Source of the DNA: an uncultured Pelagibacteraceae bacterium
GTDB lineage: Bacteria; Pseudomonadota; Alphaproteobacteria; Pelagibacterales; Pelagibacteraceae
DNA: 64,000 nt
Reading direction: 5' to 3'
Assembly: GCA_902560585.1 (NCBI GenBank)
Contig: CACEMI010000007.1
Span: 875 to 64,874, forward strand
In this document: positions 1 to 64,000 of the stretch, one piece after another
Position numbering within the stretch: position 1 is the first letter of the stretch
Layout: each line of letters starts with the position of its first letter
Translations under genes and position numbers: made by a program
Notes under the pieces: generated by a model
Databases searched by the model: none
What the model saw: only the letters and a program-made list of their open reading frames with translations
What the model was told of the DNA's origin: nothing

Positions 1-2
1 TA

Positions 3-449
3 CAAACTGTTGATGGATACATCCAAAGAGGTATAGATGAAGGTGCAAAACTTTTATCTGGAGGAGTTTCAAGTAAAAACCAAAAAGGTTTTTATGCAAA
101 ACCGACACTTTTTGATGGATTAAAAGAAAATATGACTATTGCTCAAGAGGAAATATTTGGACCAGTGCTTGGTGTTTTGACAGTTAAAAATGACGAGGAA
201 GCTTTGAAAATTGCTAGTAATTCGAAATATGGATTGCATGCTAGTGTATTTACACAGGACATTAATAGAGCGTTTCATTTAGCTAAAAGTTTGCCTTGTG
301 GAACTGTATCGGTAAACACTTTTTCTGAAGGAGACATTAAAACTCCATTTGGAGGCTATAAACAATCTGGCTCACTAAGTAGAGATCAAGGTACTGAGGC
401 TCTAAATTCGTTTCTTCAAACAAAAACAATTTGGATAAGTCATAATTAA
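3..449 (+). CDS. Aldehyde dehydrogenase, C-terminal part (5' end outside the window)
   Basis: Frame is open from position 3 (QTVDGYIQRGIDEGAKLLSGG); contains EEIFGPV and PFGGYKQSG motifs. Confidence 0.93.
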   Translation, partial: QTVDGYIQRGIDEGAKLLSGGVSSKNQKGFYAKPTLFDGLKENMTIAQEEIFGPVLGVLTVKNDEEALKIASNSKYGLHASVFTQDINRAFHLAKSLPCGTVSVNTFSEGDIKTPFGGYKQSGSLSRDQGTEALNSFLQTKTIWISHN

Positions 450-452
450 TTG

Positions 453-1604
453 ATGATCAAACAATACAAAATAAGTGTGCCTAAAAGCACACTTAACGAC
501 ATTTATAAAAGAGTAAGAGAATTTCCTTGGAATGATGCTCAAAATATGAGTGGTTGGGAGTATGGAACCAACTTAAATTATTTAAAGAGTATATCTAAAT
601 ACTGGATTTCAAAGTACAATTGGAAAAAATTTGAAAACAAAATCAATTCATTTAAAAATTATAAAACTAAAGTTGAAGATATAAACTTACATTTTATTTA
701 TGAAAAAAGTAAAAATCCTAATTCTAGACCATTATTACTTTTACATGGATGGCCAGGAAGTATATCCGAATTTTTAAATATCATTCCAAGACTTGCTCAC
801 CCAGAAAAATATGGAGGAAAAATTGAAGATGGATTTGATGTAATTGTTCCATCTTTACCTGGATTTGGATTTTCTTCTCAAATTAAAAAAGCCTTGGGAC
901 CAAGAAAAATAGGAAAAATATTAAATAAATTTATGGTTAAAAACTTAGGCTATAAAAATTATTTTGTACAAGGTGGTGATTGGGGAGCAACTATTGCCGG
1001 ATGGATTGGTCTTGATAGCTCAAAGAATTGCAAAGGGATACATATTAATTGTTTACCTCTTAGACATCCAAAAGGACCAAAAAATAGTAAAGAAAAAAAA
1101 TGGGAGAAAAAATTTAACTTTGACCAAATTATGCAAGAGGGATATAGAACTCAACAAGCTACAAAGCCTCAAACCTTGTCTTATGCAATGATAGATAGTC
1201 CTGTAGGAACAGCAGCATGGATTTTGGAAAAATTTCACGGTTGGTCAGATTTAAAAATGGGTAAGATTGAACAAACATTTTCAAAAGATGAATTGTTATC
1301 AAATATAATGATTTATATTATAACTAAAAGTTTTAATACTGCCAGCTGGATATATTTTGGTAGAAGAAAAGAAGGTGGAAGATCTTTTCCAAAAAACTTT
1401 AAAAGAATAAATGTGCCTACAGCAATAGCAATTTTTCCAAAAGAAATGCTAGAATGGCCTCCTAAATCATACGTAAATAGAATTTTTAATATAAAAAGAT
1501 GGAGGAAATTTCTAAACGGTGGTCATTTTGCAGCTTTGGAAGTACCGGATATTCTAGTGAGCGATATACTTTCATTTTTTAACAAGGATTTAAAAAATTT
1601 TTAA
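453..1604 (+). CDS. Epoxide hydrolase (microsomal/EHN-type alpha/beta hydrolase)
   Basis: HGWPGS, PSLPGFGFS, QGGDWG (nucleophile Asp) and GGHFAALE motifs; ATG at 453. Confidence 0.9.
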   Translation: MIKQYKISVPKSTLNDIYKRVREFPWNDAQNMSGWEYGTNLNYLKSISKYWISKYNWKKFENKINSFKNYKTKVEDINLHFIYEKSKNPNSRPLLLLHGWPGSISEFLNIIPRLAHPEKYGGKIEDGFDVIVPSLPGFGFSSQIKKALGPRKIGKILNKFMVKNLGYKNYFVQGGDWGATIAGWIGLDSSKNCKGIHINCLPLRHPKGPKNSKEKKWEKKFNFDQIMQEGYRTQQATKPQTLSYAMIDSPVGTAAWILEKFHGWSDLKMGKIEQTFSKDELLSNIMIYIITKSFNTASWIYFGRRKEGGRSFPKNFKRINVPTAIAIFPKEMLEWPPKSYVNRIFNIKRWRKFLNGGHFAALEVPDILVSDILSFFNKDLKNF

Positions 1605-2620
1605 TGGAAAAAAATAAACTTAAAAAAATCATAATTGAAATATTTAGAAAACATAAACTATCAACAAATCACTCAAAAATATGTGCTGATGCAATAATTA
1701 ATGCCGAGTTAGTTGGCACTCCAACTCATGGTTTGTCTAGACTAAAAATGTACTGTGAACGCATAAGACATAAATTAATTAATCCGAAACCTAAAATAAA
1801 AATTAAAAATATTTCTCAATCTATAGCTCATATAAATGCTGATGATAGCATTGGTTTTGTTGCAGCCGATATAGCAATAAAAAAAGCGATAAAAAATGCC
1901 AAGAAAAGTGGAATTGGATTAGTAGCTGTTAAAAATAGTGGTCATTACGGAATGTCAGGATATTACGCGGAACAAGCAGTAAAAAAGAATATGATAGCTT
2001 TGGTATTTACTAATGCCCCACCTGCAATTGCCCCCCATGGTGCTATCAAGTCATTGTTTGGTACAAATCCAATTTGTTTCGGATCGCCAACAGGATCAAA
2101 TGCACCATTCATTTTAGATACATCTGTTTCAATGATCAATAGGGGAAAAATTAGAGTTGCATCGAGAACTAATTCAAAAATTCCTGAAGGAGTTGCTCTT
2201 GATAAGTTTGGTAAACCTACAACTAATGCTATTGAAGCGCTTGAAGGTGTTCAACTTCCTATTGCAGGTTTTAGAGGTTCTGGTCTTGCATGGATGGTTG
2301 ATATATTAAGTGGAGTTTATACTGGAGGTAATCATGGTGGAAAAGTAAAAGATCCGTTTGATGATTTTTCAGGACCACAAAATATTGGTCATTTATTTAT
2401 AGTAATGAAAGCAAATTTGTTTCAATCAAATTTTAAAAAAAGAATTAAAGAAAATATAAAAAGAATAAAAAAACTTCCAAAACTAAAAGGGTTAAAAGAG
2501 ATATTATATCCTGGAGAAAATAAATTAAGAAGATACAAAAAAAATTTTAAATCAGAAATAAAAATACCAGAAAATATAAAAGAAGATATTCGAATTCTTA
2601 TTAGTAGTAAAAATTTTTAG
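1604..2620 (+). CDS. Ldh_2-family oxidoreductase (ComC/AllD/malate-lactate dehydrogenase-like)
   Basis: THGLSRL, NSGHYG, FGTNPI and YPGE motifs; substrate not determinable. Confidence 0.85.
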   Translation: MEKNKLKKIIIEIFRKHKLSTNHSKICADAIINAELVGTPTHGLSRLKMYCERIRHKLINPKPKIKIKNISQSIAHINADDSIGFVAADIAIKKAIKNAKKSGIGLVAVKNSGHYGMSGYYAEQAVKKNMIALVFTNAPPAIAPHGAIKSLFGTNPICFGSPTGSNAPFILDTSVSMINRGKIRVASRTNSKIPEGVALDKFGKPTTNAIEALEGVQLPIAGFRGSGLAWMVDILSGVYTGGNHGGKVKDPFDDFSGPQNIGHLFIVMKANLFQSNFKKRIKENIKRIKKLPKLKGLKEILYPGENKLRRYKKNFKSEIKIPENIKEDIRILISSKNF

Positions 2621-2952
2621 CCTGCGCGTCCTAAATAATTTACCATTATAACTCCAGTCACAATTAAACAAATCCCAATAAAACCATATACATTAGGTAC
2701 TTGATTATATTTTAACATTCCAAATATTACTACTCCCGCTACTGTCAAACCACTATAAGTGGAGTAACTAAAAGCAACAGGTATAACTGACATTGCTTTA
2801 GCTAATGAAAACATTGTTATAGTCATTAAAAGTAAGCATGCGATTGTAGGAGTTAATTTTGTGAAACCTTCAGAAATTTTAGCAAAACTATTCGCTGCTA
2901 TTCCTGTTGTTATTCCTAAAGCTAAAATTAAATAACCTGTAAATGGTTTCAT
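2617..2952 (-). CDS. SMR-family small membrane transporter lacking the Glu14 equivalent
   Basis: 111 aa, four hydrophobic helices, KISEGFTKL and IPVAFSYSTYSGL segments align to EmrE. Confidence 0.82.
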   Translation of the reverse strand: MKPFTGYLILALGITTGIAANSFAKISEGFTKLTPTIACLLLMTITMFSLAKAMSVIPVAFSYSTYSGLTVAGVVIFGMLKYNQVPNVYGFIGICLIVTGVIMVNYLGRAG

Positions 2953-3040
2953 TGAATCATTATTAACTAATTATTATTAATTACAACAAGAGATAATAGT
3001 TTAAAATTCTAACGTTTTTTAAAAATTAATTTTGAAAATA

Positions 3041-3253
3041 TTATTCAGAAACAAAAAAACCAATAGCACCTAAGACTAAAAATAATGTGAGAGTAAAAGC
3101 TCTAGTCTTTAAAGTCTCTTTTTTTTCTTTTTTGATAATTCTGAGTTTAAGAGCACTGATATTTACTTTTTGAGGGGTATCAATATTTACGTCACCTGTT
3201 AATTGAGAAGAAATTTCAATATCAGATGCTCTTCTGTTATTATTATAACTCAT
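3041..3253 (-). CDS. Small hypothetical protein with a C-terminal transmembrane helix
   Basis: 70-aa ORF filling a gap, basic stretch followed by hydrophobic AFTLTLFLVLGAIGFFV. Confidence 0.65.
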   Translation of the reverse strand: MSYNNNRRASDIEISSQLTGDVNIDTPQKVNISALKLRIIKKEKKETLKTRAFTLTLFLVLGAIGFFVSE

Positions 3254-3298
3254 ATAGCTTTATTAAAACACATCTTTAATTTTAAAAATTTTATACTG

Positions 3299-3347
3299 TG
3301 TCCAAAATGGGTTTTGTACAACTAATTTTATGTCCATTTTGGGTTTG
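3299..3347. promoter_or_regulatory. Pair of operator-like repeats TGTCCA(AAA/TTT)TGGGTTT between divergent genes
   Basis: tgtccaaaatgggtttt at 3299 and tgtccattttgggtttg at 3331; the cores CCAAAATGG and CCATTTTGG are reverse complements. Confidence 0.5.
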
Positions 3348-3373
3348 AAGTAATAGAGTAGTTATCTGTCAAT

Positions 3374-4321
3374 ATGATTATAGACATTAGTGATTTTAAC
3401 AAAAAATATATTCAAAAAATAATTGAAGAAAATTTTGAAAAAATTGCACCAACATACTACAGATTGTTGTCTGAATGGATGAATTCATCTTATGAGGTTT
3501 TTAACGATATAGATAAGTACCGAATTATTCTTTATCTAATAAATAAAGATTTTGATCATTATATACAAATTAAAGAAATAGAGAGCTATGATAATTTTTT
3601 TATGTTTGATAAATCTTTAGAACTAGATCGAATAAATATCATTGAAATATCAAAAAATTTAAATATTCCAAAAGAAAGTGCTAGAAGAAAAATTCTTGAC
3701 CTTGAAAAATTAGGCGTGCTTCAAAAAATTGGAAAAAAAATATATATAGATAGATCAGCTTATAAATTAGTCCGACCTAGAAACACTCTTAAAAATTTAA
3801 GTGTTTTATTGTCAAATATTTCTGAGGTATTTAAAAAAGTAGAATATACAAATAAATCTTTGAATGTTGATGAGGTATCAGAACATTTAAAGAATAATTT
3901 TACATATTGCTGGTACTATTTTTATTTATTTATTTTTACTTTAACTTCAAGATGGAAAAAACAGTTAGGAGATCTTGAAATTTATTCAGTAGGTATGGTT
4001 ATTACTTGCCACTCTATTGTAAATAAATCTTACGAAGGGGTTGGTTTAAATTTTTCAGAATGGAAGAAAGACATTTTAAATATTAATGAAAGCGGAGTAA
4101 ACACTATGTCAATTTCAGAAATAACTCATATTCCAAGACCAACTGTTGTAAGAAAATTAAATTATTTATTAAAAAATAAATACATAAGTGTTAATAAAAA
4201 AAAACAATTTACAATAAATATGAAAGATCAAGCCTTAGTTGATACAATTAAAATCCAGGAGCAAAATATATCTTCTTTATCAGATTTGATTTTTAAAATA
4301 TTTCAAAAGATTAAAAATTAA
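3374..4321 (+). CDS. Putative DNA-binding protein with two winged-HTH-like repeats
   Basis: EISKNLNIPKESARRKILDL and SISEITHIPRPTVVRKLNYL are two copies of one HTH pattern. Confidence 0.7.
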   Translation: MIIDISDFNKKYIQKIIEENFEKIAPTYYRLLSEWMNSSYEVFNDIDKYRIILYLINKDFDHYIQIKEIESYDNFFMFDKSLELDRINIIEISKNLNIPKESARRKILDLEKLGVLQKIGKKIYIDRSAYKLVRPRNTLKNLSVLLSNISEVFKKVEYTNKSLNVDEVSEHLKNNFTYCWYYFYLFIFTLTSRWKKQLGDLEIYSVGMVITCHSIVNKSYEGVGLNFSEWKKDILNINESGVNTMSISEITHIPRPTVVRKLNYLLKNKYISVNKKKQFTINMKDQALVDTIKIQEQNISSLSDLIFKIFQKIKN

Positions 4322-5166
4322 TTAGCCCTTCTAAGTATAAGAATAAATATAAAACCTGTTAAGTACATTATTAGTGCGTATGCGGCTGTAGGTATTACAT
4401 AACTAATATCGTTAAATATTTGTGTAGCAACAAATATTGCCAATGTTCCATTTTGAAGACCGCATTCAATTGAAATACATTTTCTTTGTTTTATGCCACT
4501 AGCGAATAATTTTGCGATAAAGTATCCCAATGTCATCATTACAATGTTAAGAATAAGCACAGCTATTCCAGCCTGTTTAAAATAATTGAAAATATTATCT
4601 TTTTCTTCAACCAAAATTGCAGCAAAAACGATTAGAAATAAAACTATTGTAATTTTCTCAATTATAGAAATATTTGAGGAAATAAAGTTACCTGCAAATT
4701 TTCTAATAATCATTCCTAAAATCACAGGAACTGTAACAACTAAAGCCATTTTTAACGCAATACCAGTCATGGTTAGATTAGAGGATATATCTGAAACACC
4801 TAACAAATCTGCAGATTTGAAGATAATGAAAGGTACGGAAATAATACTTATTAGGCTAATTATTGCAGTTAAAGATATTGATAATGCAACATCTCCATCT
4901 GCAAATTTTGTCATTACATTTGAAGTCACTCCTCCTGGAGCAGCTGCGATAATCATAACACCTACAGCAATTACAGTAGGTAAATTCAATATTAGTATAA
5001 GGATGTATGCAATTACGGGTAATAGTATCAATTGGCAAGCAAAACCAATTATAAAATCTTTTGGATTATTAAGTACTCTTAAAAAATCTCGACCTGTTAA
5101 ACCTAATCCAAGGCCTAACATTATAAGAGCTAAAGAAATTGGAGCTATTTTTGTAACTATTTCCAC
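4318..5166 (-). CDS. Bile acid:sodium symporter (BASS) family transporter
   Basis: IMLGLGLGL, PGGVTSN and ECGLQNGTLA motifs. Confidence 0.92.
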   Translation of the reverse strand: MEIVTKIAPISLALIMLGLGLGLTGRDFLRVLNNPKDFIIGFACQLILLPVIAYILILILNLPTVIAVGVMIIAAAPGGVTSNVMTKFADGDVALSISLTAIISLISIISVPFIIFKSADLLGVSDISSNLTMTGIALKMALVVTVPVILGMIIRKFAGNFISSNISIIEKITIVLFLIVFAAILVEEKDNIFNYFKQAGIAVLILNIVMMTLGYFIAKLFASGIKQRKCISIECGLQNGTLAIFVATQIFNDISYVIPTAAYALIMYLTGFIFILILRRAN

Positions 5167-5228
5167 TATTTATCCTTATATCAATAATAGTATATTAGTT
5201 TAACTATTATTTTAGTATATATAATCCA

Positions 5229-6140
5229 ATGCTTTCAGATAAATCAACAGTTTGCCCAAACAACTTATTGGATATAGCTCAACAAAAAAGAGGCATAAAA
5301 GCTGCAATTGTAAATGCAGGTAAAGAATTACCAATGTTGTCTGTAATAGATGCTGTCAAAGAAAAGCTAATCATTCCTGTTTTAATTGGTGAGGAAGATA
5401 AAATTAGAGAAATAGCTGAAAAATTAAAGTTTGATATATCAGAATTTAAAATCATCAATGAGCCAAATGAAAATAATACTGCTAAAGTTGCCGCTAAACT
5501 TGCGGGAGATGGTGACGTAAAAATTATTGTTAAGGGTCATATTCATACTGATATTTTAATGAAAGAAGTTTTGCAGAGAAAATATAATTTAATTGGTAAA
5601 ACTAGATTGAGTCATATTTGGCATATGACTATAGATAAAGAGGATAATCCGCTGATTATTACTGATGGGGCTTTAAATGTTAATCCAAATATTAAAACTA
5701 AAATGCATATCTTACGCAATGTTGTAGATTTTTGTCATAGAATAAAAATAGCTAAACCTAAGGTTTCTATTTTATCTGCAACCGAAGAGGTTTTGGATAG
5801 CATGCAAAGTTCAATTGATGCTAATGAAATTTGTGAATTGGCAAAAAATGAGGATTTAAACGCAGATATATTTGGACCTTTAGCTTTTGATAATAGTGTT
5901 TCAAAGAAGTCTGCAACTATTAAAGGAATTCAAAATGACGTTGCAGGAAATGCCGATGTTTTATTAGTTCCAAATGTTGAGACTGGAAACGCCTTGGTAA
6001 AAATGATGATATATTTTATGGGTGCTTGTGCGGCTGGAGTAGTAGTTGGAGGTAAAGTTCCAGTTGTAATAACAAGCAGATCAGATGATGCGACAGCAAG
6101 ACTAGCCTCAATTGCTGCAGCTGTGGTAGCTTTAGATTAA
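5229..6140 (+). CDS. pta: Phosphate acetyl/butyryltransferase
   Basis: VKGHIHT, TDGALN, GPLAFDN, VPNVETGN and ITSRSD motifs of the PTA_PTB family. Confidence 0.82.
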   Translation: MLSDKSTVCPNNLLDIAQQKRGIKAAIVNAGKELPMLSVIDAVKEKLIIPVLIGEEDKIREIAEKLKFDISEFKIINEPNENNTAKVAAKLAGDGDVKIIVKGHIHTDILMKEVLQRKYNLIGKTRLSHIWHMTIDKEDNPLIITDGALNVNPNIKTKMHILRNVVDFCHRIKIAKPKVSILSATEEVLDSMQSSIDANEICELAKNEDLNADIFGPLAFDNSVSKKSATIKGIQNDVAGNADVLLVPNVETGNALVKMMIYFMGACAAGVVVGGKVPVVITSRSDDATARLASIAAAVVALD

Positions 6141-6181
6141 ATGAATATTGAAAAAAATAAAAATTAAATTAGGATTTATAT

Positions 6182-7468
6182 ATGGGAATTACATACTTAA
6201 AAAAATCACCAAAAACATCTTCGACAGATGATACAAAAACAAGAGAAATAGTTGAAAATATTCTTAAGGATATCGAAAAAACTAAAGAAGAAGGGTGCAT
6301 CGAGTTATCAAAGAAATATGACAAATATGAAGGTGAAGTAATTGTTACAAGAGAGAAAATTGAAGAAATAAAAAAAAAATTAGATCCTAAGACAAAAGAT
6401 GATATTAAATTCTCGCATGAGAGGGTTAGAAAATTTGCTGAAGCACAATTAAAAAATTATGGTCAAGATTTTGAAGTAGAGCTTTCAAATGGTTTGTATG
6501 CTGGACAAAAATTAATACCAGTAAATACTGCAGGTTGTTATGTTCCTGCTGGAAGGTATGCTCATATTGCTTCCGCTGTGATGAGTGTGACAACTGCAAA
6601 AGTAGCTGGTGTAAAAAATATTATTGTTTGCAGTTCACCAAAACCAGATATCGGTGTTCATCCTGCAATTGTCTATACTGCAGACCTTTGTGGTGCAGAT
6701 GTAATTATGAATTTGGGTGGAGTTCAAGCAATCGCTGCAATGACTTATGGTCTTTTTGGTAATGCACCAGCTGACATGCTAGTAGGTCCAGGAAATCAAT
6801 TTGTTGCAGAGTCAAAGAGAATTTTATTTGGAAAAGTTGGAATTGATTTATTTGCAGGCCCAACAGAAATCGCAGTATTAGCTGATGAAACTGCTGACCC
6901 TGAGTTAGTTGCTTTTGATTTAGTTGGACAAGCAGAGCATGGATATAATTCTCCAGCTTGGTTATTTACTACAAGTAAAAAACTTGCTGATTATGTTATG
7001 CAAAGAGTCCCTGAACTTATTGCAGATCTGCCAGATTTACCAAGAGAAAACTCGGGTGCAGCTTGGAGAGATTATGGAGAAGTCATTCTTTGCGATACAG
7101 ATGAGGAAATGGCAAAAATTAGTGACGAATACGCACCTGAACATCTAGAAATTCAAACCAAAAATCTTCAATGGTTCCATGACAGATTAAAAAATTATGG
7201 CTCATTATTTATTGGAGAAGAGACTACAGTTGCTTATGGTGACAAATGTTCAGGTACAAACCACATTTTACCTACCAAAGGTGCAGGAAAATATACTGGT
7301 GGTTTATTTGTTGGAAAATTTATTAAAACATTAAGTTTTCAAAGAATGACTAAAGAATCCACCAAAGAAGTAGGCGCAGCATGTGCAAGAATTTCAAGAT
7401 ATGAAGGCATGGAAGCTCATGCAAGAACTGGTGATGTGAGGCTAAGAAAGTACGGATTTCAAAATTAG
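6182..7468 (+). CDS. hpsN: Histidinol-dehydrogenase homologue, sulfopropanediol 3-dehydrogenase (HpsN)-like
   Basis: HisD fold motifs (GPGNQFV, QAEH, APEHL) with HpsN-type GRYAHIASA, AEHGYNSP, AWRDYGEV and YGDK instead of HisD GDY. Confidence 0.75.
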   Translation: MGITYLKKSPKTSSTDDTKTREIVENILKDIEKTKEEGCIELSKKYDKYEGEVIVTREKIEEIKKKLDPKTKDDIKFSHERVRKFAEAQLKNYGQDFEVELSNGLYAGQKLIPVNTAGCYVPAGRYAHIASAVMSVTTAKVAGVKNIIVCSSPKPDIGVHPAIVYTADLCGADVIMNLGGVQAIAAMTYGLFGNAPADMLVGPGNQFVAESKRILFGKVGIDLFAGPTEIAVLADETADPELVAFDLVGQAEHGYNSPAWLFTTSKKLADYVMQRVPELIADLPDLPRENSGAAWRDYGEVILCDTDEEMAKISDEYAPEHLEIQTKNLQWFHDRLKNYGSLFIGEETTVAYGDKCSGTNHILPTKGAGKYTGGLFVGKFIKTLSFQRMTKESTKEVGAACARISRYEGMEAHARTGDVRLRKYGFQN

Positions 7469-7473
7469 TTTTG

Positions 7474-8373
7474 TTAAACTCTTGAAAATAATAAAAGTGT
7501 TACTCCTAAGACGAAAATTATAATACCCATTATTTCCATTACTTTTACTTTTTCCTTAAAGAAATATCTTGAAGAAAAATAACTAAATAGTAATTCAATT
7601 TGACCAACAGCTCTGACAAATGATGCTTGAATTAATGTGAAAGCATAAAACCATGATAAAGATGCAAAAAAACCACCTAAGCCAATTAACATACAATCAT
7701 ATTTATCCTTATAGAGTTTTCTAAATTCTTTTTTTTCAAATATTAAGAGATATATAGTTAAAATTATTGTTGGAATTAAAAGGCCAAATAACAAGGTTGA
7801 AATTACTTTTTCAAAGTTTGATTCAAAATTTTCTAAGGAAAGCGCTGCAGATCTAAAATAAACAATGCTCAGAGCTAAGAATAAACCTGAGATCAATCCA
7901 ATTAATGTGGTTTTAGAAAAAATATTTTGGAAAAAAAATTTTAGATTTTTAATTGATAAAATTATTACACCTAGCGTTGATATTATAATTCCACTAATCC
8001 CTATTAAATTTAACTTTTCATTAAGTATTAAATATTCAAATACAGCAACTTGTACAACTTCAGTTTTACTAAGCGATGTACCTACGACAAAATTTGAAAA
8101 TTTAAAAAGGTAGAGTAACACGAATGTAAAAATTACCTGAAAAATTGATGCAAAAGTAACGTTTATTAAGAAACCAGGCTGATTAATTATATCTTTTAGT
8201 ATCGCGAATTCTCTAAAATATAAAAAAAATAAAAATAAAGCTAAAGGTAATGCAAAAGAAAACCTTACATATGTTGATGCAATAGTCGATACATCTTTAT
8301 TTATTTTTTTCTGGAATGATGATCTTAAGTTTTGAAAGAAAGCAGCGATGATTGTAACTATAATCCAATTCAT
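7474..8373 (-). CDS. EamA/DMT-family transporter
   Basis: About 10 TM helices, two-fold repeat, VRAVGQIEL motif. Confidence 0.82.
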   Translation of the reverse strand: MNWIIVTIIAAFFQNLRSSFQKKINKDVSTIASTYVRFSFALPLALFLFFLYFREFAILKDIINQPGFLINVTFASIFQVIFTFVLLYLFKFSNFVVGTSLSKTEVVQVAVFEYLILNEKLNLIGISGIIISTLGVIILSIKNLKFFFQNIFSKTTLIGLISGLFLALSIVYFRSAALSLENFESNFEKVISTLLFGLLIPTIILTIYLLIFEKKEFRKLYKDKYDCMLIGLGGFFASLSWFYAFTLIQASFVRAVGQIELLFSYFSSRYFFKEKVKVMEIMGIIIFVLGVTLLLFSRV

Positions 8374-8406
8374 TGAGAGTAAAATTTATTGAGTTTTCAA
8401 AGAAAT

Positions 8407-9456
8407 TTAAATTCTTCTTCCATTTTCATCAAATATAAAAATATCTTTAACATCAAATTTAATTTCGTTTTGAAAATTTACCTGACTGGATATTTTTGCA
8501 CTAAGCTCTAAATTATCATTACTCATGTAAACTATTTTTTCATTTCCTAAATTTTCTACTAATTCAATTTTAGGTTTAAATTTAAATTCTGATGACTCTG
8601 ACGTGTTAAAGTGTTCAGGTCTAATACCAACAGAATAATTTCTTTTATTAAATTTTATTTTATCAAAAGTTATTTCATTACCTAAAAAGTTAATTTTATT
8701 TTCTGAAATTATATTTTCATTTTGTAAAGGTAAAATATTCATTTTTGGTGTCCCAATAAATTGTGCTACGAAAATATTTGTTGGATTATTGTAAATTTCA
8801 TCGGGAGTTCCTACTTGTTCAATGTTTCCATGATTTAGAATTACAATTCTATCAGCTAAAGTCATTGCCTCTACTTGATCATGGGTAACATAGATCATAT
8901 TCGTTTTGATTTGATTGTGAAGCTTTGAAATTTCTACCCTCATCTCTGCTCTTAAAGCTGCATCTAAGTTAGATAAAGGCTCATCAAATAAAAATATTTT
9001 GGGATTTCTGGTAATTGCACGTCCAATAGCAACTCTTTGCCTCTGCCCTCCAGATAACTGCTTGGGTTTTCTTTCAAGCAGTTCTTCAATTTTTAAAATT
9101 TTAGCTGCTTGCATAACTTTTGTTTCAATTTCTTCCTTAGATTTCTTTTCAATCTTCAGTCCAAATGACATATTCTCATAAACATTCATATGTGGATAAA
9201 GAGCATAAGATTGAAATACCATTGCAGTTTGTCTTTTTGAGGGATGAAGGTCATTAATTTTTTGATCATTTATAAATATTTCACCCTCATCAATCTTCTC
9301 TAAACCTGCTATCATTCTTAATAAAGTTGATTTTCCACACCCAGATGGGCCAACTAATACAAGAAATTCGTCATCTTTTCCCATTAGGTTAAAATCAGTT
9401 ATAATCTTGTTTGATCCGAATGATTTATGAACGCCTGCGAATTTTATATTTGCCAT
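8407..9456 (-). CDS. MalK/UgpC-type ABC transporter ATP-binding protein
   Basis: [36 protein letters not shown]. Confidence 0.95.
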
Positions 9457-9457
9457 T

Positions 9458-10543
9458 TCAACTTTTAACTTTTTCTAAAATATCTAAGCCTATTTGTTTT
9501 AAAATATGAAGTATATCAATTGGTACCCAATTTTCACGAATTTTTCCTTCATCATGATGATAAAAATCCATAACTCTCATCGAGAGTTTTTGATTATTTG
9601 CTGTAAAACCTAACCAATCACTTGATCCATAATAAGCCTCTAAACTATGCCAACCAGCACATAAAGAAAATTTACCATCCCCTATTTCACAATAATGACC
9701 AAGTTTGAAATAATCTCTTTCAGTAAATGATTTTCTAAATGGCAACTGATGCATATCAATAAAACCCTCTAAAGATCTTGAGGTGCCAATCCCACATGGT
9801 CCATACCATATCATTTTATCATGCCAATATTCTCTTTGAGGATGATCTATTAATCTTTTTTTTAATTCTTCATCAGATAGGTTCTCTGTTTCAGGTTTAA
9901 AATTAAGACTTCTATTCATTGAAAGAGCTTGTCTCAAACTTGAATTTGAGATTTCAATATCTTTTTCAAAAAAATTTACACCATCAGTATTTATTGGGGG
10001 TAACCAAGATCCTTCAGATCCTCTCGATGGATTGATTGGAAAAATACCACATTGTCTTAAGAAATCTATAACATCAATTAATATATGGCTTTCTACTATT
10101 TTGTCTTCTTTAAGTTCATGTATTTCACAACATCTAAGATTAATCATTTTAAAATTTGGTTTAATCCCTAACCATGACTTTTTAAAGTATCCAGATAACG
10201 TTGAATATGACCCTACTAAAATTTTATCCCTAAAAGCTCCCCCTACTAAAATGTTTTCTCTTCTTTCTAAATCTGGGAAGGCTTCTAATAATGGTGTCCA
10301 GAGCTTCTCTTTTAAATTTTTTATTCCAACAAACTCATTTAAAGGATGAAAACAATTGACCTTTACATCGTTTATAAAAACCTTGTCTAAACTTTTATCT
10401 ATTTGTTTCAATCCTAAATTTACAATTTGATTTAAATAGGTTCTAATTAAATTTTTATTTCGAAAATTTTGTTCTGGTGAGAGAACAATATCTTTTATAT
10501 TTGTTTTAGTTTTAAGTCCTGTATCAAATTGCTCTATTTGCAT
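9458..10543 (-). CDS. SnoaL-like 'ester cyclase' protein, two NTF2-like domains
   Basis: [27 protein letters not shown] and MRVMDFY...[11 protein letters not shown] patterns. Confidence 0.78.
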
Positions 10544-10595
10544 ATATTTATTTATTGGAAATATTCGTGTATCACAATATTATAACTAAAAAAAT

Positions 10596-11540
10596 ATGAA
10601 TATTAGACTTGCTAAATTTAAGGAATTAACTCCAAGCACTTTACCCTTTGTTGAGGGTAAATTGGAAGGTCATAAAGAGAGAAAAAATTATTCTATTTTA
10701 GGACCAGGTGTTGCTGAAGATGCAAATCAATCAATAAAAATATCAGAAAGACATGGATTTAACTTGGGCGCTGTTTCAGCAAAACCCTTTAATGGTTCTG
10801 GTCTTCATAGCCATTTGACTGCCGAAGTATTCATAATTTATTCAGGTAAATGGAGGTTTTATTGGGGTTCAAAAGGCGGAGATGAAACAATATTAAATGC
10901 AGGGGATGTTATTTCTATGCCTACAAATATGTTTAGAGCATTTGAAAATGTAGGAGATGAAGAGGGTTTTATTTTTGTTGTTCTTGGTGGAGACGACCCT
11001 GGAATTGTTACTTGGATACCTGAAGTTCTAAAAAAAGCAAAACAAACAGGTATGGCGCTATTAGATGATAATTCTTTGATTGATTTAAATAGTCAAGAAA
11101 TCCCAAACGGTAGAAAATTACTTAAGCCTATATCTAAGGATGAAATTATAAAATTTGACAATTATAAGCTAGAACAATTACAAAAAAATATATGTGAGAC
11201 TAGCAAAAGACTAAAACATGAAATTAATATTGGAGATAATGTAAAAATTTCACATATTTTAGGTAACAAATTTCAAAATAAATCAATAAGGCCAATTATA
11301 AAACAGGATACTGGATTTAGCTTAAGCACTTTAAAATCTACAATAGGAAAAGTTGAAAATTTAAAATTTGACAAACCTACAATTTTTTTTTCACAAAAAG
11401 GAAAATGGAATATTCAAACAGACAATTCTTCCTTTGAATTAGATTATAAAGACACATTTTCAGTTCCAGTTGGATCCAACATTAGTATTCAAATTGACGA
11501 AAAAAATGAGTCACTACTTAATTGTGTGTCAAAAATATAA
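10596..11540 (+). CDS. Cupin-domain protein
   Basis: HSHLTAEVF and GDVISMPTNMFRAFEN cupin motifs; degenerate second cupin domain. Confidence 0.82.
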   Translation: MNIRLAKFKELTPSTLPFVEGKLEGHKERKNYSILGPGVAEDANQSIKISERHGFNLGAVSAKPFNGSGLHSHLTAEVFIIYSGKWRFYWGSKGGDETILNAGDVISMPTNMFRAFENVGDEEGFIFVVLGGDDPGIVTWIPEVLKKAKQTGMALLDDNSLIDLNSQEIPNGRKLLKPISKDEIIKFDNYKLEQLQKNICETSKRLKHEINIGDNVKISHILGNKFQNKSIRPIIKQDTGFSLSTLKSTIGKVENLKFDKPTIFFSQKGKWNIQTDNSSFELDYKDTFSVPVGSNISIQIDEKNESLLNCVSKI

Positions 11541-12508
11541 TGAAAGGTTTTGATAAGAAATACAAAGACTTTCCTGACTATATATTAAAAATAACTGAGC
11601 AAATTTGGGAAGGTAAAGATGTAGAGTCTATTGGTAAATTTTATACAAAAGATATACCAGTAAGATCACCATTTGGTGTTACTTATGGCAACAAACCAGT
11701 TATAGACGCAACATATGCAACTTTAAAAGAATTTCCTAACAGACAATTGTTAGGTGAAGATGTGATTTGGAATGGTAATGACGAAATTGGATATCATTCT
11801 TCCCATAGAATATTAAGCAAAGGCACCCATCTAGGTAATGGTTTTTACGGTAAACCTAGTGGAAAAAATATTTATTATAGAGTAATTGCTGATTGTGCAT
11901 GTAAAGAAAATCAAGTTTATGACGAGTGGATTGTTAGAGATCAAGGAGCAATTGTAAGACAGATTGGTTACTCTCCAAAAGAATTTGCAAAGAAAATAAT
12001 AGAAAGTGAAGGGGGAATTTTAACTGCATCCAAGTTATTCAATTGTGAAACTGATAAAAGCTCGAATTATGAAGCTGAGAGATATAAAAAAGGATCAAAA
12101 GCTGAAAAATATACAGAGATACTTAAAAATATTTTTAATAATAGCTATAAATTTGAGGGATATGATAGAGCTGCTAATATTTTTTGGCCTGGAAATGTAA
12201 TTAGCCATGGAAGAGAGGGTATTAAAGAAAAATGGATTTCTTTAAAATCAATATTTTCAAACATAAAATTTACTATAGAACATGTGGGTTTTTTAGAGGA
12301 AGCAGGTCAAAACCCAAGGGTATCAGTTAGATGGTTTTTAGAAGGCGCTCACAGTAACGAAAGTAAGGATTATGACAAACCCTCAAATAAAAAAATATTT
12401 ATAATGGGAATTAATCATGCAGAATTTTACTCCAACTCTATTATAAGGGAGTGGGTGTTATTTGATGAAGTTGCTATATGGAAACAAATTTTATTAAATC
12501 ATGGTTAA
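11540..12508 (+). CDS. SnoaL-like 'ester cyclase' protein, two NTF2-like domains
   Basis: ATG at 11540 overlaps the cupin stop; TLKEFPNRQLLGEDVIW, DEWIVRDQG and REWVLFDE motifs. Confidence 0.78.
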   Translation: MKGFDKKYKDFPDYILKITEQIWEGKDVESIGKFYTKDIPVRSPFGVTYGNKPVIDATYATLKEFPNRQLLGEDVIWNGNDEIGYHSSHRILSKGTHLGNGFYGKPSGKNIYYRVIADCACKENQVYDEWIVRDQGAIVRQIGYSPKEFAKKIIESEGGILTASKLFNCETDKSSNYEAERYKKGSKAEKYTEILKNIFNNSYKFEGYDRAANIFWPGNVISHGREGIKEKWISLKSIFSNIKFTIEHVGFLEEAGQNPRVSVRWFLEGAHSNESKDYDKPSNKKIFIMGINHAEFYSNSIIREWVLFDEVAIWKQILLNHG

Positions 12509-13628
12509 AATAAAAACTACACATGTTGGAAGTTTGCCCAGGTCAAATGAACTCTCAAGTCTTTTAGCATCAAAGGATAATAAAGAGGAAATTAGCATAG
12601 AAAAATTTGACGAAGTTGTAAGGAAAAATGTTTTAGAAGTTGTAAAAAAACAAATTAACACAGGAATTGATATTGTAAGTGACGGAGAAATGTCAAAAAT
12701 AAGTTATGCTACATACATTAAAGATAGAGTTAATGGTTTTTCTGGTGAAAGTGAGAGAAAAGCTCCAAAAGATTTAGATGATTTTCCATCTTTTAAAAAA
12801 AAACTAGTTCAATCTGGAGGAACCCCTACATATAAAAGACCTTGTTGCACAAATGAATTAAAAGTAAAAGATAATGTTTCGATTAGTAAAGATATAATTA
12901 ATTTTAAAGATGCATTAAATAAAAATTCTCATAGTGAAGGGTTTATGAATTCTCCATCTCCAGGAGTTATTTGTAACTTTCTGCCCAATAAATTTTATAA
13001 AAATGATGATGAATATTTAGAAAAGCTTTCAGATATTATGAAATTTGAATATGAAAAAATTATTGACAGTGGTCTTTCTCTTCAGATCGATTGTCCTGAC
13101 CTCGCTCTATCAAGACATATGATATATAAAGATATTTCAGAGCAAAATTTTTTAGAGAGAGCTAATAAACATGTTGAAGTTTTAAATAAGTCACTAGAAA
13201 ATATTGATCCATCTAAAGTAAGAATGCATATTTGTTGGGGAAATTATGAAGGACCTCATACACATGATATTGGGTTAAACAAAATTATTGAGATAGCTTT
13301 TAAAGCTAAAATAAATAAGTATTTGATAGAGTCTGCTAACCCTAGACATGCTCATGAATGGGAAGTATTTGAAAATATAAAACTACCAAAAGATAAGATT
13401 ATTATTCCAGGGGTAATAGAGTCCACGAGCAATTTTATTGAACATCCAGATGTTGTAAAACATAGAATTTTAGTCTTTTCTAAAGTAATAGATCCTAGTC
13501 AATTAATGGCTGGCACTGATTGTGGTTTTGGCACATTTGCAGGATTTGGAAATGTTGATGAGAATATAGCTTATAAAAAACTTGAGTCACTTGTGATTGG
13601 ATCAAGACTTGCGTCAAAAGTGATTTAA
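12501..13628 (+). CDS. MetE-core (cobalamin-independent methionine synthase II / epoxyalkane:CoM transferase-like) protein
   Basis: TTHVGSLPR, SDGE, HICWGN and DCGFG Zn-ligand motifs; single barrel of 375 aa. Confidence 0.88.
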   Translation: MVKIKTTHVGSLPRSNELSSLLASKDNKEEISIEKFDEVVRKNVLEVVKKQINTGIDIVSDGEMSKISYATYIKDRVNGFSGESERKAPKDLDDFPSFKKKLVQSGGTPTYKRPCCTNELKVKDNVSISKDIINFKDALNKNSHSEGFMNSPSPGVICNFLPNKFYKNDDEYLEKLSDIMKFEYEKIIDSGLSLQIDCPDLALSRHMIYKDISEQNFLERANKHVEVLNKSLENIDPSKVRMHICWGNYEGPHTHDIGLNKIIEIAFKAKINKYLIESANPRHAHEWEVFENIKLPKDKIIIPGVIESTSNFIEHPDVVKHRILVFSKVIDPSQLMAGTDCGFGTFAGFGNVDENIAYKKLESLVIGSRLASKVI

Positions 13629-13704
13629 ATATCTCTTTTATTAGATAATCCTTAAAGATATATTTTATTAGAATAATTATAAACAACAAAAAAAGAGAGA
13701 TAAT

Positions 13705-14931
13705 ATGAGAAAAATACTAATAACCTTATTGTTCGCGCTTTTTGGAACAACAGCAAATGCCGATGGGCATTGCAGTAAACCAAGTGGTTCAATAAATATT
13801 TTAGCAAATGATTTTCCTGCGTTAAGAACTTTTGTAGAAACAGCTAAAGGATGTAAAGGAAGTGCAGATTTTAAAGTTACTCACTCATCTGAACACAACA
13901 AAATAGCTGTTCCAGCTTTAACTGCAAACCCTTCTGAATTTTCGGCAAGAATTGCAGCTAATAGTTCAATTGTTCCTTTAATGAATCAAGATTTAATTAG
14001 ACCTATGGATGATCTAGTTAAAAAATATGGAAAAGGAATACAAGACTCGCAATTAATAACAATTGATGGAAAAGTAATGGCTGTTGCTTTTATGGCAAAC
14101 ACCCAACATTTGTATTACAGAGAAGATGTTTTAAAAGAATTAGGTATACCTGTGCCTAAAACTTACGAAGAGGTTGTTGCAGCATCTGAAAAAATAAGAG
14201 CTTCAGGTAAAATGCAACATCCATATGCAGCAGCATATAAAGCTGGATGGAATTTAGCTGAAGAATTTGTAAACATGTTCATTGGTCATGGGGGTGAATT
14301 CTTTAAAGCTGGAACTGCTGAGCCAAATATCAATAATGCAAAAGGTGTGGCTACACTAAACATGTTAAAAAAATTAGCAAGTTTAAGTAATCCTGATTAT
14401 CTAACTCACGATAGTGAAGCAATTAAAGTTGAGTGGGAGTCTGGAAAAGTTGCTCTTATGACATTATGGGCATCAAGATCTGGAACTTTGTTAGATGATG
14501 AAGGTGATGCAAAAATTACCGCAGCAACTAAATTAACAGGACCGGCAACTGTTGGTGGTGGAAATATTCCTGCAGCTACATTATGGTGGGATGGATTTAC
14601 TTTAGCAAAAAATAGATCTGACAGTGATGCAGAAGCAACTTTTATTGCTTTAGCTCACGCTGCTTCAAATAAAAAAATGGTTGCAGACGCTGCTGACCAA
14701 GCTGTTTGGTTAGTAGAGGGTTTTGTGCCAGGACCAAAATCTATTGGTGTAATTGAGGCTGTAAAAATGGGAGCTAAACCTTATCCTATGTTACCACAAA
14801 TGGGTTTAATGCATGGTGCATTAGGAAGTGAAATAGTTGAGTTCTTACAAGGTAAAGAATCTGCAGAACAAGCATTGAAAGATGTGGAAGCTGCTTACAT
14901 CAGTAAAGCTAAAGAACAAGGCTTTCTATAA
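13705..14931 (+). CDS. Carbohydrate-type ABC transporter substrate-binding protein
   Basis: Signal peptide ending ANA, LYYREDVLKELGIPVPKTYEE motif, followed by two permeases. Confidence 0.9.
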   Translation: MRKILITLLFALFGTTANADGHCSKPSGSINILANDFPALRTFVETAKGCKGSADFKVTHSSEHNKIAVPALTANPSEFSARIAANSSIVPLMNQDLIRPMDDLVKKYGKGIQDSQLITIDGKVMAVAFMANTQHLYYREDVLKELGIPVPKTYEEVVAASEKIRASGKMQHPYAAAYKAGWNLAEEFVNMFIGHGGEFFKAGTAEPNINNAKGVATLNMLKKLASLSNPDYLTHDSEAIKVEWESGKVALMTLWASRSGTLLDDEGDAKITAATKLTGPATVGGGNIPAATLWWDGFTLAKNRSDSDAEATFIALAHAASNKKMVADAADQAVWLVEGFVPGPKSIGVIEAVKMGAKPYPMLPQMGLMHGALGSEIVEFLQGKESAEQALKDVEAAYISKAKEQGFL

Positions 14932-14940
14932 AACAAATAT

Positions 14941-14967
14941 TTAAGTGGGGATTTAATCCCCACTTAA
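14941..14967 (+). terminator. Stem-loop after the substrate-binding protein gene
   Basis: Perfect inverted repeat ttaagtggggat-tta-atccccacttaa. Confidence 0.75.
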
Positions 14968-14973
14968 TTTAAA

Positions 14974-16002
14974 ATGCCAAATAAAACTTTTTTCTGGTTT
15001 TTCTTGCCAACTGGATTGGCAATGATTTTATTTATTGGTCTGCCAATTATATCTACTGGCATTCAATCTTTCTATGCCCAACATGATCAAGTAGTAAAAG
15101 AAGTAAAAAAATGTGATCCATTTGGTTGTACGGTTTCAATCGTAGTTGATCAAGAAGCAACCTCTATATTAAGAGATGAAAAACCTTTAGGTAAATTTAA
15201 TGGATTTGGCACTTATGTAGATAGAAATCACTTGGCTATTGAGCAAATTTCTGATTTTTGGAAAGAAACTGACTCATTTGGAGAATTTATCAATCAAGTT
15301 ACAAATTTACCTTTTTACAAAGCTCTTTTGTTTACTTTAACGTATTGTTTATTTGTAACTCCCAATGTTTTGTTACTAGGTTTCATTATAGCATTAAGTT
15401 TAAATGCAATATCCAGAAAAATAAGAGGCCCACTAATATTTGGTACAATATTACCAATGATAGTTACTCCATTAGTAGGATCTCTCGTTTTATTTTGGAT
15501 GATTGATGCAGAAGGTATTATTGGTGCAAATTTACAATTAATGATGGAAGATCCATATTTATCATTAAAATCATCTAGAACGCTTACATGGATAACAATA
15601 ATTATCTATGGAATTTGGCATCACTCTCCTTTTGCTTTTGTAGTTTTTTATGCTGCATTACAAACTGTTCCTCAAGAACCTGTTGAGGCAGCAATTATCG
15701 ATGGAGCGTCAAGATACCAGAGAATTAGACATATTGTGTTGCCACATATTTATCCAGTTGTTACTTTTGTGGCTTTAATATCATTAATGGATAATTTTAG
15801 AGTCTTTGAACCAATAATTGGTTTTAGTGCTGAAGGAAGTGCTCAATCTTTATCATGGTTAATCTATGATAATTTAGTTAATGAAGAAGTAATTTTATTT
15901 GGATCTGCAGCAGCAACCTCAATGATGACTATTATTGGAATAGCCATATTGCTTGCACCAGTATTAATTAGGACTTGGAAAGAATTTAGGACGGCAAGAT
16001 AA
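14974..16002 (+). CDS. Carbohydrate ABC transporter permease (MalF-like)
   Basis: EAAIIDGAS EAA loop, TM helices. Confidence 0.92.
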   Translation: MPNKTFFWFFLPTGLAMILFIGLPIISTGIQSFYAQHDQVVKEVKKCDPFGCTVSIVVDQEATSILRDEKPLGKFNGFGTYVDRNHLAIEQISDFWKETDSFGEFINQVTNLPFYKALLFTLTYCLFVTPNVLLLGFIIALSLNAISRKIRGPLIFGTILPMIVTPLVGSLVLFWMIDAEGIIGANLQLMMEDPYLSLKSSRTLTWITIIIYGIWHHSPFAFVVFYAALQTVPQEPVEAAIIDGASRYQRIRHIVLPHIYPVVTFVALISLMDNFRVFEPIIGFSAEGSAQSLSWLIYDNLVNEEVILFGSAAATSMMTIIGIAILLAPVLIRTWKEFRTAR

Positions 16003-16883
16003 TGGAATATGGTTTAGACAAAAGATCAAACGCTCTTAAAACATTTAATACAACTTTTATAATCATTTGGTTATTAATTGCATGCTTTCCATTTATTTGG
16101 ACTTTCTGGGGATCGTTTAAAGTAAGAGCAGATTTTTTTTCCAGAGCTGATTGGTGGTATGCAATCTCAGCATTTAATACTTTATTAGAAACAGGTGGTC
16201 AGTTTACTTCAAAAGCATATTCTGAAGCTTGGACTGAAGGTGAGTTTTGGAAAGCATCAAGAAATACGATTATAGTAACGGTTTTTGTTGTCTCTATATC
16301 GCTATTTTTAGGAACTTTAGGAGCTTATGCTTTATCTAGATCTACTGAAAGATATGCATTTTGGATATTAATTGCAGCATTAATTTTTAGAGCGATGCCA
16401 CATATTACTTTAGTCTCTGGGTATCTTTTTCCTTTTTTTGAATTACAAATTTGGGGAATCTTACCAACCACAATTGTAGTTTTAGTTGCGATCAATCAAC
16501 CTTTTACATTATGGCTTCTCTACTCTTTCTTTAAAACTGTTCCTAAAGAATTAGATGAAAGTGCGTTAATAGATGGTTGCTCATATTTTCAAGCATTTAG
16601 ATATATAATCATGCCAGTGATGTGGCCTGGAGTAATAACGGCTGGTTTGTTTAGTCTTATGTTAGCATACAACGACTTTACAGTCACTGCATTATTATTA
16701 AATCAAGAAAACCACACAATGGTTCCAAAAATACAAAGTTATCTTGGTACTAATCAGCATGAAGGTAATTTAATGTGGGCTGTTTCAGCGGTTGTGTCTG
16801 CAACTGCACCATTGTTTATGTTAGTCATGTTTTTTCAAAGACAAGTAATAAGTGGCTTAACCACTGGTGCTGTTAAAGGGTAA
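16002..16883 (+). CDS. Carbohydrate ABC transporter permease (MalG-like)
   Basis: ELDESALIDG loop, C-terminal GLTTGAVKG. Confidence 0.92.
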   Translation: MEYGLDKRSNALKTFNTTFIIIWLLIACFPFIWTFWGSFKVRADFFSRADWWYAISAFNTLLETGGQFTSKAYSEAWTEGEFWKASRNTIIVTVFVVSISLFLGTLGAYALSRSTERYAFWILIAALIFRAMPHITLVSGYLFPFFELQIWGILPTTIVVLVAINQPFTLWLLYSFFKTVPKELDESALIDGCSYFQAFRYIIMPVMWPGVITAGLFSLMLAYNDFTVTALLLNQENHTMVPKIQSYLGTNQHEGNLMWAVSAVVSATAPLFMLVMFFQRQVISGLTTGAVKG

Positions 16884-17545
16884 TGGCAATCAAAGCCATA
16901 ATATTTGGTTCTATTGGTACGATAGTAGAAACATCAAATATTCAAAGAAATTGCTTTAATTCAGCTTTTAAAATCTCAGGATTAAAATGGTATTGGAGTA
17001 AAAAATTGTATCAATCAATGTTAAAAAAATCTGGAGGCGAAAAAAGAGTTAAAAAGTTTAGTCTAGAGAAAAAAACTTTAGTTAATGCAAAAAAAATCAG
17101 AAATTTAAAAACCTTAATTTTTAATAATTATTTAAAAAAGAATAAATTGAAGCCACGTGCTGGAGTAATTAATGTAATCAAATATTGTAAAAAAAATAAA
17201 ATTAAGATTGGCTTTGCAACCTCTACTACAAAAAATAATATTGATTCAGTATTTATATCTTTAAATAAATATTTAAAAAAAAGTGATTTTGATTACATCG
17301 GACACAACAAAATTATAAAAAACTTTAATAATAAAACTGATATTTACTTACATTGTCTAAAAAAATTAAAACTTTCAAATAAAGATTGTTTAGCAATTGA
17401 AGATACAGAGATTAGTTTAAAATATGCTAAAAAAGCTAAATTAAGATGTGTTGCCTTCCCGGGCGATTATCACCGCTCCGGGAAGTACAAGGATTCATTT
17501 ACAAAAGTTAAACTTCTTAATTCAAAAATATTTGCTGATTTATAG
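16883..17545 (+). CDS. HAD-superfamily CbbY-like protein with degenerate motif I
   Basis: KAIIFGSIGTIVET in place of FDxDGT; QRNCFNSAF and LAIEDT resemble CbbY. Confidence 0.75.
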   Translation: MAIKAIIFGSIGTIVETSNIQRNCFNSAFKISGLKWYWSKKLYQSMLKKSGGEKRVKKFSLEKKTLVNAKKIRNLKTLIFNNYLKKNKLKPRAGVINVIKYCKKNKIKIGFATSTTKNNIDSVFISLNKYLKKSDFDYIGHNKIIKNFNNKTDIYLHCLKKLKLSNKDCLAIEDTEISLKYAKKAKLRCVAFPGDYHRSGKYKDSFTKVKLLNSKIFADL

Positions 17546-17983
17546 TTGGTCTATCAAACCTGGTGCTAATTTCTTAGACTTTGATGAAAATCTTAACTTC
17601 TTAATAGCATCTAGGTTAGATTTATCTTCTCCAACAACCACAAAACCAATCATTCCCATATTTTTGTGTGGTGTACACCAATAAGCATAAATTCCTGGAA
17701 CCTCGAACTTGTATTCAACATCCTTATTAAACTTTGATTTAAACTTACCAACTCCTTCTGGTACACCCTTTTTTATGAATTCAACGTTATGTCCTTTATC
17801 TGTTGCCTTCCAAAGAACTGTATCACCAGGGTTAACTCTTACTATTTTAGGCTCAAAAACATTTGATTCTTTATCAAGCCTATTAAGCATTTCCACTGTT
17901 ACATCCGCACCTAAAGCTATATTCGTAAAAAATATACTGATTAATATTATAAATGAACTTGTTAATTTATTATATTTAGCCAT
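17540..17983 (-). CDS. Pseudoazurin (type-1 blue copper protein)
   Basis: Signal peptide, VEMLN, DKGHNV and YWCTPHKNMGM copper ligands; ATG at 17983 preferred over TTG at 18010. Confidence 0.9.
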   Translation of the reverse strand: MAKYNKLTSSFIILISIFFTNIALGADVTVEMLNRLDKESNVFEPKIVRVNPGDTVLWKATDKGHNVEFIKKGVPEGVGKFKSKFNKDVEYKFEVPGIYAYWCTPHKNMGMIGFVVVGEDKSNLDAIKKLRFSSKSKKLAPGLIDQL

Positions 17984-18048
17984 AGCGCTGATATATTCTT
18001 TTAAAGTCAATAAACAATAACCATATGGTGTAACAAGTTGACACGTCT

Positions 18049-19218
18049 TTAATTGGTTTTATGTAATAATCTATCAGCCCTCAGAGTAGTGAAAATTATT
18101 ATTATTAAAAATGGGATACATAATATGTTCATTATTTTCCAACTTGTAAAACTTAAAACAATACCTGCTGTTAAACTTGCAGTAGCTTGAACTGAAAAAA
18201 CTATAAAATCATTAAATCCTTGCGCTCTAAATCTTTCCTCTTCCTTATAATTTAAAACTAATAAGCTTGTTCCAGATATAAATAAAAAATTCCATCCAAG
18301 ACCCAAAAAAACTAATGAAAAAAGATAATTTATGACTGTTTGATCAAAATAACTAAGTAAAATTGTAAAGATAAAAAATAAAACACCAAAATACATTATT
18401 TTACTGTGTCCATATTTTTTTATTAGATTTCCTGTAACTAAAGCGGGAAGGAACATGCTTATGATATGTAATTGAATTACAAAACTCGTATTATTTAAGG
18501 ACATATTATCATGAACATGCATACTAATAGGAGTAGCTGTCATTAAAAATGACATCACCGCATAAGCAAAAGATGATGATACAAGAGCTTGTAAAAATCT
18601 AGGCTGAGATATCAATTCTAAAATTGTTCTACCCTTTAATGTTTTTTTATTATTAATGACTTTATTTTCTTTATAAAAAATTAAAAAAATAATAGATGAT
18701 AAAGTTAATAAAGATAAACAAAGATACGAGCCGACATACAATCCCTCTGAAATAATATTTTTTCCAAAATTTGCTAAGTTTGGACCCAGTAAAGCTGACA
18801 AAATCCCCGCAAAAAGTAATAAGGAAATAGCCTTTGGTGCAAGTTCTTTATCAACACTCTCAGCTGCAGCGAAACGATACTGATGAGCAAAAGCCATTCC
18901 AAATCCAAGGCAAAAACAAGAAAATGAATACAGAATAAAGTTTTGCCTATACACGGAATATGCTGCTAATAATGCAAATAATGAAGTTGTAATAGATGAA
19001 AGTATAAATCCTTTTTTTCTTCCGGTAATACTCATTATTTTAGAAGCAGCAATAATAAAAATAGCCGTACCCACAATTGATAATGACATTGGCAATGTTG
19101 AAAGAGATTTAATTGGACTGATACTAGTTCCAATGATTCCACTTAAAAAAACAGTTACAGGTGCAACAGAGAATGCAAATGCATTGCTAGCAAATAACAA
19201 CCATACATTTTTGTTCAT
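18049..19218 (-). CDS. MFS transporter
   Basis: About 12 TM helices, YRFAAAES, HIISMFLP and GLGWNFLF motifs. Confidence 0.9.
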   Translation of the reverse strand: MNKNVWLLFASNAFAFSVAPVTVFLSGIIGTSISPIKSLSTLPMSLSIVGTAIFIIAASKIMSITGRKKGFILSSITTSLFALLAAYSVYRQNFILYSFSCFCLGFGMAFAHQYRFAAAESVDKELAPKAISLLLFAGILSALLGPNLANFGKNIISEGLYVGSYLCLSLLTLSSIIFLIFYKENKVINNKKTLKGRTILELISQPRFLQALVSSSFAYAVMSFLMTATPISMHVHDNMSLNNTSFVIQLHIISMFLPALVTGNLIKKYGHSKIMYFGVLFFIFTILLSYFDQTVINYLFSLVFLGLGWNFLFISGTSLLVLNYKEEERFRAQGFNDFIVFSVQATASLTAGIVLSFTSWKIMNILCIPFLIIIIFTTLRADRLLHKTN

Positions 19219-19225
19219 TAAGGTA

Positions 19226-20734
19226 TTATACTCTTTTCTTACCTTGAACTACTCTATCCAATATTAATGCAACAAATAATATTGCAACACCAGCTAAAAT
19301 TCCTTGCCCAACATTTGCATATTGAAGTGCCTCTAGTACGTCTTGTCCTAAACCTTTTGCTCCAATAAGTGAAGCCACAACAACCATTGCTAAACTTAAC
19401 ATTACAGTTTGATTTACACCAGCAAGTATTGATGGTGTTGCAAGCGGTAAATCTACTTTTCTAAGAAGATACCATTTAGATGCACCGTAAGCTATTGCCG
19501 CCTCTCTAATAGTTTCAGGAACTCCTCTTAAGCCTAATACTGTAAGTCTTACAACAGGTGTTCCTCCAAAAATCATTGTAATGATTACTGCTGCAACCTT
19601 CCCTGTTCCAAAAAATGCAATGACGGGAATCATAAATACAAATGCAGGCATTGTTTGCATAAAATCCATTATTGGTCTTATCATTGAATAAAATCTTTGA
19701 CGTCTTGCACAATAAATTCCTAGAGGTATTCCAATAACAATACTTAAAATTGCAGCCGTTCCCAGTAAGGCAAGTGTAGTCATTGCTTTAACCCAAAATC
19801 CCAAAAAACCCATGTAAGCTAAAAATCCTGCAGAGTATATTGCAGTCCTTATGCCTGCTGATAAGGCAGTTAAAACTACAATGGTAGTTATAATCACAAT
19901 CCATGGTGTTTTGACAAATAAAAGTTCTAAAAAATCAAGAACAGATCTAATTCCAATTGTTATTGCGGTAAATACTGCGTCTCCTTTTATTACTGCGTAA
20001 TCAAAAATCGTTTCAACCCATTTAATTGAGGTAAGTCTTATTTCTGGATGTGTAGGAAAATCATTCATTATTGAGAAGAAACCTGGAAAGCTATAATGAA
20101 TTACTGAAAAAAACATAATAATTATAGTAAAACCAATACTTAAAAAATAATTTTTTATTTTCATTCCAGGACTAATTGATTTATTCGACAACCATTCAGA
20201 GTATCTTTTTTCTAAAACTGTATTTGCTAATATTCCTTGAATAAATTTTACAAAAATTAATAACGCAATTCCTGAAATAGTAATCCATATTGCTGAAGCT
20301 TCGATTTGCTGAACATCAACTACATATTCCTTCATTGCGTCTTCGAGTGATTTAATTGCCCTCTCGTAGACTTCGACTTTATCTGGATTATTCTCTTTTG
20401 CAGCCTCTAATTGTTTGTATCTAAAATCAATAGTTGATTGAATTTTATCAATTTTTTCTAAGGCATCTTTAGTAATATTTCCAAATAAGCCTCTAATTAT
20501 TTGAACAACAGCAAATGTTTCGATTATTAAAAATGCTAGCGCATAATTCCAAATATTTCTTAATCCAAACCACATTGGTCCAAATAATGCAGCAAATAAA
20601 TTAAAAGAAAAAGAATAAGAAGGTTTACTTCCAATTTTTTTAAATTCATCGATGTAGTAATCTGGACTAGAAATCACAAAATTTTTAATTAATTCAGATC
20701 TAGATAAATTTTTAATTTCTTTACTCACTGTCAT
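19226..20734 (-). CDS. Betaine-family ABC permease (ProW-like) with a long N-terminal extension
   Basis: PIMDFMQTMPAFVF and IREAAIAYGAS motifs; start uncertain (20746/20734/20728). Confidence 0.9.
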   Translation of the reverse strand: MTVSKEIKNLSRSELIKNFVISSPDYYIDEFKKIGSKPSYSFSFNLFAALFGPMWFGLRNIWNYALAFLIIETFAVVQIIRGLFGNITKDALEKIDKIQSTIDFRYKQLEAAKENNPDKVEVYERAIKSLEDAMKEYVVDVQQIEASAIWITISGIALLIFVKFIQGILANTVLEKRYSEWLSNKSISPGMKIKNYFLSIGFTIIIMFFSVIHYSFPGFFSIMNDFPTHPEIRLTSIKWVETIFDYAVIKGDAVFTAITIGIRSVLDFLELLFVKTPWIVIITTIVVLTALSAGIRTAIYSAGFLAYMGFLGFWVKAMTTLALLGTAAILSIVIGIPLGIYCARRQRFYSMIRPIMDFMQTMPAFVFMIPVIAFFGTGKVAAVIITMIFGGTPVVRLTVLGLRGVPETIREAAIAYGASKWYLLRKVDLPLATPSILAGVNQTVMLSLAMVVVASLIGAKGLGQDVLEALQYANVGQGILAGVAILFVALILDRVVQGKKRV

Positions 20735-21773
20735 TCCCCTCAACAACTGCTTTCAGTAAATCTGATTGTGTAATTATACCAACTTCTAAGTTGTCATTAT
20801 TTGTAACTATTATTGGTTTGTCTTCTGATACTGAAGTTTCAATAAGTTTGCTTAATATGTCGTTTTCATTAACTCTTTCATTATTGCTTAAATTATCTCC
20901 AAAAGTTTTCTTATATTCTTCGATAGATTGCATAATTGTCTTAGCCTGAACAACTTTTAATCTTGAAATTCCTTTTACAAAATCTGCAACATATTCATCA
21001 GATGGATTTACTACTATTTGCTCTGGTGTTCCAATTTGTACTACCTCTCCATCTCTCATAATAGCTATTCTGTGACCTACTCTTACTGCTTCATCTAAAT
21101 CGTGAGTTATAAATACAGTTGTTTTTTTCATTTGCTTTGAAAGTTTTATAAATTCACTTTGAAGTTGTCGTCTAATTAACGGATCTAAAGCACTAAAAGG
21201 TTCATCCATCAAAAGAAATTCTGGATCTGCTGCTAATGCTCTAGCTAGACCTACTCTTTGCTGCATTCCTCCAGATAACTCATGAGCATATTTATTTCCC
21301 CATCCTTGTAATTCGACAATGTTTAAAATGTTATTTGCAGCATCTAATCTATCATTTTTACTAACACCCCTAATTTCCAAAGGCATAGCTATGTTATCTA
21401 AAACTGATCTGTGAGGCATTAATGCAAAATTTTGAAAAACCATACCAATTTTTTTGTTTCTTAATTCTTGAAGGTTTTCCTTATTAAATTGCATTACATC
21501 CTGATTATTTATTAATATTTTTCCGGATGTTGGTTCTAATAATCTATTAATGTGTCTAACTAGTGTTGATTTTCCGCTTCCAGACAAACCCATTACACAA
21601 AATATTTCACCCTTATTGACATCAAACGAAACATCCGAAACACCAATTACAGAATTATATTTCTCTAGTGCTTCTTGTTTTGAAATTTTTTTTTTTTGGA
21701 TTGCATCTAATGCATCTTGTGATGTATTACCAAATATTTTCCAGACATTTTGAATTTGTATAGCTGCTTCCAT
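20721..21773 (-). CDS. Betaine-family ABC ATP-binding protein (ProV-like)
   Basis: GLSGSGKST, LSGGMQQRVGLARALA, DEPFSALDPLIR. Confidence 0.95.
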   Translation of the reverse strand: MEAAIQIQNVWKIFGNTSQDALDAIQKKKISKQEALEKYNSVIGVSDVSFDVNKGEIFCVMGLSGSGKSTLVRHINRLLEPTSGKILINNQDVMQFNKENLQELRNKKIGMVFQNFALMPHRSVLDNIAMPLEIRGVSKNDRLDAANNILNIVELQGWGNKYAHELSGGMQQRVGLARALAADPEFLLMDEPFSALDPLIRRQLQSEFIKLSKQMKKTTVFITHDLDEAVRVGHRIAIMRDGEVVQIGTPEQIVVNPSDEYVADFVKGISRLKVVQAKTIMQSIEEYKKTFGDNLSNNERVNENDILSKLIETSVSEDKPIIVTNNDNLEVGIITQSDLLKAVVEGNDSE

Positions 21774-21806
21774 GAAAATATTTTAACTTAAAATGAATGA
21801 AAATGA

Positions 21807-21833
21807 TACCTGGCAACCAACGGTCGCCAGGTA
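21807..21833 (-). terminator. Stem-loop between the binding-protein and ATPase genes
   Basis: tacctggc...gccaggta inverted repeat, extended with a G-U pair on the minus strand. Confidence 0.65.
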
Positions 21834-21853
21834 ATTTAATTTTTATTACTAAA

Positions 21854-22816
21854 TTATAAACCTAACCAGCCGTCAACTGTTGATTTATTTTTTGACATCC
21901 AATCTCTTGCAACTTCTCCTGGATCTCTTTTTTGCACAGAAACTTCGTATGCCATCCAAGAAACATCATCGGCTGTTATTTGAAAATTTTTGAAAAATTC
22001 TACAATTGCTGGAGATTTGCTCTCAAGAGATGTACCCCATCCAATTTGTATTTGTTTCAAAGCATCCTTTGAAGCAACATATGATTTTTGATACCAATCA
22101 GCGTCTGCTTTTGGTTGGATCATTTTATATTTTGCAGGATCATATGCTGGTTCCTCAAGCATAACTACGTCTGCCATACCCCATATTGCATGTGGTTTGT
22201 AGCAATAAAATGCATAACCCTCACCTTTTTTAATAGAGTCGAGAACTCTAGCATTTTTAACTGCTTCTGCTGCTCTGATAGGCTCAATTCCAGCATCATA
22301 TAATTTATAATCTCTTAATTTAACTTGGTTAACATTAGCTGAAGCCCATCCATCTGCACCAATCCAAAATTCACCTTTACCATTTCCATCGCTATCCATA
22401 GCTTTGACAACTTCGGGTCTACCTAAATCTTCTATTGCAGTGATATTCATTTTTTTTGCAAATTGTTGAGACACACAATATCCTTGGTTACCTTCGTAAG
22501 GATTTTTACTTAATTTTAGAGTTCCTTTTGGTACTAAATCATTTGTGTATGCTTCTTGGTTTGGAAGCCATATATCAGGATGAACTTCAATCTCACCTTT
22601 ACTTCTATCAATTGCTCCATAGATAGCAGTATTATTTCCTGGTACTAATTCAGCTTCACCACCCATTTTATCTATAACAACTGCCGCAAGTAAGTTTGCT
22701 ATTGCCGTAGCACCAGTCCAACCTGGATCACCAATTTTTACTTTTTCAGCAAAACTTGATACTGGTAAAAAAAGTGAAATTACTCCAGCAACAAGTATTT
22801 TTTTTATTATATTCAT
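21854..22816 (-). CDS. Betaine-family ABC substrate-binding protein (ProX/OpuAC family)
   Basis: Signal peptide, HPDIWLPN, DSDGNGKGEFWIG, GW and FYCYKPH motifs; heads the XVW operon. Confidence 0.88.
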   Translation of the reverse strand: MNIIKKILVAGVISLFLPVSSFAEKVKIGDPGWTGATAIANLLAAVVIDKMGGEAELVPGNNTAIYGAIDRSKGEIEVHPDIWLPNQEAYTNDLVPKGTLKLSKNPYEGNQGYCVSQQFAKKMNITAIEDLGRPEVVKAMDSDGNGKGEFWIGADGWASANVNQVKLRDYKLYDAGIEPIRAAEAVKNARVLDSIKKGEGYAFYCYKPHAIWGMADVVMLEEPAYDPAKYKMIQPKADADWYQKSYVASKDALKQIQIGWGTSLESKSPAIVEFFKNFQITADDVSWMAYEVSVQKRDPGEVARDWMSKNKSTVDGWLGL

Positions 22817-22931
22817 ATTTCCCTCGATTTTATTTAATTTATAAAAACAAATCTTAACTTTTTTTTAAATTATGAGTCAATGATTACAGTATGGTAAAAT
22901 GTTAATTCAGATATGCAAAAACCTAAAATGG

Positions 22932-23690
22932 TCAAAACTCATTTAAAAAATTTTGTACAATTCTGTTAAACTTTTCAGGCTCCTCAAGATGAACGTTGTG
23001 ACAGCAATTTTTAAATATTTCAATTTCGCAATTTGGAATATTATTGGTCAGCATTGAAACCTGATCAAAATTATAGGATCTATCTTGATCGCCCCATATT
23101 ACTAGGGTTTTGTTTTTAATATTTTTTAAATTTTCTAAACCATTCCAGTCTCTCATAGCAACTAATGCGTAATGAGCAGCTTCTTCATTTATATATTTAA
23201 CCGCATTCTCACACAAATAATAATTTTTATTTTTATCGCCATCTACAAACCATTTTGGTGGTATTCTTTTTACTTGTTCTTTTATCCCCTCTTCTCTAAG
23301 TTTTTTTATAGAAGTATTTATGGGTTCAAAACGACCTGGAATATCACCAATAGGTCCAGTCGCAAAACAAATTAATTTATTTATTCTTTCTCCGCATAAT
23401 TTTGCAATTTCTTGGACTATCATTCCTCCCATTGAGTGCCCCATTAAATTAAATTTTTCAATTTTTTTTTTATCAATTTCATTGATAATGAATTTTGCCA
23501 TTAAATTTATACTGTTTAAAGATTTTGCTTTATGACTTTCGCCAAACCCCGGTAAAGCAGGAGAAATAATTCTGAAATTTTTAGATAAATAATCTTTTTG
23601 GAATTTCCACATTTCTGAAGATCCAAGGTATCCATGCACCAAAATAAGTGGAAATCCTGAACCAATATCATCTGTATAAATTTCTTGCAT
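22932..23690 (-). CDS. Alpha/beta hydrolase
   Basis: LVHGYLG, GHSMGG, WGDQD and HNVHLEEP; ATG at 23690. Confidence 0.9.
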   Translation of the reverse strand: MQEIYTDDIGSGFPLILVHGYLGSSEMWKFQKDYLSKNFRIISPALPGFGESHKAKSLNSINLMAKFIINEIDKKKIEKFNLMGHSMGGMIVQEIAKLCGERINKLICFATGPIGDIPGRFEPINTSIKKLREEGIKEQVKRIPPKWFVDGDKNKNYYLCENAVKYINEEAAHYALVAMRDWNGLENLKNIKNKTLVIWGDQDRSYNFDQVSMLTNNIPNCEIEIFKNCCHNVHLEEPEKFNRIVQNFLNEF

Positions 23691-23749
23691 AATTATATTT
23701 AAAATATAGTTGTATAACTTAACTTTTAAAACAAAATTCAAAAAATATT

Positions 23750-24457
23750 ATGATTGGTATTCTTGGAGGAATGGGAACACAAGCTGGTTTAGATTTTTGC
23801 AATAAACTTGCTAAAATAAATAGAGGCAAACTAGATCAAGACTACCCAATGTTTGTTTTATACAATAAATCTAATACACCTAAACGACCAGAAAACATAA
23901 AAAAATATTATAATGTATTAAATGCTTTAGTTGAAGGTTGTAAGAGATTACAAAAAAATGGCTGCAAATTTATTGTAATGCCATGCAATACTGCTCACTA
24001 CTGGTATGATGATCTAAGTAAAAAAATTAAAATTCCAATTCTTAGTATGCCTCAAGAAGTATACTTAGATGCTTTAAAAAGTTGTAAAAAAAATTCTAAA
24101 ATAGGGATATTATCTACAGAAGCTACATTAAAGACTAAAGTTTATAATAGATATTTTGACAAAAGTTTTAATTTAGTAAGCCCAAGTCAAATTCTTCAAA
24201 AATCATCTGTAAATAAATCAATTAAATTTGTTAAAATGGGTAAAATAAAAGAAGCTGAGAAAGCAATTAGGCCTGCAGTAAATTATCTTATAAAAATCAA
24301 ATGTAAGAAAATTATTTTAGGATGTACGGAATTACCTATTGCAATTTTTGCTTATAAATCTTTTAAAAAAATCAAACAATCTAAAGTTTTTGTTGATCCG
24401 AATCTGCTTTTAGCTAACGTTTCAATGAAAAAATATAAAAAGTTAAAAAAACAATAA
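23750..24457 (+). CDS. Aspartate/glutamate racemase family protein
   Basis: GILGGMG, PCNTAH and GCTE two-cysteine motifs. Confidence 0.92.
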   Translation: MIGILGGMGTQAGLDFCNKLAKINRGKLDQDYPMFVLYNKSNTPKRPENIKKYYNVLNALVEGCKRLQKNGCKFIVMPCNTAHYWYDDLSKKIKIPILSMPQEVYLDALKSCKKNSKIGILSTEATLKTKVYNRYFDKSFNLVSPSQILQKSSVNKSIKFVKMGKIKEAEKAIRPAVNYLIKIKCKKIILGCTELPIAIFAYKSFKKIKQSKVFVDPNLLLANVSMKKYKKLKKQ

Positions 24458-24499
24458 CCCAGTTTCAGAATTTACTAACTAAAACTGAGATTATTGTTT
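24449..24499. terminator. Probable bidirectional terminator between convergent genes
   Basis: aaacaataacccagtttcag ... ctaaaactgagattattgttt imperfect long hairpin. Confidence 0.6.
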
Positions 24500-24512
24500 A
24501 TTTTGTTACCCT

Positions 24513-25172
24513 TTATTTTGAAGGGTCAGGTACTTTTCTTAAATATGGTTTAACTGTTTCCCAACCATCTGGATAAATTTTCTTAGCCTCTTCATCTTTA
24601 ACTGCTGGAAGAATAACTACATCTTCACCTTTTTTCCAGTTAGCTGGTGTTGCAACTTTATGTTTTGCAGTAAGTTGCATTGAGTCTATGGCTCTTAAAA
24701 TTTCATGGAAATTTCTTCCTGTTGCCATAGGATAAGTTAAATAAAGACCAATTCTTTTATCTGGTCTTACAACAAAAATAGTTCTTACAGTCTCATTATC
24801 TACTGCAGTACGACCCATTGATGTTGTTCCTGCATCGGCTTCCAACATATTAAAAAGTTTTGCAACTTTTAAATCTTCGTCAGCGATTATAGGATAATCT
24901 GGCATTGTTCCAGACACATCTTTAATATCATTCAACCATTTTTTATGATCCTCTACCCCATCAACACTTAATCCAATAACTTTTACATTTCTTGCATCAA
25001 ACTCAGCTTTCATTTGTCCTAATGAACCTAATTCTGTTGTACAAACTGGTGTAAAATCTTTTGGGTGAGAAAATAAAACGCCCCAACTATCTCCAAGCCA
25101 CTCATGAAAAGAAATATCTCCTTCAGTAGTTTTGCATTGAAAATCTGGACACATACTGTTTATTTTAAGCAT
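24513..25172 (-). CDS. 1-Cys peroxiredoxin (Prx6 class)
   Basis: FSHPKDFTPVCTTELG, YPMATGRNF and ATPANW motifs. Confidence 0.95.
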   Translation of the reverse strand: MLKINSMCPDFQCKTTEGDISFHEWLGDSWGVLFSHPKDFTPVCTTELGSLGQMKAEFDARNVKVIGLSVDGVEDHKKWLNDIKDVSGTMPDYPIIADEDLKVAKLFNMLEADAGTTSMGRTAVDNETVRTIFVVRPDKRIGLYLTYPMATGRNFHEILRAIDSMQLTAKHKVATPANWKKGEDVVILPAVKDEEAKKIYPDGWETVKPYLRKVPDPSK

Positions 25173-25250
25173 ATAGTCTCTCCTTAATTATTATTTAGAA
25201 TAATTATAATCAAGATTGATTTGGTATGCAAATTTTAATAATCTTAAAAA

Positions 25251-25943
25251 ATGATATTTAATCAACTATTTGATCAAAAATCATCAACCTACACTTATAT
25301 TATATCGAGTGGTAAAGGGAGAGAAGCATTAATCATTGACCCTGTGATTGAACATACTGATGGATATATTAATTATTTAGAAAATTTAGATCTAAAATTG
25401 GTTAAAGTAATAGATACACATATTCATGCAGATCATGTAACTGGATTAAACGAATTAAACAAAAGAACAAATTGTACTCGTATAATGGGTGAAAATTCTA
25501 AATCTGAAGTTATTGATATTAAATTAAAAGATGAAGAAAATGTGAGTATTGAAAATATTAACCTTAAAGCTATTTACACCCCTGGTCATACTGACTGTTC
25601 TTATAGCTATCTAATGAAAGATAGAGTTTTCACAGGGGATACTCTTTTAATTAATGGAACTGGTAGAACTGACTTTCAAAATGGTAGTGCTCATCAGGCT
25701 TATGAGTCATTATTTGGTAAATTGTTAAAACTTCCTGAAGAAACGCTTGTATACCCTGCCCATGATTATAATGGAAAAAAAAATTCAACAATAGGTAATG
25801 AAAAAAATAATAACCCAAGACTTCAGGTTAGCTCAAAAGAGGAGTATGTTGAAATCATGGATAATCTTAATCTAACAAATCCAAAAATGATGGATGTAGC
25901 AGTTCCAGCGAATTTAAAGGGTTTGACGCTCAAAGAACTTTAA
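25251..25943 (+). CDS. Persulfide dioxygenase (ETHE1/Sdo-like metallo-beta-lactamase fold)
   Basis: QLFD..SSTYTY, THIHADHVTG, TPGHT, GRTDFQ, YPAHDY, NPRL and AVPANL motifs. Confidence 0.9.
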   Translation: MIFNQLFDQKSSTYTYIISSGKGREALIIDPVIEHTDGYINYLENLDLKLVKVIDTHIHADHVTGLNELNKRTNCTRIMGENSKSEVIDIKLKDEENVSIENINLKAIYTPGHTDCSYSYLMKDRVFTGDTLLINGTGRTDFQNGSAHQAYESLFGKLLKLPEETLVYPAHDYNGKKNSTIGNEKNNNPRLQVSSKEEYVEIMDNLNLTNPKMMDVAVPANLKGLTLKEL

Positions 25944-25997
25944 AATCAAGCTTTATAAAAGTGTTGTTTTTAGAAAATTAAGAATTATATAAGACTT

Positions 25998-26108
25998 ATG
26001 GTATGCAATAATTCACACTGCAAATGTAAAAACTGTTCTTGTGACAGATGTGTTTGTAAAAACTGTGATTGCAAACCATCATCAGAAAACTGCTGTTGTA
26101 ATAAGTAG
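25998..26108 (+). CDS. Cys-rich 36-aa peptide, metallothionein-like (absent from the ORF track)
   Basis: Hand translation MVCNNSHCKCKNCSCDRCVCKNCDCKPSSENCCCNK*: 12 Cys and 1 His, four CxC at period 5, terminal CCC. Confidence 0.8.
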   Translation: MVCNNSHCKCKNCSCDRCVCKNCDCKPSSENCCCNK

Positions 26109-26136
26109 TTTAATTTAAAATTTATCTTAAACATTT

Positions 26137-26718
26137 ATGAATGATTTTTTAGAGTCGATAATTAAAAGAGATCCTGCTGCAAGGTCAAAGTTAAGTTTAA
26201 TACTAACTTATCCTGGTGTTAAAGCTGTATTTTTTCATAGAATTGCGAACTTTTTTGCCGTAGCAAAATTTCATCTTTTAGCGAGAATAATTTCTCAATT
26301 TTCAAGATTTTTAACTGGTATTGAAATTCATCCAAACGCAAAAATTGGTAAAAATCTTTTTATTGATCATGGTATGGGAGTAGTTATTGGTGAAACTTCA
26401 GATATAGGTGATAATGTAACTATTTATCATATGGCAACATTAGGTGGAATTGCTCCAAGTATTAATTCAGATAATCAAAGAAATATTAAAAGACACCCAA
26501 CGCTAAAAGAAAATGTAGTTGTAGGATCTGGCGCACAAATACTTGGACCAGTTGTAGTTGGTAAAAATTCAAAAATTGGAGCTAATGCTGTAGTTACAAA
26601 AGATGTTCCAGAAAATGCAGTAATGGTTGGAATTCCTGCAAAAAATGTCGGAACCGCATCTGAAGAATTTAAACCCTATGGTGTTGCACCAGGGGGTGAT
26701 ACAAAGCTTGATGTATGA
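26137..26718 (+). CDS. cysE: Serine O-acetyltransferase
   Basis: [31 protein letters not shown] and hexapeptide repeats. Confidence 0.96.
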
Positions 26719-27716
26719 AAACTTTACAAAATAATTTTATCGAAGCAATAGGAAACACTCCTTTATTTAAATTAAAAGCTGCATCAGAAATTACTGGTTG
26801 TAATATTTATGGAAAAGCAGAGTACCTTAATCCAGGAGGCTCTGTAAAAGATAGAGCAGCTTTAGCTTTGATAAGAGACGCTGAAGAAAAAAAACTAATT
26901 TCAAAAGGAGGAATAATTGTTGAGGGGACTGCTGGCAATACTGGAATTGGTTTATGTCTTTTAGGAAATTCGATTGGTTACAAAACTATAATCGTAATGA
27001 ATGATAATCAAACACAAGAAAAAAAAGATTTATTAAGAAGTATAGGTGCTGATTTGAGATTGGTACCACCAAAACCATATAAAGATGAAAATAATTTTGT
27101 TAAGTATGCAGGTCGTTTAGCTGAAGAATTAAAAAGTAGCAATAATCATGGTGTCGTTTGGGCTAACCAATTCGATAATACTGCAAACATGAAAGGGCAT
27201 TATGAAACTACTGGACCTGAAATATGGGAACAAACTGAGGGAAAAGTTGATGGATTTGTTTGTTCTTCTGGAACTGGAGGAACTATTGCTGGAGTTAGTA
27301 GTTTTTTAAAAGAAAAGAATAAAAACATTAAAATATATTTATCGGATCCAACTGGTTCATCCCTATATAATTACATTGAAAATGGAGAATTAAAGAGTGA
27401 AGGTGGCTCGATAACCGAAGGTATTGGATCTAGTAGAGTTACTGCAAATTTTGCAAAAGCAAATATTGATGGAGCATTTTCAATAAGTGATCATGAGTCT
27501 TTACCTGTTTTATTCGATTTAATTGAAAAAGAAGGTCTTAGTTTAGGTACTAGTTGTGGGGTGAATATAGCTGGAGCTATTAGATTGGGTAAACTTTTAG
27601 GTCCTGGTAAAACGATTGTAACAATACTTTGTGATAAATCTGATAAATACAACTCAAAGATGTTTAATAAATCTTTTTTAAAAGAAAAAGGCCTTCCCTA
27701 TCCTCACTGGATATAA
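26715..27716 (+). CDS. cysK: Cysteine synthase (PLP-dependent O-acetylserine sulfhydrylase family)
   Basis: [29 protein letters not shown] and EGIG motifs; overlaps cysE. Confidence 0.9.
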
Positions 27717-27732
27717 TCACGCATAGCAGTAC

Positions 27733-27765
27733 TGTAATAAATTCATTACATTTCTATCTTATAAT
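27733..27765 (+). promoter_or_regulatory. Palindromic operator-like site plus -10 box upstream of the small-gene array
   Basis: TGTAATAAA/TTCATTACA (8 of 9 bp dyad) at 27733-27750; TATAAT at 27760-27765. Confidence 0.55.
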
Positions 27766-27801
27766 AAACTCTAATATGTCAATTAATTTAAAGGAGAAAC
27801 T

Positions 27802-28185
27802 ATGGACGTAAAAGAACAAACTAAAAAAGCATATGAACTTTTTGGTTCTGGAGATATGGAAACATTTTTTAACGATATGATCGATGATGAAATCGTTTGG
27901 ACTTTTCCAGGTAAAGAAGGTGTACATCCACTTTCTGGAGTTCACAAAGGAAAACAAGCTATGATGGCTGCAATGTCTAAAATCCCAGCTACTTGGCCAA
28001 ATTTCCATTTAAAAGTTTTAGATATGATAAGTGAAGGAAATAAAGTTTTTGCAAGAGTTCATGCAACTGCAGATAACATGGATACTATGTTTGGTCACTA
28101 TTTTGAAGTAAGTGATGAGGGAAAAACTAAAGTTATGATGACTTTTGATGATACACTTAGCATGTTCAATGCAATGAAGAAGTAA
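27802..28185 (+). CDS. SnoaL/NTF2-like small protein
   Basis: KAYELFGSGD, DDEIVWTFPG..HPLSGVHKGK and ISEGNKV patterns; AAGGAG RBS. Confidence 0.85.
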   Translation: MDVKEQTKKAYELFGSGDMETFFNDMIDDEIVWTFPGKEGVHPLSGVHKGKQAMMAAMSKIPATWPNFHLKVLDMISEGNKVFARVHATADNMDTMFGHYFEVSDEGKTKVMMTFDDTLSMFNAMKK

Positions 28186-28193
28186 GGAACAAT

Positions 28194-28520
28194 ATGTCAA
28201 TTTTAGAAAAACTAAATAAAGCAATCATGGAAAAAGATGGTGCAGCAGCTGGTGAGCTGGTGCACGATGACTACAAAATGTTTTCCCATCTTAAAGGAGA
28301 ATATGTGCATATGGGTAAGGCAGGTATGGTTGAAGCCGTAAGTAAAGGGATGATGAGTCCCGCAAAATACAGGATCCTTTTTGAAAATGATGAAATTGGT
28401 TTTGATCATTCGTATGTTACTTATCAAGATGGAAATACAGAAGCTTTGATGTGCTGTTGGAAGTTTAAAGACGGTAAAATCATTGAATTAGAAACTGGAG
28501 CAACAAAAATACCAAAATAA
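28194..28520 (+). CDS. SnoaL/NTF2-like small protein (paralogue of 31012-31332)
   Basis: LVHDDY, ENDEIG and KDGKIIELETGAT; AAGGA RBS. Confidence 0.82.
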   Translation: MSILEKLNKAIMEKDGAAAGELVHDDYKMFSHLKGEYVHMGKAGMVEAVSKGMMSPAKYRILFENDEIGFDHSYVTYQDGNTEALMCCWKFKDGKIIELETGATKIPK

Positions 28521-28544
28521 CTATAAACTTACAAAGGAGTTAAT

Positions 28545-28610
28545 ATGGCCAGCATTGAGTTTAAAGCTTTTGATAAAGCATATGAATTTGCTGGGGTCTG
28601 GGGGGAATAA
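28545..28610 (+). pseudogene. 21-codon ORF with strong RBS; gene remnant or micropeptide
   Basis: AAAGGAG-ttaat-ATG; reads MASIEFKAFDKAYEFAGVWGE*; shares aaagcatatgaa with the 27802 gene. Confidence 0.4.
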
Positions 28611-28611
28611 A

Positions 28612-28881
28612 ATGGTAAAAATGGTTGGTAACTTTGAGGTAAAAGACTGGGCTCATTGGAAAAAAATGTTTGATGAACATTCTGGCCCAAGAGAAGCAGC
28701 AGGTATTAAAACTATTTACGTTGGAAATGAAATAGAAAATCCAAATAAAGTACATATTGTGATGGAAACACCAGCAGCAGACACTATGCAAAAATTTATG
28801 CAGAGCCCAGAGAATGCTAAAGTAATTGCGGAATCTGGACATAAACAAGAGACAACAGTAATGAGCGTTTGCTCTGATTAA
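28612..28881 (+). CDS. Small alpha+beta-barrel protein, DUF3764-like
   Basis: VKDWAHWKKMFD, NPNKVHIV and VIAESGH patterns; ATG at 28612 after a G-rich RBS. Confidence 0.7.
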   Translation: MVKMVGNFEVKDWAHWKKMFDEHSGPREAAGIKTIYVGNEIENPNKVHIVMETPAADTMQKFMQSPENAKVIAESGHKQETTVMSVCSD

Positions 28882-28907
28882 ATTAACAAAAAAAAAGGAG
28901 ATATATT

Positions 28908-29201
28908 ATGTTTGTAAAAATAGAACAAAAACTTTTAAAAGGTTTTAATTCTTGGAAGGAAATGATGCTTGCAAATAGTGAGAAACTTAAAAAGTATGGA
29001 ATGACAATAGCTTTTGCAGGTGCAGATAAAGAAGATGATAATGCTATGACTGTAGTTATTCATTTTGAATCACCCGAGGGCTTAAAAGGTTTTGGTGGAG
29101 ATGCAGAACTAACTCAAGCAAGAATAGATTCTGGAGTAATAATGGACCAATCTAAAATGACCATGATGACTGATGAATCTGTAATGAACCACAAAGGATA
29201 A
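28908..29201 (+). CDS. Small alpha+beta-barrel protein, DUF3764-like
   Basis: FNSWKEM, KEDDNAMTVVIHF and ARIDSGV; AAGGAG RBS. Confidence 0.65.
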   Translation: MFVKIEQKLLKGFNSWKEMMLANSEKLKKYGMTIAFAGADKEDDNAMTVVIHFESPEGLKGFGGDAELTQARIDSGVIMDQSKMTMMTDESVMNHKG

Positions 29202-29206
29202 TTCTA

Positions 29207-29692
29207 ATGATGAAAAAAATATATGTAATTATGTTTTTTTTAATATTTACAACATCAAGTTTTGCAGATGGTCATAAAGGAAAAATTGATCTTAAAGGTT
29301 TTATTGTTGGAGATAACAAATTTCTTACTGATAACGTGGGTAACTTTTTAACTTTTACTTACGATGGAGTTGGAGGATTAATGGCAGTCGAAGGTACAAC
29401 ATTCATGGATAATGCTTCACAATATTGCATTGGCGCAGGTACAATCCCAGGAAAGGGATTTGAAATGGGACACTGTAAAATAAATCAAATGGATGGGGAT
29501 ACTATTTTTACATACTACGAAATTCCACTTGGAGACTCAATGAATGGTACATTTAAATGCTTAGGGGGAACAGGAAAATATAAAGGTATAGAATGTAGTG
29601 GCGCAACAGGTTACACACAAATTAACTCAGCCCAAGAAAATAAATTTGCCTCATCAATTTATTTTAAAGGTGGATATTCTTTAATGAAATAA
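29207..29692 (+). CDS. Secreted beta-rich hypothetical protein (allene-oxide-cyclase/dirigent-like barrel possible)
   Basis: Signal peptide ending SFA, four Cys, GGTGKYKGI motif. Confidence 0.65.
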   Translation: MMKKIYVIMFFLIFTTSSFADGHKGKIDLKGFIVGDNKFLTDNVGNFLTFTYDGVGGLMAVEGTTFMDNASQYCIGAGTIPGKGFEMGHCKINQMDGDTIFTYYEIPLGDSMNGTFKCLGGTGKYKGIECSGATGYTQINSAQENKFASSIYFKGGYSLMK

Positions 29693-29745
29693 TTGAATAA
29701 TCATTAGATTAATTTAAAATACGAAATAAAAAAAAGGAAAAAAAA

Positions 29746-30033
29746 ATGAAATACTATATGGTAACTCACACTTTTAAATCTAAAGAAATGAAAGACAAAT
29801 TTAACGAGGTTTTAGGCGGCATGTCCAGAGAAGATATGATTAAATCTTCCACTAGCGATAAAGCTAAATGCCAAATGACATATTACACTCCAGGTGATAC
29901 TATGACAATGTTTTGTCATTGGATGGCAGAAAGTACTGATGCTATTAATGAACAGCTTTCTCAGATGAATGATTTTTTTGAACCTCACCAATTTACTGAG
30001 GTTAAAGAAGAAGTTTTCGATTTTAACAAATAG
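29746..30033 (+). CDS. Small alpha+beta-barrel hypothetical protein (DUF4242/DUF3303-like)
   Basis: YMVTHTF start and FCHWMAESTDAI pattern; AAGGA RBS. Confidence 0.6.
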   Translation: MKYYMVTHTFKSKEMKDKFNEVLGGMSREDMIKSSTSDKAKCQMTYYTPGDTMTMFCHWMAESTDAINEQLSQMNDFFEPHQFTEVKEEVFDFNK

Positions 30034-30042
30034 GAGGAAAAA

Positions 30043-30333
30043 ATGGAAAAAGAAGTTTTAGTGATCGTAGATTTGAAAGAAGGAAAACTTGAAAAATTTA
30101 TGGGATGGATGCAATCAGATGAGGGTATGAGTGTAAGAAAATCAGCAGCTCATCCAGAAAAAACTATAGGAGCAGTAAAGCCAGATAAAAGTGGTGTAAT
30201 GTTTAAAGTATTTGTTCATAATATGGAAAAAATGAAAGAACTAGTATCTGGCACACATCCAGTTGCTAAGCCAATTTACGATGAGTGTGTTGAGAAAATG
30301 ACTGCTTGGGATTTGACTAAAGTTGAAATGTAA
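30043..30333 (+). CDS. Small hypothetical protein, probable ferredoxin-like alpha+beta fold
   Basis: AGGAGG RBS; VIVDLKEGKLEKF start resembles ABM/Dabb proteins. Confidence 0.6.
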   Translation: MEKEVLVIVDLKEGKLEKFMGWMQSDEGMSVRKSAAHPEKTIGAVKPDKSGVMFKVFVHNMEKMKELVSGTHPVAKPIYDECVEKMTAWDLTKVEM

Positions 30334-30334
30334 T

Positions 30335-30658
30335 ATGGCAAAATATTATGTAATTGGAAAAGTAAGTAAGGAGCTTTTACATCGAATGCAGAAAGATCCA
30401 TCAGCTGACAGATTTGCTTCAACAAAAAAAGTTGTTGAAGCTGTAGGAGGTAAAATGATTAGTTATGAGTGGGTTCGTGGTAGATTTGATGTAATGTGTT
30501 GCGTTGAAGGAGACGCTGAAACTGTTGTTGGAATGAAAGTAGCTTTTTTAAATTCAGGACTTATGGATGAATTAATGATCCATGAGGTAATTGATTATAA
30601 TAAAGCATTTGGAAAAGCTGCTGATGCAGCCAAATCAGTAGTCAAACCCGCAGAATAA
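30335..30658 (+). CDS. GYD-domain protein
   Basis: MAKYYVIG, DR...KKVVEAVGGK and RGRFDV patterns; ATG at 30335. Confidence 0.75.
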   Translation: MAKYYVIGKVSKELLHRMQKDPSADRFASTKKVVEAVGGKMISYEWVRGRFDVMCCVEGDAETVVGMKVAFLNSGLMDELMIHEVIDYNKAFGKAADAAKSVVKPAE

Positions 30659-30689
30659 ATTATAATTAATTTATTGAAAGGAGAAGATA

Positions 30690-30977
30690 ATGAGCGCATA
30701 TCTATTGGCGAATATAACAGTAAATAACCCTGAGAATTACAAAGAGTACGTTGAGAAAGTAAAATCCATTGTTGAAAAATTTGATGGAGAGTATTTGGTT
30801 AGAGGGGGAGAAATGTCTGTTATAGAAGGTGATTGGCCTCACAAAAGAAATATTGTTATTAAATTTCCATCTCATGAAAAAGCAATGGAGTGGTACAATT
30901 CTGAAGAATATAAACCAATTAGACAAATAAGACACGACAATGCTGTGTCAAATTCTATAATTGTTGATGGAGTTTAA
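30690..30977 (+). CDS. DUF1330 domain protein
   Basis: GEYLVRGG, EGDW..RNIVIKFPS and WYNSEEY motifs. Confidence 0.9.
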   Translation: MSAYLLANITVNNPENYKEYVEKVKSIVEKFDGEYLVRGGEMSVIEGDWPHKRNIVIKFPSHEKAMEWYNSEEYKPIRQIRHDNAVSNSIIVDGV

Positions 30978-31011
30978 ATATAATAATTTTACAAAAACTA
31001 AGGAGATTAAA

Positions 31012-31332
31012 ATGTCAATATTAGAAAAATATAGCGCGGCTATAAAAGATAAAGATGAAGCAGCAATGAATGAGCTTTTGCATGATGATTTTAAATTTAC
31101 TATGCATAAATCAGGTAATACTTTAAGCAAATCTGATGTGATCAAATGGGCCATGAGTGGAGATATTAAACAGAGAGACACTAGAATTATTTACGAAAAT
31201 GATGAGGTTGGAGTACATCATGCCTTTGTAACATTTGACGATGGTAATGTTGAAGCAGTAATGGCAGTTTACAAATATGATAATGGAAAAATCATGAGTT
31301 TAGAGACTGGCGCAACTCCTATGCCAAAATAA
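31012..31332 (+). CDS. SnoaL/NTF2-like small protein (paralogue of 28194-28520)
   Basis: AAGGAG RBS, ATG at 31012; LLHDDF, YENDEVG and LETGATPMPK. Confidence 0.82.
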   Translation: MSILEKYSAAIKDKDEAAMNELLHDDFKFTMHKSGNTLSKSDVIKWAMSGDIKQRDTRIIYENDEVGVHHAFVTFDDGNVEAVMAVYKYDNGKIMSLETGATPMPK

Positions 31333-31829
31333 TGAAAAAGCTTATACTTTTATTTGTTTTAATAGCCTTTAATTCAAATGCAGCGTCAATGAAGATGATT
31401 GGATCTAAGGGTGATCCGAATGAAGTAACCAGAGTAATAGAAGTAAAGATGTATGACAATTATTATGAACCAAGCTCAATTAAAGTGAAAAAAGGTGAAA
31501 CTGTAAAAATAATTGTAAAAAATTTGGGTGAACTTGTTCATGAATATAATATTGCTACAAAAGAGATGCATATAAAACATCAGCCTGAAATGGCAAGATT
31601 AATAGAGCATGATATTTTATTAGGAGATAGTATCGATCATGCTAAGATGAAAGAAATGTCTAAAAAAGATCACTCGCTTGGGCATAAACATGCTAATAGC
31701 GTGATGTTAGAACCTAGTAAAACTGGAGAGATAATTTGGAAATTTTCCAAAGATATAGCTTTAGAAATGGCATGCAATATTCCTGGTCATTACGAAAGTG
31801 GAATGGTTGGGCCAATAATTATTGAGTAA
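31332..31829 (+). CDS. Periplasmic cupredoxin with His/Met-rich insert (CopI-like)
   Basis: Signal peptide, GELVHEY, ACNIPGHYESGM type-1 Cu site, DHAKMKEMSKKDHSLGHKH insert. Confidence 0.85.
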   Translation: MKKLILLFVLIAFNSNAASMKMIGSKGDPNEVTRVIEVKMYDNYYEPSSIKVKKGETVKIIVKNLGELVHEYNIATKEMHIKHQPEMARLIEHDILLGDSIDHAKMKEMSKKDHSLGHKHANSVMLEPSKTGEIIWKFSKDIALEMACNIPGHYESGMVGPIIIE

Positions 31830-31878
31830 CATCAAAATTTTGTAGATATTAATTTTAGATAATATTATTCTTTTTTAA

Positions 31879-32214
31879 ATGAGTAATATAACTTCTTACA
31901 TAATATTAATTATTGCAGTTGCTTTAGGGACTGCTGCAAATGGATTTGCTAAAGCTGCGAATGGTTTTACAATTTTTTTACCAAGTATTTTTACTGCGAT
32001 AGCTATAATTGCTTGTATGTACACATTGTCCTTAGTTATGAAAACTATACCTGTTGGAATAACTTATGCTTCATTTGCTGGATTATGTATAATTGCAACT
32101 TCTATAGTTGGAATTTACAAATTTAATCAAATTCCAGACTTATTTACAATCATTGGTCTAATACTAATCATTTCAGGAGTATTGATTGTAAATTTAGTTG
32201 GAAAATCAAGTTAA
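31879..32214 (+). CDS. SMR-family small membrane transporter lacking the Glu14 equivalent
   Basis: 111 aa, four TM helices, KAANGFT and IPVGITYASFAGL. Confidence 0.82.
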   Translation: MSNITSYIILIIAVALGTAANGFAKAANGFTIFLPSIFTAIAIIACMYTLSLVMKTIPVGITYASFAGLCIIATSIVGIYKFNQIPDLFTIIGLILIISGVLIVNLVGKSS

Positions 32215-32215
32215 C

Positions 32216-32563
32216 TTATTTAATTTCACTTGGTATTTTATGATTGCCATCTTCTTTTAGATCCAAAGAATATTCTTTAACTACACAATCTATATCAAAA
32301 TCTGAGTATAGATGAGGAAACATGTCTCCAGAAGATGATTGTTCCCAAACTAATTTCTGAAGTTTAAGTGCGTCTACTTTTAAAAGTACTAAATTAGGTT
32401 GATTTAAATAAAATTTATTAAGTGTCTGTTTTACTTGATTTATATCAGAAAAATGGATGAAACCGTCCTTTAAATCAAGGGATGTGCCTTTAAAAATTTT
32501 ATTTTCTTTTGCATCATTCCATTCAGATTTTGTACAAATTTTGTAAACAAAATCAAAATTCAT
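32216..32563 (-). CDS. DUF952 domain protein
   Basis: YKIC...EW, DLKDGFIHFS and WE....FPHLY motifs. Confidence 0.9.
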   Translation of the reverse strand: MNFDFVYKICTKSEWNDAKENKIFKGTSLDLKDGFIHFSDINQVKQTLNKFYLNQPNLVLLKVDALKLQKLVWEQSSSGDMFPHLYSDFDIDCVVKEYSLDLKEDGNHKIPSEIK

Positions 32564-32564
32564 T

Positions 32565-32957
32565 TTATTTTAGAAAATCATCGACTTCTACTTGGTATCC
32601 CTCAACTAGTCGATTTGTTTCATTTGCCATTCCAACTATTGCAATCATTTCATTTATCATCTCATCAGTGGCACCCTTTTTTTTTGCGGCCAATGTGTGA
32701 GATTTAATACAATACTCACAAGCATTTGTTATTGATACAGCAACATAAATTAATTCTTTAATCTCTGGCGCTAGAGCTCCTTTTTTCATTACTTGTTGTA
32801 GTGATCTCCAAGTCCTTTCTAGCGTTTCTGGACTGTTAGCCATAGTTTTCCAGAAATTTGGAATTTCAGTAATTTGTCTTGCTTCTTTTATTTCATCAAA
32901 AATTTCTTTTACTTTTCCAGATGCTTCTTTATCTGAAATTTTGTTAAACACTGTCAT
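32565..32957 (-). CDS. Carboxymuconolactone decarboxylase/AhpD-family protein
   Basis: KELIYVAVSITNACEYCIKSH (CxxC-xxxH). Confidence 0.9.
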   Translation of the reverse strand: MTVFNKISDKEASGKVKEIFDEIKEARQITEIPNFWKTMANSPETLERTWRSLQQVMKKGALAPEIKELIYVAVSITNACEYCIKSHTLAAKKKGATDEMINEMIAIVGMANETNRLVEGYQVEVDDFLK

Positions 32958-32969
32958 AATTTTCTCCTT

Positions 32970-34652
32970 TTAGTTATAAATTGACTCAATTTTTGGCATT
33001 AATTTTAATAGTTCCTTTGTATAATTATGTTTAGGATTTTTAAACAATTCCTCTGTTTCAGAAACCTCACATAATTTTCCATCTTTAAGTACAGCTATTT
33101 TATCACACATTTGTCTAACTACAGGTAAATCGTGGCTGATAAACAAAATAGTTAAATTTAATTGTTCTTGTAAATCTTTTAATAAGTTTAAGATTTGAGC
33201 CTGAATACTAACATCAAGGGCTGAGGTTGGTTCATCACAAACAAGAAGTCTAGGCTGCGTGGCTAATGCTCTTGCAATTGATATTCTTTGTCTTTGACCA
33301 CCAGAAAACTCATGAGGGTATCTTATTGCAGATTGTTGACTTAATTCTACAGACTCTAATAAATCGTAAATATAATTATCTAAATCCATAGATTTTATAT
33401 TTGGGTTATGAAGTTTAATTGGTTCTGCAATAATTTCTTTTACTTTGAGTCTACCATTTAAAGAGGAAAATGGGTCTTGAAAGATCATCTGAATTTGTCT
33501 TCTAAATTTTAACAAATCTTTATTTTTTTTGATCTTAGTAACATTTACATTATCAAAAAATATATCCCCAGAACTTGGTTTAAATAAATTCACAACCATT
33601 TTTGCTATAGTTGTTTTACCACTACCACTCTCACCAACTAGACCAAATGATTTACCTTCCTTAATATCAAAAGAAACATCATCTACTGCCATTACTGAAT
33701 TTTTTGTATTTTCAGTGAAAAAACTATCATCGAAAGATTTACTCAAATTTTGGATTTTAACTAAGTTTTGATCTACAATACTTTTTTTAGACCATCTGTT
33801 TAATATTTTGATATTATTATTTTGATTATTTAAATTCTCTTTTTCAATAATTGTAAACCTTGATATTTTTTTATTTGTTGGTGGTACTGAGCTAACTAGA
33901 CTTTTTGTATATTTTTCTTTTGGTTCTACTAAAACTTGCTTTGTTGGGCCAATCTCCACCAGGTCTCCATTTTTCATTACAGCTACTCTATCTGTAGTTT
34001 CTGCAATTACACCCATATCATGTGTTATGAGTATGACAGCTAAATTTCTCTCCCTAGTTAACTTTTTTATTAATTCAAGAATTTGGGATTGTATTGAAAC
34101 ATCCAGTGCTGTAGTAGGTTCATCTGCAATTAATAATTCTGGCTCACAACACAAAGCTAGAGAAATAACAACTCTTTGTCTCATACCTCCAGAAAATTGA
34201 TGAGGATAATTGCTAAATCTTTTTTTTGCTTCTTTTATACCTACCTCTGTCAATAGATTGATTGCTTTGTTTTTTGCTGCATCTGTACTTATATTTAAAT
34301 GAGTTTGTATTGTTTCAATGAGTTGTTCTCCTACAGTAAGAATTGGATTTAAAGAAGTTTGTGGATCTTGAAATATCAATCCTATTTTTTTTCCTCTGTA
34401 TTGAACTATAGTTTCTGGATTTTCACTGATATTTGTTTCACCCATAAATATTGACCCGCTTGAAATTTTACCTGGCTCATCAATCAAGTTTACTATAGCG
34501 TTAGCTACGGTACTTTTTCCCGAACCAGACTCGCCAACTATTCCAACTATTTCACCTTTATTAATATCTATATTTATGTTTTTGGCAGCATTTACTGTTT
34601 CTTTCCTCATTTTATAGTCAATGCTTAAGTTATTTATTTTTAGAAACGTCAT
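32970..34652 (-). CDS. Peptide ABC transporter, fused double ATP-binding protein
   Basis: Two GESGSGK Walker A motifs, YPHQFSGG and YPHEFSGG signatures. Confidence 0.95.
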   Translation of the reverse strand: MTFLKINNLSIDYKMRKETVNAAKNINIDINKGEIVGIVGESGSGKSTVANAIVNLIDEPGKISSGSIFMGETNISENPETIVQYRGKKIGLIFQDPQTSLNPILTVGEQLIETIQTHLNISTDAAKNKAINLLTEVGIKEAKKRFSNYPHQFSGGMRQRVVISLALCCEPELLIADEPTTALDVSIQSQILELIKKLTRERNLAVILITHDMGVIAETTDRVAVMKNGDLVEIGPTKQVLVEPKEKYTKSLVSSVPPTNKKISRFTIIEKENLNNQNNNIKILNRWSKKSIVDQNLVKIQNLSKSFDDSFFTENTKNSVMAVDDVSFDIKEGKSFGLVGESGSGKTTIAKMVVNLFKPSSGDIFFDNVNVTKIKKNKDLLKFRRQIQMIFQDPFSSLNGRLKVKEIIAEPIKLHNPNIKSMDLDNYIYDLLESVELSQQSAIRYPHEFSGGQRQRISIARALATQPRLLVCDEPTSALDVSIQAQILNLLKDLQEQLNLTILFISHDLPVVRQMCDKIAVLKDGKLCEVSETEELFKNPKHNYTKELLKLMPKIESIYN

Positions 34653-35587
34653 TTTTTAAGCTTTGGATTAAGTGTGTCTCTCATCCAATCTCCTAATAAA
34701 TTAATTGAGAACGCAAGAATAACTAAGAATATTGCTGGAAAAAAAGTTATCCACCACTCACCTGAAAATAAAAAGTCATTTCCTAATCTAATTAATGTAC
34801 CTAATGATGGTGTTGTTGGAGGAACTCCAACTCCTAAAAAACTCAATGTTGACTCAGCTATTATTGCAAGTGCCAGACCAATAGTTCCTATAACTAAAAC
34901 AGGTCTCATAATATTTGGTAAAATATGTTTGAACATTATCAGTAAATTTGAAACTCCTATAATGGATGAAGCTGAAACATAATCTTTATTTTTTTCTACT
35001 AAAGTTGCAGCACGAGAAACTCTTGCAAATTGAGGCCATTCTGAAATTCCTATAGCAAAAATTAAAACATAAATTGCCATCTCATCGTGCATTTCTCTTG
35101 AAATGATACCTCTTGCAATACCATCTACTAGTAAGGCCATCAATATACTAGGTACAGTCAACTGAACATCAGTTAATCTCATAACTATCATTTCATATTT
35201 TCCACCAAAGTATCCTGCTGTTAGACCTAGTGAGACACCTAAAATTAGACTAAAAATAATTGCAGAAAATCCAACTATTAATGAAATTCGTGAACCATAA
35301 AGTATTGTGGAAAGCATATCTCTTCCTTGTCCATCAGTACCTAGAATAAATTTTGCCATACCTTCATCAGTCCATGATGGAGGTGTAAATGCTTCCATTA
35401 ATGATAGAGATGCTGGATCAAATGGATTATGCGGGGTAACAAATTCAACAAAAAAAGAGCAAAAGAAAATTATAAACAATATTATTGAAGATACGATTGC
35501 AGTAGGAGATTTTATAAAACTAAAATAAATATCACTATCTTTGAATTTTTCCCAATGATTTAATGCTCTATTATCCACTAGTAACAT
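34649..35587 (-). CDS. Peptide ABC transporter permease (DppC-like)
   Basis: LGTDGQGRD, HILPN and LSFLGVG; a GTG start at 35578 fits the RBS better. Confidence 0.93.
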   Translation of the reverse strand: MLLVDNRALNHWEKFKDSDIYFSFIKSPTAIVSSIILFIIFFCSFFVEFVTPHNPFDPASLSLMEAFTPPSWTDEGMAKFILGTDGQGRDMLSTILYGSRISLIVGFSAIIFSLILGVSLGLTAGYFGGKYEMIVMRLTDVQLTVPSILMALLVDGIARGIISREMHDEMAIYVLIFAIGISEWPQFARVSRAATLVEKNKDYVSASSIIGVSNLLIMFKHILPNIMRPVLVIGTIGLALAIIAESTLSFLGVGVPPTTPSLGTLIRLGNDFLFSGEWWITFFPAIFLVILAFSINLLGDWMRDTLNPKLKK

Positions 35588-36554
35588 CTCCTTTAACTCT
35601 TATTCTTGGATCAATAAAATAATACAAAATATCTACTATAAAATTTATCATCACAAATACAAAAGCTATAAACACCAAATAAGCTGACATAATTGGAATA
35701 TCTACAAACTGAACTGCTTGAATAAAAAGAAAACCCATACCAGGCCATTGAAATACTGTTTCAGTGATAATTGAGAAAGCCACTAAAGTTCCAATATTTA
35801 TTCCAGCAATAGTAATTACAGGAATTAATCCATTTTTTAATGCATGTTTATAATTAATACTTTTTTCACTTATTCCCCTTGCTCTTGCAAATTTTATATA
35901 ATCAGTTTGTAAGATTTCCATCATCTCTGCTCTTACCAATCTAATTATATAAGTCATTTGAAAAAGGCTTAGCGTTACAGATGGTAGTATAATTGCTTTC
36001 AATCCTGAAATTGTTAGAAGTCCCGTTGACCAAAAACCTAGATCTATCACCTCTCCTCTTCCAAAAGATGGAAGCACTCCTAATATGACTGCAAAAAGAT
36101 AAATGAATAATATTCCAATCACAAATGTTGGAAGAGATACCCCTAGAAGAGATACTGCTAATATAAAGTCACTCAAAAAACCTTTTCTGTTAATACCCGT
36201 ATAAACCCCTAATAAAGTACCGGAAACTAATGCAATTAATGCAGAAATTAGAACTAACTCAATAGTTGCTGGCAGTCTTTCAATTATTAATTCTGAAACT
36301 GGTCTTCTAAGTTGGTATGAAATTCCAAATTCTCCCTTAGAAGCGTTAACTACGAATCTTGAAAATTGAATATGTATAGGATCGGTTAATCCAAGTGTTT
36401 CTCTTAATTCAGCTCTTTCTTCATCTGAAGTTTCTTCACCAACCATGTTGTTAATTGGATCTCCCACAAAATTAAATAAGGAAAATGAAACAAATGATAC
36501 GACGAGCATCACTATTACTGATTGAATCAAACGTTTGAAAAAATAATTTATCAA
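35571..36554 (-). CDS. Peptide ABC transporter permease (DppB-like)
   Basis: RLPATIEL, DYIKFARARG and TETVFQWPGMG. Confidence 0.93.
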   Translation of the reverse strand: MINYFFKRLIQSVIVMLVVSFVSFSLFNFVGDPINNMVGEETSDEERAELRETLGLTDPIHIQFSRFVVNASKGEFGISYQLRRPVSELIIERLPATIELVLISALIALVSGTLLGVYTGINRKGFLSDFILAVSLLGVSLPTFVIGILFIYLFAVILGVLPSFGRGEVIDLGFWSTGLLTISGLKAIILPSVTLSLFQMTYIIRLVRAEMMEILQTDYIKFARARGISEKSINYKHALKNGLIPVITIAGINIGTLVAFSIITETVFQWPGMGFLFIQAVQFVDIPIMSAYLVFIAFVFVMINFIVDILYYFIDPRIRVKGDVTSG

Positions 36555-36571
36555 TTTAAGAAATTTTATAG

Positions 36572-36605
36572 TTACAAGCCCTTTATTTAATTAAAGGGCT
36601 TGTAA
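36572..36605 (-). terminator. Stem-loop after the binding-protein gene
   Basis: Perfect 14-bp inverted repeat ttacaagcccttta...taaagggcttgtaa. Confidence 0.75.
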
Positions 36606-36614
36606 AAAAGTTAT

Positions 36615-38177
36615 TTATTTAAAACTTGCAAAACGGAATAATGGTTCATTATTCGGTCTAATTGGAACATCTACATTTTTTTTAGTTGCCCAAGAAATTA
36701 CTTGGTGATGTAGAGGAAGATACGAAATATCGTCTTTTACAATTTTCCAAGCATTTGCAATAGCAGCGTTTCTTTTATCCAAGTCAACTTCGCCTTCCAT
36801 AACTCTAATTGCAGCATCAACTTCGCTGTTACTAAAGTTTACTTTATTCCAGCTAGCACCAGACTCATATAAGTAATGGAATACGTAGTGACTATCCAGA
36901 GTTGGAACTCCCCAACCTAACATATAGAAATCACCTTTATCTTCTTTTAATTCCTTAAAGTGCTTACTTTTTGTTTGAGCAAATAAATTAACATTGACGC
37001 CGATTTTGCCTAACATACCAACAACAGCTGTACAAATTGCTTCGTCATTAACATATCTATCATTAGGGCATCTTAACTCAACATCAAAACCTTTAGGATA
37101 TCCTGCGTCTGCTAATAATTTTTTAGCTGCATCAACATCATAAGGTAATCTTTTATCTAACTCTTTTGTATATCCATTTACACCAGGAAAAGTTATAATT
37201 CCTGCGGGCTCACTGAGACCTCTCATTACTTTTTTCTTTATCGCCTCAATATCTATTGCTTGATAAAGAGCTTGTCTTACTTCTTTTTTCTTAAATGGAT
37301 TATCTCCAGTATTTCCAGATCTAAGTTTATCTGCTGCTTGGTCCATACCTAAAAAGATTGTACGCATTTGAGCAGTGCTAACTACTTCATGGTCTGAAGA
37401 ATTTCCAATTCTAGCCAAATCTTGAACTGGTGCATCAGTAACTAAATCAACTTCTCCAGATAATAATGCTGCAACTCTTGTAGCTGAGTTTTTAATTGGC
37501 AATAAGTGTATTTCAGTAACACTATTATCTTTCATTGAACCCCACCAATTACTATTTCTCTCAAATACTGTCTTGGTATTTGGCTCTCTTAAAGTAATTT
37601 TGAATGGTCCAGTTCCCATTGCATTTGTCGCTGAGAATGTCTCTTCTCCACCATCCCAGTTTTGTGACACTGTAGCTCCAAAATCAATAGACCATTTTTT
37701 AGACATTATAAATATATTTGATAACTGGTTTAAAAGAATCGGATTTGGTTTACTGGTACTAATCTGCACAGTATAATTATCAATTTCTTTTACATCTGAA
37801 ATTGTACTAATGTACTCTTTAAAATCTGATGTAGGTTGTTTTGCTCTTAATATGCTAAACACAACGTCTTTTGCTGTCATGTTACTACCATCAGAAAATT
37901 TTACGTCTTTTCTTAAATTAAATACCCATGTATTTGGATCTGTAGTTTTCCAATCGGTAGCAAGTTGAGGTTCAATGCTCATATCCAATCCTCTTGTCAC
38001 GAGAGCTTCATAAACTTGTCTTGAAACTTGAGTAGTAGGACCTTCATTTTGTGCATGAGGATCCAAAGTTAAACTATCACCTTGCATAGACCATTTTATT
38101 GTTTTCGCGTATGAATTTGTTGATACAAAAACAAATAAAATTGCAAAGAAAATTTTAATAAAATTTTTAAATTTCAT
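36615..38177 (-). CDS. Peptide/nickel-family (family 5) ABC substrate-binding protein
   Basis: Signal peptide, TLDPH, FNLRKDVKFSDG, GTGPF and RVAALLSGEVD. Confidence 0.93.
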   Translation of the reverse strand: MKFKNFIKIFFAILFVFVSTNSYAKTIKWSMQGDSLTLDPHAQNEGPTTQVSRQVYEALVTRGLDMSIEPQLATDWKTTDPNTWVFNLRKDVKFSDGSNMTAKDVVFSILRAKQPTSDFKEYISTISDVKEIDNYTVQISTSKPNPILLNQLSNIFIMSKKWSIDFGATVSQNWDGGEETFSATNAMGTGPFKITLREPNTKTVFERNSNWWGSMKDNSVTEIHLLPIKNSATRVAALLSGEVDLVTDAPVQDLARIGNSSDHEVVSTAQMRTIFLGMDQAADKLRSGNTGDNPFKKKEVRQALYQAIDIEAIKKKVMRGLSEPAGIITFPGVNGYTKELDKRLPYDVDAAKKLLADAGYPKGFDVELRCPNDRYVNDEAICTAVVGMLGKIGVNVNLFAQTKSKHFKELKEDKGDFYMLGWGVPTLDSHYVFHYLYESGASWNKVNFSNSEVDAAIRVMEGEVDLDKRNAAIANAWKIVKDDISYLPLHHQVISWATKKNVDVPIRPNNEPLFRFASFK

Positions 38178-38248
38178 CTTTCCTCCTAATTATTACAAAT
38201 AAAATTAAACCTGATTAATGGGATAACTACAAGTGCAAAATAGTTGCT

Positions 38249-38980
38249 TTAGTTGTTAAGAATGATCTCATTTTTGAACTTGGTATACAAAATTTCAGAA
38301 TAATTATTCATTTTTTTCATATTTTTTTTTGCTTCAAAATCAAACTTTTCAAGGGCTCCTTTGCCTAATTGCTTTTCTAAAGCCACTTTATACTCTGGAA
38401 CACAGCCCCAATCATTTACAGTAGTATCTTTTATTTCAATATGAAATTGGATACCATAAGCATGATTTTTGTACCTAAATATTTGGTATTTCGTTTCCTC
38501 TGATGAAGCAATATGTGTAACATCCTTATTATTTTCTAAATTTTGAACCTCATAAGAATGCCACTGTAATGAGGTTAACTTTTCAGGAAATTGTGAAAAA
38601 AGAGTATCGTTTTCTTTTCCGTCTGAGAAGTTTATATTCAACATTCCTATTTCAGGGTTTTTTGATCTGACAACATTTCCACCTATTACTTCTCCAAGTA
38701 ATTGACATCCAAGACAGAAGCCTAAGTATGGTTTTTCTAAATTAACAACAAATTCTCTAATTTTATTTTTTTCTTCGATTAGCCAAGGATATTCCTGTTC
38801 CATCCAAGTATCCATTGGGCCTCCCATGCAAAACATTGCGTCAAATTTATTTAAATCATTAGGTATTTTCTCTCCTTCATCTAATTCAATCGTTGTTAAA
38901 TTTACCCCATCTTTAATCATTAAATCTTTTATATAGCCAGGATCTTCAATTTTAATATGTTGAAGAACAATAATTTCCAT
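38249..38980 (-). CDS. Class I glutamine amidotransferase-like protein
   Basis: GGPM, GFCLGCQL, WH and QFHIE triad motifs. Confidence 0.9.
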   Translation of the reverse strand: MEIIVLQHIKIEDPGYIKDLMIKDGVNLTTIELDEGEKIPNDLNKFDAMFCMGGPMDTWMEQEYPWLIEEKNKIREFVVNLEKPYLGFCLGCQLLGEVIGGNVVRSKNPEIGMLNINFSDGKENDTLFSQFPEKLTSLQWHSYEVQNLENNKDVTHIASSEETKYQIFRYKNHAYGIQFHIEIKDTTVNDWGCVPEYKVALEKQLGKGALEKFDFEAKKNMKKMNNYSEILYTKFKNEIILNN

Positions 38981-39786
38981 TATTTAGCTATAGGTTTTAG
39001 TAAACTCTTAATTTTAATGTGAATATTTTTATTTGAAGATGCAAGAATATTACCTGCAAATTTGGCATCCCTATTATCAATTGTTGAAACAATTCCACCT
39101 GATGCATTGATAATTGGTATTAAAGGATGAATATCCCAAATTTTATTACTGCATTGAAACACAACATCAAGCTTACCTTCGCAAACCTGTGCATAAGACA
39201 AAGCATCAGAACAAGGAAATTGCATTAAATTCAAAAATTTTGTAATTTTTTTTTGTTTATTTAAAGAAATTGCACCATGTAAACCTGCTGCTAATTTTAA
39301 ATCTTTATATTTAGCTTTTTTATTTACGCTAATTTTTTTTCTTTTATTGTTTTCAACTACATATGCAACTTTATCAGATTGGTTGTAATAATATTTTTTG
39401 AGTATTGGAAAATTAGCCAAACCATAAATTGGATTACCTTTATAATTCAATGAAATTAAATTACTCCACGTTGGACTTCCAATTACGAAAGATCGTGTTC
39501 CATCGATTGGATCAATAACCCACGAGTAATCACTTTTTGATTTTTTATATCCAAATTCCTCACCAATGATTTCATGATCTGGAAACTTTTTATTTATCTT
39601 AAACCTTATAAATTTTTCAAATGCTTTGTCTGCTGTAGTAACGGGGTCATATCCTTTACCCTTGATTTTATTTTGAACTTTAAATTTCTTACTCAATTTG
39701 TAGTAATAAAACTTGGATAGATCTTTAGCCAGCTGGTTTAAAAATCTAGGATATGCATTATTATTTGAAATAATTTTTTTGTTCAT
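38980..39786 (-). CDS. Inositol monophosphatase family protein (possibly histidinol-phosphatase HisN)
   Basis: DPVTTAD, IGEE, WVIDPIDGT and WD motifs. Confidence 0.85.
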   Translation of the reverse strand: MNKKIISNNNAYPRFLNQLAKDLSKFYYYKLSKKFKVQNKIKGKGYDPVTTADKAFEKFIRFKINKKFPDHEIIGEEFGYKKSKSDYSWVIDPIDGTRSFVIGSPTWSNLISLNYKGNPIYGLANFPILKKYYYNQSDKVAYVVENNKRKKISVNKKAKYKDLKLAAGLHGAISLNKQKKITKFLNLMQFPCSDALSYAQVCEGKLDVVFQCSNKIWDIHPLIPIINASGGIVSTIDNRDAKFAGNILASSNKNIHIKIKSLLKPIAK

Positions 39787-39852
39787 TTTAAGGAAGTACT
39801 ATTTTATTTATCTTGATTAAAGATAAATATAAATTATTTTTAAAAAAGTCAT

Positions 39853-40956
39853 ATGAATATAGAAGTTGAAAATAATAGAATTTTCTTCAACGATGGTAAT
39901 AATAGACAAGAAATTCACCCATTCTGGCTTAGAGAAAGAGTTGAAAATAAAGAGTTCTTAGACGAAATCACACAACAAAGATTATTTGATCCCAGTAATT
40001 TGCAGACCGATATTTTAGTAGAGAAAGTAAAATTAGAAAATGATGAATTAGAAATAAATTTCAATGATGGCGTCAAATCATATCTAAAAGTAAGCAATAT
40101 TATTAATGAGTATACTGATCAAAAAATGATCATGAGCTCTATAGAAAAAATTAAATGGGACTCTAATTTAAAAAATTTAAAAAACTTCATCTACAAAGAT
40201 GATATTAGTGAAACTAAGGAAATGTATGACTTGCTTGTTTCTTTTTATCAATATGGATTTGTGATTATTAAAAATGTTCCAACTAAAAATAATTTCATAA
40301 TAAATTTTGCTAATTCTATTGGTAGTGTCAGAAGAACAAATTTTGGAGAGTTTTTTAATGTTAGATCAATACCTAACCCTAATGATTTAGCTTATACATC
40401 TTATAATTTGGCTCCTCATACGGATAACCCTTATAGAATACCAGTTCCATGTATTCAACTTCTTCATTGTATTGAAAACGAAGTATCTGGTGGCCTATCA
40501 ACTCTTGTTGATGGTTACACTGTAACAGAAGATTTAAAAAATGAATTTAAAGAGTTCTATGAAATTCTTACCAAGACAAAAGTTAAATTTAAATTTATTG
40601 ATAAAGAAGTCATATTAGAAGATTGGTCTGAACTTATAAAGTTAGATGAAAAAAAAGAGTTTAAACAAGTGAGATTTAGCCCTAGACTAGATTATGTGCC
40701 AATATTAAATAAGGAAGATTTAGATTTATATTACAAAGCCAGAAACAAACTTTCAGAATTTTATAATTCAGATAAATATAGAATAGAATTTAAATTAAAT
40801 CGTGGTGATTTATTAATGATGGACAATTATAGATTGCTTCATGGTAGAACTAGTTTCGACTCTAATGAAGGAAATAGATTTCTTCAGGGGTGCTACATTG
40901 ATTATGATAGTACTGAGGGAAAGATAAGACACCTAAAAAGAAAATTTAATATCTAA
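39853..40956 (+). CDS. TauD/TfdA-family Fe(II)/2OG dioxygenase, gamma-butyrobetaine hydroxylase-like
   Basis: FWLR, DLAYT..LAPHTDNPY, DNYRLLHGR and RFLQGCY motifs. Confidence 0.88.
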   Translation: MNIEVENNRIFFNDGNNRQEIHPFWLRERVENKEFLDEITQQRLFDPSNLQTDILVEKVKLENDELEINFNDGVKSYLKVSNIINEYTDQKMIMSSIEKIKWDSNLKNLKNFIYKDDISETKEMYDLLVSFYQYGFVIIKNVPTKNNFIINFANSIGSVRRTNFGEFFNVRSIPNPNDLAYTSYNLAPHTDNPYRIPVPCIQLLHCIENEVSGGLSTLVDGYTVTEDLKNEFKEFYEILTKTKVKFKFIDKEVILEDWSELIKLDEKKEFKQVRFSPRLDYVPILNKEDLDLYYKARNKLSEFYNSDKYRIEFKLNRGDLLMMDNYRLLHGRTSFDSNEGNRFLQGCYIDYDSTEGKIRHLKRKFNI

Positions 40957-40957
40957 A

Positions 40958-41665
40958 TTATCCAAGATTTTGCATAAATGGAATATATTCTAGTAGGTAA
41001 TACCCTAAAGCTTGAAGTTGATTTGTAATCATTAATACTCCAGTAATCAAAAGTAGAGAGCCCCCTGTTTTATTTATAATATTCATTTTTGTTTTTAAAT
41101 TTTTAGAAAAAATCATAAATCTTTGTATTAAATATCCTGATAAAATAAATGGTAAAGCAAGGCCTAATGAATAAAATGATAAAAGTAAAATTCCTTTATT
41201 TATGCTTTCCTCTGTAGATGCTATTGCTAATATTGATCCAAGAATAGGTCCAATGCAAGGTGTCCAACCAAAACCAAATGCCATACCAACTAAAATTGAA
41301 CTAAATATCCCTGATTTTTTATCTGCTTGAAACCTTTTTTCGTAATTTAAAAACTTTAAATTAATCACACCTATAATTTGAAGTGAGAAAACTATAATAA
41401 TTGTGCCTGCAACAATTCTTAGAGTATTAGAGTTGTCTAGCACTAATGATCCTAAAAACGTTGCTGTTGCTCCAAAACTAATAAAAACAATTGAAAATCC
41501 GACAGTAAAAAGAACTATTGGAAATAAATTTATACTCTTTTTTTCAAGTAGTTCGCTAAGAGTTGAGCCAGATATATATGAGATATATCCTGGAATAAGT
41601 GGCAATACGCAAGGGGATAAAAAACTTATTAAACCTGCGCTAAATGCAAGAAATATTTCTATCAT
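40958..41665 (-). CDS. ccdA: Cytochrome c biogenesis thiol-disulfide transporter
   Basis: FLSPCVLPL and GWTPCIGPIL motifs. Confidence 0.92.
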   Translation of the reverse strand: MIEIFLAFSAGLISFLSPCVLPLIPGYISYISGSTLSELLEKKSINLFPIVLFTVGFSIVFISFGATATFLGSLVLDNSNTLRIVAGTIIIVFSLQIIGVINLKFLNYEKRFQADKKSGIFSSILVGMAFGFGWTPCIGPILGSILAIASTEESINKGILLLSFYSLGLALPFILSGYLIQRFMIFSKNLKTKMNIINKTGGSLLLITGVLMITNQLQALGYYLLEYIPFMQNLG

Positions 41666-44352
41666 TATCCTGTATTTTTAATCGCTGCAGAAATTCCTGC
41701 AATGGATGTCATCATCGCATCATCAAGTAACTTTTTAGTTATTTTATTTAATTTCTTTTGTTTTTGTTTTTTCATAACAGTTACTTGTAAAACATTAAGT
41801 ATTTCCGAGTAAATATTTCTAATAATTGCAGGTCCTCGGAAAGCTTTCCTTTGTTTGAGTATTTCTTTAGGAGTAATATCATGATTTAATTTTTTTACTG
41901 CATTAAACTGAAATCTTAGCTTGTCCCCTACTCTAATTAATTTATGGTCAGCGAGATTTTTTTCATAGATTTTTGAAATTTCAGGATCAACTTTTGATAA
42001 GACCATGTCTAATAAGTCCATAGTAGAGTTAAAATACGGCCAGTTTTTTTCCATATCTGTTAAGGTTTTTCTAAATTTTTTAATCGATGAATACCTTAAA
42101 GCTTCAGCAGTTCCCAACCAGGCAGGCAACATCAATCTTATTTGTGTCCAAGCAAAGACCCAAGGTATGGCTCTCAAACTATTAATATTATCCACATTCT
42201 TTCTTTTGGATGGTCTTGATCCTATTGATAGTTTTCCCAGAGCCATATGTGGTGTAACAGTTTTAAAATATCTAATAAAGTCAGAGGTTTGATTTATATT
42301 TTTTCTATATGAGCTAGTTGAGATATTTGACATACCTTGTATTAGATTTCTCCATTCTTTTTTTGGGTTTGGTGGTGGATTTAATGTTGCCTCCATAACA
42401 GAGCCAATATAACTACACAAATTATACTTTGCTAAAGGCTCATATCCATACTTTTGTTGTATTACTTCACCTTGATCTGTAATTCTTATTTTTCCATTAA
42501 CAGAATATGGTGGCTGTGATCTTAAAGTCGCTTGAATAGGTCCTCCCCCCCGACCTGCAGAACCACCTCTTCCATGAAAAAATGTAACATTAATTTTATA
42601 TTTTTTTGCTAATCTTATAATTTCTTCTTGTAATTTATATTGATGCCAACTAGCCGACAATTTTCCTGCATCTTTACTAGAGTCAGAATACCCAATCATA
42701 ATTTCTTGTTTATTTTGTATATATTTTCGATACCATTTTAATGAAAATAATTTTTCCATTATTTCTTTACCATTTATTAAATCTTCTAATGTTTCAAATA
42801 AAGGAACTACTCTTAACTTGCTTTTTATATTCGCCTCTTTTTGTAAAAACATTACTGATAAAATATCTGATGCACTTGATGTCATTGATATTACGTACGC
42901 CCCTAAACACTCTTTTGGTTGACTTGCCAAGACTTTAAAGGTGGACCAAACCTCTTTGTTTTCCTTATTTCTGAAAACAAAATTGTTAACTATATTTTTT
43001 CCTGTAATTCTTTTTGATAAATACTTAATTTTTTCAACCTCACTCCAAGAGTTATAATTTTGCCTAGATTTTCTTTTAATAAACTCATTCATTAATTGGG
43101 AATGTCTAGAAGACTCTTGTCTTATATCTAGTCTTGCAAGATTAATTCCAAAACATTTTGCTCTTCTCATTAAATCAAGCAACTCACCACTAGCAATATT
43201 TTCGTTCTGGTTTTGCTCTAAAGACTCTCTAACTACTCTTAAAGGCTTTAAAATTTCTTCTCTTTCAGAAAGAAGTTTTTTTTCATTTAATGGTTTATCG
43301 TAATTAAGATGTTGTTCTATTTCTCTATGGGTAAATCTGAGTTTATCCCTTAATGGTCTTAGATAAACTCTATATGGCTCAAAAGTTTTTCCTGTAGATT
43401 TTAATATTTTGTTAGAACATTTTTCCATAGAGTAAGATCTAATTAGTTTTGTTAAAGATTTTTCGTAAAGTTTGGCAGCTTCCCATCTTGATAAAAGAAT
43501 AACTCTCTCAGTTACCTTAGAAGTTACATAAGGATTTCCATCTCTGTCACCTCCCATCCATGATCCAAATTCAATTGGATTGAAATTTTTTGGAAGTCCT
43601 TTACCCATATTTTTTTCAAAAATTTGATTTAACCTTCTATACACTTTAGGAATTGTATCCCATAAACTATCTTCAATAATTGCCAACCCCCATCTTGCCT
43701 CCTCTGCAGGTGTAGGTCTCGATCTTTTAATTTCATCTGTATTCCAAATAATTGTAATTTCATCGTACAATTTCTTATCTAAAATTTTTAATTTTGATGG
43801 AAAATTACTTAAAAGAATTCTTTGTTCAAGAATCTCTGTCAGCGTATGATATTTTTGAATTAAGGTTCTTCTTTTTACCTCTGTTGGATGAGCTGTTAAT
43901 ACTATTCCAATATTTAAGCTTTTTGCAATATTATAAATTCTATTATTTGAAATTTTTTTATTTTTAAAAAAATTTTCGAAAATTTCCTCTATAAAAATAT
44001 TTTGAAATTTTTTGTTTGATTTTACATTTTCATATTGATCTAGAGTTCTGGATGCATCTATTGATTCTGCTAAATTATAAAAATTCATAAAATGATTAAA
44101 TGCTCTTGTTAATTTAAATAAAGACTGTGGACTAAGTTTATTAACTTCTTTTAGAATTTTCAAAAATGGGTCTTTTCTACTTTTATTTGCAACATTTGCC
44201 TTTGATAAGAGTCTAATCTTTTCAACTAAATTAAAAAATTTTAAACCCTCTTGTTTCTTTATTACTTTACCAAGAATATTACCTAAATGTCTGACATCAT
44301 CTCTAAGTGATTTTGTGGGAATTCTTTCATAGTAAAGATCTCTTTTTAACAT
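41665..44352 (-). CDS. ppc: Phosphoenolpyruvate carboxylase
   Basis: VLTAHPT, WMGGDRDGNP, MIGYSDSSKD, FHGRGG, LRAIPW and C-terminal KNTG. Confidence 0.97.
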   Translation of the reverse strand: MLKRDLYYERIPTKSLRDDVRHLGNILGKVIKKQEGLKFFNLVEKIRLLSKANVANKSRKDPFLKILKEVNKLSPQSLFKLTRAFNHFMNFYNLAESIDASRTLDQYENVKSNKKFQNIFIEEIFENFFKNKKISNNRIYNIAKSLNIGIVLTAHPTEVKRRTLIQKYHTLTEILEQRILLSNFPSKLKILDKKLYDEITIIWNTDEIKRSRPTPAEEARWGLAIIEDSLWDTIPKVYRRLNQIFEKNMGKGLPKNFNPIEFGSWMGGDRDGNPYVTSKVTERVILLSRWEAAKLYEKSLTKLIRSYSMEKCSNKILKSTGKTFEPYRVYLRPLRDKLRFTHREIEQHLNYDKPLNEKKLLSEREEILKPLRVVRESLEQNQNENIASGELLDLMRRAKCFGINLARLDIRQESSRHSQLMNEFIKRKSRQNYNSWSEVEKIKYLSKRITGKNIVNNFVFRNKENKEVWSTFKVLASQPKECLGAYVISMTSSASDILSVMFLQKEANIKSKLRVVPLFETLEDLINGKEIMEKLFSLKWYRKYIQNKQEIMIGYSDSSKDAGKLSASWHQYKLQEEIIRLAKKYKINVTFFHGRGGSAGRGGGPIQATLRSQPPYSVNGKIRITDQGEVIQQKYGYEPLAKYNLCSYIGSVMEATLNPPPNPKKEWRNLIQGMSNISTSSYRKNINQTSDFIRYFKTVTPHMALGKLSIGSRPSKRKNVDNINSLRAIPWVFAWTQIRLMLPAWLGTAEALRYSSIKKFRKTLTDMEKNWPYFNSTMDLLDMVLSKVDPEISKIYEKNLADHKLIRVGDKLRFQFNAVKKLNHDITPKEILKQRKAFRGPAIIRNIYSEILNVLQVTVMKKQKQKKLNKITKKLLDDAMMTSIAGISAAIKNTG

Positions 44353-45238
44353 AATTAAAAGTAAATTCTTTTTGATTTATACCTTTCGCATTTGTTTCTA
44401 TCTTAAATAAACTTCCTGAAAATATAAATTTTTTAATTTCATTTTTTTTCATACCTTTTAAAGCTGAAGTTACAAATAATTCTGAGTTATTTTTACCTCC
44501 AAATGCACAGTTGGTTATATTTTTAGCGGGTAATTTAACTTTGTGTAATATTTTTCCTGATTTACTAAAGACCGATATACATGCTCCATGATAATGGCAA
44601 ACCCACAGATTTTTATTTTTATCTAAAGTCATTCCATCAGGTACTCCTTGATTCTTTGTAAACTTTTTAAATATTTTTTTTTTAATCATGTTTAAATTTC
44701 TGTTTACTTTTATTTTGTAAATAGTCCTTTTCCTACTATCTGTATGATAAAAATTGTTGCTATCTATAAATGCTGGACCATTAGTTATGTAATAACTGGT
44801 ATCAACTTTTTTTAAATTTAATTTTTTATCAAGGCAATATAATGATCCATTTGTCAAATTTCTTTCAGGATTATCCATAGTGCCAAACCATAGTCTACCT
44901 GATGGATCTGTCTTACCGTCATTAATACGATTTGTTTTAATGTCTTTTTCAATATAAATTGATTTTAAAATTTTTTTTGATTTTAAATTTAAAACTCTTA
45001 ACTCACCCTGAAGACCCAATATAAAAATGTTATTTTTAATATGTGCTAGAAAACCTATCTCTTTATTAATTTTAATTATTTTTCTTTTATTGTTTTTTAT
45101 ATTTAAAATATGAATTCTTTTTTTTTTTATATCTGTAAAATATATCGATTTATGTTCTTTTACCCATAATGTTCCCTCGCCTAATATACATTTAGCATTC
45201 CACAAAACTTCAAGTTTCGAGGTTTTTATTTTAACCAT
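44327..45238 (-). CDS. SMP-30/gluconolactonase family sugar lactonase
   Basis: LGEG, RINDGKTDPSGR, NGPAF and PDGM motifs; ATG at 45238. Confidence 0.9.
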   Translation of the reverse strand: MVKIKTSKLEVLWNAKCILGEGTLWVKEHKSIYFTDIKKKRIHILNIKNNKRKIIKINKEIGFLAHIKNNIFILGLQGELRVLNLKSKKILKSIYIEKDIKTNRINDGKTDPSGRLWFGTMDNPERNLTNGSLYCLDKKLNLKKVDTSYYITNGPAFIDSNNFYHTDSRKRTIYKIKVNRNLNMIKKKIFKKFTKNQGVPDGMTLDKNKNLWVCHYHGACISVFSKSGKILHKVKLPAKNITNCAFGGKNNSELFVTSALKGMKKNEIKKFIFSGSLFKIETNAKGINQKEFTFNYVKKRSLL

Positions 45239-46403
45239 TGTATTCGTATTTTTTAATAAAATCTTTATTTGGATTAATTCCAATCCCTATATTTTCCAAT
45301 GGAGATGCGAACCCATTTTTATTTTTAACTTGATCTAAAATTGAAAATTTTTCCTCTGCTAAATCAGTTATGAAAATATTTTTTTCTGTTGTATCAAACT
45401 CTAACATAGACTTTGTTGGAAATAGTCCACCAGGCATATCTGGTAATGTTGTTAACAAATGAAGATTAACTGCCACACTTAAAGCTGAGCCCCAAACATG
45501 ATTTACTATTGGAATAAAATTAGACTGTGCTAACGCTGATATTTTTAAATATTCAGTAATTCCACCTAAACCACAAACTTCTGGTTGAGCGATATCAATA
45601 CAATTATTTTTTATAAGTTGGTTCCAACCATATTTAGTAAACTCTGCCTCACCTCCAGCAATATTAGTCTTTAACTTTTGTTTAAGTTCTTTGTAACTAT
45701 CATAATCCTCAGGAGCCACTGGTTCCTCAAACCAATAAATATCCATTTCATCTAATCCACTTCCGACATATAAGGCATCATTTTTATTATAAGCATGATT
45801 TGCATCCACCATCAGTTTTAATTCAGATCCAATTGCATCACGTACAGCACTTACTAACTTTAAATCTTCTTTAGGACCCATGCCGATTTTCATTTTCATA
45901 GCTTTGAAATTCTTTTCTTTTATTTGATTAGCCTCATTTTTGAACAATTCGCAAAGTTCTTCGATTGATTTTTTTTGTAGCATCATTCCGTAGCCGTAAA
46001 CTGGAATTTTATCATTAGTTTTACCTCCTAGTAATTGATAGAGAGGTAAATTGGCTTTTTTTGCCAATATATCCCACAATGCTATATCAATTCCTGATAA
46101 TGCTTGAATTGGCATTCCCTTTTGGCCACTGTCTCTAAGTAAATTATATACTTTGTGCCAAATATGTTCTTTGTTAAGTGGATCATCTCCTTTTATTAAA
46201 GGTTGAATAACTTTTTCTACAATATATTTATTTGCAAGAGCTATATTTCCAGGTCCAAAACACTCTCCCCAACCTGTAATACCTTCGTCTGTCTCTACTT
46301 CAACTAAGTGGGCAGTTCTATGTTTGTAATATTGTTGTGAGTATCCTAGCTCTTTGTCTAACTCATATCTAAGTACATGACTTTTGATTGAGATTATTTT
46401 CAC
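45231..46403 (-). CDS. Mandelate racemase-subgroup enolase-superfamily enzyme (galactarolactone cycloisomerase Gci-like)
   Basis: GWGECFG, KMKIG, VDANH, WFEEP, GE and HVWG motifs. Confidence 0.82.
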   Translation of the reverse strand: MKIISIKSHVLRYELDKELGYSQQYYKHRTAHLVEVETDEGITGWGECFGPGNIALANKYIVEKVIQPLIKGDDPLNKEHIWHKVYNLLRDSGQKGMPIQALSGIDIALWDILAKKANLPLYQLLGGKTNDKIPVYGYGMMLQKKSIEELCELFKNEANQIKEKNFKAMKMKIGMGPKEDLKLVSAVRDAIGSELKLMVDANHAYNKNDALYVGSGLDEMDIYWFEEPVAPEDYDSYKELKQKLKTNIAGGEAEFTKYGWNQLIKNNCIDIAQPEVCGLGGITEYLKISALAQSNFIPIVNHVWGSALSVAVNLHLLTTLPDMPGGLFPTKSMLEFDTTEKNIFITDLAEEKFSILDQVKNKNGFASPLENIGIGINPNKDFIKKYEYNG

Positions 46404-46408
46404 AAATT

Positions 46409-47251
46409 TTAAACAGCAACTACTTTAGAGTTCTGTTCTCCTAAGTTCTCTATTGATAGTTTCATTTGGTCACCTGCTTTCAGAAATATTTGTGGTTTTC
46501 TACCCATTCCAACTCCTGGGGGTGTTCCAGTTGTAATTATATCCCCTGGTTGTAATGACATAAATTTACTTACATAAGATACAATGATATCAACGTTAAA
46601 GATCATAGTACTTGTATTTCCTGTTTGCATTCTCTCACCATTTACATCCAGCATCATTTTTAAATTATTTATGTCCTTAATTTCATCCTTAGTTACTAAG
46701 TAAGGTCCAGTGGGTCCGTAAGTATCGTGAGATTTACCTTTAACCCATTGTCCCATTTTCTCAATTTGCCACTCCCTTTCACTAACATCGTTTACTAAAC
46801 AATATCCTAAAATATGATCTTGTGATTGGTCTTCTGAAATATGTTTTGCTTCTTTTCCTATTACAATTCCAAGTTCAACTTCCCAATCTAGTTTTTTTGA
46901 TCCTGAAACTATTTCTACATCATCATTAGGACCACACATTGAACTAGTAGCCTTCATAAACATAATTGGTTCTTTTGGAATTTCAGCCCCAACTTCAGCA
47001 GCATGGTCTGAATAATTAAGCCCTATTGCAACAAACTTTCCTGGACTTGTAATGCAAGAACCTACTCTTTGACCTGGTGAAATTTCAGGAAGACTTGATA
47101 TATCAACGCTTTGAATTTTTGAAATTGTTTCAAAATTTAAATTATGTGGGTTTAAATCACTTACATGTGAACTAATATCTCTTATTTTTCCATCACCATC
47201 TAATATTGCTGGTTTTTCTTTTCCCTTTTCACCGACTCTTAATAGTTTCAT
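46409..47251 (-). CDS. Fumarylacetoacetate hydrolase family (diketo-deoxy sugar acid hydrolase-like)
   Basis: IGLNYSDHA, DWEVEL, NDVSER, GQWVKGK and TGTPPGVG. Confidence 0.88.
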   Translation of the reverse strand: MKLLRVGEKGKEKPAILDGDGKIRDISSHVSDLNPHNLNFETISKIQSVDISSLPEISPGQRVGSCITSPGKFVAIGLNYSDHAAEVGAEIPKEPIMFMKATSSMCGPNDDVEIVSGSKKLDWEVELGIVIGKEAKHISEDQSQDHILGYCLVNDVSEREWQIEKMGQWVKGKSHDTYGPTGPYLVTKDEIKDINNLKMMLDVNGERMQTGNTSTMIFNVDIIVSYVSKFMSLQPGDIITTGTPPGVGMGRKPQIFLKAGDQMKLSIENLGEQNSKVVAV

Positions 47252-47267
47252 TATGTCTCCTTTATAT

Positions 47268-48008
47268 TTAAATTGTCATTCCACCATCCACAGAAAAAGT
47301 ATTTCCTGTTGTAAATGTTGATTCATCACTAGCTAAATAAATAGCAAAATCAGCTATTTCTTGTGCAGTTCCTAGTCTTTCCATGGGTTGTCTTGCTATG
47401 AAATCTTTTTTTGCCTTAACTGGATCCGGGCTTTGTTTTACTCTATCTTCCCAAGAAGGTGTGAATACGGTTCCAGGTGCAATTGCATTACATCTAATTT
47501 TTTGCTTAACAAAATCAGATGCGATTGATTTTGTTAGTCCAATAATAGCTGCTTTACTTGCTCCATATACAAATCTGTTTGGAAGTCCCTTAATACTAGA
47601 CGCAACAGAAGCAACATTAATAATACTACCTCCATCATTATTTATCATCGTTGGTAATGTAGCTTTACACATAAAGTACATAGATTTAATATTAGTATCA
47701 AAAGAAAAATCCCAATCTTTTTCTTCGCAATCTAAAATTGTTCCATGATGAACAAATCCTACTGCATTAAATAATACATCTATATTATTAAATGTATTAA
47801 TGAATTCTTTAATATCCTCGTTTCTTGTTGAATCTAGTTTTTTTACTTTAATTTTTGGGTATTCTTTATTTAATTCACTTAAAGTATTTTCATTAATATC
47901 AGTAGCAGTAACATTTGCGCCTTCGTTATGAAAAGTTATAGCTGTTGCTTTTCCTATCCCTTGTCCAGCTGCAGTAATGATTATTTCTTTTCCTTCAAGT
48001 CTTCCCAT
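47268..48008 (-). CDS. SDR oxidoreductase, 2-keto-3-deoxy-L-fuconate dehydrogenase/BDH2-like
   Basis: TAAGQGIG, GFVHHGTILDC, NRFVYGASK and FIARQP. Confidence 0.82.
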   Translation of the reverse strand: MGRLEGKEIIITAAGQGIGKATAITFHNEGANVTATDINENTLSELNKEYPKIKVKKLDSTRNEDIKEFINTFNNIDVLFNAVGFVHHGTILDCEEKDWDFSFDTNIKSMYFMCKATLPTMINNDGGSIINVASVASSIKGLPNRFVYGASKAAIIGLTKSIASDFVKQKIRCNAIAPGTVFTPSWEDRVKQSPDPVKAKKDFIARQPMERLGTAQEIADFAIYLASDESTFTTGNTFSVDGGMTI

Positions 48009-48870
48009 TATTTATCCTTTCAATTTCTTTATATAATGAACTATGATCTGTTTCGCCATGTCCATTTTCAACTAATGATTTATACATTTCTTTAACTAAA
48101 TTTGAAATAGGTAATTGAGTATTATAATTATTTGCACATTCTAATATATTATTCATATCTTTTAATTGACTTGAAGTTTTGCCTTTCGGACTAAAGTCTT
48201 TGTCTATCATTCTTTTTCCATGTGTTCTAAGAACTTTGCTATCAGCCCATCCTCCAGATAAAGCTTTAATCATTTTCTTTGGATCAGCGCCAGCCTTTTC
48301 ACAAAGAGTAACCGCTTCAGCAACAGCTCCAATCGCTAAGCCAACAATAATTTGATTTGCTAATTTAGAAACCTGACCACATCCTACTGGACCTACAAGA
48401 GTTGGATTTCCCATTGATTTTAAAATATCTTTAACTGAGTCAAAAACTACTTGTTCTCCACCAATCATTATTGCAAGAGATGCTTCTTCGGCTCCAATCG
48501 TTCCACCTGAAACTGGTGCATCTAAGAAATTAATTTTTTGAGATTTTAAATTTTTCCCGTGATTAACTGCTGTAGTTTGTTTTACAGAGCTCATATCAAT
48601 TACAGTTGAATTAGGTTTTAAATTATTTAAAAATTCATCACTACCTATAACTTCATTCACAGCATCATCATTCGTTAACATTGTAATTACTACATCGCTT
48701 GCTTTAACAAGTTCTCCTATTGAATTTGAAATTTCGGCACCAAAGTCTTTTAGTGGTTCAGCTTTATTTATAGATCTATTAAATGCTTTAACTGTGTATC
48801 CAGCTTTAAGTATATTTTTTGCCATTGGAAAGCCCATAAGGCCAGTACCAATAAAACCTATATTTTGCAT
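47995..48870 (-). CDS. Beta-hydroxyacid dehydrogenase (2-hydroxy-3-oxopropionate reductase-like)
   Basis: GFIGTGLMG, DAPVSGG and KLANQ motifs. Confidence 0.85.
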   Translation of the reverse strand: MQNIGFIGTGLMGFPMAKNILKAGYTVKAFNRSINKAEPLKDFGAEISNSIGELVKASDVVITMLTNDDAVNEVIGSDEFLNNLKPNSTVIDMSSVKQTTAVNHGKNLKSQKINFLDAPVSGGTIGAEEASLAIMIGGEQVVFDSVKDILKSMGNPTLVGPVGCGQVSKLANQIIVGLAIGAVAEAVTLCEKAGADPKKMIKALSGGWADSKVLRTHGKRMIDKDFSPKGKTSSQLKDMNNILECANNYNTQLPISNLVKEMYKSLVENGHGETDHSSLYKEIERINNGKT

Positions 48871-50192
48871 TATTTTCTAGGGACAAAATCGTGAAAGTTT
48901 TGTGTCATTGCTTCTGGAAAGAACATAACACAAGCTAAAACAATCAATTGAATTACTATAAATGGTGCAAAACCTCTAAAAATATCAGTTAGTGAAATGT
49001 GTGGTGGAGCAACTGATTTTAAATAGAATGCTGCAGGACCAAATGGTGGGCTTAAAAATGAAACTTGCATGTTTACACAGAACAATATTCCGAACCAAAT
49101 AGGATCAAAACCAAGAGCTAGAACTATTGGTAAAAAAACTGGCATTGCTAATAGAACTATTCCAACCCAATCCATAAATGCACCCATTATTAAAAACATT
49201 ATTTGCATCATAAAAATTAGATACATTGGTTTTAAATCGTAAGCTAAAATTGTTTCAGCGACATAAGTGGGTCCACCTGCAAGAGAATATGCTCCTGCTA
49301 AAACTGTAGCACCAAAAGTAATTGTTAATATAGTTCCTGAAGCTTTAAAAGTTCTAACAAGTGCATCTTTAAACAAAAACCATGTGAGCTCTTTTCTGGC
49401 AGCTATGATAATTAATGTTGCAACTACACCCATTCCAGCTGCCTCAGTAATTCCTGTCATTCCAGAATAAATTGAACCTAAAACAATTATCACAATACCA
49501 ATAGGTGGTAAAAGACCAGGAAGATACGACATCTTTTCTTTTAGAGTTAAAGCTGGCTCATCACTTAAAGGCGCAAGATGAGGTTGTAGTCTTGTTCGAA
49601 TAAGAATATATGTAATTATTAAACCTGAGATCATTAAACCAGGTACGATTGCCTCTTGAAACAACATGGTAATTGAAGTTTCTGTTGTAAGTCCATAAAT
49701 AATTAAAACAATAGATGGAGGGATCATTGTGCCTAAAGAACCTGATGCACAAATAATACCAATCGACATATCTTGATCATATTTCAATCTCAACATCTGA
49801 GGCAATGCAATTAGTCCTAATAAAACTATCTCTCCTCCAATAATTCCACTCATAGCTGCCATGATTGTTGCCATGATAGCTGTTACTACACCTACTCCAC
49901 CTCTAGTTTTTCTTAACCAAGCATTTAATGCATCATACAAGTCTCTTGCAATATTCGAGCGTTCGAGTAAGGAAGCCATAAATATAAATAACGGTACCGA
50001 TAAGAATGAATAAGTTACAACAAGAGAATAATATCTTGAGAGTAAAATTCCTAAAGCATGTTCACCTATATATAAAAATACAAGCACTGCTCCCATAAAA
50101 CCTGAAGCAAAACCCATTGGTACGCCAATTGATATCAGCGCTAATAATCCTACGATTAATATTATCGAGAGTGTACCTATCTCAAATTCCAT
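48870..50192 (-). CDS. TRAP transporter large permease (DctM-type)
   Basis: VPLFIFM, GSLGTMIPPS and LSPPFG motifs. Confidence 0.93.
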   Translation of the reverse strand: MEFEIGTLSIILIVGLLALISIGVPMGFASGFMGAVLVFLYIGEHALGILLSRYYSLVVTYSFLSVPLFIFMASLLERSNIARDLYDALNAWLRKTRGGVGVVTAIMATIMAAMSGIIGGEIVLLGLIALPQMLRLKYDQDMSIGIICASGSLGTMIPPSIVLIIYGLTTETSITMLFQEAIVPGLMISGLIITYILIRTRLQPHLAPLSDEPALTLKEKMSYLPGLLPPIGIVIIVLGSIYSGMTGITEAAGMGVVATLIIIAARKELTWFLFKDALVRTFKASGTILTITFGATVLAGAYSLAGGPTYVAETILAYDLKPMYLIFMMQIMFLIMGAFMDWVGIVLLAMPVFLPIVLALGFDPIWFGILFCVNMQVSFLSPPFGPAAFYLKSVAPPHISLTDIFRGFAPFIVIQLIVLACVMFFPEAMTQNFHDFVPRK

Positions 50193-50193
50193 T

Positions 50194-50778
50194 TTATTTT
50201 AAATCTTTGGCAGGTTGGTACTGTTTTTCCTTAGGATTTTTCCAATCAATAATTAAATTATTTATTGATTGTAGAGCAATGAGAAATATACAAATAAGTG
50301 TTAGTGGTTTCATAGTTGCAGGAATTGGTGGGTCCCAATAAGTTGCAAATCTTTCCCAATTTATAAATGATCTATATGCATCCTCCATTCCTCCATAAAT
50401 TACAGCAGCTGCAAAAGTAACAATAATTAAAGTGCTAATTAGATCAAAAATACGCTGAGTTGGCCTGCTTACATAGTCATATAATAAGACAATTCTGATA
50501 TGGCTTCTAAGTCTTGTTGCATAGATTCCGCCAACTAAATAACAAACACCAGCCAACCATAGACATAGCTCATTAACCCATAAGGTTGGTTTTTCCAGTA
50601 TATATCTCATGAAAATTTCGTACATCATTACGATTACAATTACGGGAATTAAATATTTAATTGTATGGCTTAAAAATAACGAAATTCTATCAATCCAAGT
50701 TATTGGAAAATCATCTTTACTTGCAACTTTTTCGTTTTGCTCTTGTAATTGTTTGTCTTGTAATTCTTTATCACTCAT
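50194..50778 (-). CDS. TRAP transporter small permease (DctQ-type)
   Basis: YEIFMRY...PTLW.NE and SHIRI motifs; four TM helices. Confidence 0.9.
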   Translation of the reverse strand: MSDKELQDKQLQEQNEKVASKDDFPITWIDRISLFLSHTIKYLIPVIVIVMMYEIFMRYILEKPTLWVNELCLWLAGVCYLVGGIYATRLRSHIRIVLLYDYVSRPTQRIFDLISTLIIVTFAAAVIYGGMEDAYRSFINWERFATYWDPPIPATMKPLTLICIFLIALQSINNLIIDWKNPKEKQYQPAKDLK

Positions 50779-50800
50779 TGGCAAAAAAAATTCTTTTGTG

Positions 50801-50825
50801 AGAAGGGCCTATTTTAGGCCCTTCT
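50801..50825 (-). terminator. Stem-loop after the TRAP binding-protein gene
   Basis: Perfect inverted repeat agaagggccta-ttt-taggcccttct. Confidence 0.72.
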
Positions 50826-50847
50826 ATGTTTTGTTAAGTGCTTTTTA

Positions 50848-51864
50848 TTATAGGATACCGTTAGCTTTCATGTAAGCTTTATGAATCTCTATAAGAGCAG
50901 CAGCTTCTGGAGACTTTTTCTTCCATTCTTCCCAAGCACCAAGTGCAGCTTGTCTGAATTTAAGTCTGTCCTCTCTAGACCAGTCATGAAGAGTAACGCC
51001 CATTTCTTTCAAAGCCTTTACAGCTTCTGCGTTTTTTCTTTCAACTAAGCTAGTGATAGTTCTACCACAGATTTCGATTGCAGCTAACATTGCGCCTTGT
51101 TCATGAGGCTTTAACTTGTTCCAAACTTTTGTGTTACAAGCTAAGTGGTCAGCTGGCATTGAGTGAAAACCTGGATATGTAGCATATTTGTTTTGCTCAT
51201 AGTGTCCACCAGCATAGTTTGTTGCTAATGATGAATAGTCAGCACCATCGATTAGACCAGTTTGTAAAGCAGTTGGAACTTCACCAAAGTCCATAACGAT
51301 TGGCTTAGCTCCTAATGCAGTAAAGATCATACTTTCCATTCCTGGAGGTGATCTAAATTTAAAGTCTTTTAGTGAAGCAACATCCGGAATTGGTCTACTA
51401 GATATTAAAGACTCATGTCCTGGTATCCACCAACCAATTAAAGTCATTCCATATTTATTGTAAAGTGCATCAACAGCTTCTTGAGCTCCTGGGAAATTCA
51501 AGAATTCATATTGTTGATATGGGTTATCATATCCACCCATTACATCACCTGCGAATTGGAACGCTGCATTTTTACCAGTTTGGTATCCAGCTCCTGTCAT
51601 ATCGCAGTCAATAATTCCAGTTTGTGCAGAGTTAAATACCTCGGCAGACTTACCTGTTACAGATGACGAGTAGAACATTTGCACTTTTAAGCTTCCGCCA
51701 GAGAACTTTTCTACGTTCTTAGCGAACTGAGCTGCAACTTCACCATTTGGTGAGCTTGCTGTGAAGTGAGTTTCTATTTTAAGCGTTTTTGCATGAGCAG
51801 AACCGAATAAAGCAATAGATACTACTGCAATAGCAGCTGTTAGTTTTGTTATTAATTTTAACAT
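50848..51864 (-). CDS. TRAP transporter substrate-binding protein (DctP-type)
   Basis: Signal peptide ending AHA, KFR (conserved Arg) and EVPTALQTGLIDG. Confidence 0.93.
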   Translation of the reverse strand: MLKLITKLTAAIAVVSIALFGSAHAKTLKIETHFTASSPNGEVAAQFAKNVEKFSGGSLKVQMFYSSSVTGKSAEVFNSAQTGIIDCDMTGAGYQTGKNAAFQFAGDVMGGYDNPYQQYEFLNFPGAQEAVDALYNKYGMTLIGWWIPGHESLISSRPIPDVASLKDFKFRSPPGMESMIFTALGAKPIVMDFGEVPTALQTGLIDGADYSSLATNYAGGHYEQNKYATYPGFHSMPADHLACNTKVWNKLKPHEQGAMLAAIEICGRTITSLVERKNAEAVKALKEMGVTLHDWSREDRLKFRQAALGAWEEWKKKSPEAAALIEIHKAYMKANGIL

Positions 51865-51986
51865 TATTTCCTCTCAGTTATGTTTTTTTTAAATTTAAAC
51901 ATAAAGATAAAAAGATTTCAAACAAAAGAGAGAAATTATGTATAGATACTATATGTAATTTAAGATTTACAACTTTTGATTGTATA

Positions 51987-52955
51987 CTAAATTACTTCTG
52001 AAAGTAGTGGCTTATTTGAGAAAAAACACTTTAAATTATTAACTGCTAACATACTCATTGCTAATCTCGTCTCATGTGTGGCGCTTCCAACATGAGGTAA
52101 AACAAAACAGTTATCTAATTCTAAATATCTTTTATCTAGATTTGGTTCATTATTAAACACATCAAGTCCGGCAGCATAAATTTTTTTGTTTTTCAAAGCT
52201 TCTATTAGTGCATCGTCATCTACAGTCGAGCCTCTTGATGTATTAATAAATACTGAATGCTTTGGAAACAATTTCAAGGTTTCTGAATTAATTATATTTT
52301 TAGTTTCTGGAGTAGCAGGCGTATGTAAACTTATATAATCACAGTTAGGTAGCATATATTTTAAATCTGAATAATAAGTAGCATCTTTTTCAAGATCTTT
52401 AGATAATTTGCTTCTATTGAAATAAATTATTTTCATTTTAAAAGCTCTCGCTCTCTCAGCCACGATCTGACCAATTCTACCCATTCCTATGATGCCTAAA
52501 GTTTTCCCAGTAATTTCATTACCTACCATTAATTTAGTAATATCTGGTCTGTGATCTTTCCAAGTATTTGTCTTTACCAAATTGTAAGCTTCTCCAATTC
52601 TTCTTGAAGATGCTAAAATTAGTAGAATAGTTATTTCTGCTACAGCATCGTTTAATACATTCGGTGTGTTCGATACTTTTATATTTTTTTCCTTAGCTGA
52701 TTGAGTATTTATATTATCATATCCAACTCCAACATGACCAATTACTTTTAACCTCCCTGTCAAACTATCAAAGAAATTCTTATCTAATTTGTCAAAACTT
52801 GTTGAAATTAATCCATCATAATTATTTACAAGTTTAATTAATTCCTCATACGAATAAGGTTTGTCCTTCAAATTTAAAGTAACATCGAATTCTTGTTTTA
52901 ATATTTCCTCTGCTCCATCAGAGATTTTTCTAGAAACTAATATTTTTGGTTTCAT
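51987..52955 (-). CDS. D-2-hydroxyacid dehydrogenase (glyoxylate/hydroxypyruvate reductase-like)
   Basis: VGYDNI, NTPNVL, GMGRIG, NTSRG, LDVF..EP and PHVGSAT. Confidence 0.9.
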   Translation of the reverse strand: MKPKILVSRKISDGAEEILKQEFDVTLNLKDKPYSYEELIKLVNNYDGLISTSFDKLDKNFFDSLTGRLKVIGHVGVGYDNINTQSAKEKNIKVSNTPNVLNDAVAEITILLILASSRRIGEAYNLVKTNTWKDHRPDITKLMVGNEITGKTLGIIGMGRIGQIVAERARAFKMKIIYFNRSKLSKDLEKDATYYSDLKYMLPNCDYISLHTPATPETKNIINSETLKLFPKHSVFINTSRGSTVDDDALIEALKNKKIYAAGLDVFNNEPNLDKRYLELDNCFVLPHVGSATHETRLAMSMLAVNNLKCFFSNKPLLSEVI

Positions 52956-54731
52956 CTAATGGGAGTTTCTTAAAATACCCTTAGTTTTAGTAATATCTAA
53001 ATATTGATCTCTTGACATTATACATGCTCCATCTTCGAGTTGACCAACATTTGATCTAGAAATTTCTTGCCAAGGAGTTTGGTTATTCAGTTTTTTTATT
53101 TTTTTCTTTTTTCTTCTTTTTGTAAATTCTAATTTTGTTATTTGAAGGTCTACTCTTCTTTTATTTAAATCTATTGTCATTTTATCGCCAGTTTTAACAA
53201 TTGCTAAATCTCCACCTACTGCAGATTCTGGTGATACATGAAGTATTGATGGACTTTCTGAGGTACCGCTCTGTCTACCGTCACCAAGCGTTGGTAAAGC
53301 ATTTATGCCCTTTTTTAATAGTCTATCTGGTGGTTGCATGTTCACCACTTCAGCAGATCCTGGATATCCAACAGGTCCACATCCTCTTATTATTAAGATT
53401 GAATTTTCATCAATCTTTAACTTTTTGCTGTTTATTCTTTTATGATAATCTTCAGGTCCTTCAAAAACTACAGCTTTACCTTTAAAGACATTTGGATGTT
53501 TAGGATTTGACAAATATCTTTCCCTAAATTCTTTGCTAATAACTGAAGTTTTCATGATTGCTGATGAAAAGAAATTACCTTTCATAACTAAAAAACCTGC
53601 CTTATCAGTTAAGTTATCTTTGAAAGTTTTTATTACATCTCTATCAACATTGATTTTTTTTCTTAAGTTTTGAGCAACTGTTTTTCCTGTTACGGTTATT
53701 AAGTTTTGATGGATTTTTTTATGCTTCATTAATTCTTTCATGATTGCAGGTATACCACCTGCTCTGTAAAAACCTTCCATTAAATGTTCTCCAGCAGGTT
53801 GGCAGTTCGCCAGTAAAGGTATTTTGTGCCCTAATTTTTGCCAATTGGATAAATCGAATTTTACACCCATGTGTTTTGCAATTGCAATTAAATGAGTAGT
53901 ACAATTACTTGATGCACCTATAGCACTAGCAACGACAACTGCATTTTCAAATGCTTTCTTTGTCATAATTTTTGAAGGTGTAAGATCTTCGTGAACCATA
54001 TTTACAATTCTTGATCCTGTCTCAAAAGAAATTTGTTCTCTTTCTCTATAAGGTGCTGGTATCACCGCACATCCAGGTAAAGACATTCCTAATGCCTCTG
54101 CAACTGAATTCATTGAGGAAGCAGTTCCCATTGTATTACAGTGTCCAGGACTTGGTGATGATGCTGCTGCCATATCCATGAATTCTTCATAATTAATTTC
54201 TCCCTTAGCATGTAGTCTTCTAGCCTCCCAAATAATGGTTCCTGCTCCAGCTTTCTTGCCCTTATAATTTCCATCAAGCATTGGGCCACCTGATAAAACA
54301 ATTGCTGGTATATTTACTGTTGCGGCTGCCATTAATGCTGCTGGAGTAGTTTTATCACATCCAGTTGTAAGTATTACTCCATCTATTGGATATCCATATA
54401 GAACTTCGACTAATGATAAATATGATAAATTTCTATCTAACATTGCAGTAGGTTTTTTTCCAGTTTCTTGAATTGGGTGAGTAGGAAATTCCATAGGAAT
54501 GCCTCCTGCTCTTCTAATTCCATCTTTAATTCTTTTACTCAAGGATAGAAAATGTCTATTACATGGAGATAAATCACTACCTGATTGAGCAATACCTATT
54601 ATTGGATTACCAGATTGAAGCTCTTCTCTTGTAAGTCCATAATTTAGATATCTTTCCAAATACATCGCTGTCATACCTGGATCTTTAGGATCATCAAACC
54701 ACTGCTTGCTTCTTAAATTCTTTTTTTTCAT
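52956..54731 (-). CDS. IlvD/Edd-family sugar-acid dehydratase (D-xylonate dehydratase XylD-like)
   Basis: MTAMYLERYLNYG, SDLSPCN, GCDKT, GHCNTMGTA and GDGRQSGTS resemble Caulobacter XylD. Confidence 0.85.
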   Translation of the reverse strand: MKKKNLRSKQWFDDPKDPGMTAMYLERYLNYGLTREELQSGNPIIGIAQSGSDLSPCNRHFLSLSKRIKDGIRRAGGIPMEFPTHPIQETGKKPTAMLDRNLSYLSLVEVLYGYPIDGVILTTGCDKTTPAALMAAATVNIPAIVLSGGPMLDGNYKGKKAGAGTIIWEARRLHAKGEINYEEFMDMAAASSPSPGHCNTMGTASSMNSVAEALGMSLPGCAVIPAPYREREQISFETGSRIVNMVHEDLTPSKIMTKKAFENAVVVASAIGASSNCTTHLIAIAKHMGVKFDLSNWQKLGHKIPLLANCQPAGEHLMEGFYRAGGIPAIMKELMKHKKIHQNLITVTGKTVAQNLRKKINVDRDVIKTFKDNLTDKAGFLVMKGNFFSSAIMKTSVISKEFRERYLSNPKHPNVFKGKAVVFEGPEDYHKRINSKKLKIDENSILIIRGCGPVGYPGSAEVVNMQPPDRLLKKGINALPTLGDGRQSGTSESPSILHVSPESAVGGDLAIVKTGDKMTIDLNKRRVDLQITKLEFTKRRKKKKIKKLNNQTPWQEISRSNVGQLEDGACIMSRDQYLDITKTKGILRNSH

Positions 54732-54796
54732 CAAATTATAAATATATTATTTAAATTAAATTAATTTATAATATTTTATAAAACTTATATTAAAAA

Positions 54797-56302
54797 ATGA
54801 ATAGTCTAATTGTTCTCAATAAAAACGATAATGTTGGTGTAAGTCAATTCATAATACCAGAAAAAACAAAAATTGATGGTCAGGATATTAGCACTATTGA
54901 TCCAATACCTTTTGGGCATAAAGTTTGTTTAAAACCTATAAACAAAGGTGATCCTATAATTAAATATGATCAAATAATAGGATTTGCTTCTAAAAACATA
55001 AATGCAGGTGAACATGTCCATTCTCATAATTTAGAATTCAAAGAATTTGAGAGAAACTTCAAAGTAAAAAACAAAAAAACAATTGTAGATGAAAATATAG
55101 ATACCTTTTTCAATGGAATTTTGAGAGAAAATGGTCAAGTGGCTACAAGAAACTATATAGGAATTGTGAGTACAGTAAATTGTTCAGCTACTGTAACTAA
55201 AATGATTGTTGAAAAAATAAAATATTCAAACATCTTAAATGATTACCCTAATATAGATGGAGTGGTGCCAATTACTCATTCAACTGGATGCGGTATGAAT
55301 ACAGTTAGTGAGGGTATGCAAATGTTTCAAAGAACTATTGATGGTTTTAAAAATCATCCAAATTTTTCACACGTTTTTGTTATTGGTTTAGGTTGTGAAT
55401 GTGCACAAGTAAGTTTATTTGATGAGTCTGTAAAAAAACATAATAGGATACATTTTCTAACTATTCAGGATGAAGGTGGTACAAAAAAAATTGTAGAGAA
55501 AGTCTTATCTCAAATTAAAAATCTGTTATCTGAGGCTAATGATATTAAAAGAACTCCAGTGCCAGTGAGTAACTTAACATTAGCTCTTCAATGCGGAGGA
55601 TCAGATGGGTATTCTGGTATAACCGCAAATCCAGCTTTAGGTGTAGCAGCTGATATGTTGGTAAAAAAGGGAGGGAGTTCAATATTATCAGAGACGCCAG
55701 AGATATATGGCGCTGAACATCTATTGATAAACAGAGCAAATAGCAAAGAAACAGCAGACAAATTAATGAAAAGGTTAGAATGGTGGAAACATTATACCTC
55801 AATAAATAACAGTACTATGGACAATAATCCTGCGCCTGGAAATAAAAGAGGTGGCTTAACGACAATTCTAGAAAAATCTCTTGGTGCAGTTGCAAAAGGC
55901 GGTAAGTCAATTTTAGAAGATGTACTGGAATATGCGGAGCCATTGAAAAATAAAGGTTTTAATTTTATGGACTCGCCTGGGTATGATCCAGTTTCTGTTA
56001 CAGGTCAAGTTGCTTCAGGAGCAAATGTTATTTGTTTTACTACCGGAAGAGGATCTTGTTTTGGATGCAAACCAGTACCAAGTTTAAAATTATCCACCAA
56101 CACTGCAATGTATGAAAAAATGGAAGAAGATATGGATATTAATTGTGGGACTATCGCTGAAGGAAAAGAAGATATTGAAAAAGTTGGGGGTAAAATATTT
56201 GATCTTGTTGTAAATACTGCTTCAGGGAATAAATCAAAAAGTGAAATTAATGGCTACGGTGATGAGGAGTTTAATCCTTGGCAAGTAGGCGTTGTGATGT
56301 AA
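54797..56302 (+). CDS. UxaA-family altronate/galactarate dehydratase
   Basis: N-terminal SAF domain (IPFGHK, HVHSHN), GLGCE, CGGSD, GNKRGGLTTILEKSLG and FTTGRG. Confidence 0.9.
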   Translation: MNSLIVLNKNDNVGVSQFIIPEKTKIDGQDISTIDPIPFGHKVCLKPINKGDPIIKYDQIIGFASKNINAGEHVHSHNLEFKEFERNFKVKNKKTIVDENIDTFFNGILRENGQVATRNYIGIVSTVNCSATVTKMIVEKIKYSNILNDYPNIDGVVPITHSTGCGMNTVSEGMQMFQRTIDGFKNHPNFSHVFVIGLGCECAQVSLFDESVKKHNRIHFLTIQDEGGTKKIVEKVLSQIKNLLSEANDIKRTPVPVSNLTLALQCGGSDGYSGITANPALGVAADMLVKKGGSSILSETPEIYGAEHLLINRANSKETADKLMKRLEWWKHYTSINNSTMDNNPAPGNKRGGLTTILEKSLGAVAKGGKSILEDVLEYAEPLKNKGFNFMDSPGYDPVSVTGQVASGANVICFTTGRGSCFGCKPVPSLKLSTNTAMYEKMEEDMDINCGTIAEGKEDIEKVGGKIFDLVVNTASGNKSKSEINGYGDEEFNPWQVGVVM

Positions 56303-56329
56303 CTTTTGATTAATTTATAAAAACTACCC

Positions 56330-57214
56330 ATGCCTAAAAATCAAAAAGCTTCTTTGATAAAAGTAATATTTCTATCTGCATCTGGTTTTTTTTTATTTGT
56401 ATGCATGGATTCCACAGCAAAATATTTAGGAAGTGTTATGCCTGTTACACAAGCTGTATGGGGTAGATTTTTTTTTCACTTTGTTGCGCTTTGTGTTTAT
56501 TTTTTACTTTTTAAGCCAAAACTTAATTTAACAAGAAATTTTAATATTCAAATTGTAAGGTCTTTATTAATGGTAACTGCAACTTTTTTTATGTTTAATT
56601 CATTACAAAGATTTGATTTAGTTGATATTTATGTAGTTTTTTTTAGTGCACCACTAATTGTTTCGCTATTATCAGCATACTTCTTAAAAGATATTTTATC
56701 ACCAAAAGGTATAGTTTTAATGTTGTTAAGTTTTGGATCAATTGTTTATGCTTTAGGGCCTAGTATGAAAATATTATCTCCAGAGCTTATATTCCCAATA
56801 GTACCTCCGTTATGCTGGGCACTTTATCAATTCTTTACAAAACTTATTTCTGGGAACAATGAACCTTTTTCAGCGGTTTTTTATACTGCAGTTACTGGTG
56901 CTTTAATATTTACTATTTATATTTCTTTTAATTGGGTGCCAATTGAGAACAATATTTATTGGATTGGTTTAGTAGCTATGGGAATTTTTGGCTTCGTAAG
57001 TCATTTTATAATTATTTATGCAATTCAGTTGTCAAATTTATCTTTTGTAACTAACTTTCAATATTCACAGTTATTATGGTCAACTATAATTAATTTTTTA
57101 ATTTTTGGAGTACCTGCAGATATAAGCAAAATAATAGGTCTTATAGGTATTATAATTTTCGGAGTTTTGTTTATTAGAGTTGAAGGATCAAAAAAGGTCA
57201 AAAAAATTAGTTAA
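56330..57214 (+). CDS. EamA/DMT-family transporter
   Basis: MDSTAKYL, FFSAPL and FQYSQL; about 10 TM helices. Confidence 0.88.
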   Translation: MPKNQKASLIKVIFLSASGFFLFVCMDSTAKYLGSVMPVTQAVWGRFFFHFVALCVYFLLFKPKLNLTRNFNIQIVRSLLMVTATFFMFNSLQRFDLVDIYVVFFSAPLIVSLLSAYFLKDILSPKGIVLMLLSFGSIVYALGPSMKILSPELIFPIVPPLCWALYQFFTKLISGNNEPFSAVFYTAVTGALIFTIYISFNWVPIENNIYWIGLVAMGIFGFVSHFIIIYAIQLSNLSFVTNFQYSQLLWSTIINFLIFGVPADISKIIGLIGIIIFGVLFIRVEGSKKVKKIS

Positions 57215-58247
57215 TATTAATTTTTTTTCCTAACTTTGAGCTTTTATTTATCGCATCAAAAATAATAAGAGAATTTAATCCATCTTTACCGGTTACTTTA
57301 GGTTTTTCTTTGTTCAGCACTACTTTTGTGAAATGATCAATTTGATTAATTAACGTTTCATTACTCTTCTGAACATTGATTTTATTATTATGAATATTAT
57401 TCCACCAACTTCTTTCTTTTTGATAGTACCAAAATTTTAAATTAGGGAATTGAACCGAGCCCTTTGTTCCTCCTATAAAATAAGATGATTGATCTGTTGC
57501 TGGATAAGCAGGATTTTCACCTGCCGTTAATTCATAACTCCAAGGAGAAACAATTGTATCTGATATATTTAAAGTACATAAAGCACCTGACTTAAAAAAT
57601 AAATTTACTGAAGCTGTATCTTCAACTTTATATTTTCTTATACTATTTGATTTAAAAGCCTGAACATATTTTACTGGGCCAAGTAAATAACAAATCATGT
57701 CAATATCATGCACTAAATTAATACCTAATGGTCCTCCACCATCACTTATTCTCCATTTTTCATTAAAATATTTTTTATGTTTATATAACCAACATAAAAT
57801 GTTTGCAGATACAATTTTGCCAAGTTTTTTATCATCTATTATTTTTTTTACTTTATTAACTATAGAATTGTGTCGTCTGTGATAGCCTATTAGCAATGAT
57901 GTTTTGTTCTTTTTTGCACTGCTAATAATTTTTTTTGCTGATTTAATATTATCTGAAATAGGTTTTTCTAACAAAACAGGTATTTTTGAATTTAGAAATT
58001 TTACTGTATCCTTTTCATGTAAAATATTTGGAGTTGCGACTACAACTGCATCAGGCTTATCACTTTCCAATAAAATTTTGGTCGATTTATAAAGTGGAAC
58101 TTTGAATTTTTTGGCTAACTCAATCCCTGCTTTTTTAATTTCAACAATTGAGTGAAGAGAAGTATTTTTAGATCTTTGGATTGCTTTTATATGCTGCAAT
58201 CCCATTAAACCAATTCCAATTACTGAAATTTTTACTTTCTTAGGCAC
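57207..58247 (-). CDS. Gfo/Idh/MocA-family oxidoreductase
   Basis: GIGLMG, ATPN, LEKP, GYHRRH and GGGPLGINLVHDID. Confidence 0.9.
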   Translation of the reverse strand: MPKKVKISVIGIGLMGLQHIKAIQRSKNTSLHSIVEIKKAGIELAKKFKVPLYKSTKILLESDKPDAVVVATPNILHEKDTVKFLNSKIPVLLEKPISDNIKSAKKIISSAKKNKTSLLIGYHRRHNSIVNKVKKIIDDKKLGKIVSANILCWLYKHKKYFNEKWRISDGGGPLGINLVHDIDMICYLLGPVKYVQAFKSNSIRKYKVEDTASVNLFFKSGALCTLNISDTIVSPWSYELTAGENPAYPATDQSSYFIGGTKGSVQFPNLKFWYYQKERSWWNNIHNNKINVQKSNETLINQIDHFTKVVLNKEKPKVTGKDGLNSLIIFDAINKSSKLGKKININ

Positions 58248-58258
58248 AAATCTATATC

Positions 58259-59020
58259 TTAGGTGATACCAGCATCAATAATAAAGTTCTGTTTAGTACA
58301 TCCTGAGGACACATCAGAAGAGAGATGAACAACTAAACTTGCTACATCAGCTGGTTTTAATTGTCTTTTCAAACATTGTTTATCAAGGATAAACTTTTTA
58401 TACTTGGGCGTTAACCAGTGCTTTATTTGGCGTTCAGTAGCAATTGATCCTGGGGTTACAGAGTTACATCTAATATTATATTTACCAAATTCTCTTGCAA
58501 AAGATCTAGTTAAACCAATAACAGCTGATTTTGCTGTTTCGTAAGCAACCTTGTCACCTTCCCCTAACATCCAAGAAACTGAACTCAAATTTACGATAGC
58601 TCCACCTTTTTTTTGAATCATTCCTTTTAAAACAGCTTTAATTGTAAAGAAAAAATGTTTTAAGTTAACATCCATTCTGTTGTTCCAATATTTTTCATCC
58701 ACCTCTTTAGTGGAATGTCTATCATCATTAGCTGCATTATTTATCAAAATATCAATTGGTCCTTTAGATTTTATTATTTTTTTAATTATATTTTCTAATT
58801 TTTTAATTTTTAAAAGATTACATTCAATAAAGTGAGGAGCTTTAATCTTTTTTTTTTTTAAATGTGAAATTAATTTTTTGGACTCTTTAATATTTATATC
58901 CACAAAATAAACTTCGCATTCTTGCTCACAAAAGTGCTCTACTATAGAAGCGCCTATTCCAGATCCTCCTCCTGTAATAAAAACTCTTTTATTTTTAAGA
59001 TCAAAATATTTTACTTTCAT
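58259..59020 (-). CDS. SDR oxidoreductase, D-xylose 1-dehydrogenase (Caulobacter XylB)-like
   Basis: RVFITGGGSGIG, NNAANDDRH, VNLKH, YETAK and QCLK; ATG at 59020. Confidence 0.82.
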   Translation of the reverse strand: MKVKYFDLKNKRVFITGGGSGIGASIVEHFCEQECEVYFVDINIKESKKLISHLKKKKIKAPHFIECNLLKIKKLENIIKKIIKSKGPIDILINNAANDDRHSTKEVDEKYWNNRMDVNLKHFFFTIKAVLKGMIQKKGGAIVNLSSVSWMLGEGDKVAYETAKSAVIGLTRSFAREFGKYNIRCNSVTPGSIATERQIKHWLTPKYKKFILDKQCLKRQLKPADVASLVVHLSSDVSSGCTKQNFIIDAGIT

Positions 59021-59021
59021 T

Positions 59022-60116
59022 TTATATCCTTTCCTCAGTTTTAGCATCAAATAAAGAAATTTGTGTTAAATCAAAAAATAATTTTGTATTTTTTGATAAT
59101 TCAATCTTAATCGTAGAAGGAAATTTAGCTAATACTTCTTGATTTTCATAATCAAATGTCATTATTTGTTCATGACCAATATACTCACTTAGATCAGCTC
59201 TTAGATTAATTTCAAAATCTCCCTCGTTAGATTTTTTAGAGAAAATATGCTCTGGTCTTATACCAAAAAAAACTTCTTTATTTTCTAAATTGGATTTTTC
59301 TATAAAATCATAACCATTTATTGGAATCTCAAAGTTTGAGCCATTTGCAACAAATGAAATTTGATTTGAACTTTGTTTCAGATTACCCTTAATCAAGTTC
59401 ATTGAAGGTGAACCAATAAAGTCTGCTACAAATGTATTGCTAGGCTTGTTGTAAATATTTTCTGGTGTATCATTTTGCTGGATCACACCATGATTCATTA
59501 TTGCAATATTGGTTCCCAAGCTCATTGCCTCAGTTTGGTCATGTGTTACATAGACTACTGTGGTTTTAAGTTGTTGATGAAGTTTTTTAATTTCTCTTCT
59601 CATTTCAACTCTTAATTTTGCATCAAGATTGGACAAAGGTTCATCAAATAAAAATATCCTTGGTTCTCTCACTAACGCTCTTCCAATTGCCACACGTTGT
59701 CTTTGACCTCCTGAAAGTTGTGAAGGTTTCCTCTCTAACAGAGCATCTACTTGTAAAAATTTTGAAACTTTTTGTAATTGTTCTTCTATTTTTTCTTTTG
59801 ATACCTTTGCTTGTTTAAGGCCAAATATCATATTTTCACGTACATTCATGGATGGATACAAAGCATAAGACTGGAATACCATAGCAATATTACGGTCTTT
59901 TGGTTCAACTTTACTTACATTATAATCATCTATAAAGACATTCCCTTCATTTATTGTTTCTAAGCCTGCAATAATATTTAATAGTGTTGATTTTCCACAG
60001 CCAGAAGGGCCTAAAAGAACTAAAAAATTCCCTTCGTCTATTTCTAAATTAATTTTTTTCAAAACTTCTGTTGTTCCAAAATTTTTCGATAATTCTTGAA
60101 TTTTTAAAGTTTTCAT
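59022..60116 (-). CDS. Sugar ABC transporter ATP-binding protein
   Basis: [25 protein letters not shown]. Confidence 0.95.
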   Translation of the reverse strand: MKTLKIQELSKNFGTTEVLKKINLEIDEGNFLVLLGPSGCGKSTLLNIIAGLETINEGNVFIDDYNVSKVEPKDRNIAMVFQSYALYPSMNVRENMIFGLKQAKVSKEKIEEQLQKVSKFLQVDALLERKPSQLSGGQRQRVAIGRALVREPRIFLFDEPLSNLDAKLRVEMRREIKKLHQQLKTTVVYVTHDQTEAMSLGTNIAIMNHGVIQQNDTPENIYNKPSNTFVADFIGSPSMNLIKGNLKQSSNQISFVANGSNFEIPINGYDFIEKSNLENKEVFFGIRPEHIFSKKSNEGDFEINLRADLSEYIGHEQIMTFDYENQEVLAKFPSTIKIELSKNTKLFFDLTQISLFDAKTEERI

Positions 60117-60118
60117 CT

Positions 60119-61021
60119 TTATCCTTTCACTGCTCCTGAAGTTAATCCTCTAATAAAGTATTTGCCTGCTAACACATAAACAATAAGTGTAGGAACTCCA
60201 GCAATTATTGCAGAAGCCATATCTACATTATACTCTTTAACGCTTGTACTCGATAAAACCATATTGTTTAACGCAACTTGAATTGGTGCTGCCTCTCCAA
60301 ATGAAAAGGTTGATCCAAATAAAAAGTCATTCCATATTTGAGTAAATTGCCAAATAACTGTTACTACTATTATTGGCGCTGATATAGGAAGTAAAATTTT
60401 GAAAAATATTTTAAAAAAACCAGCCCCATCTATTCTAGCAGCTTTTACTAATTCTGTTGGAACAGAAACATAATAATTTCTAAAAAATAAAGTTGTAAAT
60501 GGAATTCCATAAACTGTATGTACTAACACAAGACCAATTACTGAGTTTGATATTCCTAAAACTCCAAGAGTTCTAGCCATCGGCAATAAGATTGCTTGGA
60601 ATGGAATGAAACAACCAAATAATAAAAAAAGAAATACCCATTGGTCTCCTTTAAATCTCCATTTTGTTAAAACATATCCTGTCATTGCTCCAATAAATGT
60701 AGAGAAAAATACAGCCGGCACAACCATCTTAATTGAATTCCAAAAGTATGGTTTTAAAAAAGTATCACCTGCTCCATATCCTCTACCTCCCCAAGCAACA
60801 GCCCAAGAGTCAAAGTTTAATCCACTTGGCCAAGTTAATAATGTTCCTTGACGAATTTCCTCCATTGTTTTTAATGAAGTTACGATCATTACATATAATG
60901 GAAATATAAAATATAACGCAAAAAGTATTAGCACAAAGTACAAAAACCATCTTAAGAACATGTTTGTATATTTTGATCTTTGTTCGAGCTGTTTATACGA
61001 AGTGTGTATCTTATCTTGCAT
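60119..61021 (-). CDS. Sugar ABC transporter permease (GtsC-like)
   Basis: ELVKAARIDGAG, WQFTQIWNDFLFG and GLTSGAVKG. Confidence 0.93.
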   Translation of the reverse strand: MQDKIHTSYKQLEQRSKYTNMFLRWFLYFVLILFALYFIFPLYVMIVTSLKTMEEIRQGTLLTWPSGLNFDSWAVAWGGRGYGAGDTFLKPYFWNSIKMVVPAVFFSTFIGAMTGYVLTKWRFKGDQWVFLFLLFGCFIPFQAILLPMARTLGVLGISNSVIGLVLVHTVYGIPFTTLFFRNYYVSVPTELVKAARIDGAGFFKIFFKILLPISAPIIVVTVIWQFTQIWNDFLFGSTFSFGEAAPIQVALNNMVLSSTSVKEYNVDMASAIIAGVPTLIVYVLAGKYFIRGLTSGAVKG

Positions 61022-61886
61022 TTTCTCTCCTCAACTCTGAATATAGGTATGGTATTATTACAGCTGCTACTGCCATGAACATCATCATTGCACTTGCAGC
61101 CGATAGACCAACTTGGCTTTTATGAAAAGCGGTTTGAGTCATATATAATGCAGGCATAGTTGTGGATATTCCTGGTCCACCCTGTGTTAAGGCAACTATT
61201 AGATCATAACTTTTAATTGATATGTGTACTAAAATTACAAAACTCGTAAAAAATACTGGCCTCATCATTGGAAGTAATATTTTCCAATAAACCGTAAACA
61301 AATTTGCACCATCTATTTTAGCTGCTTTAACAATTTCATCTTCAACTGATCTCAATCCAGCTAAAAATAATGCCATCACAAAACCAGCAGATTGCCAGAC
61401 ACCTGCGATAACAATGGTATAAATGGCCATTTCCCTGTTAACCAACCAATCAAATGTAAAGTTTTCAAATCCCCAATCAATGAACATTTTTTGGATACCA
61501 AGAGTTGGATTTAAAATCCATTTCCATGCAGTCCCTGTTACAATAAAAGATAAAGCCATAGGGTATAGGTAAATTGTTCTTAAAACGCCCTCTGCTCTAA
61601 TTTTTTGATCCAAAAATATTGCAAGAATAATTCCAATTACCACACAGAATATTAAAAATAATGCAGTAAAAATAAGTAAATTATCTACAGCTATAAGCCA
61701 CTTTCTTGACCCCCAAAGTTTAACATACTGACCAACGCCCCATAATTCATATTTGGGTAAAATTTTTGAATTAGTAAAAGATATATATAAAGTCCAAAGC
61801 ACAAAACCATAGACAAACCAACCAATTAATCCAACAGCGGGAGCCATTACAATTTTTGGTAAGTTTTTTTCCAACCACTTGAACAT
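61011..61886 (-). CDS. Sugar ABC transporter permease (GtsB-like)
   Basis: RTIYLYPMALSFIVTG and KAAKIDGA. Confidence 0.93.
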   Translation of the reverse strand: MFKWLEKNLPKIVMAPAVGLIGWFVYGFVLWTLYISFTNSKILPKYELWGVGQYVKLWGSRKWLIAVDNLLIFTALFLIFCVVIGIILAIFLDQKIRAEGVLRTIYLYPMALSFIVTGTAWKWILNPTLGIQKMFIDWGFENFTFDWLVNREMAIYTIVIAGVWQSAGFVMALFLAGLRSVEDEIVKAAKIDGANLFTVYWKILLPMMRPVFFTSFVILVHISIKSYDLIVALTQGGPGISTTMPALYMTQTAFHKSQVGLSAASAMMMFMAVAAVIIPYLYSELRRENAR

Positions 61887-61910
61887 TATAAATATTTTTT
61901 AGTTTTGATT

Positions 61911-61944
61911 AAAAAAAAAGGCCACCTAAAAATTAGGTGGCCTT
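61911..61944 (-). terminator. Intrinsic terminator-like hairpin after the binding-protein gene
   Basis: aaggccacctaa-aaa-ttaggtggcctt followed on the minus strand by a U-run. Confidence 0.8.
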
Positions 61945-61956
61945 AATTTTTATACT

Positions 61957-63213
61957 TTACATATTGTCTAATACAGAGTCAGCTAAAGCATTTGCAGCAT
62001 CAACAGATGACATATCAGAATTAAAGTGTTCTGTTATTACATCTTGAAGTGCAGCCTTCATAGTATTACCTTGAGCCATTCCATGAGCAAAACTTGGTAC
62101 TAAACCACCACTAGCACCTGCAGTTTTAATATCAGAATTTGAAGTTTTAGCACATTTATCAAATTCATCCATAGAAACATCTAATCTTGCTGGAATTGAT
62201 CCTTTGTAAAGGTTAAAAACTTTTTGGAAGTTTTTGCCCATCATTAACTTAGCTAATAATTTTTGACCTTCTTGTTTATCTGGATCACTAGTTTTATAGA
62301 ATATAAAACTATCTACATTATACAAGTATCCATTATTAGAAGGTGTTGGAGCGCAGTAGTAATCTACACCTGGAACTTTTCCTGCAGCTGTAAATTCACC
62401 TTTTGCCCAATCTCCCATAATTTGAAAACCTGCTTTACCTTCGATAACCATTCCAGTAGCAACGTTCCAATCTCTTCCTGGGCTACCTTCATCTGTAAAC
62501 CCTTGAAGTTTTCTCATTTGATCAAAAACTTTAACAGTTGTTTCACTTCTTAAACAAGTTTCTTTAAGATCAACATAGCAGTTTTTATAATAGTTGTTAC
62601 CACCAATACCCATAGCTACTGCTTCAAATACTGTTGCATCTTGCCAAGCTTGACCACCATGTGCAAAAGGAATTACACCAGCTGCTTGTAGTTTTTCTGC
62701 TGCTGCATTTAATTCATCCCATGATGTTGGAACTGAAATTCCATTAGCATCGAACACTGCTTTGTTTGCCCACATCCAATCAATTCTGTGAATGTTAACT
62801 GGAGCTGCACAATATGGACCACTATTATTTTGACATTTATGAACTGCTGCAATCATCGGATCTAATAAACTATCCCAGCCCTCTGATTGTGCAATTGGAT
62901 CAATATTATATGGAGCAACTACTCCTTCTTGATCATATTCTTGAATTGTTGGTCCTTTAATTTGAGAAGCTGACGGAGGATCTCCTGCAACTATTCTTGC
63001 TTTTAGAGCAACATTAGCAGCATCTCCACCACCACCTGTTACTGGCATATCTAGCCATTCACCACCATTTGCAGCGAAATCATCTTTTAATACTTTAAGA
63101 GCAGCAGCTTCACCACCTGATGTCCACCAGTGCAGTACCTCAATTTTAGGTCCAGCAAAAGAAGAAGTAGATGTGAATGCAAATGCTATTAAAGCGATTA
63201 ACATTTTTTTCAT
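61957..63213 (-). CDS. Glucose/aldose ABC substrate-binding protein (GtsA-like)
   Basis: EVLHWWTSGGEAAAL, PVNIHR, GGQAWQ, MGDWAKGEF and KGSIPAR. Confidence 0.9.
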   Translation of the reverse strand: MKKMLIALIAFAFTSTSSFAGPKIEVLHWWTSGGEAAALKVLKDDFAANGGEWLDMPVTGGGGDAANVALKARIVAGDPPSASQIKGPTIQEYDQEGVVAPYNIDPIAQSEGWDSLLDPMIAAVHKCQNNSGPYCAAPVNIHRIDWMWANKAVFDANGISVPTSWDELNAAAEKLQAAGVIPFAHGGQAWQDATVFEAVAMGIGGNNYYKNCYVDLKETCLRSETTVKVFDQMRKLQGFTDEGSPGRDWNVATGMVIEGKAGFQIMGDWAKGEFTAAGKVPGVDYYCAPTPSNNGYLYNVDSFIFYKTSDPDKQEGQKLLAKLMMGKNFQKVFNLYKGSIPARLDVSMDEFDKCAKTSNSDIKTAGASGGLVPSFAHGMAQGNTMKAALQDVITEHFNSDMSSVDAANALADSVLDNM

Positions 63214-63397
63214 ATATTTCCCTCTTATTTGTTAAATTAAGTTAACTTAAAAAATCAAGTATAGATTGTTTTAGGCTAAGTTCACAATAAAAAAAAAATT
63301 CAACCTGAAATTGATTTAAATAATTAAGTATTATTTTTTATGCATTGAAATTTAAGGGAATTTTTTTTGAATTTTTTTTTAAATTCCAAATTGTATT

Positions 63398-64000
63398 TTA
63401 ATAAATAGATTTTCTGCCCAACCTTGCGGCTCCTCTAACGCCGCTAGCGTCACCATATTTTGGTTTTAAAAATACACCTTCATATTCTCTTCCAGTTACA
63501 AATTTTCTTACAATAGTTTCAATTTCACTTAAAAAATCAATTTCATTTGAAACACCCCCTCCAAATACAAAACAATCGGGGTCAAGAATATTTATTATAT
63601 TTGATAGTGACATAGCTAAATTTAATTTAAAATTATCAATTAAATCTTCTGCGTCTAGATCATGCTTTCTATATAATTCAAAAATTTGATTTGTTTTTAA
63701 ATTTTTTTTAAACTTTTTGTTAAATTTTTTTGCTAAACTTAAGCCCGACATAAAACTCTCAATCTCACCTTCTCTTAGATTGGTTGATTCAAAGTTTTCT
63801 TTTTTTGCTATTAAATGGGTAATTTGGTTATGTCCCCACTCTCCAGCTACTCCATTCGGTCCAGAAACAATTTTTTTATCTATTACCAAACCCCCACCAA
63901 CACCAGATCCAATTATAATTCCATAAACAATTTTATAGTGTTTTCCTGAACCATCTAAAGCCTCTGATAAAGCAAAGCAATTGGCGTCATTTTCGCAAAA
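63398..64000 (-). CDS. ROK-family sugar kinase (fructokinase/Mak-like), 5' end outside the window
   Basis: Frame open from the window edge: ENDANCFALSEA, GIIIGSGVGGG, GEWGH, GGGVSN and GDASGVRGAA. Confidence 0.9.
   Translation of the reverse strand, partial: FCENDANCFALSEALDGSGKHYKIVYGIIIGSGVGGGLVIDKKIVSGPNGVAGEWGHNQITHLIAKKENFESTNLREGEIESFMSGLSLAKKFNKKFKKNLKTNQIFELYRKHDLDAEDLIDNFKLNLAMSLSNIINILDPDCFVFGGGVSNEIDFLSEIETIVRKFVTGREYEGVFLKPKYGDASGVRGAARLGRKSIY

Follow-up and report, generated by a model that had tools for sequence, protein, structure and literature searches.

An unannotated open reading frame (ORF) in a SAR11 bacterium of the family Pelagibacteraceae, which encodes a small Cys-rich peptide and stands directly ahead of the cysteine synthesis genes cysE and cysK, is a real and conserved gene. 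As far as sequence comparison allows, its products are best read as a Cys-only metallothionein-like family outside BmtA/SmtA and all Pfam and NCBIfam families tested. The peptide is predicted to fold around a metal-thiolate cluster and probably buffers Cu(I) or Zn/Cd, with the Cys supplied from the same transcript. The ORF was found in a window of 64,000 nucleotides of the contig CACEMI010000007.1, and the features considered here are collected in Table 1.

Direct translation of the frame, from its ATG to its TAG, bore out the 36-residue peptide with 12 Cys described in the initial annotation, and the 8 TGT and 4 TGC codons and a 12-nt repeat with copies 30 nt apart could be read off the sequence just as claimed there. 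The Cys residues occupy position 3, CxC units beginning at residues 8, 13, 18 and 23 (a period of 5) and a CCC cluster at residues 32–34. In the bacterium's own genome assembly (1.21 Mb, 86% complete), this is the only one of 1441 ATG-started ORFs of 30–45 aa with more than 6 Cys, and the probability of at least 12 Cys codons among 35, calculated from base composition, is about 1e-10; therefore, the ORF is not a chance one.

Table 1. Features of the peptide locus and its surroundings, in window positions
Feature	Coordinates	Strand	Remarks
1-Cys peroxiredoxin	24513..25172	-	PF00578 and PF10417; divergent neighbour
MBL-fold protein, likely stand-alone persulfide dioxygenase	25251..25943	+	usual upstream neighbour of the peptide gene
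Promoter, predicted	25964..25991	+	TTG-led box 25964-25969, 16-nt spacer, TATATA box 25986-25991
Metallothionein-like ORF, 36 aa, 12 Cys	25998..26108	+	first cistron of a predicted leaderless transcript
cysE, serine O-acetyltransferase (short form)	26137..26718	+	TIGR01172 and NF041874 over cut-off; predicted to be co-transcribed
cysK, cysteine synthase A	26715..27716	+	NF007989 over cut-off
CopI-like cupredoxin	31332..31829	+	NF051440, 151.6 vs 280 bits, below cut-off; loosely associated

The bacterial homologues comprise 139 distinct peptides of 36–44 aa with 10–13 Cys, the number being 11 or 12 in 137. Cys makes up 30.0% of all residues, aromatic residues 0.5% and His 0.7% (it is present in 35 of the 139 peptides), and Lys is much more common than Arg (10.9% vs 1.4%). 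Conservation of the Cys positions, a check proposed in the initial annotation, proved to be strict: 11 Cys are near-invariant, Cys3, 8, 10, 13, 18 and 20 are each retained in 138 peptides, as is Asn5, and the C-terminal CxC-x-Pro...CCC end is retained in 135. Four Cys patterns account for 131 peptides, and the commonest of them, found in 70, lacks Cys15 and has a 5-residue spacer. The strict period-5 arrangement of CxC units with CCC, to which the initial annotation had drawn attention, holds for the window peptide and fails as a family trait; its exact form was found in 27 of the 139 peptides and is a trait of a 36-aa subclade. The twelfth Cys is located at position 15 (52 peptides) or in a CCCC tail (14 peptides), never in both. 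A variant of 44 aa and 13 Cys, with an extra Cys-containing insert (L143:2279-2410, plus strand), was missed by the first profile.

Metallothioneins are operationally defined as small proteins with less than 10% aromatic residues and 15–35% Cys (PMC7216689). The size and composition of the bacterial family lie within these limits, and its conserved CxC and CCC clusters are another metallothionein trait. High Cys content and fixed spacing would also suit a disulfide-knotted or modified peptide, such as a secreted effector or a RiPP precursor, and the only PDB match of the bacterial profile was a disulfide module (E 1.6). However, Cys appears as early as residue 3, with no signal or leader segment before it; the regular neighbours include neither a modifying enzyme nor an exporter, and the commonest form of the peptide has an odd number of Cys (11 in 76 of 139 peptides). 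In our opinion, this explanation is very improbable.

A dN/dS-type comparison over 86 loci, also suggested at the outset, indicated purifying selection on the peptide gene (pN/pS 0.15–0.36), to be compared with 0.03–0.13 for cysE and 0.05–0.16 for the upstream MBL-fold gene, the likely persulfide dioxygenase (PDO). The NNC fraction over six two-codon amino acids is 0.41, above the 99th percentile of the genome (0.38; median 0.18), and the TGC share is 37% vs 22%. This bias, similar to that of highly expressed genes, is read as selection for strong translation.

Searches with a single peptide matched 12 of 100 relatives, and a 12-sequence profile gave matches in 67 of 400 genomes of the same genus (completeness at least 80%); for the best assemblies alone, the figure was 16 of 157, and the 68 positives of this search include no closed genome. 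When 185,579 genomes were scanned, 87 of 260 candidates could be confirmed, and the 80 that were retained all bear the title Pelagibacteraceae or Pelagibacterales. From metagenome contigs, 88 of 423 candidates were confirmed and 80 kept. One genome of 27 matched in a second genus of the order, and no match was obtained in 9 of the 11 genera of the order searched or in 250 further genomes of the class. All the peptide counts are lower bounds because the 13-Cys variant escaped the first profile. As to the PDO-like gene, it is present in 333 of the 400 same-genus genomes (one row, G315, is an unpublished genome and enters this tally only), and 40 PDO loci from genomes with no match comprised 39 without the peptide and one with the 44-aa, 13-Cys variant. 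When 85 thinned rows were placed in a quick PDO tree, the 58 rows with the peptide were all located on one side of a branch with a support of 99, intermixed with 18 peptide-free rows. Gain and loss need 14 changes on this tree and 23 on shuffles, and no more than 2 changes are forced by well-supported branches. The simplest reading is that the peptide gene would have arisen in one branch and then been lost repeatedly.

The view of the initial annotation that this was an unannotated Cys-rich gene, with a Cys pattern unlike that of known bacterial metallothioneins, has been upheld by the homologues and by family searches. None of 22 members matched any Pfam family at E 10, PF02069 and the eukaryotic metallothionein families (PF00131, PF02067 and others) included; PF02069 was without a match in the own genome and was matched in a Synechococcus control. 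NCBIfam and PHROG gave no family match for the peptides. A phmmer search of 1.84 billion representatives, with the single peptide as query, gave no matches, the exact peptide sequence is absent from a 15-billion collection, and none of 48 homologues, nor members of 10 of their clusters, bears a name. In the open literature searched, no description was found, and none of five short family motifs is present in the supplements of PMC11705764. In the PDB, there was no significant match to the bacterial or the phage profile. Two matches are leads only, namely a fish metallothionein chain as the single PDB match of the phage profile (E 1.2) and a metallothionein cluster (PF02067) as the top Atlas match (0.86, below the tool's level of 0.9). 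An AlphaFold2 model, obtained on alignment A2 for a 44-aa homologue rather than the window peptide, had a pLDDT of 60.4 and a pTM of 0.27, and Foldseek with this model returned nothing meaningful.

The locus has a regular architecture. In the window, 54 nt separate the MBL-fold gene from the peptide ORF and 28 nt the ORF from cysE; in relatives, the dioxygenase gene lies 37–55 nt upstream of the peptide in 120 of 121 loci, and cysE 25–39 nt downstream in 119 of 121. Of 99 further loci, both PDO and cysE are present in 76, and a contig end truncates 14. An intact peptide without cysE downstream occurs in 6 (5 of them facing a convergent gene) and one without PDO upstream in 4, one locus being counted in both of the last groups. 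Displaced copies of the peptide gene (L166, L228, L237 and L238) adjoin glutaredoxin or MsrB genes.

The predicted TATATA box ends 6 nt before the ATG of the window ORF, and there is no Shine-Dalgarno (SD) sequence. A TTG...TATA(T/A) motif ending 5–10 nt before the ATG is present in 115 of 122 distinct upstream sequences, and an SD-like word in none of the 122. This motif is absent ahead of cysE in 56 peptide loci and was not listed by an E. coli-type promoter scan. Of 14 PDO-cysE loci without the peptide, 10 have (by eye) a similar TATATA box, with no TTG, right before the cysE ATG, so it looks as if the peptide gene had been gained, or lost, as the first cistron behind the cysE promoter. It may be added that cysE itself is perhaps leaderless in those loci (L133-L137, L139-L142 and L161). 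Of 18 RNA runs containing part of the locus, 8 were examined, and their contigs, which come from related strains, show neither strand, start nor level and have no silent control stretch beside them, give a weak hint only: they overlap the peptide ORF in 7 of the 8 runs, from 5 studies (run X10 has no contig on the ORF). Several contigs bridge the ORF and cysE, and one ends exactly at 25998. The promoter region is uncovered in five runs and traversed by contigs in two, and the latter count against a leaderless start. The predicted leaderless promoter shared with cysE-cysK was overlooked in the initial annotation, together with the attenuator explanation and the phage branch considered below.

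A predicted leaderless, Cys-rich ORF with a 3' CCC, placed right before cysteine synthesis genes, recalls the polycysteine leaderless small ORFs of mycobacteria, where base pairing of the Cys tract with the downstream SD has been described (10.1101/834739). By analogy, the peptide ORF might be a cysteine-sensing leader, and ribosome stalling on its Cys codons would switch on cysE-cysK. The synonymous divergence of the peptide gene in close pairs, in bins set by cysE divergence, is indeed below that of the PDO gene (0.15–0.25 vs 0.30–0.46), but in distant pairs it is at the level of the neighbours (0.68 vs 0.58 and 0.65). Over 20 diverse loci, predicted pairing between the ORF and the cysE start averages 0.06 vs 0.19 in synonymously recoded controls, and the folding z averages -0.43. 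There is no terminator-like site and no Rfam match at the locus, TGC is enriched along with the other NNC codons, intact copies face convergent genes, and the phage relatives have no cys genes nearby. In contrast to the mycobacterial ORFs, the SAR11 Cys codons are spread at fixed spacing, do not pair with the downstream start, and the ORF survives without the operon. A leader of this kind is thus hardly probable, and what has been retained seems to be the peptide itself rather than its translation as such.

The upstream MBL-fold gene is likely a persulfide dioxygenase because of its fold and because relatives have an SQR-like gene next to it, as well as fusions with rhodanese. The place of the ORF between this gene and cysE-cysK is as first described, and the name of the dioxygenase, which scores below its family cut-off, has to be qualified as likely. 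In 50 of 91 loci, the 1-Cys peroxiredoxin gene is the immediate upstream neighbour of the dioxygenase, and in 38 of 91 PDO is preceded by an SQR-like gene, below the cut-off (e.g., L044:938-2215, plus strand); the latter was not found in the own assembly. Among close relatives, the SQR-like flavoprotein gene comes and goes between those of the peroxiredoxin and PDO.

The regular neighbours are thus sulfur and thiol-redox genes and not metal genes, which counts against a metal role. They would suit a thiol-redox or sulfane-sulfur buffer or a reduced-sulfur store, which takes up persulfide from SQR and the dioxygenase, or banks the cysteine made by CysE and CysK when sulfide is available, metal being secondary. 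The glutaredoxin and MsrB genes at displaced copies agree with such a role, as does the lack of assimilatory sulfate reduction in SAR11 (PMC5069961), and the five fusion-length dioxygenases inspected have no peptide behind them. These enzymes (L146-L149 and L157) are of 332–337 aa and have other neighbours, among them a DUF4396-like gene; L157 is a confirmed PDO-rhodanese fusion. The idea that the peptide substitutes for a fused rhodanese domain was dropped, as most stand-alone dioxygenases inspected are without the peptide. The same observation speaks against sulfur buffering as the main function, and so do the persistence of the peptide without the dioxygenase in 4 loci and the phage relatives, which have no sulfur-oxidation neighbours. 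A store, moreover, needs Cys content, not a fixed spacing with conserved Asn5 and Pro; these features argue for a fold, so that pure sulfur storage, as considered in the initial annotation, was not borne out. Mammalian MT-3 binds Zn through persulfide (PMC12618007), and therefore a sulfur buffer can coexist with the metallothionein reading. As the main role of the peptide, sulfur buffering or storage nevertheless appears unlikely.

Returning to metals, searches of the own genome and of 80 chosen Pelagibacter-genus genomes (40 peptide-positive and 40 peptide-negative, near-complete ones included) revealed no heavy-metal P1B-ATPase and no CDF exporter over the cut-off; the controls of the exporter search matched 14 of 14. 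According to PMC4161860, SAR11 bacteria have almost no detoxification genes, and the word 'metallothionein' is absent from a paper on SAR11 trace metals (PMC4771312). The absence of exporters is a motive for the peptide, yet it does not separate carriers from non-carriers. Because the peptide-negative genomes are also without exporters, and 333 of the 400 same-genus genomes have no peptide match, the peptide is dispensable for life without pumps. A search of the own genome revealed no ArsR-type regulator, and its one MerR-like gene stands beside an IHF-like gene and plsX; thus, there is no visible regulator for metal induction.

A CopI-like gene is present in 34 of 40 peptide-positive vs 9 of 40 peptide-negative genomes, and a control ORF of 127 aa at 27802 in 28 of 40 vs 19 of 40. 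After removal of 12 near-identical genomes from the negatives, the figures are 9 of 28 for the CopI-like gene and 8 of 28 for the control, all these genomes being kin and not independent. A racemase control was near-universal (77 of 80) and hence uninformative. The CopI link cannot be separated from lineage because the non-metal control is similarly skewed after this removal, and co-occurrence was rejected as support, since lineage explains much of it; the specific tie to this gene, 5.2 kb distant, which had been suggested initially, is not retained. A second copper protein of the window, a pseudoazurin at 17540-18010 (minus strand, over the TIGR02375 cut-off), is 8 kb from the peptide. About ten small ORFs (95–161 aa) of the same strand follow cysK at 27802-31332 (plus strand); several are mutually similar, and they vary among relatives.

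The family extends to marine phages. From two scans for DNA patterns, 113 loci were obtained, with some contigs represented twice; a short ORF containing at least 6 Cys is present in 109 of them, and these ORFs correspond to 57 distinct peptides. These have mostly a 9-Cys core and no CCC tail, and 41 of the 57 have SD-like starts. Neighbouring genes include those of T4-like neck and baseplate proteins and prohead protease; cysE, cysK and PDO are absent from the fetched flanks of all 57 peptides. For three neighbouring phage proteins, the matches in cultured phages have at most 53% identity, and a tblastn search of one bacterial and one phage member against cultured phages gave no match. Twenty-five phage peptides of the first scan score 7.8–33.8 bits on the bacterial profile, and 23 of them exceed 13.0, the maximum of 880 shuffles. 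Profile-profile alignment of the two groups gave a probability of 97.2% with an E of 3.7e-11 over 31 columns; as the DNA patterns selected for the shared N-terminal motif, this similarity is partly circular, and the agreement extends past the first pattern. Judged by these comparisons, the SAR11 peptide and the mostly 9-Cys phage peptides are homologous. A viral search with alignment A2, which confirmed none of 194 candidates, was a false negative, the phage loci having been found by the pattern scans. The phage profile matches 229 metagenomic proteins, and among the 120 of them listed there is no Pfam domain and no name beyond 'hypothetical protein'. One marine phage contig (L290) contains a heme-related, aminolevulinate-synthase-like gene (by eye) and a DUF454 gene by the micro-gene.

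In 9 of the 57 phage peptides, an IscA-like, NifU-like or ferredoxin gene is located nearby, and in two types the NifU-like match starts 5 nt after the peptide stop. The contigs concerned are L274 and L303 (NifU-like), L268, L275, L280, L310, L327 and L369 (IscA-like) and L269 (ferredoxin). Such neighbours would fit an iron or Fe-S helper that acts together with A-type carriers and NifU-like proteins, either as a ligand of Fe or of an Fe-S fragment or as a shield for Fe-S assembly; CysK, in turn, supplies the sulfur source for Fe-S clusters. However, the figure of 9 of 57 stands without a background rate for phage DNA, the other 48 peptides have no such neighbour in the fetched flanks, no Fe-S assembly genes are listed at the displaced bacterial loci, and 11–12 Cys would exceed the need of one cluster. 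Shielding Fe-S assembly from Cu would fit the metallothionein reading equally, and a dedicated Fe-S function has, in our estimation, a low probability.

Summarizing, the following sequence of events may be proposed for the metallothionein reading. The promoter 6 nt before the ATG would give a leaderless mRNA with the peptide first and cysE-cysK behind, and the peptide would be produced in quantity. The core Cys, 11 in the SAR11 form and 9 in the phage branch, would wrap metal ions, and the transcript shared with CysE and CysK would pay for a 30%-Cys peptide in a lineage unable to reduce sulfate. The peptide would buffer, in the first place, Cu(I) and, in the second, Zn/Cd, in cells where no P1B-ATPase or CDF exporter was found, and phages would carry the shorter form as an auxiliary gene managing metals during infection. 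Tandem CxC-x2-5-CxC units with Lys and Asn are traits of copper metallothioneins (CuMTs), whereas CCC clusters are typical of cadmium ones (CdMTs) and almost absent from CuMTs (PMC4862169). The CCC cluster of the SAR11 peptides, by this analogy, cuts against Cu as the metal, and the predicted preference for Cu(I) over Zn/Cd is a slight one. A wider picture may also be drawn, in which the SAR11 form of this Cys-only family of SAR11 and large marine phages heads a sulfide-capture operon (SQR, dioxygenase, CysE and CysK) and handles metals via persulfide-loaded Cys; one 4-kDa peptide would then serve the cell both in place of metal pumps and as a bank of reduced sulfur, and strong copper ligands of seawater would have in it a genetically encoded source. 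It is a speculative proposal, and we regard it as rather doubtful.

SAR11 are the most abundant bacteria of the ocean, and one branch of them carries the peptide gene. An animal-like Cys-only form in about one-sixth of the Pelagibacter-genus genomes searched would be a first handle on how these cells deal with Cu, Zn and Cd without the usual pumps, and would help to explain why a sulfur-limited minimal cell spends 11–12 sulfur atoms on one peptide. The phage branch, in turn, would be a candidate auxiliary gene class missed by annotation.

Bacterial metallothioneins are known from few lineages (PMC13578184, PMC11705764) and favour His; the SAR11 family, with 30% Cys and scant His, is closer to the animal average than to bacterial forms (PMC11705764), and the likeness to eukaryotic metallothioneins noted in the initial annotation holds for composition. 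SmtA/BmtA and the Pseudomonas metallothioneins (PF02069) are, like the SAR11 peptide, small, bacterial and Cys-rich with CxC units, and they likely share the same metal buffering. The BmtA/SmtA family has conserved His ligands, which are not found in the SAR11 family, where His occurs in 35 of 139 peptides. The SAR11 peptide further differs in having no PF02069 match, 36–39 aa, 30% Cys and almost no His or aromatic residues, in an own genome without an ArsR/SmtB gene, and in its place in a predicted operon with cysE-cysK. The lineage and Cys layout of MymT, the mycobacterial Cu(I) metallothionein, are different from those of the SAR11 peptide. The common feature would be a small peptide that sequesters Cu(I) in the cytoplasm (PMC11672702), whereas the SAR11 peptide has no NCBIfam or Pfam match and no copper-sensing regulator was identified in the own genome.

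Ciliate family 7 metallothioneins (7b CuMT with CKC-x2-5-CxC and 7a CdMT with CCC) share with the SAR11 peptides tandem CxC units, Lys far in excess of Arg, about 30% Cys and CCC (PMC4862169). Unlike them, the SAR11 peptide is at most about one-third as long and consists of one module, in which a CuMT-type repeat is combined with a CdMT-type CCC, and there is no sequence match; the likeness is likely due to convergence. In animal metallothioneins, the alpha domain contains 11 Cys (M4 cluster) and the beta domain 9 Cys (M3 cluster). Although the SAR11 and phage peptides are single-domain, have their own spacing and give no significant match to these domains, their core Cys counts, 11 and 9, respectively, equal those of the two animal domains, and animal metallothionein clusters are the top Atlas leads.

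Follow-up and report, generated by a model that had tools for sequence, protein, structure and literature searches.

The 64,000-nucleotide stretch analysed here (the window), from an uncultured Pelagibacteraceae bacterium, carries a row of ten small genes behind cysK, and raises the question of what such a row does and how it is put together. Our best reading is an operon of the flexible-island kind, which loses genes through microhomology deletion and is refilled by recombination. We put at about an even chance the fuller account, in which the Pelagibacteraceae row of varying content that follows cysK is probably a single operon and encodes Met-rich proteins with predicted pockets that bind or neutralise small organic compounds, a role suggested by the predicted folds and by the neighbouring genes. 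Relative to an earlier note made from the sequence, the Met enrichment, the genus-wide variation in content and order, the deletion scars and the conserved leader are new; the note had overlooked the 21-codon cupin remnant, the Met enrichment and the leader.

Layout of the array

The ten co-oriented ORFs of 89–161 aa that the earlier note had placed in 27802..31332 were confirmed (Table 1). Together with the CopI-like cupredoxin and SMR genes downstream they form a 12-gene run, the longest co-oriented run of genes of ≤170 aa among the 1,209 predicted genes of the source genome (G000, 86% complete), where the next longest has 6. The note's strong ribosome-binding sites (RBSs) on most of these genes also held: an AGGA/GGAG/GAGG motif precedes 8/10 array genes compared with 236/1,199 other genes (Fisher p=8e-5), and the two without one, ORF3 and ORF8, both begin 1 nt past the upstream stop. 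Spacers are 1–53 nt long, except for a 91-nt spacer containing the cupin remnant. The GC content (32–34%, against 29–33% in adjacent kilobases) is not atypical, and atypical base composition is not required of flexible genomic islands. Genes next to the arrays are of redox or efflux type (1-Cys peroxiredoxin, SMR, CMD, DsbA-like, glyoxalase).

Table 1. Features of the array and its flanks (positions in the window).
Feature	Position	Strand	Basis or remark
cysK, cysteine synthase; left homology anchor of the variable slot	26715..27716	+	Pfam PALP; array behind cysK across genus
Conserved leader	27720..27765	+	Predicted activator-dependent promoter
ORF1, SnoaL_2/NTF2-like, 127 aa, 9.5% Met	27802..28185	+	Pfam over cut-off
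ORF2, NTF2/DUF4440-like, 108 aa; paralog of ORF10 (46% identical)	28194..28520	+	Pfam below cut-off
Cupin gene remnant, 21 codons	28545..28610	+	Intact gene in relatives
ORF3, DUF3764, 89 aa	28612..28881	+	Pfam over cut-off
ORF4, DUF3764-like, 97 aa, 9.4% Met	28908..29201	+	Pfam below cut-off; homologous to ORF3 family
ORF5, 161 aa, predicted dirigent/allene-oxide-cyclase-type beta-barrel	29207..29692	+	Predicted structure, no Pfam match
Scar of deleted 142-aa gene (family F35): its 3' end and downstream spacer	29693..29723	+	
ORF6, weakly SCO4226/DUF4242-like, 95 aa, 9.6% Met	29746..30033	+	Pfam below cut-off
ORF7, 96 aa, predicted dimeric alpha+beta-barrel (ABM/NIPSNAP-like) fold	30043..30333	+	Predicted structure, no Pfam family
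ORF8, GYD-like, 107 aa	30335..30658	+	Pfam below cut-off
ORF9, DUF1330, 95 aa; sole array member not Met-rich (2.1%)	30690..30977	+	Pfam over cut-off
ORF10, NTF2/DUF4440, 106 aa; right homology anchor	31012..31332	+	Pfam over cut-off; terminal in 130/142 arrays
CopI-like cupredoxin, overlaps ORF10 stop	31332..31829	+	Pfam; below NCBIfam cut-off
SMR-family efflux protein, usual downstream neighbour	31879..32214	+	Pfam, NCBIfam

Predicted folds

By fold, the ten proteins comprise three of SnoaL/NTF2-like type, six ferredoxin-like alpha+beta-barrels (firm Pfam matches for two, weak ones for three and a structure model for the sixth) and a barrel predicted to be of dirigent/allene-oxide-cyclase (AOC) type; none of the ten gave an NCBIfam match over cut-off. 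The fold assignments of the earlier note are thus supported by Pfam profiles and, for ORF5 and ORF7, by predicted structures. The ORF7 model has a ferredoxin-like monomer fold (pLDDT 97; Foldseek E 3e-4, TM 0.67), with a Z-score against VIA of 9.0 (rmsd 2.5 over 86 residues), its best Z-scores of 8–9 being only slightly over the usual background. The eight-stranded model of ORF5 (pLDDT 86.5), a protein with an N-terminus that appears signal-like by eye, found dirigent proteins and PloI4 as its best structure matches (E 1e-4, TM about 0.5, rmsd 5–6), and the ESM Atlas returned no named family for it. A profile-profile comparison of 21 families linked, signal-peptide matches apart, only ORF3 with ORF4 (match probability 96.7) and, weakly, two NTF2 types, so that the alpha+beta-barrels are not recent duplicates of one another. 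Two cupins and an ABM-like protein join these in the wider pool of families found in such arrays.

All ten resemble dimeric alpha+beta-barrel (ABM, NIPSNAP, LsrG, olivetolic acid cyclase, SCO4226), SnoaL/NTF2 or dirigent/AOC proteins in fold, as predicted or matched by profile, whereas ORF5 and ORF7 share <20% identity with solved structures, and catalytic residues are not matched. To our knowledge, characterised members of these groups are single genes within pathways. Anti-phage defence or prophage cargo found little support: the ten array proteins gave one weak PADLOC match (E 0.004) and two weak PHROG matches, and no relative of ORF7 was found in viral contigs. ORF7 was also absent from 20 sister-family genomes and from 299/300 class-level genomes.

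A conserved leader and expression of the row

The leader comprises a 10-nt upstream element (27720–27729), an 18-bp palindrome (27733–27750) and a -10 hexamer (27760–27765), with no -35 hexamer. Its exact pattern matched once per genome in 64/151 genomes, against 0 for the reversed control; the other 87 have other leader types or incomplete assemblies. TAnnnT stood at the fixed offset in 54/62 leaders and TTG at the -35 slot in 0/62; because the leader region is AT-rich, TAnnnT also occurred at offsets 4 and 14 (40 and 25 of 62 leaders). The source genome holds no second full leader site, and the 10-nt element recurs upstream of a proX-like gene in only 4/20 relatives. Repeat, promoter/terminator and Rfam scans gave nothing beyond chance. 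A cysK terminator or RNA hairpin was rejected as an explanation of the leader, although one position pair covaries, given a median of -2.8 kcal/mol, a conserved loop and the fact that the leader travels with the array (in locus L082 the array is displaced and the leader stands immediately ahead of it, 6.4 kb away from cysK).

From its sequence, the leader is predicted to be an activator-dependent promoter, in which an activator would bind the palindrome occupying the -35 position. The leader resembles PhoB/OmpR-type activator-dependent promoters, such as those with a Pho box, in having an 18-bp AT-rich-centred box 9–10 nt before a -10 hexamer and no -35. However, the Pho box is built of direct repeats whereas the leader halves are inverted, and PhoB was present in only 3/5 leader-bearing genomes tested; the two others (G150 and G100, 99% and 97% complete) have no PhoB over cut-off, and the leader was accordingly rejected as a Pho box.

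The single leader, the short spacers and RNA-library contigs that bridge several gene junctions (from unstranded libraries, with DNA carry-over possible) indicate that the ten genes are likely co-expressed as one operon; the depth of these contigs cannot rank the genes, and their ends do not mark transcript starts. The model strain HTCC1062 has just two locus tags in the cysK–qacH interval, and no published expression data for SAR11_0787/0788 were found in the literature searched.

Variation across genomes, deletion scars and selection

Strain variability, which the earlier note had thought probable, proved extensive: genus-wide, the slot behind cysK showed 91 arrangements in 162 loci, with 0–11 genes from about 17 families, and 38/104 family pairs occurred in both orders. 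Among 54 close loci, 16 gene-content patterns followed one master order, and pN/pS of 0.04–0.33 indicated purifying selection. When eight content differences were aligned, seven broke in stop, spacer or RBS regions and one within the cupin gene. The window holds two deletion scars. The cupin remnant (intact in relatives, where its Pfam match is below cut-off) arose by an in-frame 285-nt internal deletion, kept its own RBS and abuts ORF3; the F35 scar lies ahead of ORF6, and the idea that ORF6 and F35 are alternatives for one slot was therefore dropped. ORF6 and F35 occurred together in 0/54 close loci. Selection that spares harmless deletions, rather than a mechanism, may account for the clean breakpoints.

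Copies of ORF1 and ORF6 at least 95% identical were found where CysK was at most 85% identical (74/1,037 and 45/752 pairs, representing few independent events), against none in 7/8 neighbouring control genes; in 10/15 array families such pairs were below 1%, and in nine of those ten there were none. Gene-gene distance correlations along the row were low for most pairs (Spearman -0.04 to 0.39), reaching 0.79 for neighbours. In the flexible-island reading, each gene would be made portable by an RBS of its own or by coupling to the stop codon before it. Stops, A-tracts and RBSs would supply the short similar sequences between which deletions remove genes, and homologous recombination, with cysK/leader on one side and the terminal NTF2 gene on the other, would bring genes in or back. 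Different strains would then carry different subsets, so that the population could cover more compounds than one cell.

It is also conceivable, if unlikely, that the slot is a permissive, strongly expressed landing site where small genes with unrelated jobs gather because a short gene that brings its own RBS is easily gained and lost. Folds and compartments are indeed mixed, with secreted and membrane families in the pool; single pool members lie elsewhere in the source genome, unrelated enzymes are sometimes inserted between cysK and the array, and distant ORF6 relatives are often solitary (e.g. L223, L224). Against this, the same families are assembled into arrays elsewhere as well, both in a sister genus and in two other alphaproteobacterial families (L208-L211, L207, L275; one at 47% GC); the Met enrichment is shared, and the leader and the terminal gene are conserved.

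Methionine enrichment

Met makes up 6.8% of array residues (73/1,071) compared with 1.9% genome-wide, while Leu and Ile are about halved. We consider it distinctly improbable that the proteins act mainly through Met, whether by taking up oxidants sacrificially, with recycling by Msr enzymes, or by buffering Cu(I) or soft metals beside CopI, although the four most Met-rich of 1,209 proteins belong to the row, the CopI-like gene overlaps ORF10, the source genome has three MsrA-family genes and SCO4226, a nickel binder, belongs to the ORF6-like family (PMC4186839). Against such a role, Met columns swap mainly with I/L/V/F, Met taking the place of Leu/Ile at hydrophobic positions, which would make cores or pockets pliable; CopI follows the array only in some clades, this one included, and not genus-wide, and ORF9, the cupins and F7 contain just 1–2.4% Met. 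The invariant residues of ORF6 (His8, Cys42, Cys57, Trp59) differ by eye from the His/Asp/Ser/Glu nickel ligands of SCO4226, its Pfam match being below cut-off and no PDB sequence match being available to align.

A store of reduced sulfur, laid down as Met-rich protein under plentiful DMSP or sulfide and read through from cysE-cysK, seems very improbable. The row does lie behind a metallo-beta-lactamase-fold gene, cysE and cysK, and SAR11 requires reduced sulfur (PMC5069961); however, the array has its own leader that moves along with it, arrays lie away from cysK in other lineages, and the many folds keep invariant polar residues within each family and include several Met-poor members.

Comparison with integrons and known islands

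The attC sites of integrons are imperfect palindromes of 57–141 nt. The best PDB sequence match of ORF1 was 1tuh (E=1e-4), which we take to be the integron cassette protein Bal32a. Like integron cassette arrays (Sureshan et al. 2013, PMC3548836; Bal32a), the row consists of small co-oriented genes for proteins with predicted pockets downstream of a single predicted promoter, varies most near the leader (the first gene comes from 9 families) and appears to be exchanged between lineages. An integron-derived cassette array (CALIN) that has lost its integrase and attC sites is nevertheless largely refuted, and we give it scant credence: the spacers hold no attC-like or shared repeat or palindrome and no Rfam match (by repeat, palindrome and Rfam scans rather than a dedicated attC model), the one IntI (TIGR02249) match in the 86% complete genome is far under cut-off on another contig, the only tyrosine recombinase is distant and likewise on another contig, and the master order is fixed within the clade. 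The earlier note's view that this is not an integron, with neither integrase nor attC, therefore stands. One fixed ten-gene biosynthetic pathway, such as polyketide tailoring, is refuted by the variable gene content and is the least credible account; no synthase adjoins the row in the window, even though polyketide cyclases and Diels-Alderases are among the closest solved folds.

In the passages on SAR11 flexible genomic islands that we consulted (Molina-Pardines et al. 2025, PMC11796062; Wilhelm et al. 2007, PMC2217521), variable genes likewise occupy a fixed position between conserved flanks, with few or no integrases and indel genes under purifying selection. The islands described there are mostly single genes or paralog swaps, whereas the array brings together up to 11 non-homologous small genes of few cavity folds, re-ordered, with one conserved leader, a common Met-rich composition and gene-boundary deletions. 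Those passages do not describe this locus, and no description of the array was found in the literature searched.

Significance

The locus is widespread and under selection in the most abundant marine bacteria, is nearly missing from their model strain HTCC1062, and makes about 17 small proteins available for direct ligand screens. The single-copy promoter element hints at a regulator in cells that have very few of them, and the locus is a tractable case of a streamlined genome shuffling accessory genes without mobile-element machinery. Tentatively, and with the balance against it, the row may be a recombinase-free analogue of the integron in SAR11 and other streamlined marine alphaproteobacteria: an activator-controlled promoter would drive portable, self-initiating genes drawn from an ocean-wide pool of proteins with Met-lined pockets, excised at RBSs and stops and inserted through flanking homology, as a distributed toolkit for dissolved organic matter.

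Layout and leader of the array

Ten small co-oriented ORFs, most with a clear RBS, had been claimed in the earlier note, and both points held: between cysK and a CopI-like cupredoxin gene (copI) lie ten co-oriented genes of 89–161 aa (ORF1 to ORF10), which with copI and the SMR gene form a run of 12 short co-oriented genes, the longest among the 1,209 predicted genes of the window's own genome (next longest, 6). An RBS core precedes 8 of the 10; among the 1,199 other genes it precedes 236 (p=8e-5), and since the gene-start calls favoured RBSs, this background rate is if anything high. The start codons of ORF3 and ORF8 lie 1 nt past a stop.

A 31-nt element between cysK and ORF1 scored 45.8 with a self-trained matrix (next best in the genome, 8.5) and had exactly one match per genome in 64 of 151 genus genomes, the reversed control giving 0. 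Behind it, at 9 nt, stands a TAnnnT hexamer in 54 of 62 leaders (40 at offset 4, 25 at offset 14, 0–5 elsewhere), and TTG occupied the -35 slot in 0 of 62. This layout (element, -10-like hexamer, no -35) is that expected of an activator-dependent promoter. In one locus (L082) the leader directly precedes a displaced array, 6.4 kb away from cysK. In the type-B loci (L086–L120), found in many lineages, an inverted 138-aa membrane-protein gene (F8) separates cysK from the array; the leader there is longer and has kept one half of the palindrome along with the upstream element. The genome has four OmpR-type genes, PhoB among them; PhoB was rejected as regulator because two near-complete genomes with no PhoB over the cut-off possess the element. 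The leader's 10-nt upstream element recurs in the window about 90 nt upstream of a ProX-like binding-protein gene, a position that it also takes in the nearest 4 among 20 relatives; ProX and AzoR are presumed labels of window-side families.

Features of the array, its surroundings and other loci
Feature	Position	Remarks
ORF1–ORF10	27802-31332	array, numbered 5' to 3'
ORF1		SnoaL_2, Pfam over cut-off
ORF3		DUF3764, Pfam over cut-off
ORF9		DUF1330, Pfam over cut-off
ORF10		DUF4440, Pfam over cut-off
31-nt element	27720-27750	leader
10-nt element	22859-22868 (- strand)	second occurrence
ProX-like gene	21854-22816	320 aa
Thiol module	24513-27716	1-Cys peroxiredoxin divergent from metallo-beta-lactamase-fold gene, cysE, cysK
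MsrA-family genes	C14:6739-7182, C3:29728-30201, C6:51886-52338	window's genome (1.2-Mb)
DUF1330 paralogs	C14:4579-5210	two, tandem; 1.5 kb from one MsrA-family gene
G593 array	L275:73-2498	alphaproteobacterium, 47% GC, away from cysK; six genes: double DUF6854, cupin, NTF2-like (by eye), Cupin_7, GYD, ORF6-like

Contigs covering the array came from 7 RNA libraries of 7 studies, some bridging ORF1-ORF2-remnant-ORF3, ORF3-4-5, ORF5-6-7, ORF7-8 and ORF10-copI; among the RNA pieces listed, ORF8-9 and ORF9-10 were unbridged. Contig joints match genomic variants without ORF4, ORF4-5 or ORF3-5. As the runs were picked for containing the stretch, are unstranded and possibly include DNA, a single transcript stays putative.

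Predicted folds

ORF2, ORF4, ORF6 and ORF8 gave Pfam matches under the cut-off only, and the Pfam search was empty for ORF5 and ORF7; ORF2 is 46% identical to ORF10. The ORF7 model (pLDDT 97) matched ABM/NIPSNAP-type barrels (Foldseek E 3e-4; VIA comparison, Z 9.0, rmsd 2.5 over 86 residues) and that of ORF5 (pLDDT 86.5) loosely matched dirigent and Diels-Alderase barrels (E 1e-4, TM about 0.5). Structure 1tuh, the best PDB sequence hit of ORF1, is Bal32a. Signal peptides were called by eye. Cavities in these fold types serve cofactor-free cyclases, oxygenases and binders, and the fold alone implies no activity.

Distribution and methionine content

Of 151 genomes in the order, 64 matched the ORF7 profile; every one of these belongs to the window's family, and one, G237, is unpublished. 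Arrays of pool genes (the ~17 families found at the array) lie away from cysK in a sister genus (L208–L211), whose ORF6 family is 99% identical to a member in the window's genus, and in G319, of another family (four pool genes, 57–68% identical). Among class-level genomes such matches are rare (1/300 and 1/400), and many distant ORF6 relatives are solitary. A gathering of unrelated small genes at a landing site is an unlikely explanation. Nine of the loci compared scored 0 pool genes, some having an unrelated gene inserted behind cysK. In close loci (CysK at least 93% identical) pN/pS was 0.04–0.33 for array genes and 0.03 for cysK.

The tmRNA tag region is a typical integration site; one lone ORF7 homolog (L213, G228:C1) lies directly 3' of a tmRNA tag-like sequence (by eye). 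For strain HTCC1062, PMC2704228 and PMC13198564 give cysK as SAR11_0789 and qacH as SAR11_0786, with two locus tags between, SAR11_0788 being listed as an unknown protein; its proX protein lacks a confirmed high-affinity ligand (PMC11485210).

Methionine makes up 6.8% of the ten array proteins (73 of 1,071 residues). The figure for the rest of the genes is 1.9%, for 262 small proteins 1.7% (p=4e-7) and for 58 strong-RBS genes 2.5%. Leu and Ile are each about halved in the array. ORF6, ORF1, ORF4 and ORF7 are the top four of the 1,209 proteins; ORF9 is ordinary. AT bias is not the explanation, since ORF6 relatives on 41–55% GC contigs contain 6.6–10% Met among the examples listed. A Met-based sink for oxidants or metals is slightly less probable than a landing site, and sulfur storage improbable: the usual substitutes in Met columns are Ile, Leu, Val and Phe (0–5 such columns conserved per family), and each family has invariant polar residues.

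Variability, loss and probable exchange

Stretches behind cysK were taken from 80 of 132 cysK-positive genomes, together with 20 regions by ORF9 match (7 without cysK), the best 80 of 129 by ORF7 match and 16 more. With identical arrays removed, the 162 loci showed 91 arrangements of 0–11 pool genes, bearing out the suggestion that content varies between strains. Of the 104 family pairs that co-occur, 38 were seen in both orders. Among 142 arrays, 130 end with a member of the ORF10 family, and the first gene was drawn from nine families. Gene order was fixed in the 54 distinct close loci, with 16 content patterns. ORF7 was the query that retrieved most of these loci, which accounts for part of its constancy; the cysK-fetched ones (L041–L048) all have ORF1, 7, 8, 9 and 10 (8/8). 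In L194 the CysK ORF, at 486 aa, continues into the region of ORF1, through either a lost stop or an error of assembly.

The window bears two scars, for which alone the direction of loss is proven: a 21-codon cupin remnant, from which 285 nt have gone between two short, similar sequences, and, between ORF5 and ORF6, the 3' end that is left of a 142-aa gene. A cupin remnant is present in 25 of the 54 close loci, in one of them with another junction. In seven of eight aligned content differences the breakpoints fall at stops, A-tracts or RBSs, with whole genes removed, a pattern that selection could also yield. The remnant is frameshifted or stopped in some loci (L046, L159, L160, L167, L139, L136); several of these changes strengthen the RBS of the next gene, which suggests that it is kept to initiate ORF3.

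Locus-to-locus distances correlated poorly from gene to gene. Copies at least 95% identical in locus pairs with CysK at most 85% identical were found for ORF1 (74/1,037 pairs), ORF6 (45/752; few independent events in both) and F21 (8/89), in under 1% of pairs for ORF7, ORF8 and F7, and in 0–1 pairs for each of nine families; seven of eight control genes had none.

The array resembles an integron cassette array in its way of working but differs in having no IntI over the cut-off, no repeat common to its spacers and no Rfam match, so the earlier exclusion of an integron stands and an integron relic is very improbable; one fixed pathway is the least credible reading of all.

Interpretation

What is well supported is an operon-like island of variable content that is under selection, loses genes by deletion and probably regains them by recombination, integron-like in working though no integron. 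No description was found in the literature searched, including the available portions of PMC5069961, PMC2704228, PMC2864753, PMC2217521, PMC3548836, PMC11485210, PMC13198564 and PMC4186839; supplementary island or ortholog tables (PMC11796062 Table S2, PMC13712998, bioRxiv 10.64898/2026.08.15.744057) may list the locus undiscussed. For its function, we infer with about even confidence that the array would provide a population-level kit of predicted pocket proteins for small organic molecules.
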